Assembly: GCA_021801615.1 (NCBI GenBank)
Contig: JAJYXS010000099.1
Coordinates: 1-30,610, forward strand
Source of the DNA: Actinomycetes bacterium
GTDB taxonomy: Bacteria > Actinomycetota > Acidimicrobiia > Acidimicrobiales > RAAP-2
Reading direction: 5' to 3'
DNA: 30,610 nucleotides
Part shown: piece after piece, positions 1 through 30,610 of the stretch
Numbering within the stretch: position 1 is the stretch's first letter
How the letters are laid out: each line of letters begins with the position of its first letter
Position numbers and translations under genes: made by a program
The notes under the pieces: generated by a model
Databases searched by the model: none
What the model was told of the DNA's origin: nothing
Seen by the model: the letters and a program-made list of their open reading frames with translations, nothing else

Positions 1-2
1 CG

Positions 3-1145
3 GCATGGGGGAAGGTGCCCGAGCGAAGGGGACTCGACGCCGCAGGCGTCCTGCGGTCGCTCGCAGGTGGGGGCGAGGTGGACGGCGCGGGCGGTGACGG
101 CGCGGGCGGTGACGGCGCGGGCGGTGAGCAGGTCCGGGCGCTCCTCGTGGTGGGCTCGGACCTGCCCGACGACTTCGTCGACGCCGCACTGGCCCGGCGC
201 GCGCTCGACGCAGCCGACCTCGTGGTCGCGGTCAGCGGGCACACGGGCGGCGTCGCGGACTGGGCCGACGTGGTGCTACCGGTCGCGATCGAGCACGAGC
301 GGCCCGGGACCACGGTCAACGTGGAGGGTCGGGTGAGCCGGCTGGGCCAGAAGCTGGTACCGCCCGGCCAGGCGTGGCCCGACTGGATGATCGCGGCCGA
401 GCTCGCCGCGGCGCTCGGGGCCGACCTCGGCTTCGCGTCGACCGACGAGGTGTGGGACGAGATCGAGCGGCTCGCTCCTGTCTTCGCAGGACTGACGGGG
501 GACGTGCTCGGTTCGCCCGACGCCCATGACGGCGTGGTCGTCCCGTACCGTGCCGCCGACGTGGCGGCCCGGCGCAGGATCCTGCCGATCGACCCGATCG
601 CGACGCCTGGCGTCGACTCGGTGGAACGTCAGGGCGCGCCACCCCGAGCCGGGCTCGCCGAGCCACCCGGTGCGGAGGAGCCAGCGCACGAGCACCGGCC
701 CCGCCTCGTGCCGCAGGGCGGCGGCGCGCCCGTCGCGTCGCCTGCACCTGGTGCAGGCCTCCGGGAGCTGGCAGGCGTCCTGCGAGCCCCGCACGTCGCG
801 CCCGCGGACAGCTACTCGCTCCGGCTGGTCTCCATGCGCCGCCTCTACGACTCCGGTGCGGCGGTCTCGCACTCCGCGTCCTTGGTGCCGCTCGTCCACG
901 CGGCGACCGCCCGGGCGAACCCCTACGACCTCGACCGGCTCGGCGCCCGCGGCGGCGACGCGGTGACGGTGCGCTCGGCGCGCGGTGAGCTCACCCTGCC
1001 CTGCGAGCCCGACGGGACCGTGCCGCGCGGCGTGGTGGCCGTCGACTTCGGCCTTCCCGCCCAGGACGGCACGCGCAACGTGGCGGCGACGCTCGTCGAC
1101 GCCGCTGCAGCCGTCGTCGACGTCCGGCTGGAGTCGGTCCGATGA
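3..1145 (+). CDS. nuoG: NADH-quinone oxidoreductase subunit G, C-terminal part (5'-truncated by window edge)
   Basis: Frame is open from the window start. DVVLPVAIEHERPGTTVNVEGRV and WPDWMIAAELA match the molybdopterin-oxidoreductase-like C-terminus, followed by a dinucleotide-binding-like end domain. Stop overlaps the nuoH ATG (ATGA). Confidence 0.88.
   Translation, partial: AWGKVPERRGLDAAGVLRSLAGGGEVDGAGGDGAGGDGAGGEQVRALLVVGSDLPDDFVDAALARRALDAADLVVAVSGHTGGVADWADVVLPVAIEHERPGTTVNVEGRVSRLGQKLVPPGQAWPDWMIAAELAAALGADLGFASTDEVWDEIERLAPVFAGLTGDVLGSPDAHDGVVVPYRAADVAARRRILPIDPIATPGVDSVERQGAPPRAGLAEPPGAEEPAHEHRPRLVPQGGGAPVASPAPGAGLRELAGVLRAPHVAPADSYSLRLVSMRRLYDSGAAVSHSASLVPLVHAATARANPYDLDRLGARGGDAVTVRSARGELTLPCEPDGTVPRGVVAVDFGLPAQDGTRNVAATLVDAAAAVVDVRLESVR
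81..125 (+). repeat. 15-bp x3 in-frame repeat (DGAGG)
   Basis: GACGGCGCGGGCGGT at 81, 96 and 111, within nuoG. Confidence 0.92.
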
Positions 1146-2518
1146 TCGGCTCGCCTGGTGCCGACTACGCGCAGCTCGCCGCGCTCCACGCCCTCACGAC
1201 CCACGGCGACCCGTTGTACTCGCACGGGGTCGGCTTGTTCGTCTGGGTGGTCGTGGTGATCAAGGTGCTGGTCGCCTTCGTCGTGCTCCTGGTCTCGGTC
1301 ATGCTCATGATCTGGTTCGAGCGCAAGCTCATCTCGGACATGCAGAGCCGCATCGGGCCCAACCGCGCCGGCCCGTGGGGCCTCCTGCAGACGCTCGCGG
1401 ACGGTACGAAGCTCTTCTTCAAGGAAGACCTGCTGCCCGCACAGGCAGACCGTGTGGTCTTCCGCCTCGCCCCCTACCTGTCGCTCGTTCCCGCGCTGCT
1501 CATCTTCACGGTCATCCCGGTGGGTGGCATCGTCACCGTCGCCGGGCACACCTTCGAGCTTCAGGTCGCGGACCCGACGATCGGGATCCTCGTCGTGCTC
1601 GCGATGTCCTCGATCGCCGTCTACGGCGTCATGCTCGCAGGCTGGTCGTCGGGCTCCAAGTACCCGCTCTTGGGCTCGGTGCGGGCGTCGGCGCAGATGA
1701 TCTCCTACGAAGCCGCGCTCGGGATCACGACCGTCACCGTCGTCCTCGTGACCGGGTCGCTGTCGACGCGCGCGATCGTGGAGTCGCAGGCGCCGGCGTT
1801 CTGGGACTGGAACATCATCCGCCTCGGGATCGTCCCGTTCTTCCTCTTCCTCACCGCGATCACCGCCGAGCTGACGCGGCCCCCCTTCGACCTCACCGAG
1901 GCCGAGCAGGAGCTGGTCGGCGGGTTCCACACCGAGTACTCCTCGATCCGCTTCGCGCTCTTCTACCTCGCGGAGTTCATGAACGTGATCACGATGTCGG
2001 GGGTCGTCGTCACGCTCTTCCTCGGCGGTCCCGACGGCCCGGTACCGCACATCCCGACCTTCGACGTCTGGTTCCCGTCGGTGTGGTTCCTCGCGAAGGT
2101 CTTCGTCTTCCTCTTCGTCTACGTGTGGCTGCGTGCCGCGCTGCCGAGGCTCCGCTACGACCAGCTGATGGCATTGGGGTGGAAGTACCTGATCCCGCTC
2201 AGCCTCGGCTGGCTGCTCGCGGTCGCGGGCTTCCTCGTCGACGGCTGGTGGGGTGCGGGCGTCATCGTCGGCGCGCTCTTGGTCGCCGGCCTCCTCGTGC
2301 GCGCGTTCTCGATCGGAAGGGTGCGCGGCGAGCACCGTCCGCTCCTCGAGCCCGTCGGGGCCCGACCTCGGCGCCCCGCGCTCTCGCTCCTTGCTCCCGC
2401 CCCGATAGCGCGCGCGGGGGAACGAGCGGGGGGCGGGGAACTGCAAGGCAGAGAACTGCAGGGCAGGGACGTGCGTGGCGGGGACGCAGGGCGCGGAGAC
2501 GGCGGAGGGGCGGGCTGA
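1142..2518 (+). CDS. nuoH: NADH-quinone oxidoreductase subunit H, with C-terminal extension
   Basis: ERKLISDMQSRIGPNRAGPWGLLQTLADGTKLFFKED, GWSSGSKYPLLG, PFDLTEAEQELVGGFHTEYS, LPRLRYDQLM. Confidence 0.97.
   Translation: MIGSPGADYAQLAALHALTTHGDPLYSHGVGLFVWVVVVIKVLVAFVVLLVSVMLMIWFERKLISDMQSRIGPNRAGPWGLLQTLADGTKLFFKEDLLPAQADRVVFRLAPYLSLVPALLIFTVIPVGGIVTVAGHTFELQVADPTIGILVVLAMSSIAVYGVMLAGWSSGSKYPLLGSVRASAQMISYEAALGITTVTVVLVTGSLSTRAIVESQAPAFWDWNIIRLGIVPFFLFLTAITAELTRPPFDLTEAEQELVGGFHTEYSSIRFALFYLAEFMNVITMSGVVVTLFLGGPDGPVPHIPTFDVWFPSVWFLAKVFVFLFVYVWLRAALPRLRYDQLMALGWKYLIPLSLGWLLAVAGFLVDGWWGAGVIVGALLVAGLLVRAFSIGRVRGEHRPLLEPVGARPRRPALSLLAPAPIARAGERAGGGELQGRELQGRDVRGGDAGRGDGGGAG
2438..2512 (+). repeat. 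decaying 15-bp array in nuoH tail (ELQGR ELQGR DVRGG DAGRG)
   Basis: GAACTGCAAGGCAGA, GAACTGCAGGGCAGG, then increasingly diverged units. Confidence 0.75.
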
Positions 2519-3364
2519 ATGGGCGTGCTCTCGGACATCCGCGAGGAGCTCAAATTCTTCGGCGGCTTCAAGCTCACCTTCGAGCACCTGACGCGACCGA
2601 GGGTGACCCGCCAGTACCCCGACGAGAAGCAGCCGAAGCAGCCCCGCCTCCACGGCCGTCACGTGCTGAACCGCTACGAGGACGGCATGGAGAAGTGCAT
2701 CGGCTGCGAGCTGTGCGCGGGCGTCTGCCCTGCCGACTGCATCTACGTCCGGGGGCTCGACAACCCGCCCGACCACCCCGTCTCTCCGGGCGAGCGGTAC
2801 GGCTACGTCTACGAGATCAACTACCTGCGGTGCATCCACTGCGACCTGTGCGTCGAGGCCTGCCCGACCGAGGCGATCACCGAGTCCAAGCTGTTCGAGT
2901 TCTCCTTCACGAACCGGGCCGACGCCATCTACACGAAGCGCGAACTGCTCGTCGGCGACGACGGACGGCCGAAGAAGCTCCCGTGGGAGGACTGGCGAGA
3001 GGGCGACGACGAGCACACGTCGGGCTGGATGCGCGCGGCTGCCCCGAACGGGAGCGCCGCCTACGAGGGCGAGGTCCAGTGGTCCGGCGAGCTCGGCTAC
3101 GGCGTGCGGGCGCCGGAGGGAGGGCAGTCGGGCCACCGGGACGACGCGGCCACCGGCACCCTGGCGCTTCGCGAGGTGCTGGAGCCCCATCTCCTCGACG
3201 AGGACATCCCCTTCGAGCACCGCGGCATGCGGGGCCGGCTGTGGCGGGCCCAGCTCTCCGCTCGACGCAACCGCACGAAGATGCAGCGGGCGCTCGAGCG
3301 CGTGAAGGAGCGGCACGCCGCCAGGGTTGCCCGTCCCGAGGAGGACGAGGGGGGACGCGAATGA
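2519..3364 (+). CDS. nuoI: NADH-quinone oxidoreductase subunit I (2x[4Fe-4S]) with long C-terminal extension
   Basis: [12 protein letters not shown] and [12 protein letters not shown] ferredoxin motifs, TRQYPDEK; operon position. Confidence 0.96.
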
Positions 3365-4107
3365 ACGTCCTGCTCGGGGTGACCGTCCCCGACGCCATCA
3401 CCTTCGGCATCTGCGCGGTCGTGGTCCTGTCGGGGGCCATCGGGGTCATCGTCTCGCGCAACGCGGTGCACGCCGCCTTGTCGCTCGTCCTCACCCTGTT
3501 CGGGATCGCCGTCCTGTTCATCGAGCAGCACGCGTACTTCCTCGCCGCGGTGCAGGTCATCGTCTATGCCGGCGCGATCGTCGTGCTCTTCCTCTTCGTC
3601 ATCATGTTCCTCGGCGTCGACCGGGAAGAAGACGTCCGAGCCGAGCCGCTCAGGGGCCAGCGGCCGCTCGCGGTCGTCCTCACGGCCATCTCGCTCGCAG
3701 GGGTGCTCGCGCTCTCCGCGACGGCGAACTGGGTCACCGGCGCGCACCGCGTGGCCGGAGGGGTCAACGCCGGAGGCCACACGGACACCTTCAACTTGGG
3801 CAAGTCGATCTTCACCACCTACCTGTGGGCGTTCGAGATCACCGCCGCGCTCCTGGTCATCGCCGTGGTGGGCGCGGTCGTCCTCGCCCGCCGCCCGGCG
3901 CGCGCCGAGGACGAGGAACCTGCAGCGGACGGCCGTGCCGCTCCCCTCGCCCCGATCGAGGGCAGCCAGGGTGCTGGCGGCCCGATCGAGGGCGGTGCGA
4001 GCGCTGGCGGCCAGGGCGACGGCGACGAGGGGGACGGCGCGGCCGGCGCGGACGCTGCGAGGCGCCCGGCCGCAGGTGTCCCCGCCTCCGCGGAGGTGAG
4101 CCGATGA
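3361..4107 (+). CDS. nuoJ: NADH-quinone oxidoreductase subunit J
   Basis: ATG at 3361 overlaps the nuoI stop. [48 protein letters not shown]. Lies at the end of track ORF 985..4107. Confidence 0.95.
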
Positions 4108-4409
4108 GCATCGGGCCGGCGTGGTACCTCGGGCTCGCCGCAGTGCTGTTCGCGCTCGGCGCCGTCGGGGTCATGGTTCGCCGCAACGTCCTCGTGATGT
4201 TCATGTGCGTCGAGCTGATGCTCAACGCCGCGAACCTCACCTTCGTGACGTTCTCGCGGGTGCTCGGGGACATCGGTGGGCAGTCGCTCGTCTTCTTCGT
4301 CCTCGTCGTGGCCGCCGCTGAGGTCGTCGTCGGCCTGGGCGTGGTCGTCGCGATCTTCCGGCGGCGCGCGGCGGCCACGGCGGACGACCTTCACGGGATG
4401 AAGGGCTGA
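4104..4409 (+). CDS. nuoK: NADH-quinone oxidoreductase subunit K
   Basis: GGAGG RBS at 4092-4096, ATG overlapping the nuoJ stop. [20 protein letters not shown] and [10 protein letters not shown] contain both conserved Glu. Confidence 0.96.
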
Positions 4410-4412
4410 GCC

Positions 4413-6347
4413 GTGCTGGACGCCGCCTTCTTGATGCCGCTGCTCCCGCTCGTCGGGTTCGTCGTGCTCGTCTTCTTCGGGCGCCGCGTCGGCGAGCCGG
4501 TCGCCGGGTGGATCGGGACGGCCACCGTGGCCGGGTCCTTCGTGGCGGCGTGCGTGACCTTGGTGGGGCTGGCCGACCAGCCGTCCGGCGCCCGGACGCT
4601 CACGTGCTCGGACACCTGCGCACCGGGCGCGAGCGGGCACGCGTTCTTCGACTGGATCTCCGTCGGCGGTCTCCACGTGAAGCTGGCCATCCTGCTCGAC
4701 CCGCTCTCGATGACGATGTGCATGTTCGTCACCGGCGTGAGCATGCTCATCCACCTCTACTCGATCGGGTACATGAAGGGGGACCGGGACTTCACGAAGT
4801 TCTTCGTCTACATGAACGCCTTCGTCTTCTCGATGCTGGTCCTGGTCATGGCGAACGACCTCCTCGTCACCTTCGTCGGGTGGGAGGGCGTGGGCGTGTG
4901 CTCGTACTGGCTCATCGCCTTCTGGTTCCAGCGGGACTCGGCGGCGTCCGCGGGGAAGAAGGCGTTCATCTACAACCGCATCGGCGACGCGGGCTTCCTG
5001 CTCGCGATGTTCCTCATCTTCTCGAAGACCGGCACTCTCACCTATCTCGGCGTCTTCGCCCACCGGCACCTGCTCGTCGGGGGCGGGACGGTGACCGCGG
5101 CGGTGCTGCTGCTCTTCCTGGCGGCGACCGGCAAGTCCGCGCAGATCCCGCTGTTCAACTGGCTGCCTGACGCGATGGAAGGCCCGACGCCCGTCTCCGC
5201 CCTCATCCACGCCGCGACGATGGTGACGGCGGGCGTCTACCTCCTGTGCCGGGTCAGCCCGCTCCTCGCGCTGAGCCCCGACGCGATGTGGGTGATCGCC
5301 GCGATCGGAGGGGCGACCGCGTTCGTCGCGGCGACCATCGCCTGCGCGCAGCAGGACATCAAGAAGGCGCTCGCCTTCTCCACGATCTCCCAGATCGGCT
5401 ACATGGTCCTCGCCGTGGGGAGCGGCGCCTACGTCGCGGCGATCTTCCTCATGGTCTGCCACGCCTTCTACAAGGGCCTGCTCTTCCTCGGCTCGGGCTC
5501 GGTCATCCACGGCATGGAGACAGAGCAGGACATGAAGCGGATGGGAGGGTTGCGCCGCGTCATGCCCTGGACGTACGCGACGTTCCTCACCGCGTGGCTC
5601 GCGCTGGCCGCGATCCCGCCGTTCTCGGGCTTCTGGGCCAAGGGCGACATCCTCACGAACGTCTACGCGAAGACGCTCGTCCTCTACGCCCTCGGCCTGC
5701 TCACCGCCTTCTTCACCTCGTACTACATGAGCCGCATCTTCTTTCTCACCTTCACCGGGCGCGAGCGCTGGGCCGAGGAGGCGCCCGACGGGCGTCCGCC
5801 CCACCGCCGCCCGCACGAGCCTTCCTGGGTCATGCGCGCACCGCTCGTCGTGCTGTCGTTCTTCGCGCTGTTCGCCGGCACCGTCGACCTGCCCTGGGTG
5901 CACGTCGGCACCCTCGCCCAGTGGCTCGGACCGGTGTTCGGGAGCCGGCTGTTCGCCGCGCACGAGAGCGTGGGCGAGCAGGTCGGCCTCGCGGTCGCGG
6001 ACGGCGTCGTCGCGGTCGTCGCCGCGTACGTCGCCTGGGTCCTGTGGCGGCGGAGCGCGGACCGCCCGGCGCTCGAGCCCACCTTCCTCCAGCGCGTCTG
6101 GTACTGGGACGCCTTCTACGACACGCTCATCGGCCGGCCGGGCCAGGCGATCGCCCGTGCGTGCGCCGTGGTGGTGGACGGCCGGCTCCTCGATGGCGCG
6201 GTCAACTGGACGGGCCGCCTGGTCCAGTCGATCGGGAGCGGGACGCGCCGCATCCAGACCGGGTTCGTGCGCAACTACGTGGTCGGGATCGTGGTCGGCA
6301 TGGCCGCCGTCCTCGCGTTCATGCTCTCGAGGACGTGGTGGTCGTGA
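4413..6347 (+). CDS. nuoL: NADH-quinone oxidoreductase subunit L
   Basis: WEGVGVCSY, NRIGD, GKSAQIPLFNWLPDAMEGPTPVSALIHAATMV, DIKKALAFSTISQ, HAFYKGLLF. Confidence 0.97.
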   Translation: MLDAAFLMPLLPLVGFVVLVFFGRRVGEPVAGWIGTATVAGSFVAACVTLVGLADQPSGARTLTCSDTCAPGASGHAFFDWISVGGLHVKLAILLDPLSMTMCMFVTGVSMLIHLYSIGYMKGDRDFTKFFVYMNAFVFSMLVLVMANDLLVTFVGWEGVGVCSYWLIAFWFQRDSAASAGKKAFIYNRIGDAGFLLAMFLIFSKTGTLTYLGVFAHRHLLVGGGTVTAAVLLLFLAATGKSAQIPLFNWLPDAMEGPTPVSALIHAATMVTAGVYLLCRVSPLLALSPDAMWVIAAIGGATAFVAATIACAQQDIKKALAFSTISQIGYMVLAVGSGAYVAAIFLMVCHAFYKGLLFLGSGSVIHGMETEQDMKRMGGLRRVMPWTYATFLTAWLALAAIPPFSGFWAKGDILTNVYAKTLVLYALGLLTAFFTSYYMSRIFFLTFTGRERWAEEAPDGRPPHRRPHEPSWVMRAPLVVLSFFALFAGTVDLPWVHVGTLAQWLGPVFGSRLFAAHESVGEQVGLAVADGVVAVVAAYVAWVLWRRSADRPALEPTFLQRVWYWDAFYDTLIGRPGQAIARACAVVVDGRLLDGAVNWTGRLVQSIGSGTRRIQTGFVRNYVVGIVVGMAAVLAFMLSRTWWS

Positions 6348-7915
6348 CGGCCACCCACGCCTTTCCGTTCCTCACGGTGCTGGTGCTGCTCCCCGCTGGT
6401 GGCGCGCTCGGGGTCGTGGTCCTCGGGGCATGGCGCGGCCTGCCGCGGGCGGTGATCGAGTGGTTCGGGATCGCGGTCTCCCTCGCCACGCTCGGGCTCG
6501 CCGTCGCGGTGGCGGCGCTGTTCGCCACGACGACCGGCGGCTTCCAGTTCGTCTCGGACCACGCCTGGGCGACCGGTCTCGGGGTGCACTGGTTCCTCGG
6601 GATCGACGGGATCTCGCTGTTCCTCGTCCTGCTCGCGGCCGTGCTCTTCCCGATCGTGCTCGCCGGCGCGCGCACGCGCACCGACGCGCGGAGCTTCGTG
6701 GCGTGGATGCTCCTGCTCGAGTGCGCGTGCCTCGGGAGCTTCGTCTCGATCGACCTGATCCTGTTCTTCCTCTTCTTCGAGCTCACGCTCGTGCCGTCGT
6801 ACTTCATCATCAGCGGCTGGGGGTACGCGCGCCGCGCGTACGCCGCCGTCAAATTCTTCGTCTACACCTTCCTCGGCTCGGCGTTCCTCCTCGTGGGGAT
6901 CCTCGTGGTCGCCTTCGCGCACGAGCACCAGACGGGCGTCCTCACGTTCTCCCTGCCGGCTCTCGAGCACACCCGCTTCTCGGGCGCCGGCGGCATCCTG
7001 CTCTTCCTCGCGTTCACCGCCGCGTTCGCCGTCAAGGCGCCGCTCTTCCCGTTCCACACCTGGTCGCCCGACGCGTACGCCGAGGCGCCGACCGGCGGGT
7101 CCATGGTGCTCGCCGCGGTCCTCGCGAAGCTCGGCACCTACGGCATCTTGCAGTTCGACCTGCGCCTGTTCCCGCAGCCGTCGGTCGACCTCGCGCCGCT
7201 GCTGCTCACCCTGGCGGTGATCGGGATCCTCTACGGCGCGATCGTGGCGTGCGCACAGCGCGACCTGAAGCGGCTCGTCGCATACTCGTCGCTCGCGCAG
7301 ATGGGCTTCGTCGCGCTCGGGATCTTCGCCTTCACGTCCCAGGGGATGACCGGAGGCGTCCTTTTGATGCTGAACCACGGGCTCATCACCGCCGCTCTCT
7401 TCCTGCTCATCGGCTGGATCTACGAGCGTCGCCAGACCTGGCAGGTGAGCGAGCTGCGCGGCCTCCAGGCGCCCGCGCCGGTCATGGCAGGGGTGTTCAC
7501 GGTGGTGATGCTCGCCTCGATCGGACTGCCGGGCCTGAACGGGTTCGTGAGCGAGTTCCTCGTCCTGTCCGGGACGTTCCTCACGCATCGGTGGTGGGCG
7601 GTCGTCGCGACCGCAGGCGTCGTCCTGGCCGCCATCTACCTGCTGTGGGCGTACCAGCAGGTGTTCCACGGCAAGGTCGACCTCGCGAGCTCCCGCACGC
7701 GCGACCTGAGCTGGGCCGAGCGCGTGGTCATCGCGCCGCTGATCGTCGTCATCGTCTTCCTCGGCGTCTACCCGCAGCCGGTGCTCGACCGGATCACCCC
7801 CACGGTGAACAGCCTCGTCGCCCACGTCGACGCCGTGACCCACACGCACGAGCCCCCGGTGGCCCGCGCCAAGGTCGCGGTGCACGCCGCGCCGGCGAGG
7901 AGGTCCTCCACGTGA
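6344..7915 (+). CDS. nuoM: NADH-quinone oxidoreductase subunit M
   Basis: GTG at 6344 overlaps the nuoL stop. GIDGISL, FFELTLVP, VKAPLFPFHTW, LAKLGTYG, DLKRLVAYSS, GLPGLNGFVSEF. Confidence 0.96.
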   Translation: MTATHAFPFLTVLVLLPAGGALGVVVLGAWRGLPRAVIEWFGIAVSLATLGLAVAVAALFATTTGGFQFVSDHAWATGLGVHWFLGIDGISLFLVLLAAVLFPIVLAGARTRTDARSFVAWMLLLECACLGSFVSIDLILFFLFFELTLVPSYFIISGWGYARRAYAAVKFFVYTFLGSAFLLVGILVVAFAHEHQTGVLTFSLPALEHTRFSGAGGILLFLAFTAAFAVKAPLFPFHTWSPDAYAEAPTGGSMVLAAVLAKLGTYGILQFDLRLFPQPSVDLAPLLLTLAVIGILYGAIVACAQRDLKRLVAYSSLAQMGFVALGIFAFTSQGMTGGVLLMLNHGLITAALFLLIGWIYERRQTWQVSELRGLQAPAPVMAGVFTVVMLASIGLPGLNGFVSEFLVLSGTFLTHRWWAVVATAGVVLAAIYLLWAYQQVFHGKVDLASSRTRDLSWAERVVIAPLIVVIVFLGVYPQPVLDRITPTVNSLVAHVDAVTHTHEPPVARAKVAVHAAPARRSST

Positions 7916-9828
7916 CCCGCGCCCCCCACCGCAGCGCGCGCCTTGCTGGCGGTGGGCACCGCGCCGGCCTGATCGCCTTCGGCCACACGGTGCGTGCCGC
8001 CCACCTCGCGACGATCGCGACCCCTCACATCCGCTACCTCGCCGTCATCCCGGAGATCGTGATGCTCGGGGGCGCGGTCCTGCTGCTGGCGGTCGGCTCG
8101 CTCGTCGTGCGCCAGGTGCGCGCCTGGGTCGCGACGCTCGCCACGGTCGCGGTGTCGGGCGCCGCCCTCGGCGTGTCCTTGTGGCAGTGGGCGGACGTGA
8201 CCAGCCACGGCGCGTTCACTGCTGTCGACCACGCCGTGGTCGTCGACGGCTTCAGCGCCCTCGTGAACGTGCTCGTCTCCAGCGCGATGTTCCTCACCGC
8301 CCTCGTCGCCGACGGCTACCTGCGGCGCGAGGGGGTCGACGGCGTGGAGTTCCACGTCCTTGCGATGGTGTCGGCGACCGGCGCGATGATCATGGCGTCG
8401 GCCAACGACCTCATCGTCGTCTTCCTCGGCCTCGAGATCCTCTCGATCTCGCTCTACGTGCTCGCTGCCTTCAACCACCGGCGTGCGGCGTCGGGAGAGG
8501 CCGCCCTCAAGTACTTCATTCTCGGCTCGTTCTCCTCGGCGGTGTTCGTCTACGGCATCGCGCTCGTCTACGGCGCGACCGGGACGTCGAACCTCGCCCA
8601 GATCGCCGGGTTCCTCTCGAAGAACGTGCTCGCCGCCGACGGGCTCCTCCTCGCGGGGATGTCCCTGCTCGTCGTGGGGTTCTCGTTCAAGGTGGCGGCG
8701 GTGCCGTTCCACATGTGGACGCCCGACGTCTACCAGGGCGCGCCGTCTCCTGTGACCGGGTTCATGGCCGCCGTGGCCAAGGCGGGGGCTTTCGCGGCCT
8801 TCCTCAGGGTGTTCATCTCCTCCTTCGGGCTGCTGCGGACGGACTGGCAGCCGATCGTCTACGCGATCGCGATCGTGACGCTGCTCCTGGGAGCGGGGCT
8901 CGCGCTGGTCCAGCGAGACGTGAAGCGCATGCTCGCCTACTCCTCGATCAACCACGCCGGGTTCGTGCTGCTCGGGCTCGAGGCGGCCTCGGCGCGCGGG
9001 GTGAGCGCGGCCCTCTACTACCTGTTCGCCTACACGTTCATGGTGATCGGAAGCTTCGCCGTCGTGACGATCCTCGGACGGCGCGGGGACGCGACCCACG
9101 ACATCGCCTCCTACCGCGGGCTCGCGAGCCGCCAACCGCTGCTCGCGCTGTCCTTCGCGGTGCTCCTCCTCGCGCAGGCTGGAGCGCCGTTCACCACCGG
9201 GCTGTGGGCGAAGCTCCAGGTCGTGCTGGCCGCAGTGGACCACGCCGTGCCGCTCGCGGTCATCGCGATGATCTCTGCGGCCGTGGCCGCCTTCTTCTAC
9301 CTGCGCGTGGCCGTGCTCATGTACACGCCGCCGCCTGCTCCAGGCAGCGTGCCCGGGGTCGAGGCTCCGGCGGAGGACTTGGTGCCGCTGGGAGCCCCTC
9401 GGGCGGCGCCGGAGCCCGAGCCGACCCTTCCCGAGCCGGCATTCCCGGTGCCGGCGCGCACGGTGGTGGCGCGCGCAGAGGGGCCGGCACCGGCAGCGCC
9501 TGCCGAGCGCCCGCTGTGGGCAGGCGCCGAGCGGACCGCCGTCGCGCTCGACCGCTTGAACGCCGAGCTGCTCTTGGACGAGGACCCGATGACGCTCGCG
9601 CTCGCGAGAGGGCCTGTGCCGGTCACCTCCCTCGAGTTGGGCGAGCTTCAAGGGGGAGCGGGAGCGACGACGGGCGCCGAGGAGGTGCCGCCATCCGACG
9701 TGGTTCGAGTCCCGCGGCTCGGCGCGCTGGCGATCGGGCTGTGCCTGGCGGTCTCCGTGGTGTTCGGCTTCTGGCCGGGGCCGCTGACCTCCTTCGCGCA
9801 CCACGCCACGCTGCTCTTCCTCCCCTGA
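7912..9828 (+). CDS. nuoN: NADH-quinone oxidoreductase subunit N, with large insertion before last TM helix
   Basis: GTG at 7912 overlaps the nuoM stop (true start could be slightly downstream). GLEILSISLY, EAALKYF, FKVAAVPFHMWTPDVYQGAP, KRMLAYSSINHAG. Confidence 0.95.
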   Translation: MTRAPHRSARLAGGGHRAGLIAFGHTVRAAHLATIATPHIRYLAVIPEIVMLGGAVLLLAVGSLVVRQVRAWVATLATVAVSGAALGVSLWQWADVTSHGAFTAVDHAVVVDGFSALVNVLVSSAMFLTALVADGYLRREGVDGVEFHVLAMVSATGAMIMASANDLIVVFLGLEILSISLYVLAAFNHRRAASGEAALKYFILGSFSSAVFVYGIALVYGATGTSNLAQIAGFLSKNVLAADGLLLAGMSLLVVGFSFKVAAVPFHMWTPDVYQGAPSPVTGFMAAVAKAGAFAAFLRVFISSFGLLRTDWQPIVYAIAIVTLLLGAGLALVQRDVKRMLAYSSINHAGFVLLGLEAASARGVSAALYYLFAYTFMVIGSFAVVTILGRRGDATHDIASYRGLASRQPLLALSFAVLLLAQAGAPFTTGLWAKLQVVLAAVDHAVPLAVIAMISAAVAAFFYLRVAVLMYTPPPAPGSVPGVEAPAEDLVPLGAPRAAPEPEPTLPEPAFPVPARTVVARAEGPAPAAPAERPLWAGAERTAVALDRLNAELLLDEDPMTLALARGPVPVTSLELGELQGGAGATTGAEEVPPSDVVRVPRLGALAIGLCLAVSVVFGFWPGPLTSFAHHATLLFLP

Positions 9829-9851
9829 AGCCCCCTTGCCTCCCCTTGGTG

Positions 9852-9885
9852 GGCTCGCTGATGGCTGCTAGCGCCCGAGCGAGCC
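9852..9885. terminator. inverted repeat at nuoN/lnt convergence (possible terminator)
   Basis: GGCTCGCT (9852-9859) / AGCGAGCC (9878-9885), 18-nt loop, no U-tract. Confidence 0.3.
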
Positions 9886-11529
9886 GAGACGCGATGTGAC
9901 GGGCCTCCATCGCCGGGCGCGCCAGGGCCGGGCGCGCCAGGGCCGCCGGCGCTCCTGGCGCCAGCGCACGTCGAAGGACGCGAAGACGACCCCCAGCGCG
10001 AGGCAGATCCCTGCGAGCACGAGGACGGGCAGGCCGCCGAGCCGTTCGTAGAGCGTGCGGCCGGCGTGAAGCTCGACCGTCGCGCGCAGCACCTGGCGCC
10101 GCCCGAGCGCGGAGCGCTCCCGCACCACGCCAGTCGCGCTCACCACGGTCGAGAAGCCCGTCGGCGCGGCCTGGACGAGGTCGCGCCCCTCCTCTACGGC
10201 CTGCAGTCGGTCCGCTGCCACCTCGAGGCTGGGGACCTGGGTCGACGCGTACGACGAGGTGTTCGTCGGCACCACGAGGAGCTGCGCGCCCGCGCGCGTG
10301 GCCGAGCGGCCGCGTGTCGCGAAGAACACCTCGTAGGAGAGCATGAGCCCGAGCCGGCCCGACGGCGTCGTGAGCTCGCCGGTCCCGCGGCCGGGGATCG
10401 CGTTGCGGGGGACCTCCGAGAGGTCGGCGAAGTGGGAGAAGAACGCCCTGTCGGGCACGTACTCTCCGAAGGGCACGCGGTGGACCTTCTCGTAGACGCC
10501 CACGACCCGGCCGTTCGGGCCCCAGGCGACCGCCTCGTTCCGGAAGGCCTTGGCGGAGACCACCTCGGTCACGCCTGCGATCAGCGTCGTGCGGAGGCGA
10601 CGAGCGAGCGACGAGAGGTACGCCGCGGCCGGGGTGCCAGAGAGGCGTGCGCCGACCCTGACCACGTCCTCGGGCCACACGACGAGGGAAGGAGCGTCGG
10701 CGCCTGCCAGGAGCTGCCTGGACGCCGCGACCTGCGCCGCAAGGACGCTCGAGGGCGCGACCTGGAGCTGGCTCACCCCACGCCGACCACCGCCCTGGAC
10801 GAGCGCCACCGTGCGCGTGCCGACCGACGCGCCCCCGTTCGGCGCGAACAGCGCGCCGGCGCCGGTCACGGCGACGAGCAGGAGCGAGGTGAGGCCGACC
10901 ACGATCGAGGTCCCCCGGCCTGCTTTCCCCTCGTGCGGCCAGCCGCGCAGCCCCGGCTGGCGCAGGCGACGACCCGCTCCGCCGGCGGCCGACCGGCTGC
11001 TCGCCGCCGCGCACGCGAGCCTCGCGAGCCCCGCACCTCCGAGCCAGACGAGGGCGGTCAGCAGCAGCGGCCCGCCGAGACGCACGACGTCGAGCAGCGG
11101 TCCGGTCGCCTGCCCGAGGAAGAGACCCCCGAGCGGCAACCCGCCGAAGGGCCAGGACACCCGCAACGCTTCGGCGAGCGTGAAGGCCCCGACGAACGAC
11201 GGGACCCGCCAGCTCGCCGGCGTCGAGGCGACCGCCGCGAACGCCATCGAGAGCGCCTCGACGACCATGAGCACGCCCGCCCCGTACCAGTTGAACGACA
11301 CCGCCCACCACAGCCCCGGGACGAAGCAGCCGAGGCCTGCCGCCCAGCCCGAGAGCAGGCGCGATCGCCATGGCAGCCCGTCGAGGCGCCAGAACACGAC
11401 GCCGGCACCGACGAAGGCGAGCGGCCACCACCCCCACGGCGGCAGGGAGAGGGCCAAGAGCAGCCCGCCGACGAGCGACGGCGCGACGACGCGGCCGAGG
11501 CCGGACAGCACGGCCATCCATGCTGCCAC
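9868..11529 (-). CDS. lnt: apolipoprotein N-acyltransferase (Ser at nucleophile position)
   Basis: N-terminal TM block, then nitrilase-fold motifs VVWPED, YEKVHRVPFGEYVP and GLMLSYEVFF; RAxEEGRDLVQAAPTGFS-like C-terminus. Confidence 0.93.
   Translation of the reverse strand: MAAWMAVLSGLGRVVAPSLVGGLLLALSLPPWGWWPLAFVGAGVVFWRLDGLPWRSRLLSGWAAGLGCFVPGLWWAVSFNWYGAGVLMVVEALSMAFAAVASTPASWRVPSFVGAFTLAEALRVSWPFGGLPLGGLFLGQATGPLLDVVRLGGPLLLTALVWLGGAGLARLACAAASSRSAAGGAGRRLRQPGLRGWPHEGKAGRGTSIVVGLTSLLLVAVTGAGALFAPNGGASVGTRTVALVQGGGRRGVSQLQVAPSSVLAAQVAASRQLLAGADAPSLVVWPEDVVRVGARLSGTPAAAYLSSLARRLRTTLIAGVTEVVSAKAFRNEAVAWGPNGRVVGVYEKVHRVPFGEYVPDRAFFSHFADLSEVPRNAIPGRGTGELTTPSGRLGLMLSYEVFFATRGRSATRAGAQLLVVPTNTSSYASTQVPSLEVAADRLQAVEEGRDLVQAAPTGFSTVVSATGVVRERSALGRRQVLRATVELHAGRTLYERLGGLPVLVLAGICLALGVVFASFDVRWRQERRRPWRARPWRARRWRPVTSRLGSLGR
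9915..9944 (+). repeat. 15-bp x2 in lnt tail (PWRAR)
   Basis: GGGCGCGCCAGGGCC, two exact copies. Confidence 0.85.
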
Positions 11530-11549
11530 GGGCTTGGGCGTGTGGCCCG

Positions 11550-11593
11550 GCGTGCGGAGCGGGCGCTGGGAGCGTGCGGAGCGGGCGCTGGGA
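11550..11593 (+). repeat. 22-bp x2 between hemY and lnt
   Basis: GCGTGCGGAGCGGGCGCTGGGA, two exact copies plus a partial third. Confidence 0.9.
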
Positions 11594-11607
11594 GCGGATG
11601 CGGCCCT

Positions 11608-13095
11608 TCAGGTCCTGGCCGCGCCGGCGGTCCCGCTCAGCTCTGCGACGACGTCGCTCGCGGCGTGCCGGCCGCTCTCGACGCATGCGGGGATGCCGAC
11701 GCCGTGGTAGGCCGCCCCTGCGATCGCGACGCCTCCCAGGCGGCGCACGGCGGCCTCCACGCTCGCCACGCGCAGCAGGTGGTGCACGCGGTACTGGGGC
11801 AGCGCGCGCGTCGCGCGCGAGACGATCACGTCGTCCGGCTCACCGGCCGCGTCCAGGAGCACGGTCAGCTCCTGGACGACGCGGTGGACCAGGTCGTCGT
11901 CGGTCATCGTCTCGTGGCGAGAGTCCCCGGCCCGACCGACCGACGCGCGCAGCAGGCGGATGCCGGGCAGGTCGAGGTGCGGCCACTTCGCCCACAGGTA
12001 GGTGCACGCGGTCACCATGAACGGCTCGCCGGCTGCCAGCCCCAGCTGCCGTGCCGCCTTCCGGGGCACGGGCGTCCCGTGGGGCACGAGGAGCCCGGTG
12101 CCGAAGAGGTCGTCGGGCAGCGCGTCCGCCGGGAACGCGAAGGTGACCACGGCCACCGACGCGTAGTCGATCGTCCGGAGGATCGCTGCGGCCTCGGGGT
12201 CGTGCGACGCCAGCAGCGCGGCGGCAGGGTCGGTGCCGGTGGCGATGACGACGCCGTCGACCGTGACCTGGCGGCCGCCGGCCTCCAGCACCCAGCGGGC
12301 TCCGGCGCGTCCCATCCTGTCCACCGGCTGTGCCAGGCGGACGTCCGCGCCCCGCTCGCCCAGGCGCTCGGCCAGCCGCTCGACGAGCGACGCGAACCCG
12401 CCGCGCAACGCCCAGAAGAGGGGTTGGTCGTCCAGATGGGCCCCCCGGGCGCGCAGCTGCCGGAGGGAGCGCATCAGGCTCGAGCGGCGCTGCGCCGCTG
12501 TCAGCAGGGCGGGGAAGAGCGCGGCCGCGCTCGCGTCGGCCACGCCGCCGGCGTGGATCCCGCCCACGAGGGGATCGACGAGCCGATCGACGGCTTGGCG
12601 GCCGAGCTTGCGCGAGACGAGCGGCCCGATCGCGCGGTCGCCGAGCGGTCCGCGCGTGTCCGGACGGGGAACGAGGATGTCGGCGGCCAGCCGGAGCGTC
12701 CCGCCGACCGAGAGGATCCCCGAGCGCGCGACGGGCAGGAGCTTCGTCGGCACGCCGAGGTAGAGGCCCTCGGGGATGGGCCTGCGCCGGCCGCGCGCCC
12801 AGATCGAGGCGCCCGACGTGGCGACCGGGACGAGCTCGTCTCCGAGGCCGACCTCGCGGCACAGCTGGGTGGCTTCGGGGCGCCGCCCGAGGAAGCTGTC
12901 CGGCCCGACGTCGACGGCCCGCCCACACAGCTGCACGCTCGCGAGCTTTCCCCCGAGCCTGGTCGACGACTCGAGCAGCACGACCGACGGTCCCTCCGCC
13001 GCCGGCCCTGTGGCGCCGCCGGTCAGCTCCCAGGCCGCTGCGAGCCCGGTGATGCCGCCGCCGACGACCGCGATCACGGGCGCCCCCGTGCTCAA
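11608..13095 (-). CDS. hemY: protoporphyrinogen/coproporphyrinogen III oxidase (HemY/CgoX)
   Basis: TTG at 13095 overlaps the hemH stop. IAVVGGGITGLAAAW FAD motif, RLGGK, DVGPDSFL, GGIHAG, GAAYHGVGIPACV. Confidence 0.93.
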   Translation of the reverse strand: MSTGAPVIAVVGGGITGLAAAWELTGGATGPAAEGPSVVLLESSTRLGGKLASVQLCGRAVDVGPDSFLGRRPEATQLCREVGLGDELVPVATSGASIWARGRRRPIPEGLYLGVPTKLLPVARSGILSVGGTLRLAADILVPRPDTRGPLGDRAIGPLVSRKLGRQAVDRLVDPLVGGIHAGGVADASAAALFPALLTAAQRRSSLMRSLRQLRARGAHLDDQPLFWALRGGFASLVERLAERLGERGADVRLAQPVDRMGRAGARWVLEAGGRQVTVDGVVIATGTDPAAALLASHDPEAAAILRTIDYASVAVVTFAFPADALPDDLFGTGLLVPHGTPVPRKAARQLGLAAGEPFMVTACTYLWAKWPHLDLPGIRLLRASVGRAGDSRHETMTDDDLVHRVVQELTVLLDAAGEPDDVIVSRATRALPQYRVHHLLRVASVEAAVRRLGGVAIAGAAYHGVGIPACVESGRHAASDVVAELSGTAGAART

Positions 13096-14171
13096 CGACC
13101 GGCCCTTTCGGTAGGCGGCGCCGGCGCCGTTGCGCCGTTGGGTGCCGGGCTCTTGCCGGCTCCATCTGCGGCGGTGCGCACCGCACGCGCGACGACCGCG
13201 CACAAGCGCGGGTCGTCGTTCAGCGACGCGGTTCGGGCGAACGCCAGCCCCTCCGCCTCGGCGACCCCGCGCGCCTCGACGTCGAGGTCGTAGAGCACCT
13301 CGAGATGGTCGGCGACGAAGCCGATCGGGCAGACCACGACTGCCGCGCCGGTCTGCCCGTCTCGTGCCTCGGCGCCGATCCTGCGGAGCGCCCCGAGGAG
13401 GTCGGGACCGATCCACGGTTCGGGCGTGCGCCCGGCGCTCTGCCAGGCGACCTCCCAGGACGCGCCTCTCGCGCCGAGCCCGGCCACGCTCGCCACCGCG
13501 GCGGCCGACGCCTGGACCTGGTCGGGGTAGGGGTCGCCCGCCGCGATCACGCGCTCGGGGAGCGAGTGGGCGGTGAAGAGCACCGTGGCCCAGGCACCGT
13601 CCCTGCGGGTGCCGGTCCTGCGAGTGCTGTCCCTGCGGGCACCGGCGCTGCAGGCAGCGAGCCCGTCGAGCGCCGCAGAGACCCGCTCGGCCATGAGCTC
13701 GGCGAAGCCGGGCGTGTCGTACCACTGGAGCACGCGCACGAAGCGGGGCGCGGATCTGCTCGACGCGAGCGCCTTCCCGGCGCGCTCGAGGTACTCGTCG
13801 GACCCCAGGGACGCGCGGTGCGGCGCGAGGACGACGCCGACCACCTGACGGACATCCGTCCTCGCCAGCTCGGCGGCGGCGTCCTCGATGAAGGGGTCCG
13901 TGTGCTTGGCCCCGAAGCGCACGACGTACCTGCCGGGCTCGGTGTCCTCGAGGACGGCTGCGATCCCGGCGACCTGGGCCTCGGTACGCGCCGCGAGCGG
14001 TGAGGTGCCTCCGACCGCCTCGTAGCGGCGCACGAGGTCCGAGAGCTGTGCTGGCGAGGGGGGTCGGCCGTGGCGGATCCTCGTGTAGAAGGCGTCGATC
14101 GACGACGGGTCGGCGGGGGTGCCGTGCGCCATCACGAGCACGCCAACCTTGCCTTGCGCGGCGCCCTTCAT
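13092..14171 (-). CDS. hemH: ferrochelatase (coproporphyrin ferrochelatase type)
   Basis: ATG at 14171 overlaps the hemE stop. [49 protein letters not shown]. Confidence 0.95.
13599..13654 (+). repeat. decaying 15-bp array inside hemH
   Basis: GTCCCTGCGGGTGCC / GGTCCTGCGAGTGCT / GTCCCTGCGGGCACC, encoding the [15 protein letters not shown] insertion. Confidence 0.75.
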
Positions 14172-15262
14172 CTCGGGGTGGTCCCTGCCCGGCCTTCGGC
14201 GTGCACGAGCTCCACGAGCGCGCAGAGTACCCCGGGGTCGGTCTCGGGGAGCACGCCGTGCCCGAGGTTGAAGACGTGCCCCGGAGCGCTCCCGGCCCGC
14301 CGCAGGACGTCGCGCGCCTCGTCGGCGACCACCTCCCACGGCGCGAGGCAGACCGCGGGGTCGAGGTTCCCCTGGACTGCGTGGTCGGGGCCCACCCGCC
14401 GCCGTGCCGCATCGAGGGGCACGCGCCAGTCCACGCCGACGACCTGCGCGCCCGCCTGCGCCATGAGCGGCAACAGCTCCCCGGTCCCGACGCCGAAGAC
14501 GATGCCGGGGACCCCGAGCGCCCGGACGGCCTCGAAGACCCGTCGCGTGGCGGCCAGTGCGAACCGCTCGTACTCGCTCGGCGAGAGGACGCCCGCCCAG
14601 CTGTCGAAGAGCTGCACGACGCTGGCGCCGGCGTGCACCTGGGCGCCGAGGGATGCCGCCGCGATGTCGGCCAGCCTCCCGACGAGCGCGTGCCAGAGGG
14701 CGGGGTCCGAGTGCATGAGCGCCTTCACCCGCGCGAAGGTGCGCGAGGGCCCGCCCTCCACGAGGTAGCTCGCCACCGTGAACGGCGCGCCGGCGAACCC
14801 GATGAGGGGCACGCCGGGGCCGAGCTCGCGCACCACGAGCGCCGCTGCTTCCGCGACGTAGGGCGCATCCTCCTCGGGGACGAACGGGCGGAGGCGTGCG
14901 AGGTCCGCTCTCGAGGTGAACGGCTGGGCGACGACGGGTCCGCGGCCGGGCTCCACCGTGACGCCGAAGCCGATCGCGTGGAGCGGCACCACGATGTCGG
15001 AGAAGAGGATCGCCGCGTCGACCCCGTAGCGGCGCACCGGCTGGAGGGTCAGCTCTGCGGCCAGCGCAGGGTCGGAGATCGCCTCGAGGATCGCGCCCGA
15101 GCCGCGCGCCGCGCGGTACTCGGGGAGCGAGCGCCCCGCTTGGCGCATGAACCACACAGGGGTGTGCGGCACCGGTCGGCGCCGGCAGGCGAGGAGGAGG
15201 GGAGGGACGGGGGGCATGGCCGCTCGGGGGTCGGAGCCGCCCGGGTCGCCTGTGGCCAGCAT
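14168..15262 (-). CDS. hemE: uroporphyrinogen decarboxylase
   Basis: [57 protein letters not shown]. Alternative start at the downstream ATG (MPPVPP). Confidence 0.97.
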
Positions 15263-15336
15263 GACTGAGATCTTCGCAGTCGGCCGGGACCCCCACCACC
15301 GCGCGCCGGCCCGTCGTCGACGCGGCTAAGGCCACC

Positions 15337-15342
15337 TAGACT
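15337..15342 (+). promoter_or_regulatory. -10 hexamer candidate for helD
   Basis: TAGACT (TANNNT) about 40 bp upstream of the GTG and RBS. Confidence 0.45.
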
Positions 15343-15380
15343 GGTTCGTTCGCTCGGCTGGCTGGGAGGACTTCGACGAC

Positions 15381-17822
15381 GTGACCCACGAGCAGGACGT
15401 CCAGGAAGAGCAGCGCTTCCTGGACAGGGCGTACGAGGGCCTCGAGTCGATGCGCGCCGAAGCCGCCGGGATGCTCGAGTCCGTGCTCGACCTCGGGCGC
15501 GGAGGCACCTTCCAGTCCCGCACCGAGCGGGACATCGTGGTTCGGACGAGCCTTGCGCGCCTCGCGCAGCTCGACATCGGCGACCAGGCGCTGTGCTTCG
15601 GGCGGATCGACCGGGTGCCCGAAGCGGGCCAGCTCCAGGGCGAGGTCTTCCACATCGGGCGGCTCGCCGTCTCAGGGCCCGATCGCGAGCCGCTCGTCGT
15701 CGACTGGCGCGCCCCGGTCGCCGAGCCCTTCTACCGGGCGACCGGGCTCGACCCCCAGGGGCTCGCGCGGCGCCGGCACCTCGCGGTGAGCGGGCGCACC
15801 GTCACCGGGGTGGAGGACGAGTACTTCTTTCTCGGGGCTCCCCAGCAGGGCAACGGCGCAGAGGGCGGCCCGCCCGGCAGCGGCGCGAGCACGGGAGCGG
15901 GCCTGGCCGAGGGGATCTCCCTCGGCGGGCCCGGCGCCCTCCTCGCCGCGCTGGGCCAGGCGCGCACCGGGCGGATGGGAGACATCGTCGCGACGATCCA
16001 GCGCGAGCAGGACGAGATCATCCGCTCGCCGCTGGGCGGGGTCCTCATGGTCCAGGGCGGGCCGGGGACCGGCAAGACGGCCGTGGCGCTGCACCGCGCC
16101 GCCTACCTCCTCTACACGCACCGTTTTCCCTTGGAGCGCCAGGGCGTCCTGGTCGTCGGTCCGAACCCGCTGTTCCTCGGCTACATCGAGCGGGTCCTCC
16201 CGTCGCTCGGTGAGAGCGGGGTGACGCTGTCGACGGTCGCCGGCCTGGTCCCCGAGATCCGCGTCCGTGCCGTCGAGGCGCCCTCGGTCGCCCGGCTGAA
16301 GGGCGACATCCGCATGGCGAAGGTGGTCGCGAAGGCGGTGCGCACGCGCCAGCGGGCCCTCCGGCACGACCTCGAGGTGCCGTTCGGGTCGACGACGCTG
16401 CGTCTCCCAGCCGCCGAGTCCGAGCGGATCGTCGCCGCCGCGCGACGGCGCCCGGGCTCGCACAACGCGCGCCGTCGCTTCGTCGAACAGCAGGTCCTCC
16501 AGCGCCTCGCCGAGCAGTACGACCGGGCGCGCCGGCGCGGCGTCGCTGCAGGCCGCGTGCTGCCCGCCCTCCCCGACGAGCCGAGGGAGCCGAGGGAAAG
16601 GGGCGGCCGGGGATCGACGGCCACCGGTGCCACAGGGCCGGCCGAGGCCGACGCCGCGGAGCTGCGGCGCCGGATCCGAAGGAACCCCGTCGTCGCCGAC
16701 GCGCTCGACCGGATGTGGCCGCGACTGTCGGCGCACGAGCTGATCCACGACCTCTTCGGCGCCCGCCCGCTGCTTGCCGCCGCGGGCGCCGGTGTCCTGT
16801 CGAGCGCAGAGCTGGCCTCGCTGCACCGACCGCGCAGCGCGTCGCTCGACCAGGTGCCCTGGACCGCCGCCGATGCGCCGCTCGTGGACGAGGCGCGCGC
16901 GCTCCTCGGTCCCCGCCGCCGGCGCCAGCGTCCGCGTCCGACTCCGGAGCGAGCCGACGCGCTGCGCGGCGAGCTCGGCTTCTGGCCGGCCGGCCTCGAA
17001 CCGAGCCCGCTTCCCGAGCGGAACGGGGACGTGCCAGAAGAGGAGGTGCGAGCCTTCGGCCACATCGTCGTGGACGAAGCCCAGGACCTCTCGCCGATGC
17101 AGCTGCGGATGCTCGCCCGACGGTCGATCTCGGGGTCCATGACCGTCGTCGGCGACCTCGCACAGGCGACCGGCCCTTGGGCGCCCCACGGCTGGGAGGA
17201 GGTGGAGCGGCACCTGAGCCCGGCCCGTCGCGCGCGGATCGCCGAGCTCTCGGTGAGCTACCGCACCCCTGCCGAGGTGATGGCGGTGGCGGCGGGCGTG
17301 CTCGCCCTCGCCGCGCCGGGCGTGCGCGCGCCCAGCTCGGTGCGCCGCTCGGGGGTCGCACCGACGGCCTGGCGGGCCGAGCCTGGGCGGGTCGCGGGGC
17401 GCACGGCCGAGGTCGCCGCCTCCGAGCTCGCCGCAGCCGAGGGCGGGCGGGTCGCCGTCCTTGTCCCCGAGGAGATGATCGGCGAGGTGACCCGGGCGCT
17501 CGACGCCGCGGCGCTCGGCCCCGTCGACCCGAGGCGTCCCGAGGGTCCGGGGCTCGCCGCGGCGCTCGTGGTCCTGCCCGCGGCCGACTCCCACGGTCTC
17601 GAGTTCGACGCGGTGGTCGTGGTCGAGCCCGCGGCCATCGCGGCCGGCGGCGGCACGGCCGGAGAGCGCAGGGACGGCGACGGAGACGGTGACCACGCCC
17701 GGCGCCCGTCTCGGCCGACGACCGCCGGCTACCGGGCGCTCTACGTCGCGCTCACGCGCCCGACCCGCCGGCTGGCGGTCGTCCACGAACGAGACCTCCC
17801 AGAAGGCCTGGTCATCGGCTGA
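15381..17822 (+). CDS. helD: HelD/HelR-family RNA polymerase recycling SF1 helicase-like ATPase
   Basis: FGRID, YIG-like HIGR, VVDWRAPVAEPFY, DIVATIQREQDEIIR, GGPGTGKTAVALHRAAYLLY, GHIVVDEAQD, SYRTPAE, GLEFD, LYVALTR. RBS GGGAGGA at 15364-15370. Confidence 0.88.
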   Translation: MTHEQDVQEEQRFLDRAYEGLESMRAEAAGMLESVLDLGRGGTFQSRTERDIVVRTSLARLAQLDIGDQALCFGRIDRVPEAGQLQGEVFHIGRLAVSGPDREPLVVDWRAPVAEPFYRATGLDPQGLARRRHLAVSGRTVTGVEDEYFFLGAPQQGNGAEGGPPGSGASTGAGLAEGISLGGPGALLAALGQARTGRMGDIVATIQREQDEIIRSPLGGVLMVQGGPGTGKTAVALHRAAYLLYTHRFPLERQGVLVVGPNPLFLGYIERVLPSLGESGVTLSTVAGLVPEIRVRAVEAPSVARLKGDIRMAKVVAKAVRTRQRALRHDLEVPFGSTTLRLPAAESERIVAAARRRPGSHNARRRFVEQQVLQRLAEQYDRARRRGVAAGRVLPALPDEPREPRERGGRGSTATGATGPAEADAAELRRRIRRNPVVADALDRMWPRLSAHELIHDLFGARPLLAAAGAGVLSSAELASLHRPRSASLDQVPWTAADAPLVDEARALLGPRRRRQRPRPTPERADALRGELGFWPAGLEPSPLPERNGDVPEEEVRAFGHIVVDEAQDLSPMQLRMLARRSISGSMTVVGDLAQATGPWAPHGWEEVERHLSPARRARIAELSVSYRTPAEVMAVAAGVLALAAPGVRAPSSVRRSGVAPTAWRAEPGRVAGRTAEVAASELAAAEGGRVAVLVPEEMIGEVTRALDAAALGPVDPRRPEGPGLAAALVVLPAADSHGLEFDAVVVVEPAAIAAGGGTAGERRDGDGDGDHARRPSRPTTAGYRALYVALTRPTRRLAVVHERDLPEGLVIG

Positions 17823-17975
17823 CCGAGGTGCCGGCCGTGGCCGGGGACGAGCTGCGGGCCTGGGGATCCGGCCCGGGACCCCCTCGTCGGCCCGGCGGAG
17901 GAGACCTCGCGACGCTCCGGCCGGCTGCGCAGGGAGTTGGCGCCGCGGCAGCGGGGTCGGCTAGGAAATAGGCCC

Positions 17976-18572
17976 GTGAGCCAGGCCATCTCGGTGCCGC
18001 AGCCGGGCAAGCCCGCACGGATCGTGCACGACCGACCGCCGATGCTCGCGGTCGGCGTCATGATCTGGCTCGGCTCCGAGCTCATGTTCTTCAGCGGCCT
18101 GTTCGCCGCGTTCTTCACCATCAGGGCGAACGATCACCCCTGGCCGCCGGTGGGGACCCATCTCGACGTGGTGCAGGCCGGCATCTTCACGGCGATCCTG
18201 GTGTCGTCCAGCTTCACGATGCAGTACGCGGTGTTCCTCGAGGAGCGGCTCGACCGGCGCGGGGCGCGGACGTGGATCGCGGCGACGATGGTGCTCGGGC
18301 TCATGTTCCTCGGCAACCAGTTCTACGAGTGGGTCACCCAGACCACCAGGTGGAACACGAACGCCTACGGGTCGCTCTTCTACATCATGTCGGGCCTCCA
18401 CGGCCTCCACGTCTTCATCGGGCTCGTGGCCATGGTGTTCCTGCTCGGCCGGATGAAGGGCCCTGCGGGCGACCCCGGCGAGCTCGCCGTCTTCCAGGGC
18501 GTGAGCTACTACTGGCACTTCGTCGACATCGTGTGGATCGGACTGTACAGTTGCCTCTTCCTCTTGAAGTAG
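17976..18572 (+). CDS. ctaE: cytochrome c oxidase subunit III
   Basis: GTG at 17976. IWLGSELMFFSGLF, YGSLFYIMSGLHGLHV, YYWHFVDIVW; directly upstream of qcrC. Confidence 0.94.
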   Translation: MSQAISVPQPGKPARIVHDRPPMLAVGVMIWLGSELMFFSGLFAAFFTIRANDHPWPPVGTHLDVVQAGIFTAILVSSSFTMQYAVFLEERLDRRGARTWIAATMVLGLMFLGNQFYEWVTQTTRWNTNAYGSLFYIMSGLHGLHVFIGLVAMVFLLGRMKGPAGDPGELAVFQGVSYYWHFVDIVWIGLYSCLFLLK

Positions 18573-18597
18573 GGGCTCCTCTCGGGGGAGCCACCGC

Positions 18598-19686
18598 GTG
18601 ATCCGGGTGGCCCGCCGATTGGCGAGGAGCCGGTTCGCGCTGCCCGGCGCGCTGCTGCTCGCGGTCGGGTTGTGGAGCGCGCTCTCCCTCCCCTCGGGCG
18701 CCCAGGCCGCCTCGAAGTCCGGTTCGCACCGGGCGCACCATCTGCGCGGCGCGAAGGGACCCGGCACACGGACGCCGACGGGCGCACAGGCGTCGAAGCC
18801 CCCGCCGCGCACAGGCCACCACGTCCTCCCGACACCCGGTGCCACCATCTTCGTCAACACAAAGCCGCGCGTGACACCGCACGCGACAGCGTGCACCAGG
18901 GACGCCGAGCGGATCGGCTACCGATCCCCGAAGGACAGCGGCTCTCCGCAGAACAGCACACCGAGGTACCTCGTGTGCTCGCACGGCGAGGTGGTGCAGT
19001 ACGGCGACAACGCCATCGTCTACCGACTTCCACCGGCCTCCTACATCGCCGCGGGGCACAAGCTCTTCGAGGAGAACTGCTCGAGCTGCCATCTGGCGAC
19101 AGCCCAGGGGAGCGCCGCCGCGCCCTCCCTGCGCGGCGTGGGCCCTGCGACGGTCGACTTCTGGATCACCACCGGGCGCATGCCGGCGGCGACCCCGCTG
19201 CAGGTCCAGGCCACAGAGAAGCCGCCCCGCCTCACGAAACGGCAGGCCGAGGAGGTCGCCGCCTGGGTCAACTCGCTCACACCCTCGGCGCCGTACATCC
19301 CCGAGGTGAACCTGAAGGGCGCGAACCTCCGGGAGGGGGCGACACTCTTCGCGCTGAACTGCGCCGCCTGCCACACCATCACCGGTGCCGGCGACGCGCT
19401 CGCCTACGGCACCTACGCCCCGTCCCTGCACGCCGCGAGCCCCCAGCAGGTGGCCGAGGCCCTCCGCACCGGGCCCGGCAACATGCCGCGCTTCACGGGG
19501 AACCTGTCCGACGCCCAGGTGCGCGACATCGTGGCCTACGTCACCGAGAAGATCCAGCACCCCACGAACGCCGGCGGCTTCGGCCTGGGCGGCGTCGGGC
19601 CGGTGGCAGAGGGGTTCGTGGGGCTGCTCTTCGGCGTCGGGGGGCTCGTGCTGGTGGGCTTCTGGATCGGTGAGCGCGCGAAGTGA
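18598..19686 (+). CDS. qcrC: cytochrome bc1 diheme cytochrome c subunit, with N-terminal extension
   Basis: Two CxxCH motifs (CSSCH, CAACH) with distal Met (GRMP, GNMP); C-terminal GLGGVGPVAEG TM anchor; RBS GGGGGAG. Confidence 0.94.
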   Translation: MIRVARRLARSRFALPGALLLAVGLWSALSLPSGAQAASKSGSHRAHHLRGAKGPGTRTPTGAQASKPPPRTGHHVLPTPGATIFVNTKPRVTPHATACTRDAERIGYRSPKDSGSPQNSTPRYLVCSHGEVVQYGDNAIVYRLPPASYIAAGHKLFEENCSSCHLATAQGSAAAPSLRGVGPATVDFWITTGRMPAATPLQVQATEKPPRLTKRQAEEVAAWVNSLTPSAPYIPEVNLKGANLREGATLFALNCAACHTITGAGDALAYGTYAPSLHAASPQQVAEALRTGPGNMPRFTGNLSDAQVRDIVAYVTEKIQHPTNAGGFGLGGVGPVAEGFVGLLFGVGGLVLVGFWIGERAK

Positions 19687-19708
19687 CACGCAGCGAGGAG
19701 GTGAGGAG

Positions 19709-20758
19709 ATGAGCGAGCCGGAGGAGCCCCGCGCCGCCGGCGACGAAGATGACTCCGTGACCGCGGGCGGCGCAGGCGGCGCGGGCGGCGGGACACGGGA
19801 CGGGCACCGCGCGGCGGTCGCGCTCCTGCCTGCGGTGCGCGCCGACGACCCTCACCTGGCCGACGCGGCGCGCCACCCGCGACGTGTGGAGGCGATCGTC
19901 GGCCTGTGCTTCCTCGTCGGCATCGCGGGGGTCGCCGCCTTCGGGGGCGCGTTCGTCGAGAACGCGGACACCCAGGTCCTCGCCGGGACGCTCTTCGTCG
20001 GGCTCTTCTTCCTCGGCTTCGGGCTCACGGCGTGGGGCAAGTACCTCATGCCCCAGGGGCCCTTCGTCGAGGAGCGCCACCCGCTCGAGTCCAGCGCACG
20101 CGATCGCCAGGCGATGGCGGCCGCGCTCGTGGAGCGCACGGGCATCGTCGTCAAGCGCCGCAAGCTCCTCGGCGGCCTCCTCGCGACGGGGCTCGGGATC
20201 TTCGGCATCGTGGCGGCCTTCCCGCTGTTGCGCTCCCTCGGTCCGAAGCCGGGGTCGACCCTGTTCAAGACGAACTGGAAGAAGGGGTCGCTCCTCGTCG
20301 ACTACTACGGCAAGCCGGTCCACCGCACAGACATGCAGGTAGGCGGCCTGCTCACGGTCTTCCCGGAGGGCAAGGAGTCGACACTGACAGCCCAGGCCGT
20401 CGACCAGGCGGTGCTCATCCGCGTCCAGTCGACCACGCTCGTCACGATGAAAGGACGCGGCGACTGGTCGCCCGACGGCTACGTCTGCTACTCGAAGGTC
20501 TGCACCCACCTCGGCTGTCCCGTCGGCCTGTACGAGCAGGAGCTCGAGCTGCTCGTCTGCCCGTGCCACCAGTCCATGTTCGACGTGCGCGACGGCGCGT
20601 TCCCGGTGTTCGGCCCCGCTCCCCGACCCCTCCCGCAGCTGCCGATCTACGTCGACTCCGAAGGGTTCCTGCGCGCCAGGGAGGGTTTCGACCAGCCGGT
20701 CGGCCCCGGCTTCTGGGAGCGCACCACAGAGGGCAACGGGAAGGCGAGCGCCACATGA
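19709..20758 (+). CDS. qcrA: cytochrome bc1 Rieske iron-sulfur subunit (actinobacterial 3-TM type)
   Basis: ATG at 19709 after GAGGAG. YSKVCTHLGCP, CPCHQS, FGPAPRPLPQL; KRRKLL twin-arginine motif before the third TM. Confidence 0.95.
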   Translation: MSEPEEPRAAGDEDDSVTAGGAGGAGGGTRDGHRAAVALLPAVRADDPHLADAARHPRRVEAIVGLCFLVGIAGVAAFGGAFVENADTQVLAGTLFVGLFFLGFGLTAWGKYLMPQGPFVEERHPLESSARDRQAMAAALVERTGIVVKRRKLLGGLLATGLGIFGIVAAFPLLRSLGPKPGSTLFKTNWKKGSLLVDYYGKPVHRTDMQVGGLLTVFPEGKESTLTAQAVDQAVLIRVQSTTLVTMKGRGDWSPDGYVCYSKVCTHLGCPVGLYEQELELLVCPCHQSMFDVRDGAFPVFGPAPRPLPQLPIYVDSEGFLRAREGFDQPVGPGFWERTTEGNGKASAT

Positions 20759-20792
20759 CCGGCCCAGCGGACGACCCGACGGAGACGACCCG

Positions 20793-22364
20793 ATGGCGCT
20801 GACCGACTCCCAGCCGCGCACCCGCCGAGAGGCGAGGCGCAAGCTCGGCCCCTACGGCCGCGTCCAGCAGGCGATCAACGAGCTCGACGAGCGGGTCGGC
20901 ATCGCCAAGGGCGGGCGCTCCCTGCTCGACAAGATCTTCCCGGACCACTGGTCCTTCATGCTCGGCGAGATCGCGCTCTACTCCTTCGTCGTGCTCGTCG
21001 CGACCGGGATCTTCCTCACCTTGTACTACGTGCCCTCGAGCGCCCAGGTCGTCTACCACGGCGTCTACAAGCCGCTCGACGGCCAGCGCATGTCCGAAGC
21101 CTACGAGTCGACGATCGACATCTCCTTCGCGGTGCGCGCCGGGCTGCTCATGCGCCAGGTCCACCACTGGGCTGCGGACGTCTTCGTCGGCTCGATCGTG
21201 GTCCACATGGCCCGGATCTTCTTCACCGGCGCCTTCCGAAAGCCGCGCGAGCTGAACTGGACCATCGGGATCACGCTCCTCATCCTCGCGATCCTGAACG
21301 GCTTCATCGGCTACTCGCTCCCCGACGACCTCATCTCGGGCACCGGCATCCGGATCGCGTACTCGATCCTTCTCTCGATCCCCTTCGTCGGCACCTACCT
21401 TGCGTTCTTCCTCTTCGGGGGCGCCTATCCGGGGCACATCATCTTGGAGCGCTTCTACATCGTCCATGTGCTGATCCTGCCGCTCATCATCATCGGGCTC
21501 ATCGGCGCGCACCTCGGCCTGCTCGTCCGCCAGAAGCACACCCAGTTCCCCGGACGGGGCCGGACGGAGCACAACGTCGTCGGCTCGCCGCTCTTCCCGC
21601 AGTTCGCCGCGAAGACGACCGGCTTCATGCTCATGGTCACCGGTGTCCTCGGCGTGCTCGGCGGCTTCGCACAGATCAACCCCATCTGGCAATTCGGGCC
21701 GTACGAGCCGACCAAGATCTCCTACGCCGTCCAGCCCGACTGGTACATGGGGTTCCTCGACGGCGCATTGCGCATCATGCCCTCCTGGGAGTTCACGGCC
21801 TGGGGGCACACGATCCCCTGGGAGGTGTTCCTGCCGGCGGTCGTCTTCCCGGGGCTCATCTTCAACATCTGCCTCGCGTGGCCGATGATCGAGCGGCGCT
21901 TCACGGGCGACTACGAGATCCACAACCTTCTCGACCGCCCCCGTGACCGACCCAAGCGGACCGCGGCGGGCGCAGCGATGATCGCGCTCCTCTTCACCGT
22001 CTTCGCCGCGAGCTCCACCGACGTGCTGGCGAACTACTTCCACCTCTCGCTGAACGCGGTGCTGTGGTTCTTCAGGATCGCGGTGGTGGTGGCGCCGATC
22101 CTCGCGGGACTGGTCACCTGGAGGGTCTGCATCGAGATGCAGCGCGTGCCGGGGGCGGTGCAGCGCAAGCGGGCCATGATCGTGTCGCGGACCCCGGAGG
22201 GTGAGTACGTGGCCGTCCCGGCGGAGCCACGGCCGGGTGACGAGCAGCTCGAGCTGGAGCCGGAGCCGGTCCCGCTGCGCATCGAGCTCGAGCCCGAGCC
22301 GGTCGGCGCATCGGCGACCACCGCGCCCACCGACGAGCCGGGCGTGCGGCGCGTCACCAGGTAG
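20793..22364 (+). CDS. qcrB: cytochrome bc1 cytochrome b subunit
   Basis: FPDHWSFMLGEIALYSF, RQVHHWAA, HMARIFFTGAFRKPRELNW, GYSLPDDL, QPDWY (actinobacterial PEWY variant). Confidence 0.97.
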   Translation: MALTDSQPRTRREARRKLGPYGRVQQAINELDERVGIAKGGRSLLDKIFPDHWSFMLGEIALYSFVVLVATGIFLTLYYVPSSAQVVYHGVYKPLDGQRMSEAYESTIDISFAVRAGLLMRQVHHWAADVFVGSIVVHMARIFFTGAFRKPRELNWTIGITLLILAILNGFIGYSLPDDLISGTGIRIAYSILLSIPFVGTYLAFFLFGGAYPGHIILERFYIVHVLILPLIIIGLIGAHLGLLVRQKHTQFPGRGRTEHNVVGSPLFPQFAAKTTGFMLMVTGVLGVLGGFAQINPIWQFGPYEPTKISYAVQPDWYMGFLDGALRIMPSWEFTAWGHTIPWEVFLPAVVFPGLIFNICLAWPMIERRFTGDYEIHNLLDRPRDRPKRTAAGAAMIALLFTVFAASSTDVLANYFHLSLNAVLWFFRIAVVVAPILAGLVTWRVCIEMQRVPGAVQRKRAMIVSRTPEGEYVAVPAEPRPGDEQLELEPEPVPLRIELEPEPVGASATTAPTDEPGVRRVTR

Positions 22365-22388
22365 CCCCGGGGCCCGGGTGAAGACCAC

Positions 22389-23090
22389 GTGGCGACAGCC
22401 GACCCGCTGACCGCAGCGCTGTCGGCGTTCGCCCGGACGCTCGCCCGAGGCTACGAGATCACCGACGTCCTCTACGACCTGGCCGAGCAGGTCGTCCAGG
22501 TCCTCGGCCTGGTGAGCGCCAGCGTGTCGCTCGCCCAGGACGGCACGATGCGCCATGTGGTCTCGCTCAACGATGTCGCGAGCGAGATCGAGGTGGTCCA
22601 GGAACGGCTCCAGCAGGGCCCCTGCGTCGACGCCTTCCGGACCGAGGAGCCGGTCACCGTCAGCGATCTTCGCGGCGAGCCCGAGCGGTGGCCGGAGCTG
22701 AGGATCGCAGCCCTGGAGGCGGGGGTCGTGGCGCTTGCCGGGATCCCCTGCCATGACGGCCACCAGGCGCTCGGGGCGCTGAACCTGTACGACACCGCGG
22801 TGCATCGGTGGTCGGCGGCGGAGCTGGAGCGCGCCCAGGTGCTGGCGGACATGGCGACGGGCTATCTCGTCAACGCGTCGCGGCTCCAACAGGCGCGCCG
22901 TGTCAACGAGCAGCTCCAGCGGGCGTTGGACAATCGGGTGGTGATCGAGCAGGCCAAGGGCATTCTTGCGGCCCACGACGGCATCTCGGTCGACCGGGCC
23001 TTCGACCGGCTCCGCGCGTACGCTCGCAGCCACCGGGCCACGATCCGTGCCGTCGCCGACGCGGTGGTGAACCTCGGCCTGCGGCTGTAG
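22389..23090 (+). CDS. GAF and ANTAR domain RNA-binding regulator
   Basis: GAF segment (QGPCVDAFRT, LGALNLY), a coiled coil, then ANTAR signature ALDNRVVIEQAKGILAA...DRAFDRLRAYARSH. Starts 24 bp after qcrB. Confidence 0.9.
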   Translation: MATADPLTAALSAFARTLARGYEITDVLYDLAEQVVQVLGLVSASVSLAQDGTMRHVVSLNDVASEIEVVQERLQQGPCVDAFRTEEPVTVSDLRGEPERWPELRIAALEAGVVALAGIPCHDGHQALGALNLYDTAVHRWSAAELERAQVLADMATGYLVNASRLQQARRVNEQLQRALDNRVVIEQAKGILAAHDGISVDRAFDRLRAYARSHRATIRAVADAVVNLGLRL

Positions 23091-23124
23091 GGAGCGGCAA
23101 GGACAGACCAAGACGAGCGTGCGC

Positions 23125-23153
23125 TTGGCCGCACGAAAGGGAGCGGTTATCCT
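23125..23153 (+). promoter_or_regulatory. sigma70/SigA-type promoter candidate
   Basis: TTGGCC (23125-23130), exactly 17 bp spacer, TATCCT (23148-23153). Confidence 0.6.
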
Positions 23154-23207
23154 CTCACCGGGGCCGTCGCCCCTCCACCCCTGACCCTGGTGGACCTCCG
23201 TCGCCCT

Positions 23208-23240
23208 TGCCCTCGGCGGCACGCGTGCTCATCGACGAGG
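23208..23240 (+). promoter_or_regulatory. candidate dual-hexaloop ANTAR-target RNA overlapping an SD
   Basis: UGCC-CUCGGC-GGCA, 6-nt linker, CUC-AUCGAC-GAG. Both loops are 6 nt with G4; only the second has A1. The 3' arm GAG(G) is the SD of ATG 23248. Stems are short. Confidence 0.35.
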
Positions 23241-23247
23241 CTGGACG

Positions 23248-23361
23248 ATGGACGAAGTGTTGCCGGGAGACGGCGTTGGGGGTGGTGCTTGGCGGGGACG
23301 TGCGGGGCCGCGCGCGCTGCAGTGTGCGGGGCGGACCAGGGGGCTCCGTGGCGCCCGATGA
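23248..23361 (+). CDS. putative 37-aa upstream ORF / leader peptide
   Basis: GAGG 7 nt before ATG; MDEVLPGDGVGGGAWRGRAGPRALQCAGRTRGLRGAR*. No recognisable homology. Confidence 0.25.
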   Translation: MDEVLPGDGVGGGAWRGRAGPRALQCAGRTRGLRGAR

Positions 23362-23369
23362 GGCCGGCA

Positions 23370-23391
23370 GGCCTCCTGCGGACAGGAGGCC
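23370..23391 (+). promoter_or_regulatory. SD-sequestering hairpin
   Basis: Perfect 9-bp stem GGCCTCCTG-CGGA-CAGGAGGCC whose 3' arm contains AGGAGG (23384-23389), upstream of ATG 23402. Confidence 0.55.
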
Positions 23392-23401
23392 CGGGCGGCC
23401 C

Positions 23402-23647
23402 ATGGCCGGTTCGGGACCTTCCTTGTGGCGTCTCGACGACCGCTCACCGGTCGTGACGGGTGCGTGGGCGGACCAGATCCCGCCCGGGCCTGCCGACGAC
23501 CTGGTCCGTCAGCTCTTCGCGGTGGGCCTCGCCCTCAGCTCGGCTGAGCAGCTGGTCGAGGGCACGCCCGCGGCGGACCTGATCGGGCTGGCGGCCGCGC
23601 GGCTGGACGAGATCATCCGCGCCCTGCGACGGGCCGAGTGGGAGTAG
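23402..23647 (+). CDS. 81-aa protein resembling an isolated HisKA_3 dimerisation helix pair lacking the phospho-His
   Basis: ADDLVRQLFAVGLAL...ARLDEIIRALR resembles DevS/DosT-type LHDxVIQRLFAxGLxL...LDxxIxxIR. AGGAGG lies upstream. Confidence 0.6.
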   Translation: MAGSGPSLWRLDDRSPVVTGAWADQIPPGPADDLVRQLFAVGLALSSAEQLVEGTPAADLIGLAAARLDEIIRALRRAEWE

Positions 23648-23699
23648 AGGGTCTTCACGAAGAGCCCTGCCACGGGCCGAGTGGGAGTAGAGGGTCTTC
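23621..23699 (+). repeat. 36-bp direct duplication of a gene 3' end (period 43)
   Basis: GCCCTGC(G/C)ACGGGCCGAGTGGGAGTAGAGGGTCTTC at 23621-23656 and 23664-23699, one mismatch, 7-bp gap. Confidence 0.95.
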
Positions 23700-23710
23700 C
23701 GCTGCGTGGG

Positions 23711-24148
23711 TCAGTGGCGGCCGCCGCGGCGGCTCTCTGCGGTGAAGCCGATGACCGCCGTGAGGATCACCGAGATGCCCACGAGCGCGAGCCACACGCC
23801 GAAGACGAAGGCGAGGAGGAAGGTGAAGGCGCCGACGCCGAACACGAACGGCCAGACGCTCGAACCGGGGAAGGAGCTGACCACGCCGGCGCCGTCGGCG
23901 ATCGTCGCGTCCGAACGGTCCTCGGGACGTGTGCCGACCACCCGGTCGGTCTTCCCCCAGAAGAAGTACTTGCTGCCCCGGAACCGCCGGTGCCAGAAGT
24001 AGTAGTAGCTGCCGGGGACGAAGCCGAGCGCGGTGACGCCGACGAGCATCATGGTCCCCCCGTCCTCGTACGAGGTGAACCAGTAGCAGATCGCGATGAT
24101 GCCGAAGATCATCCCGACGCCGAGCAGGAAGGAGGACTCGACCTTCAC
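23711..24148 (-). CDS. ctaF: cytochrome c oxidase subunit 4 (actinobacterial CtaF)
   Basis: MKVES..., [41 protein letters not shown]; GTG overlaps the ctaD stop. Confidence 0.9.
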
Positions 24149-25962
24149 GGCGCTGGCAGCTCCTGGGCGATGCCTGCCGCACCGTCACCGTGGCCAGGCG
24201 GTGCCCCGCCGTTGCCGCCGTAGGGGCCATGGCCGTTCGGGCCAGGTCCTGCCCCACCGCCGTGGCCGAGGCGGATCGCGGGCGCATCCGGGTGGTTGTA
24301 GTCCCACGTCGGCCGTTCCGAGCGGATCTGGGGAAGGTGCGTGTAGTTGTGGTGAGGGGGCGGCGACGTCGTGAACCACTCGAGCGTGTGGCCGTCCCAG
24401 GGGTTGTCGCCGGCGGGGACCGGGTAGCGCCAGGACACCCAGACGTTCACCAGCATGACCACGAAGGAGATGGCGATCATGAAGGCGCCGATCGTCGACG
24501 CCACGTTCCACGACTGCCAGCCGAGCCCGGCCGGGTAGCTCGCCACGCGGCGGGGCATGCCGCGCAGCCCGAGGACGTACATCGGCATGAACGTCACCCA
24601 GAAGCCCACGAACAGCAGCCAGAAGTGGACCTTGCCGAGCCGGTCGTTCAGCATCCGTCCGAACATCTTCGGGTACCAGTAGTAGAAGCCGGCGAAGCCC
24701 GCGAACACCGCGGTGCCGAACAGCACCTGGTGGAAGTGTGCGACGACGAAATAGGTTGTGTGCACGAAGAAATCGATTGGCGGTGAGGCGAGCATCACGC
24801 CCGTGACGCCACCCATCAAGAAGGCGAAGAGGAACCCGATCGACATCAGCATGGGCGTCGTGTAGACGATCTCACCCCTCCACATCGTGCCGATCCAGTT
24901 GAAGAACTTGATGCCGGTCGGCACGGCGATGAGGAGGCTCATGAGCGAGAAGAACGGCAGGAGCACCGTGCCGGTGGTGAACATGTGGTGGGCCCACACG
25001 CCGGTCGACAGGGCGGCGATGGCCATCGTCGCGAAGACCATCCCCTTGTAGCCGAAGACCGGCTTGCGCGAGAAGACCGGGAGGATCTCGGTCGCGATGC
25101 CGAAGAAGGGGAGGGCGAGGATGTAGACCTCCGGGTGGCCGAAGAACCAGAACAGGTTCTGCCAGAGCACGGCGGAGCCGCACGCGTGCAGGTCCAGCGC
25201 GCCCGTGACCGTATGGCATCCGGTGACCGCGTAGATCTTCGTCCCGAAGTGACGGTCGCAGAACAGCATGACCAACGCGGCGGTGAGCACCGGGAACGCG
25301 ATGAGGATGAGGATGCCCGTCACCATCATGTTCCAGGTGAAGATCGGCATCCGGAACATCGTCATGCCCGGGGCGCGCAGGTAGAAGATCGTCGAGACGA
25401 GGTTCACCGCGGTGAAGATCGCGGAGAACCCGGTCAGCACCAGTGCCATGATCCACAGGTCCTGGCCCATCCCCGGGGTGTAGGTCGACGTCGACAGCGG
25501 CGCGTAGGCGACCCAGCCGAAGTCCGCGGCGCCTCCGGCGACCAGAAAGCCCATCAGCATCATGATCGAGCCGCCGAGGTAGAGCCAGTAGCTGAGCGCG
25601 TTCAGCCTCGGGAACGCCATGTCCGGGGCGCCGATCTGGAGCGGGACGATGTAGTTCGCAAGGCCGCCGAAGGCGAAGGGCCCGGCGAACAGGTACAGCA
25701 TGATGCTGCCGTGCATCGTGAACAGCTCGTTGTACTGCTGGAACGAGATGAAGGTGCCGTGAGGTGTGACGAGCTGCACCCGGATGCCCATGGCGAGCAG
25801 GCCTGCGATGTAGAAGAGCACGATCGAGGTGATCATGTAGCTGAGCCCGATCACCTTGTGGTCGGTCGTCGTGATCCACTTCATGAGGCCGCTCGGGCCG
25901 TGCTCCTCGTGGACGGGGGCGTACTCGCCGCCGAGGACCTGCGGGACGATGACGTCGGTCAC
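24145..25962 (-). CDS. ctaD: cytochrome c oxidase subunit I (A1-type)
   Basis: GTG at 25962 overlaps the ctaC stop. [60 protein letters not shown]. Confidence 0.97.
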
Positions 25963-26894
25963 GAGACTGTGCCCCCTGTCGATGCGCTGAGCGTTGCGGA
26001 ACCCCGGGAGCCTCCAAGTGCAGGGCTGTGCGTCGCCGCCGCGCTCCCGAGCTCGTGCTTGCGGGCTGTCGCGATGGGGGTGCTCGGTGTCGACGAGCGG
26101 TGGGTGCGCAGCCAGGCGGTGAACTGCGCGGGCTTCACGACCCTCACCCGGAAACGCATCAAGGAGTGGTACAGGCCGCAGAAATTCGTGCACTGGCCTC
26201 GGAAGGTGCCCAGCGCGTGGAGGTTCAAGGTGAACTTGTTCGTGACGCCGGGTTGCGCGTACCGGCTGAAGTCGAACGCCGGGACGTAGAAGCCGTGGAC
26301 GACGTCCGCGGACCGCAGGTAGATGCGGACGGTCTGGCCCTGTGGGAGGACCATCTCGGGCTCCTGGAGCTCCACGCCCATCACTGTCACGTCCTGGTGT
26401 GTGTAGTGGAAGCGCCACCCCCACTGGAAGGCGGTCACGGTCACCGACCACTTGGGGGCGGGCAGCGCGTCGACGTTGTTCTCGGTCACGTAGGTGAACC
26501 CGAACAGGACGAGCACGATGGCGATCGGGAGCGCGGTGTAGACGATCTCGAGAAAGGTGTGGTACTGGGTCTGGCGGGGGATCGCGTCCGAGCGCCGACG
26601 GTACCGCAGGGCGGACCAGGCGATGAGCGCGAAGACGACGACGAAGATCACGAGCCCGGTGATGAAGAACCCTTGCCAGAGCTTGAGGGAGTCGTGTCCC
26701 TGGCTCGTGATCGGCTTGGTCGCGCCGAACGTGGGAAGGTTGCACCCCGCGAGGAGCAGCCCGCCGGCCAGCGTCACGACCGGCGCATGGAGCCGGGAGC
26801 GGCGCGAGCCCAGCTGGCGGCGCGGCCCTCGGGCGGCCGCGGCCACGTCGGGGCCAGGTGTGGTGGAGAGGTTGCCGGACGGCGACGGATCCAC
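25959..26894 (-). CDS. ctaC: cytochrome c oxidase subunit II (CuA; probable lipoprotein)
   Basis: LLLAG-C lipobox (Cys 26742-26744), two TM helices, [27 protein letters not shown]. Start uncertain: GTG at 26894 or 26846. Confidence 0.93.
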
Positions 26895-26902
26895 GAGCCG
26901 GG

Positions 26903-26908
26903 AGACTA
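26903..26908 (-). promoter_or_regulatory. -10 hexamer candidate for ctaC-ctaD-ctaF
   Basis: TAGTCT on the minus strand, 8 nt before in-frame GTG 26894 (possible near-leaderless start). Confidence 0.4.
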
Positions 26909-26991
26909 GCGAACCCGCCCGGGGAATTCGAAACGGCAGGTGACGACCCTGCGCACCGCAGGTGGTCGTCACCTGCGGTGGTCCTCGTGGC

Positions 26992-27186
26992 TCAGGATGC
27001 GGCCTTCTCGTCGGGTGCGGCGCTCGCCTCGTTGGCGGTCGCGCTCCCCTTCATCCCCTTCTCGAACTCGTGCCTGGCCGAGCCGAGGTTGCGGGCGAGC
27101 TTGGGGATCGCCGCACCCCCGAACAGGACGACGACGAGCACGAGGAGCACGACGAACAGGTCAGGGCCGAAGATGTCTGCCAGCAT
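26992..27186 (-). CDS. tatA: Tat translocase TatA/E subunit
   Basis: AAGGAGAG RBS; MLADIFGPDLFVVLLVLVVVLFG TM followed by amphipathic PKLARNLGSARHEFEKG; 64 aa. Confidence 0.9.
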   Translation of the reverse strand: MLADIFGPDLFVVLLVLVVVLFGGAAIPKLARNLGSARHEFEKGMKGSATANEASAAPDEKAAS

Positions 27187-27199
27187 CGATCTCTCCTTG

Positions 27200-27230
27200 C
27201 TGCTTCTGCGCTGCTTCTGCGCTGCTTCTA
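27200..27230 (+). repeat. 11-bp tandem repeat x3 in tatA leader
   Basis: CTGCTTCTGCG, CTGCTTCTGCG, CTGCTTCTA immediately upstream of the tatA RBS. Confidence 0.9.
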
Positions 27231-27257
27231 CGGGCTGCAGCCCGCGAGCCACCCTCA

Positions 27258-27263
27258 AGGCTA
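27258..27263 (-). promoter_or_regulatory. -10 hexamer candidate for tatA
   Basis: TAGCCT on the minus strand, between the 17-bp array and the tatA leader. Confidence 0.4.
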
Positions 27264-27320
27264 ACCCATCGCGGCCCTTGGGGGCACCGGATCTCGGAGG
27301 TCCTGCTCCCAAGGGCCTCC

Positions 27321-27449
27321 CAGGTCGGCGTCCCCTGCAGGTCGGCGTCCCCTCCAGGGTGGCGTCCTCTGCAGGTCGGCGTCCCCTTGAGGTCGGCGCC
27401 CCCTTGAGGTCGGCGCCCTCTGCAGGTCAGCGTCCTTGCCAGGTCGGCT
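27321..27449 (+). repeat. 17-bp tandem array (7 units plus a partial)
   Basis: Consensus CAGGTCGGCGTCCCCTG; units start at 27321, 27338, 27355, 27372, 27389, 27406, 27423 and 27440. The last units overlap the crotonase 3' end. Confidence 0.95.
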
Positions 27450-28200
27450 CGCGCTTCTGCGCGAAGGCGAGAGAGCCCTCCATGGCGTCCGCCGAGCCGA
27501 AGACCAGGCCCACCGCTTCGTCGGTCAGCCGCCAGCCGGTCTCCTCGTCCGCGCCGAGCGCGCGGAGCATGACCGACTTCGAGTGGCGGACCGCCAACGG
27601 CGCGTTCTTGGAGATCTGCGTGGCGAGCGCGAGCGCCTCTCCCATCAGCTGGTGCCGGGGGACGACGCGGTTCACGAGGCCGAGCGCGTACGCCCGCTCC
27701 GCGTCGATTGGCTCCCCGCAGAGCGCGAGCTCGAGCGCGATCGCCAGGGGGAGACGCCTGGGGAGCCGGAAGAGCGCGCCGGCTCCCGCGATGAGGCCCC
27801 TCTTCACCTCGGGGATCCCGAAGGTCGCGTGGTCGGCCGCGACGACGAGGTCGCACGCGAGCACGACCTCGAGGCCACCGGCGAGCGCGGACCCGTTGAC
27901 CGCCGCGATCAGCGGCTTCGGGAAGCTTCGGCGCGCGACGCCGCCGAACCCGCCGCTCACGTCCATGACGGCGGCACCCTCGCCTGCCGCGAAGGCCTTC
28001 AGGTCCATGCCAGCGGAGAAGGCCCTGTCCCCGCTGCCGGTGAGGACCACGACCCAGGCGTCCGCATCCTCGGCGAGCTCGTCGAACGCGTCGGCGAGCC
28101 CCTTGCTCACCGCGCCGTTGATCGCGTTGCGCGCCTCGGGGCGGTTGATGGTGACGATCTCGACGTGCCCTCGCCGCTCCCGCAGGACCTCGTCTGGCAT
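27427..28200 (-). CDS. enoyl-CoA hydratase/crotonase family protein
   Basis: INRPEARNA, AFSAGMDL, IAAVNGSALAGGLE, FGIPEVKRGL (both catalytic Glu), AERAYALGLVNRVV; RBS GGAGG. Confidence 0.95.
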   Translation of the reverse strand: MPDEVLRERRGHVEIVTINRPEARNAINGAVSKGLADAFDELAEDADAWVVVLTGSGDRAFSAGMDLKAFAAGEGAAVMDVSGGFGGVARRSFPKPLIAAVNGSALAGGLEVVLACDLVVAADHATFGIPEVKRGLIAGAGALFRLPRRLPLAIALELALCGEPIDAERAYALGLVNRVVPRHQLMGEALALATQISKNAPLAVRHSKSVMLRALGADEETGWRLTDEAVGLVFGSADAMEGSLAFAQKREPTWQGR

Positions 28201-28236
28201 GGCTGCTCCCTCCGGTCGTGTCTCCTGCGGGCCGAG

Positions 28237-28246
28237 ACGCTACCTT
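28237..28246. promoter_or_regulatory. overlapping divergent -10 hexamers (candidate)
   Basis: TAGCGT on minus strand (28242-28237) and TACCTT on plus strand (28241-28246); both fit TANNNT. No convincing -35 for either. Confidence 0.4.
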
Positions 28247-28251
28247 CGCCT

Positions 28252-28377
28252 GGCACCACCAAGCGGACCGGCGGCCGGGGACGCCGCTCCCCCGGCACCA
28301 CCAAGCGGACGGGCGGCCGGGGGACGCCGCTCCCCCGGCACCACCAAGCGGACCGGCGGCCGGGGGACGCCGCTCCC
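28252..28377 (+). repeat. 42/43-bp tandem repeat x3 (VNTR-like, hairpin-forming)
   Basis: GGCACCACCAAGCGGACCGGCGGCCGGGG(G)ACGCCGCTCCCCC; units start at 28252, 28294 and 28337; no spacers. Confidence 0.95.
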
Positions 28378-28398
28378 TGTGCGTGCCATGCTTTCGCG

Positions 28399-29829
28399 GT
28401 GGGCCAGCCTCTCTTCGGCGTGAGCGCCGCCGGGTACCGGCTGGAGGGCGGGTTCAACGGGCGAGGCGAGCCCGCGAACCAGTGGGCGCCCTGGGAGCGG
28501 ACCGGCAAGGTGGCGCCCGGCACGCCGCAGCGCGCGAACCTGTGGTCGAACCCCGAGCGCGTCCTGGACCTGGCCGCCTCCGCCGGCGCGGAGATCGTCG
28601 CGCTCGGTGTCGAGTGGGCGAGGATCGAGCCGAGCCCGGGCGTCGTCGACGAGGCCGCCGTCGACCGGTACGCGTCGATCTTCGCCTCCGCCGCGGCACG
28701 GGCCATCACTCCGGTCGGCGTCCTCCACGACGTCGCGCATCCCGGATGGCTGGGAGAGGAGTTCTGGCTCACGCCGGGCTCGCCCGACCGGTTCGCCGAG
28801 CACGTCGCGCGGCTCGTCCTGCGTCTCGGCGCCTCCTGCCGGCACTGGGTGACGCTGCGCCAGCCGAACCTCGTCGCCCTCGCAGGATGGGTCGGCGGCC
28901 GTCATCCGCCCCGCCGTGTCGGTGCGCTGGCCGACGCGTGGGCGGTCGTCGACAACCTCCTCGCTGCGCACGTCCTCGCGTACGCAGCGGCCCGCGACGC
29001 CCAGCCCGACGCCGAGATCCTGCTCGGGCTGCGGGCGTCGTCCTCCTACGACTGGCAGCGGCTCATGGCCGACCTCCTGTGCGCGCCGGCGCTGGGTGTC
29101 GAGCGTGACCGCGTCGACGAGTGGATCGACTCGCGACGGGCCCGCCACGACCGAGCTGTCGCGCCGCGAGACCTCGCCGACCTCGCATGGCGGCGTCTCG
29201 CCGCCGCGACCGCGCCCTTCGGCGTCAATGGGGCGATCACCCGTGGTCGGCTGCGGCGTCCCTCACCGCGCCGAGCGGTGGACGTCGCCTACCGCTTCGA
29301 AGCCGACCGCGCTGCGGCCGCGACAGGCTCGAACGGCGCCGCGCCGTCGAGGCGCTCGGTCTACCCGCTCGATGCGCTGCTCGTGGTCTGGTGCCCGCCA
29401 CGTGCAGAGTCGGTGCTGTGGCCTGCGGGCGTCGCCGCCCCGTGGGCGTCGCTGCCCGAGCCCGGCTCGCTCGCGGCGTGGTGCCGCGAGCAGGCGCAGC
29501 TCGCGCCCGGGCTGCGCGTCTGGGTGGAGGACGGGTTCGCCACGCGTCGCGGCGTGGCGCGCCCCGACGGCTGGGACAGGCGGTCGTACCTCCGGGCCCA
29601 AGTCGCCGCGACGGAGGGCACCGATGTCGCGGCATACCTGTACTACACGCTCCAAGGCGGTGGGGACCCGACGTGGCCCGACGCCGACTTCGGGCTCGAG
29701 CCCGCCTCGGGCGCCGGCGTGCCACAGGGCGCGGACGCGTCCAGTGACGCGTCCAGCGACGCACAGACCTACCGCCGCCTGGTCGCCGGTCGGCGCGCGC
29801 GCAGGGACGCGGGCGCCGACCCCGCCTGA
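28399..29829 (+). CDS. glycoside hydrolase family 1-fold protein with atypical catalytic motifs
   Basis: LFGVSAAGYRLEGG (cf. WGxATAAYQxEG), GVEWARIEPSPG, WVTLRQPN (cf. TxNEP), VWVEDG (cf. ITENG), DFGL. Start GTG 28399 is inferred. Confidence 0.8.
   Translation: MGQPLFGVSAAGYRLEGGFNGRGEPANQWAPWERTGKVAPGTPQRANLWSNPERVLDLAASAGAEIVALGVEWARIEPSPGVVDEAAVDRYASIFASAAARAITPVGVLHDVAHPGWLGEEFWLTPGSPDRFAEHVARLVLRLGASCRHWVTLRQPNLVALAGWVGGRHPPRRVGALADAWAVVDNLLAAHVLAYAAARDAQPDAEILLGLRASSSYDWQRLMADLLCAPALGVERDRVDEWIDSRRARHDRAVAPRDLADLAWRRLAAATAPFGVNGAITRGRLRRPSPRRAVDVAYRFEADRAAAATGSNGAAPSRRSVYPLDALLVVWCPPRAESVLWPAGVAAPWASLPEPGSLAAWCREQAQLAPGLRVWVEDGFATRRGVARPDGWDRRSYLRAQVAATEGTDVAAYLYYTLQGGGDPTWPDADFGLEPASGAGVPQGADASSDASSDAQTYRRLVAGRRARRDAGADPA
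29734..29763 (+). repeat. 12-bp x2.5 in GH1-like tail (DASS)
   Basis: GACGCGTCCAGT GACGCGTCCAGC GACGCA. Confidence 0.8.
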
Positions 29830-29936
29830 GCGCGTCGCGGAGCGTGTGCGCCAGGTGGTGCTCCGGTCCGATGGGCGTGCTCTGGCTGCGCGGCTGGCCG
29901 CCAGGCGCGTCGGGGATTGCCCGGCGTGGTCGTCGG

Positions 29937-29942
29937 TATCCT
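29937..29942 (+). promoter_or_regulatory. -10 hexamer candidate for the GH31 gene
   Basis: TATCCT, 8 nt before ATG 29951; no SD visible, so possibly leaderless. Confidence 0.35.
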
Positions 29943-29950
29943 CGCCGGCG

Positions 29951-30610
29951 ATGCACCGTGTCCTCCGTCGAGTCGTGCACGCCGTCGGCATGGCTCGCCT
30001 GTTCTCCGATCTGGGTCCCGCGACGTCGGTCGCGGTCGTCGAGAGCACCTGGGACGCCGTCGCCGAGCGCCGGCTCGAGCGTTCGCAGGCCGGGCGCCCG
30101 GTACCGAGGGACCCCGGAGCGCTGCTCGAGGCCGAGCCCGTGCACGAGGTTCGCAGCGACCGGTCGGGCCGCCGCCGCCGCGTCCCGGTCGGCCTCCGCT
30201 GCCGCTTCGCCCGCGCGGACGTGGAGGTGCGGTTCCTCTCCGACGACCTCGTCCGGATCAGCTGGGGCCCGGACGAGCCGCCTGCTCCCTGGGCGCTGGA
30301 CGGAGCCTCCACCGACGGGCTCGGGCACCTGGGTCGGGTGACGGTCACGGCGGAGCCCGACGACGCCGCGGCGGCGAGCGCCGCGCTCGGCGTCCGGGTC
30401 CGCCCCGACGGCTCGATCCTGGTGTGCGGGCCCGACGGCGGCCTGCTCAGGCACGAGCTGGCGCCGCTGCGAGAAGGCGCAGGACGCGTGCACCGACACC
30501 TGCTGCGCGACGGCGAGCGGCTCGTGGGGCTCGGCGAGCAGGCCGGCGACCTGGAGCTGCGGGGCCGCCACCGGCTCTGGAACCGGGATCCCGGCGCCGC
30601 ATGGACGACC
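29951..30610 (+). CDS. glycoside hydrolase family 31 (alpha-glucosidase-like), N-terminal part, 3'-truncated
   Basis: Not in the ORF track because it has no stop. Hand translation from ATG 29951: ...VEVRFLSDDLVRISW...LVGLGEQAGDLELRGRHRLWNRDPGAAW, the GLGE...WNxD segment preceding the GH31 barrel. Confidence 0.78.
   Translation, partial: MHRVLRRVVHAVGMARLFSDLGPATSVAVVESTWDAVAERRLERSQAGRPVPRDPGALLEAEPVHEVRSDRSGRRRRVPVGLRCRFARADVEVRFLSDDLVRISWGPDEPPAPWALDGASTDGLGHLGRVTVTAEPDDAAAASAALGVRVRPDGSILVCGPDGGLLRHELAPLREGAGRVHRHLLRDGERLVGLGEQAGDLELRGRHRLWNRDPGAAWTT

Follow-up and report, generated by a model that had tools for sequence, protein, structure and literature searches.

ANTAR regulators are widespread, and receiver-less GAF-ANTAR and PAS-ANTAR forms dominate in actinobacteria. 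How these receiver-less forms are controlled is, to our knowledge, largely unknown. In the AmiC–AmiR and NasS–NasT systems a separate sensor protein binds the ANTAR regulator directly and so governs it; the partners AmiC and NasS are periplasmic-binding-protein-like ligand sensors, and AmiR and NasT carry a pseudo-receiver or receiver domain. DivL is a pseudo-histidine kinase, and such proteins are of the HisKA type, usually have Asp or Tyr in place of the phospho-accepting His, and accompany receiver proteins. Sda is a small helical-hairpin inhibitor of kinases. At the RNA level, ermC-type attenuation couples translation of a leader peptide or upstream ORF (uORF) to the unmasking of a ribosome site. 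EutW–EutV and Rv3220c(PdtaS)–Rv1626(PdtaR) are described, in the accessible part of the source, as pairs of a histidine kinase and a receiver-ANTAR regulator (10.1101/660928). The accessible parts of two sources further describe actinobacterial and mycobacterial ANTAR RNAs that lie over ribosome sites and through which translation is repressed (10.1101/660928; PMC8164766).

The DNA analyzed here comes from an uncultured actinobacterium that lives in mine drainage and sediment and whose genome is 58% complete; the whole stretch, 30,610 nt long, is referred to as the window. A 1.3-kb segment of it lies between the convergent operons ctaE-qcrCAB and ctaCDF. We interpret this segment, with moderate confidence, as lineage-specific cargo in which two real genes form a functional pair. 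The features of the segment and its borders are as follows.

20793..22364, plus strand: qcrB (cytochrome b), final gene of ctaE-qcrCAB; Pfam Cytochrom_B_N_2 2e-63
22389..23090, plus strand: gene of a GAF-ANTAR one-component regulator, 233 aa; Pfam GAF 9e-14, ANTAR 6e-18; GC3 0.91
23125..23153, plus strand: promoter-like site TTGGCC-N17-TATCCT (8/12), read from the sequence
23208..23239, plus strand: candidate dual hexaloop overlapping the GAGG of the uORF; three of four consensus loop bases
23248..23361, plus strand: 37-codon uORF; GC3 0.70
23341..23419, plus strand: extended stem-loop over the Shine–Dalgarno sequence (SD) and AUG; -49.6 kcal/mol, z -2.21
23402..23647, plus strand: ORF of an 81-aa HisKA_3-like hairpin; coding signature, hhalign, AF2
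23629..23699, strand not applicable: two identical 28-nt copies in direct orientation (23629-23656, 23672-23699) at the insert's right edge
23711..24148, minus strand: ctaF (cytochrome oxidase subunit IV), convergent; Pfam Cyt_c_ox_IV 6e-23

The two genes of the insert

Pfam matches bear out the identities of cytochrome b, CtaF, COX1, ctaE, qcrC, qcrA and ctaC, and agree with a preliminary description of this DNA on its domains and on the placement of the elements between convergent qcr and cta operons. The GAF-ANTAR gene starts (GTG 22389) 24 nt past the qcrB stop (22364), the gap given in that description. The same description tied the locus to respiratory expression, and this part is not supported. 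Homology with sister genomes by blastn stops at the qcrB stop and restarts at the ctaF stop, the slot being occupied in sister species by a hydrolase, a methyltransferase or an MFS gene, or left empty, and GAF-ANTAR orthologs elsewhere do not adjoin qcr/cta. Because the slot carries unrelated cargo in sister species, the respiratory tie is not conserved, and the cargo seems to have come to lie between respiratory genes by chance, through the variability of the slot.

The repeat at the right edge copies the final codons and stop of the small ORF; TRF does not report it, as it has fewer than two periods. Public contigs break at this repeat, and one run has a variant copy. Up to about 23658 the stretch is found without differences in four DNA runs from 4 studies, and no RNA run is on record among the 12 public runs listed as carrying it.

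The ORF at 22389-23090 is a real GAF-ANTAR gene. It has a coding signature, its product matches ANTAR (PF03861) over residues 174-227 with 64.9 bits against a cut-off of 27.3 and GAF over residues 24-156 with 52.5 bits against a cut-off of 22.4, and Pfam lists neither a receiver nor any further family in the protein. The match to the solved ANTAR response regulator 6wsh is weak (E 0.001), and orthologs are 41-54% identical. No terminator-like site lies between qcrB and this gene, and transcripts from qcrB probably read through into it.

The second ORF, at 23402-23647, appears from its codon composition and relatives to be a real gene as well. In frame, GC3 is 0.88 and GC2 about 0.5 from about 23440 to 23620; an in-frame GTG at 23348 is a possible alternative start. 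By hhalign the encoded 81-aa protein aligns with kinase HisKA_3 hairpins with a probability of 98.4% (E 8.8e-15, 61 columns), the target being an alignment of 20 hairpin segments; 19 of these come from kinase-length frames, and the remaining one belongs to a partner protein that lacks the ATPase (CA) domain (locus L070, below). Pfam's own HisKA_3 model (PF07730) gives no match to the protein at E up to 10. Of 401 genomes of the order, 233 contain HisKA_3 kinases that a profile of the hairpin family matches; in the source genome, the place matched by the Pfam HisKA_3 model is among them. Identity to the kinase hairpins is 31-40% and spans both helices, and in the N-terminal half of helix 1 the kinase-conserved ERIARDL is replaced by a proline-rich stretch. 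In the column of the phospho-accepting His, the window protein has Ala31 and its relatives P0003, P0010 and P0012 have Ala, whereas the L070 partner and the 16 kinase segments aligned with them have His. In the window protein the conserved hairpin Asp69 is followed by just 12 residues, and a HATPase_c domain is absent. A search for a longer form found none, an outcome that carries little weight. As judged by these alignments, the mini-protein is a homologue of the HisKA_3 dimerization and phosphotransfer (DHp) hairpin that has lost both the His and the ATPase domain, in line with the preliminary description of a His-less kinase-like mini-protein.

AF2 predicts helices at residues 30-51 and 56-80, and pLDDT exceeds 90 from about residue 31 to residue 70. 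Foldseek returns nothing significant for this structure, a two-helix fold being too generic to assign, and a sequence search of the PDB returns designed coiled coils only. The hairpin family is tiny, with 3 clusters, and only 2 credible relatives occur among 1.84 billion cluster representatives: P0003 (53% identity) and P0010 (49%). At 45-53% identity, these separate short proteins have the His-to-Ala change and an N-terminal motif in common; a short His-less protein has therefore been maintained across lineages. Within the P0010 cluster, none of the 11 differences touches the 41-aa hairpin core (P about 0.002). In P0011, a 99-aa variant that is 96% identical, M1I removes the ATG, helix 1 has the change L34P, and E81G is present as well; relaxed constraint or the use of another start would account for this.

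Several other candidates were set aside. A weak match in the same genome (contig C68) is antisense to a sugar-kinase-like gene. The HMMER matches P0004-P0009 are long or repetitive and match in multiple stretches; P0004 and P0007 were inspected and the other four were judged by length and stretch count alone. A hairpin-like frame with a His-to-Ala change on contig 10 of genome G200 is interrupted by a stop and fused to a USP-like tail, and was not taken as a family member.

Neighbors of related GAF-ANTAR genes

The three nearest GAF-ANTAR relatives with readable surroundings (50-54% identity) each adjoin an ATPase-less HisKA_3-like hairpin protein. The metagenome contig L070, found through the hairpin family, encodes a 233-aa GAF-ANTAR protein that aligns with that of the window at 50% identity without gaps; downstream on the same strand lies a PAS-DHp protein that keeps the His and has no ATPase domain. 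In the two closest GTDB orthologs the immediate neighbor is a PAS-GGDEF-hairpin protein with Val in place of the His (G285, 54%) and a PAS-hairpin protein with Gly in its place (G021, 51%). The middle ORF of L070 was rejected as a member of the hairpin family, with an hhalign probability of 0.1%.

No hairpin neighbor occurs within 5 kb in 14 orthologs at 41-49% identity, or within 1.5 kb in 5 further orthologs, and 36 control loci with a combined length of 116 kb give no hairpin match. Gene order differs in each of the three supporting loci besides the window. In the tree the loci with a hairpin neighbor do not form a supported clade, and fall in an unresolved grade with G150, which is without a hairpin neighbor, and G244, where the GAF-ANTAR gene stands at a contig end that cuts its context and no partner was found. 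The genes for the GAF-ANTAR regulator and the mini-protein had been proposed to belong together on the evidence of the window; the conserved neighborhood in three other loci is new and agrees with that proposal. We found no paper on a GAF-ANTAR protein paired with a kinase-less hairpin, and the two apparently constitute a conserved and undescribed pair.

These observations lead us to suggest the following scenario. The 81-aa protein is a bare HisKA_3 dimerization and phosphotransfer hairpin. With Ala at the position of the phospho-His and no ATPase domain, signaling by phosphorylation is impossible, and the protein most likely acts by binding. The preferred target would be the GAF-ANTAR dimer, with a HisKA_3 kinase as the alternative. 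In the relatives the same dead hairpin forms the C-terminal module of PAS or PAS-GGDEF sensors beside the orthologous GAF-ANTAR gene, and the window holds a sensor-less minimal form of this hairpin partner. A complex prediction for the GAF-ANTAR protein with residues 21-81 of the mini-protein gave no answer (score 0.00 in two runs, controls not folded) and weighs neither for nor against binding.

If a kinase were the target, the mini-protein could enter mixed dimers and so block one of the HisKA_3 kinases of the genome, its adjacency to the GAF-ANTAR gene reflecting shared regulation only. The resemblance to kinase hairpins over both helices is consistent with such a role, at least 4 HisKA_3 kinases are encoded in the genome even at its present completeness, and Sda offers a precedent. 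Actinobacterial proteins of 111-160 aa with comparable features form clusters in the ESM Atlas, one of which has HisKA_3 on 52% of its members; these may be taken as no more than a lead. We nevertheless consider this reading quite unlikely: it leaves the presence of a dead hairpin beside the GAF-ANTAR lineage in four architectures unexplained, and the proline-rich stretch in place of ERIARDL implies a shorter dimer interface. Binding to the GAF-ANTAR dimer is the reading retained below.

The leader of the small gene

Between the two genes lies TTGGCC (23125-23130), separated by a 17-nt spacer from TATCCT (23148-23153). Counting both strands, the 30.6-kb window has 5 sites of equal quality (8/12 with A2 and T6), which corresponds to an expectation of about 0.04 for the 311-nt leader. 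The promoter-like site noted in the preliminary description is thus present and rarer than chance, yet it falls below the 9-of-12 threshold of our promoter scan. The small gene appears to be served by a promoter of its own, with a leader of roughly 240 nt, if the site is used. The leader has no coding periodicity, no homologue in relatives and no other copy in the assembly, and neither leader nor uORF has a homologous counterpart in L070.

The uORF stop is followed, 8 nt on, by a perfect hairpin of nine base pairs that close a CGGA loop (23370-23391, -17.5 kcal/mol). Its 3' arm contains AGGAGG (23384-23389), 12 nt before the ATG at 23402, and in an outer stem the regions of the AUG and of the uORF stop pair with each other. 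The window contains 7 distinct perfect hairpins of at least 9 bp, compared with 3.85 +/- 2.5 in 100 shuffles. The local fold of 23340-23420 reaches -49.6 kcal/mol (z -2.21), a value equaled in 4 of 200 shuffles, and the fold of the whole leader is not unusual (z -0.25; 44 of 100 shuffles are as good). A stable structure that hides the downstream SD and start codon and overlaps the uORF end is accordingly present where it had been proposed. There are no terminator-like sites in 22300-23800, and the stem is followed by no U-run, the next letters being CGGGCGGCCC. As the stem-loop buries both the SD and the AUG, synthesis of the mini-protein is probably held low until some factor opens the stem, and translation is probably gated in this way; a stem of -17.5 kcal/mol on the SD could equally mean that the ORF is barely translated.

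The latter possibility leads to a different view of the small ORF, as a decaying remnant of a PAS-HisKA_3 gene that yields little or no protein, with the stem serving as a U-less terminator or as a 3'-end stabilizer of the qcr/GAF-ANTAR transcript. Truncation is plausible, since relatives have longer PAS-hairpin proteins at the equivalent place, and the lost ATG and helix-breaking proline of P0011, the burial of SD and AUG in a very stable stem, the exact 28-nt duplication across the stop codon as a sign of recent rearrangement, and a leader devoid of coding signal all point the same way. On the other hand, the ORF has the high GC3 and low GC2 of working genes, P0003 and P0010 keep the short His-less form across lineages, the hairpin core of the P0010 cluster is conserved, and the four runs, from 4 studies, carry one and the same sequence. 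The promoter-like site between the GAF-ANTAR stop and the stem would also be odd if the stem ended the upstream transcript, and the U-run is lacking. Decay of this kind is, in our judgment, unlikely, and we retain a translated mini-protein gated by the stem-loop.

Two further elements of the leader had been given regulatory roles. The dual hexaloop consists of a 5' unit at 23208-23221 with a 4-bp stem and the loop CUCGGC, which has G4 only, and, after a linker of 6 nt, a 3' unit at 23228-23239 (CUC-AUCGAC-GAG), which has a 3-bp stem, carries both A1 and G4, and covers the GAGG of the uORF. The geometry agrees with that given in the accessible part of PMC8164766 (stems of at least 3 bp, six-base loops, a linker of 2-25 nt), and of the A1 and G4 positions of both loops three out of four have the consensus base. 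Such motifs number 95 and 126 on the two strands of the window, a density that gives about one per 311-nt leader, which is the chance level. The plus strand of the window has no loop pair with the full A1/G4 consensus, no dual-hexaloop motif precedes the partner gene within 930 nt in L070 or 300 nt in G021, and Rfam returns nothing relevant. The motif thus lies over the ribosome site as described, at a frequency and with a consensus that do not set it apart. The same applies to the uORF, which runs from the ATG at 23248 to the TGA ending at 23361: its position before the stem was given exactly, and an ATG ORF of at least 37 codons occurs in 26% of 1000 shuffled leaders, its GC3 of 0.70 equals the background value, and no homologue was found.

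From these elements the preliminary description had assembled a relay, in which a ligand of the GAF domain would decide whether the ANTAR domain binds the dual hexaloop at the uORF ribosome site, uORF translation would melt the stem-loop, and the mini-protein then made would modulate two-component signaling linked to respiration. All elements are present in the right order, and the uORF stop (23359-23361) lies inside the outer stem of the SD stem-loop, so that a terminating ribosome would open it. ANTAR RNAs that repress translation over ribosome sites are reported in the accessible parts of 10.1101/660928 and PMC8164766, the loop AUCGAC has A1 and G4 and overlaps GAGG, and the two genes are a conserved pair. 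Against the relay stand the incomplete consensus, 3-bp stem and chance density of the dual hexaloop, the frequency of such a uORF in shuffles and its background GC3, the lack of the motif before the partner genes of L070 and G021, the absence of a relevant Rfam match, a leader that as a whole is not unusually structured, and a respiratory context that is not conserved. In G021 and G285, moreover, the partner gene precedes the ANTAR gene or converges on it, and therefore there is no shared leader logic. The ANTAR-uORF relay is unsupported and mostly no better than chance; taken as one chain, down to the modulation of two-component signaling, it is highly improbable. With the exception of the SD-burying stem, it would be an unsafe basis for experiments.

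Comparison with known systems

In its fullest form, the proposal is that a lineage of GAF-ANTAR regulators has a dedicated dead-HisKA_3-hairpin partner and is controlled by contact free of phosphorylation, the bare hairpin being made once the stem is opened. We put this forward tentatively, as a possible scenario rather than a probable one. If true, it would be a new wiring of sensor domains to RNA-binding output, in which that output is steered by contact with PAS or PAS-GGDEF sensors or with an 81-aa hairpin lacking any sensor, and it would extend the cases in which a kinase transmitter serves purely for docking.

The leader can be compared with two described arrangements. As in ermC-type attenuation, the SD of the next gene is hidden by a stem, and a short ORF stops inside this stem or immediately ahead of it; unlike there, the uORF here is at chance level and shows no sign of conservation. 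With the actinobacterial ANTAR-target RNAs, as presented in the accessible parts of PMC8164766 and 10.1101/660928, the candidate shares a high-GC host, tandem hexaloops, a 6-nt linker and overlap with GAGG. It differs from them in having three of four A1/G4 bases, a 3-bp second stem, chance frequency and no conservation, and in covering the ribosome site of a doubtful uORF instead of that of a gene.

At the protein level, the pairing of a kinase-type transmitter module with an ANTAR output recalls EutW–EutV and PdtaS–PdtaR. The EutW and PdtaS kinases, according to the accessible part of 10.1101/660928, have the His and the ATPase domain and phosphorylate a receiver aspartate; unlike in those systems, the ANTAR protein here is receiver-less, none of the 4 partners has an ATPase domain, and 3 of the 4 lack the His. 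The retention of a DHp hairpin without the phospho-histidine, the ATPase domain or both, presumably as a docking module, resembles DivL. Unlike DivL, the hairpin here is of the HisKA_3 type, has Ala, Gly or Val in place of the His, travels with a receiver-less GAF-ANTAR protein, and in the window has no sensor. The arrangement is also like AmiC–AmiR and NasS–NasT in that the gene of an ANTAR regulator lies beside that of a non-phosphorylating partner that, by the predicted binding, would control it through contact; it differs from both in that the regulator has a GAF sensor of its own and the partner is a dead HisKA_3 hairpin.

Gene order and the space between qcrB and ctaF

The contig (30.6 kb, 72% GC, taken at full length) comes from a metagenome-assembled genome of 2.3 Mb that is 58% complete. 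Gene order was established from Pfam matches together with codon-position GC.

Gene order at the site
before ctaE: nuo genes, hemE and a UvrD-like helicase gene
17937–18572: ctaE
18598–19686: qcrC
ending at 20758: qcrA
20793–22364: qcrB
22389–23090, plus strand: GAF-ANTAR gene (233 aa)
23402–23647, plus strand: mini ORF (81 codons)
23711–24148, minus strand: ctaF
beyond ctaF, minus strand: ctaD and ctaC

By this gene order the respiratory supercluster (nuo, cta and qcr genes) that the preliminary description placed around the site is real, and all the sequence strings it named were found in place. The GTG of the GAF-ANTAR gene at 22389 follows qcrB after a gap of 24 nt with no terminator-like site found between the two, so the gene is probably co-transcribed with qcr. 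The longest ctaD ORF (24145–26745, minus strand) encodes 866 aa, of which only residues 299–756 form the COX1 domain; the first in-frame start is probably not the true one, which should lie well downstream.

The convergent qcrB–ctaF arrangement is kept across the order while the intervening space varies: of 29 loci from relatives, 15 have qcrB no more than 1.5 kb from the end of ctaF, the gap measuring between 34 and 1294 nt. Among the 14 same-genus loci compared (genomes are given G-numbers, loci and contigs L-numbers), short slots of 176 nt (G016), 270 nt (G012) and 485 nt (G006, an unpublished genome used for this value only) hold no cargo. Other slots hold unrelated cargo: an alpha/beta hydrolase (G010, G011), a methyltransferase (G013), MFS transporters (G002, G003, G008) or a PEP-utiliser-like protein (G004), and the ~1.28 kb slot of G005, the one checked among similar gaps (G001, G015), gave no Pfam match. 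Sister-genome homology to the window ends at 22365–22380 and restarts at 23707–23711. By these comparisons, the space at 22365–23710 is a cargo slot in the genus, and the context of the GAF-ANTAR/mini-protein segment is not conserved. The GAF-ANTAR paralogs of same-genus genomes are only 29–36% identical and often occur as tandem pairs; by tblastn, at least 11 of the 17 paralog loci (relatives' loci L006–L018) have such pairs, 100–200 nt apart on one strand.

The leader of the mini-protein gene

The 311-nt leader is single-copy within the assembly, has no coding signature and gave no relevant Rfam match at E up to 10. Its promoter-like site (TTGGCC-N17-TATCCT, 23125–23153) matches 8 of 12 consensus bases, below the 9-of-12 threshold of our scan. 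Such a match is rare in this GC-rich DNA: the whole window has four sites of the same quality on the plus strand and one on the minus strand, and about 0.04 are expected in the leader. The mini-protein gene seems to have its own promoter.

Downstream, a perfect 9-bp stem with a CGGA loop (23370–23391) begins 8 nt after the uORF, and its 3' arm, CAGGAGGCC, lies 12 nt upstream of the ATG at 23402. The window contains 7 perfect hairpins of at least 9 bp compared with 3.85 ± 2.5 in shuffled sequences (n = 100). The core stem has an energy of −17.5 kcal/mol, and the surrounding 81 nt (23340–23420) fold at −49.6 kcal/mol (z = −2.21, equalled by 4 of 200 shuffles); an outer stem joins the sequence around the AUG to that around the uORF stop. 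Over its full length the leader shows no unusual structure (z = −0.25, matched by 44 of 100 shuffles). That the stem covers both the SD and the AUG of the mini ORF suggests gated translation.

The preliminary description proposed that a GAF ligand controls ANTAR binding to a dual hexaloop, and thereby translation of a 37-codon uORF (23248–23361) and opening of this stem. Actinobacterial ANTAR RNAs are described as lying over ribosome sites (PMC8164766; 10.1101/660928). Their definition (PMC8164766) requires a pair of stems, each with 3 bp or more, loops of six bases carrying A1 and G4, and a linker of 2–25 nt. The candidate consists of 23208–23221 (4 bp, loop CUCGGC) and, after a 6-nt linker, 23228–23239 (CUC-AUCGAC-GAG), which lies over GAGG, 7 nt upstream of the uORF ATG. 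It has three of the four consensus loop bases, a quality that 95 motifs on one strand of the window and 126 on the other reach, or about one per leader length, which is the chance level; no dual hexaloop with all four bases was found on the plus strand of the window, and no comparable motif in the related loci scanned. Three of the six full-consensus dual hexaloops in the window lie antisense to the GAF-ANTAR gene (22763–23028, minus strand), a concentration that is oddly dense yet probably due to chance in coding DNA. The uORF likewise does not exceed chance, as an ATG ORF of at least 37 codons occurs in 26% of shuffled leaders (n = 1000; 71% with any start codon) and its GC3 of 0.70 equals the background, compared with 0.88 for the mini ORF and 0.89–0.98 for neighbouring genes. 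A ribosome terminating at 23361 would open the SD-hiding stem, which is the attractive part of the proposal, but the idea is weakened by the chance-level uORF and ANTAR site and by the absence of the motif from the related loci scanned.

Identity and variation of the mini-protein

The frame of the mini ORF, which ends at 23647, carries the coding signature of the genome from ~23440 to 23620. The 81-aa product has no Pfam match and, in word-indexed searches of 5.8 billion proteins, matched only itself. An exhaustive HMMER search of 1.84 billion representatives gave nine matches at E up to 0.001, two of them credible: P0003 (193 aa, 53% identity) and P0010 (94 aa, 49%); a further search with their alignment added no members. 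P0003 itself resembles Pseudonocardiales kinases of the GAF-HisKA_3-ATPase type in their HisKA_3 region. Of 401 genomes from the order, 233 have HisKA_3 kinases matched by the small-family profile, one match coinciding with a Pfam HisKA_3 site in the window's own genome. Profile–profile comparison with 20 HisKA_3 hairpin segments (19 from kinase-length frames and one from the ATPase-less partner on metagenome contig L070) gave 98.4% probability (E = 8.8e-15, 61 columns). The phospho-acceptor column has His in 16 kinase segments and the L070 partner, and Ala in all four small proteins; helix 1 starts with ERIARDL in the kinases as opposed to a proline-rich stretch in the small proteins. AlphaFold2 predicts a two-helix hairpin (30–51, 56–80) with a disordered N-terminus, a fold too generic to be assigned by Foldseek or PDB sequence search. 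The earlier reading of a His-less kinase-like mini-protein was correct, and more exactly, by homology, the protein is a stand-alone, ATPase-less HisKA_3 hairpin with Ala in place of His.

Whether it is functional can be approached through its relatives. None of the 11 differing positions in the three-member P0010 cluster falls in the 41-aa hairpin core (P ~0.002), a sparing that argues for function of the small hairpin proteins. On the other side, the 99-aa P0011 (length as called), 96% identical to the mini-protein, carries M1I, L34P and E81G, substitutions that argue against function of the mini-protein. P0011 starts at the equivalent of GTG 23348, a start that would place the stem within the coding region.

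The right edge of the insert carries the same 28 nt twice as an exact direct repeat (starting at 23629 and 23672, span 23629–23699), so that the final codons of the mini ORF and its stop are duplicated. Public assemblies fragment there into contigs of 53–72 nt, and one public run has a repeat copy with four differences at 23694–23705; the repeat may be a polymorphic duplication or insertion scar. Within the P0010 cluster, P0013 looks recombinant, joining the N-terminus of P0012 to the C-terminus of P0010, and the hairpin core is the same in all three. A frame resembling the hairpin, but with Ala where His is expected (L091; G200 contig 10, 27966–28181, minus strand), 2.5 kb from a PAS-GAF-HisKA_3 kinase, is preceded by a stop, runs into a USP-like C-terminal motif and looks like a fused or decayed gene.

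Proposed hairpin partners of GAF-ANTAR genes and known systems

L070, the one metagenome contig recovered with P0003, carries a GAF-ANTAR gene whose product has the same length as the window protein, 233 aa, and aligns to it at 50% identity without gaps. Downstream on the same strand lies a PAS-HisKA_3 protein that keeps the His and lacks the ATPase domain. The contig also has an ISL3 transposase fragment upstream of the GAF-ANTAR gene (1–540) and an ORF (1774–2550; coding signal ~2100 to 2550; no Pfam match) between the ANTAR and PAS-hairpin (2543–3343) genes, whose stop overlaps the ATG of the latter, suggesting translational coupling.

GAF-ANTAR orthologs were sought in 400 genomes from the order; with the window's own counted, 15 of 401 had one at E up to 1e-42, and the surroundings of the orthologs were scanned with an HMM of the hairpin. 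The closest (G285, 54%) has a convergent, end-overlapping PAS-GGDEF protein with a C-terminal hairpin and Val for His. In the next (G021, 51%) the gene immediately upstream, in the same orientation, encodes a PAS protein with a terminal hairpin, Gly for His and no ATPase domain. The surroundings in G244 (50%) are cut by the contig end. No hairpin match was found within 5 kb on either side of 14 orthologs at 41–49% identity, within 1.5 kb of five more orthologs taken from a set of 400 genomes of the class, or in 29 ctaF loci and seven other loci (116 kb in total). The 17 paralog loci gave one strong match, in same-genus G004 (L019 ~2350–3447), a PAS-HisKA_3 protein divergent from a paralogous GAF-ANTAR gene, with the His kept and Ala for the HATPase N-box Asn; a weak match in L010 (13.7 bits) was discounted.

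The four hairpin-associated GAF-ANTAR proteins form no supported clade in the tree. They fall in an unresolved grade, together with G150, which has no hairpin neighbour; a separate group of 12 members (support 87/89), none with a hairpin neighbour, excludes this grade. With a background of about one hairpin per 300 kb, chance is unlikely to account for two immediate neighbours in loci of different families, retrieved independently. The reverse discovery of L070 agrees, although the sample is only three loci. The GAF-ANTAR gene and its hairpin partner thus appear to form a conserved pair, on the evidence of three loci besides the window.

The GAF-ANTAR protein is most likely a one-component RNA-binding regulator. 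The partner module can neither take up a phosphate nor hydrolyse ATP, and a receiver is missing from the ANTAR protein, so if the pair acts at all it must do so through contact. Some of the residues that set the hairpin-associated GAF-ANTAR proteins apart cluster in the GAF-to-ANTAR helix (162, 167, 172, 178), a lead only. In the ESM Atlas, small HisKA_3-like proteins of 111–160 aa seem to form sizeable actinobacterial clusters, likewise a lead only.

ANTAR regulators held by a partner protein are known from AmiC-AmiR and NasS-NasT, and DivL is a pseudo-kinase that travels with receivers. Rv3220c-Rv1626 and EutW-EutV are described as pairs of a kinase and a receiver-ANTAR protein (10.1101/660928). 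In the literature searched we met no account of dead HisKA_3 hairpins as partners of receiver-less GAF-ANTAR proteins. In contrast to the kinase and receiver-ANTAR pairs, the GAF-ANTAR protein of the window is receiver-less and its partner a dead hairpin.

Follow-up and report, generated by a model that had tools for sequence, protein, structure and literature searches.

The locus described here raises the question of whether an aa3-type cytochrome c oxidase that lacks the acidic residues normally holding the non-redox Mg/Mn ion has given up this ion site, and by what route. The window, which is the whole stretch of 30,610 nucleotides that was analysed, carries the oxidase genes as follows.

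17823 to 22364, plus strand: ctaE-qcrC-qcrA-qcrB, oxidase subunit III and the bcc complex, by profile matches
23711 to 24148, minus strand: ctaF, actinobacterial oxidase subunit IV (PF12270, E 4.9e-22)
24145 to 25962, minus strand: ctaD, cytochrome c oxidase subunit I, A1 type, 605 amino acids (PF00115, E 7e-156, 519.8 bits)
25959 to 26972, minus strand: ctaC, cytochrome c oxidase subunit II (PF00116 and PF02790; TIGR02866 151.2, above the cutoff of 147.7)

The start codon of ctaC is uncertain and its coordinates are those of the longest open reading frame; the public database gene call is 337 amino acids. The N-terminus of CtaC is of the lipoprotein type (L-A-G-C), and the protein contains a CuA cupredoxin domain. 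The stop of ctaC overlaps the start of ctaD (GTGA), and the start of ctaF overlaps the stop of ctaD. CtaD also scored above the TIGR02891 cutoff (676.6 against 670.75). The ctaE-qcrCAB genes, which are convergent with the cta operon, matched PF00510, PF13442 with PF00034, PF19297 with PF00355, and PF13631 with PF00033, respectively. CtaF is thus accompanied nearby by CtaE and by QcrCAB with di-heme cytochrome c domains, QcrA_N plus Rieske domains and cytochrome b, the combination usually seen for the actinobacterial supercomplex. The solved enzymes of M. smegmatis (6ADQ/7RH5), M. tuberculosis (8HCR) and C. glutamicum (7Q21/7QHM) share these ctaC/ctaD/ctaF and ctaE-qcrCAB genes, and the solved mycobacterial CtaD proteins are about 58-60% identical to the one studied here (E about 1e-209). 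The NCBIfam actinobacterial models NF050116 (CtaD, 771.4 against a cutoff of 880) and NF050117 (CtaC, 227 against 250) were the best-scoring models for the two subunits, although both stayed below cutoff.

The catalytic residues of the enzyme are complete. CtaD has the six His ligands of heme a (two), heme a3 (one) and CuB (three) and the cross-link Tyr (H84, H411, H409, H276, H325, H326 and Y280), together with D114 of the D channel, the A1-signature Glu E278 and K352 of the K channel. In an alignment of 72 sequences H84, H276, E278, Y280, H325, H326, K352, H409, H411, R471 and R472 were invariant columns and D114 was nearly invariant. The CuA ligands of CtaC (H172, C207, C211, H215 and M218) are complete as well. 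The A1 signature lies at the following position.

25123 to 25140, minus strand: G-H-P-E-V-Y of CtaD, with a CuB His, the D-channel Glu (A1 signature) and the cross-link Tyr

The heme, CuB and CuA ligands and both proton channels are common to the actinobacterial bcc-aa3 enzymes and the oxidase here, and the canonical A1 enzymes (bovine, R. sphaeroides, P. denitrificans) share with it GHPEVY, the CuA centre, D364, H368, R438 and R439. A B-type (ba3) oxidase was rejected, as ba3 subunit I matched CtaD residues 267-501 only, with E about 1e-10 against 1e-209 for the A type, and the Glu of GHPEVY is present. A quinol oxidase (bo3 or aa3-600) was rejected also, as all CuA ligands are present and the QoxB, CyoB, QoxA and CyoA models scored far under their cutoffs. 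The genes ctaC-ctaD-ctaF encode an A1-type, CuA-bearing aa3 oxidase of the actinobacterial bcc-aa3 kind, in a bacterium of the Acidimicrobiales that is uncultured. On these points, intact metal ligands and channel residues as well as class, the earlier note on this DNA was borne out by profiles and residues alike. From the residue content the oxidase is apparently a working one, and normal activity would be expected.

The enzyme departs from the bcc-aa3 structures and the canonical A1 enzymes at the Mg/Mn site, for which the following features are needed.

24757 to 24762, minus strand: His401-Thr402 of CtaD, with the Mg/Mn-ligand His kept and Thr at the ligand Asp
26157 to 26192, minus strand: CuA loop of CtaC, with both Cys, the His and the Met ligands present, aligning with mycobacterial C-T-E-M-C-G-T-F-H-A-M-M
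26184 to 26186, minus strand: Asn209 (AAT) of CtaC, at the Mg/Mn-ligand Glu position
26259 to 26261, minus strand: Tyr184 of CtaC, at the second-shell Asp (bovine D173), CuA His + 12
24724 to 24738, minus strand: H-F-H-Q-V of CtaD, with both heme axial His present and Gln for the usual Tyr

Translation of 24148-25962 on the minus strand gives D397-F-F-V-H401-T402-T-Y-F-V-V-A-H409-F-H411-Q-V in CtaD, with the codons CAC ACA ACC at the site (Thr402 at 24757-24759), and the CtaC frame reads C207-T-N209-F-C211-G-L-Y-H215-S-L-M218. Thr402 takes the position of bovine D369, R. sphaeroides D412 and C. glutamicum D391, and aligns with the conserved Asp of H-V-T-D-S-Y-F in the mycobacterial members of the solved actinobacterial enzymes. 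Asn209 takes the position of bovine E198, R. sphaeroides E254 and C. glutamicum E287, opposite the Glu of mycobacterial C-T-E-M-C, and Tyr184 stands in S-R-Y where the mycobacterial protein aligns K-R-D. In the bcc-aa3 structures the Asp of CtaD, the Glu of CtaC and the Asp of K-R-D are all retained, and the canonical A1 enzymes have D369, E198(II) and the second-shell D173(II), whereas all three are replaced here. Of the ligand set formed by the His-Asp of subunit I and the CuA-loop Glu of subunit II, only His401 is kept. In the bcc-aa3 structures Ser/Thr replaces the canonical His and another His stands two residues before it, while the canonical His is present in the oxidase here. All acidic residues that normally hold the ion are thus replaced, by Thr402, Asn209 and Tyr184. 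The Mn2+ site of C. glutamicum has been described at Asp391(CtaD) and Glu287(CtaC) (PMC8795186), and this site was modelled with Mn2+ (PMC8795186) or Mg2+ (bioRxiv 2021.06.16.448340). The Mg/Mn site is usual in the A1-type heme-copper oxidase family but is not its defining feature.

The replacements are real. The Thr codon ACA was found in 14/14 other genus-level genomes searched that cover the site, with GAC in the rest of the family, and Logan contigs from 4 runs of 4 studies span 26184-26186 with no listed difference. From the family state, GAC to ACA takes three base changes and CAG to AAT takes two. Sequencing or assembly error was ruled out on this evidence, in line with the earlier note, which held such error to be unlikely as both substitutions need several nucleotide changes. 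The same note had counted the Tyr to Gln change of the HFHYV motif with the Mg site. This part found no support; Gln is family-wide in this motif, with S, N or E in sister clades, and we found no link of the change to the Mg site. The position of this Tyr lies on the far side of the heme ligands from the site.

The closest precedent for such a pocket is the ba3 oxidase of Thermus thermophilus (B family; 1EHK, 3S8F), which is the only oxidase of known structure to have Asn/Gln in both ligand positions, as N377 of subunit I and Q151 of subunit II. This oxidase belongs to another family, so the analogy crosses families (CuA-domain match 5e-5), and it has the acidic E126 at the second-shell position where the oxidase here has Tyr. 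Thermus ba3 is also not known to have a D channel. It keeps the His (H376) and has no Mg2+ in its water cluster (PMC12901375 Table 1 and text; PMC3141039). As the precedent with amides at both positions holds no Mg2+, loss of the Mg/Mn site is the most likely reading here. PMC12901375 Table 1 lists bovine D369, E198(II), D173(II) and P228 as water-cluster residues, and Thr402, Asn209 and Tyr184 at the first three of these positions, with Ala264 at P228, were counted for a dismantled site. On the strength of the residues and the ba3 analogy, we think it probable that this is an A1-type aa3 oxidase in which the Mg/Mn site was dismantled stepwise, leaving a metal-free, ba3-like water cluster. The claim that the Mg site has been dropped stands as far as the two ligand carboxylates are concerned, and is extended by Tyr184, which had been overlooked; for the metal itself, absence is the most likely reading by likeness to ba3.

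In such an enzyme, a pocket of His, Thr, Asn and Tyr with no carboxylate would no longer hold a divalent cation, and an uncharged, hydrogen-bonded water cluster like that of Thermus ba3 may sit above the heme a3 propionates instead. CuA would be unaffected, since copper is bound at the Glu position by a backbone carbonyl. The way out for water and pumped protons would still be formed by the retained Arg pair together with Asp397 and the heme propionates. Weak or altered Mg2+ binding is possible, since His401 and Asp397 are retained and amide or hydroxyl oxygens can coordinate Mg2+.

Three further features bear on the fate of the site.

25180 to 25218, minus strand: 13-residue Cys-bracketed insertion (C249...C261) in CtaD, His/Asp-rich, at the tip of the P-side loop joining helices V and VI
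25171 to 25173, minus strand: Ala264 of CtaD, at bovine P228, in the proline cluster over the water cluster
26271 to 26273, minus strand: Asp180 of CtaC, a genus-specific Asn to Asp gain, CuA His + 8

The bcc-aa3 structures have no Cys-bracketed insertion in this loop. Position 264 is Ala in 14/14 sequences of the genus and Pro in 16/16 of the rest of the family. Genus-specific changes were found at ten family-conserved CtaD columns, and the two radical ones, D402T and P264A, are both in the water cluster. At position 180 of CtaC the genus has D in 11, E in 1 and I in 1, and the family has N in 16/16. The gained Asp180 and the Asp and His residues of the loop could in principle rebuild a site, in which a divalent metal (Mg, Mn, Zn or Cu) would be bound nearby by His401 with the loop residues and/or Asp180. 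In favour of such a rebuilt site, the pattern C-H...G..D.[HN]-A-C is conserved in the genus-type insertion and its Asp does not vary within the genus, the V-VI loop includes bovine P222, P228 and Q232, which wall the Mg-water cluster (PMC12901375 Table 1), and N180D arose on the same branch as D402T. We nevertheless give this reading only a slim chance. Several Thr-type sequences have Asn for the second loop His, one genus member has Ile at position 180 of CtaC, one Thr-type CtaD (P0126) has no insertion at all, and one sequence with the genus-type insertion and Ala (P0243) still has the Asp. Moreover, the length of the insertion ranges from 12 to 21 residues and nothing but its two Cys is constant, which fits a disulfide staple better. 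In the single-chain AF2 model of CtaD, which is silent on the subunit interface, residues 249-261 have low pLDDT, although the model as a whole is good (mean 82.8). A bolder version, in which the Mg site was replaced and the Cys-bracketed loop, perhaps with Asp180 and His401, forms a new P-side metal site or a disulfide-latched lid over the water/proton exit, seems to us quite improbable; if true, such a cap would be without a described counterpart among heme-copper oxidases.

The dismantled site that we prefer did not arise at once. Among 131 orthologous loci holding both subunits, 54 have Glu to Gln and Asp to Tyr in CtaC with the CtaD His-Asp intact, and the CtaC ligand change (as Gln) stands without the CtaD change in 61. 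The CtaD Asp is lost in 31 loci where the Glu is lost against 0 where it is kept. Asp to Thr is fixed in the genus and turns up again in three or more further lineages of the clade, with at least four independent origins within the Glu-less clade. The other ctaC copies recovered from the genus have Gln (CAG) in 12/12; the change to Asn is limited to this species within its genus and recurs elsewhere. Among the best 120 relatives in a set of 5.8 billion proteins, the CtaC Glu position was Gln in 112, Asn in 7 and Glu in 1. A scan of JGI metagenome contigs gave no genus-level loci (best 83% identity) and added family-level pairs only. The changes were nested in order on the CtaD tree. The carboxylates were lost stepwise, not as a paired event, and the same changes are found in other actinobacterial lineages as well. 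Strict pairing of the two changes was thus rejected, as the CtaC Gln is much older and the Asn is late; what remains of the paired loss proposed earlier is that, within the orthologue class, loss of the subunit I Asp apparently presupposes that of the subunit II Glu.

On the CtaD tree the changes fall into four steps. In an ancestor of a large Acidimicrobiales clade, the CtaC ligand Glu became Gln and the second-shell Asp Tyr or Phe, and the Cys-bracketed insertion then entered the P-side V-VI loop of CtaD. In the genus, the last carboxylate, the CtaD Asp, changed to Thr and the neighbouring lid Pro to Ala, and in this species CtaC Gln finally became Asn.

The earlier note had proposed the loss as a possible adaptation to acidic external pH. 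In acidic, metal-rich water an outward carboxylate site may be protonated or mis-metallated, and selection may have removed it. The habitat data agree with this. The runs that contain 0.54-0.72 of the sampled words of the window are mine-drainage runs, sediment metagenome runs and one run labelled only metagenome; a mine-tailings run contains 0.26, and family relatives come from peat (palsa) and soil MAGs. No RNA run was listed among those containing the window, which has no bearing on expression. However, within the clade many MAGs from soil, peat and lakes have the CtaC Gln/Tyr state, other Acidimicrobiales oxidases (loci L125-L131) retain Asp, Glu and Asp, and a second oxidase in genomes of the same genus has the Glu and the second-shell Asp in its subunit II. 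The three carboxylates are also lost in Nanopelagicaceae-type loci (5 from Nanopelagicaceae genomes and 13 from metagenome contigs). The aa3 oxidase of these freshwater acI bacteria, also A1-type, CuA-bearing and actinobacterial, is an independent natural loss, with Ser-Ala in CtaD (the His absent too), C-N-I-L-C in CtaC and Gln at the second shell; it keeps HFHYV, has no loop insertion and, unlike the oxidase here, belongs to the class Actinomycetes. Loss is therefore common in non-acid lineages, which the earlier note had itself named as speaking against its proposal, and an acid adaptation is neither needed nor shown; we regard it as rather unlikely. As the stepwise changes occur in other actinobacterial lineages too, the ion site looks dispensable and the loss does not look like an acid-specific adaptation. 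A dispensable site also fits the engineered H411A and D412A mutants of R. sphaeroides, which reportedly lost Mn/Mg and were still active.

It may also be asked whether the operon is decaying under relaxed selection while another oxidase does the work. Several genus members have one or two further A-family oxidase operons and ctaC evolves faster than ctaD, as a decaying operon would show. On the other hand, the dN/dS values (0.10-0.15 for ctaD and 0.29-0.40 for ctaC) indicate that both genes are under purifying selection, the redox ligands and proton-channel residues are all conserved, and in 15/15 genus genomes that yielded the gene the reading frames are unbroken and translationally coupled. 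In the source genome (GC 0.706) this ctaD is the only one found; as that genome is 58.5% complete, it may have a second, canonical oxidase. Decay is thus largely refuted and has hardly any probability left.

The role of the Mg/Mn ion in A-type oxidases is debated as structural, in water exit, or in proton exit and storage, and it has been studied chiefly on engineered mutants and against the distant ba3 enzyme. We found no description of natural A-type oxidases without the Mg ligands in the literature searched, from which the primary papers on R. sphaeroides and P. denitrificans Mg/Mn mutants were absent. The general picture of oxidase function is unchanged by the finding. Natural A1-type enzymes that do without the three carboxylates while under purifying selection, as they occur here, across a large soil/peat Acidimicrobiales clade and in Nanopelagicaceae, would be ready test cases of whether activity, proton pumping or CuA stability depends on the ion, and the apparent rule that Asp follows Glu offers a testable order of dispensability.

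The cytochrome c oxidase genes of the window lie on the minus strand and were assigned with Pfam and NCBIfam.

25959-26972, minus strand: ctaC, cytochrome c oxidase subunit II
24145-25962, minus strand: ctaD, cytochrome c oxidase subunit I
23711-24148, minus strand: ctaF, actinobacterial subunit IV

The ctaC stop overlaps the GTG start of ctaD, and the ctaD stop overlaps the ctaF start. The plus-strand genes ctaE-qcrC-qcrA-qcrB face them convergently, with a GAF-ANTAR gene in between, and the two groups constitute the gene set of the actinobacterial bcc-aa3 supercomplex. Among solved structures, the mycobacterial and corynebacterial enzymes come closest (E about 1e-209), and the named relatives of the cta genes belong to MAGs of uncultured Acidimicrobiales and Acidimicrobiaceae recovered from soil and peat. 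The genome (G000) is a MAG of 2.30 Mb (2,296,248 bases; 226 contigs, GC 0.706), and in this 58.5%-complete assembly the ctaD of the window was the only copy found. The C-terminal tail of CtaD (residues about 560-605, window 24148-24285) is rich in Gly, His and Pro; its length is kept across the genus and its pLDDT is <50 in the AlphaFold model. In several relatives, ctaD matched in two parts that abut or overlap, about residues 1-335 and 320-600 (G020:C21:35068-36830, G035:C5:190288-191870, G027:C5:93760-95347 and G010:C7:9191-10775), either because of a frameshift or because the subunit I gene is naturally split.

The earlier note read the Mg/Mn-site Asp of CtaD as Thr and the CuA-loop Glu of CtaC as Asn, and translation and alignment bore out both readings to the base. 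CtaD carries D397-F-F-V-H401-T402-T-Y-F...H409-F-H411-Q-V, with Thr402 encoded by ACA (24757-24759), and CtaC carries C207-T-N209-F-C211-G-L-Y-H215-S-L-M218, with Asn209 encoded by AAT (26184-26186). In alignment to solved structures, Thr402 corresponds to the conserved Asp and Asn209 to the CuA-loop Glu. In C. glutamicum, the equivalent Asp391 (CtaD) and Glu287 (CtaC) lie in a water-filled cavity that binds Mn2+, and Glu287 was proposed as a proton exit (PMC8795186). A third change was found 12 residues past the CuA His, where CtaC has S-R-Y instead of the actinobacterial K-R-D; the Asp of K-R-D occupies the position of bovine D173, a water-cluster residue (PMC12901375, Table 1). CtaD of the genus differs from the conserved family state at only ten positions, the radical ones being D402T and P264A. 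Their bovine counterparts, D369 and P228, are among the residues forming or sealing the Mg-containing water cluster (PMC12901375). All redox ligands are present, as are the GHPEVY Glu, the D-channel Asp, the K-channel Lys and the Arg pair, and the alignment columns of the redox ligands, D/K-channel residues and Arg pair are invariant or nearly so. This confirmed the intact ligands and channels, and the GHPEVY Glu together with the CuA ligands upheld the assignment to an A1-type, CuA-bearing oxidase. In the CuA domain, CtaC residue 180 (26271-26273, CuA His + 8) has changed from Asn to Asp and residue 194 (26229-26231), fourteen residues further, from Asp to Thr, both genus-specific charge swaps.

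A sequencing or assembly artefact was ruled out. In the genus, 14/14 other genomes in which this part of ctaD is covered have H-T with ACA, against GAC elsewhere in the family, and the Asn209 codon is covered by contigs of four runs from four studies with no listed difference. The genus row L011 (genome G006) is unpublished, and no statement rests on it alone. Sequencing error is thus as unlikely as had been proposed. For Asp to Thr, where multiple substitutions were claimed, two routes lead from GAC ACC to ACA ACC: substitution at three bases, or one 1-nt deletion and one 1-nt insertion inside a CACAC run. The ACA codon is invariant in 15/15 genus genomes (including loci L003-L014 and L022) despite pairwise dS of 0.4-0.7, and it ends in A against a third-position GC of about 0.9 in many frames of the window. 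Against genus relatives, dN/dS was 0.10-0.15 for ctaD and 0.29-0.40 for ctaC.

About 200 cta loci were collected from relatives' genomes, a species-level genome collection and JGI metagenomes, and the changes were nested on the CtaD tree. Three CtaC changes are common to a large Acidimicrobiales clade: Glu to Gln, Ser to Gly beside the CuA His, and the second-shell Asp to Tyr or Phe; the clade also lacks the HFHYV Tyr. In one of its subclades, the P-side V-VI loop of CtaD acquired an insertion of 12-21 residues bracketed by Cys. Within this subclade, the CtaD Asp became Thr in the present genus (clade support 100), and the step from CtaC Gln (CAG) to Asn (AAT) was seen in no genome but that of this species. 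At the position after the second heme His (HFHQV, window 24724-24738), the family has Gln throughout in place of Tyr, sister clades have Ser, Asn or Glu, and the change falls on about the same branch as CtaC Glu to Gln.

Among the 131 orthologue loci with both subunits, 39 kept Asp and Glu, 61 had lost Glu and kept Asp, 31 had lost both, and none had lost Asp while keeping Glu. Of the double losses, 12 belong to this genus and 18 are of the Nanopelagicaceae type; the last is in another MAG, which has H-N and C-N-N-I-C. In the best 120 relatives from a 5.8-billion-protein set, the CtaC position was Gln in 112, Asn in 7 and Glu in 1. The 120 CtaD proteins most alike over residues 370-430 had H-D in 109, H-T in 10 and H-N in 1, a sample picked by likeness to the motif region in which tree placement counts and frequencies do not. 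On a FastTree tree of 103 of those proteins and the CtaD of the window, the Thr state must have arisen at least four times; one Thr-type protein lacks the insertion, and another has the genus-type insertion and Ala, yet keeps Asp. Several genus members also hold a paralogous A-family oxidase with H-G in subunit I, in which subunit II keeps the Glu and the second-shell Asp. Judged from the locus counts, the Thr origins and the paralogue, the CtaD and CtaC changes are not the single paired event first supposed. What survives of the proposed co-occurrence is one-sided: in orthologues, the CtaD Asp appears to be lost only once the CtaC Glu has gone, as seen in only a few independent events.

The Nanopelagicaceae-type loci, 5 of them in named Nanopelagicaceae genomes and 13 on unnamed metagenome contigs, have CtaD S-A (F-A-V-S-A-S-Y-F), CtaC C-N-I-L-C and a second-shell Gln. 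On their sequences, they have lost all three carboxylates independently, and the ligand His is gone as well, whereas His401 is kept here. They include L057, L060, L080, L086, L090, L108 and several of L179-L210, and our literature search found no description of a Nanopelagicaceae oxidase without the Mg-site carboxylates. Relatives in the genus and the family have one or two additional A-family oxidase operons (L112, L114-L118, L120 and L123; L113, L119 and L122), which combine either H-G in subunit I and C-x-E-L-C in subunit II, or GHPVVY (without the D-channel Glu) and H-G; neither type was found in the 58.5%-complete genome G000.

It had been suggested that the loss of the Mg site is an adaptation to acidic external pH. 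The habitat guess is reasonable, because mine-drainage runs, sediment metagenome runs and one run labelled only metagenome represent the window DNA well, and a mine-tailings run does so more weakly. However, the older changes are common to many soil, peat and lake MAGs, the Nanopelagicaceae-type loci show the fullest loss of all, other Acidimicrobiales oxidases retain the complete carboxylate set, and the paralogue resident in the same genus retains its subunit II carboxylates. For these reasons acid adaptation is neither necessary nor demonstrated, and we consider it unlikely; habitats low in divalent cations are an equally conjectural driver.

In the window, the CtaD insertion maps as follows.

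25180-25218, minus strand: Cys-bracketed insertion, CtaD residues 249-261, at the tip of the P-side loop that joins helices V and VI

The aligned mycobacterial CtaD sequences of solved structures lack this insertion, and its confidence in the single-chain AlphaFold model is low. Among the variants of 12-21 residues in related genera, both Cys are constant and mostly also the His after the first Cys, while the second His is sometimes Asn. Since only the two Cys are constant and the second His and the length vary, we read it as an outer-face loop, putatively stapled by a disulfide, and not as a fixed metal site. That a metal site was rebuilt with this loop or with the genus-specific Asp180 of CtaC seems quite improbable.

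Among oxidases of known structure, Thermus ba3 is the one with neutral amides, N377 and Q151, at the two positions; it keeps H376 and has a water cluster and no Mg2+ (PMC12901375; see also PMC3141039). The authors of PMC12901375 concluded that cluster formation does not need Mg2+. The window enzyme likewise has neutral residues at both Mg-ligand positions and keeps the His, here in an A1-type oxidase, of which our literature search found no description without the Mg-site carboxylates. With no carboxylate in the first or second shell, the genus pocket would be a metal-free, hydrogen-bonded water cluster, as we infer from ba3, and the whole Gln/Tyr clade is probably likewise metal-free. The earlier proposal that the Mg site was dropped stands for its two carboxylates, to which a third is now added, and by analogy is likely for the ion. 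The repeated Asp to Thr change on a Glu-less background fits an Asp that is now useless or unfavourable. In the CuA centre, the residue at the Glu position ligates copper via its backbone carbonyl. Because the side chain is not the ligand, CuA should be unaffected by the loss of Glu.

Taken together, the finding is of moderate interest, mainly for oxidase specialists: the window oxidase is probably a Mg-free A1-type aa3 enzyme with a ba3-like interface pocket, which was reached stepwise, by a route that has parallels elsewhere in Actinomycetota.
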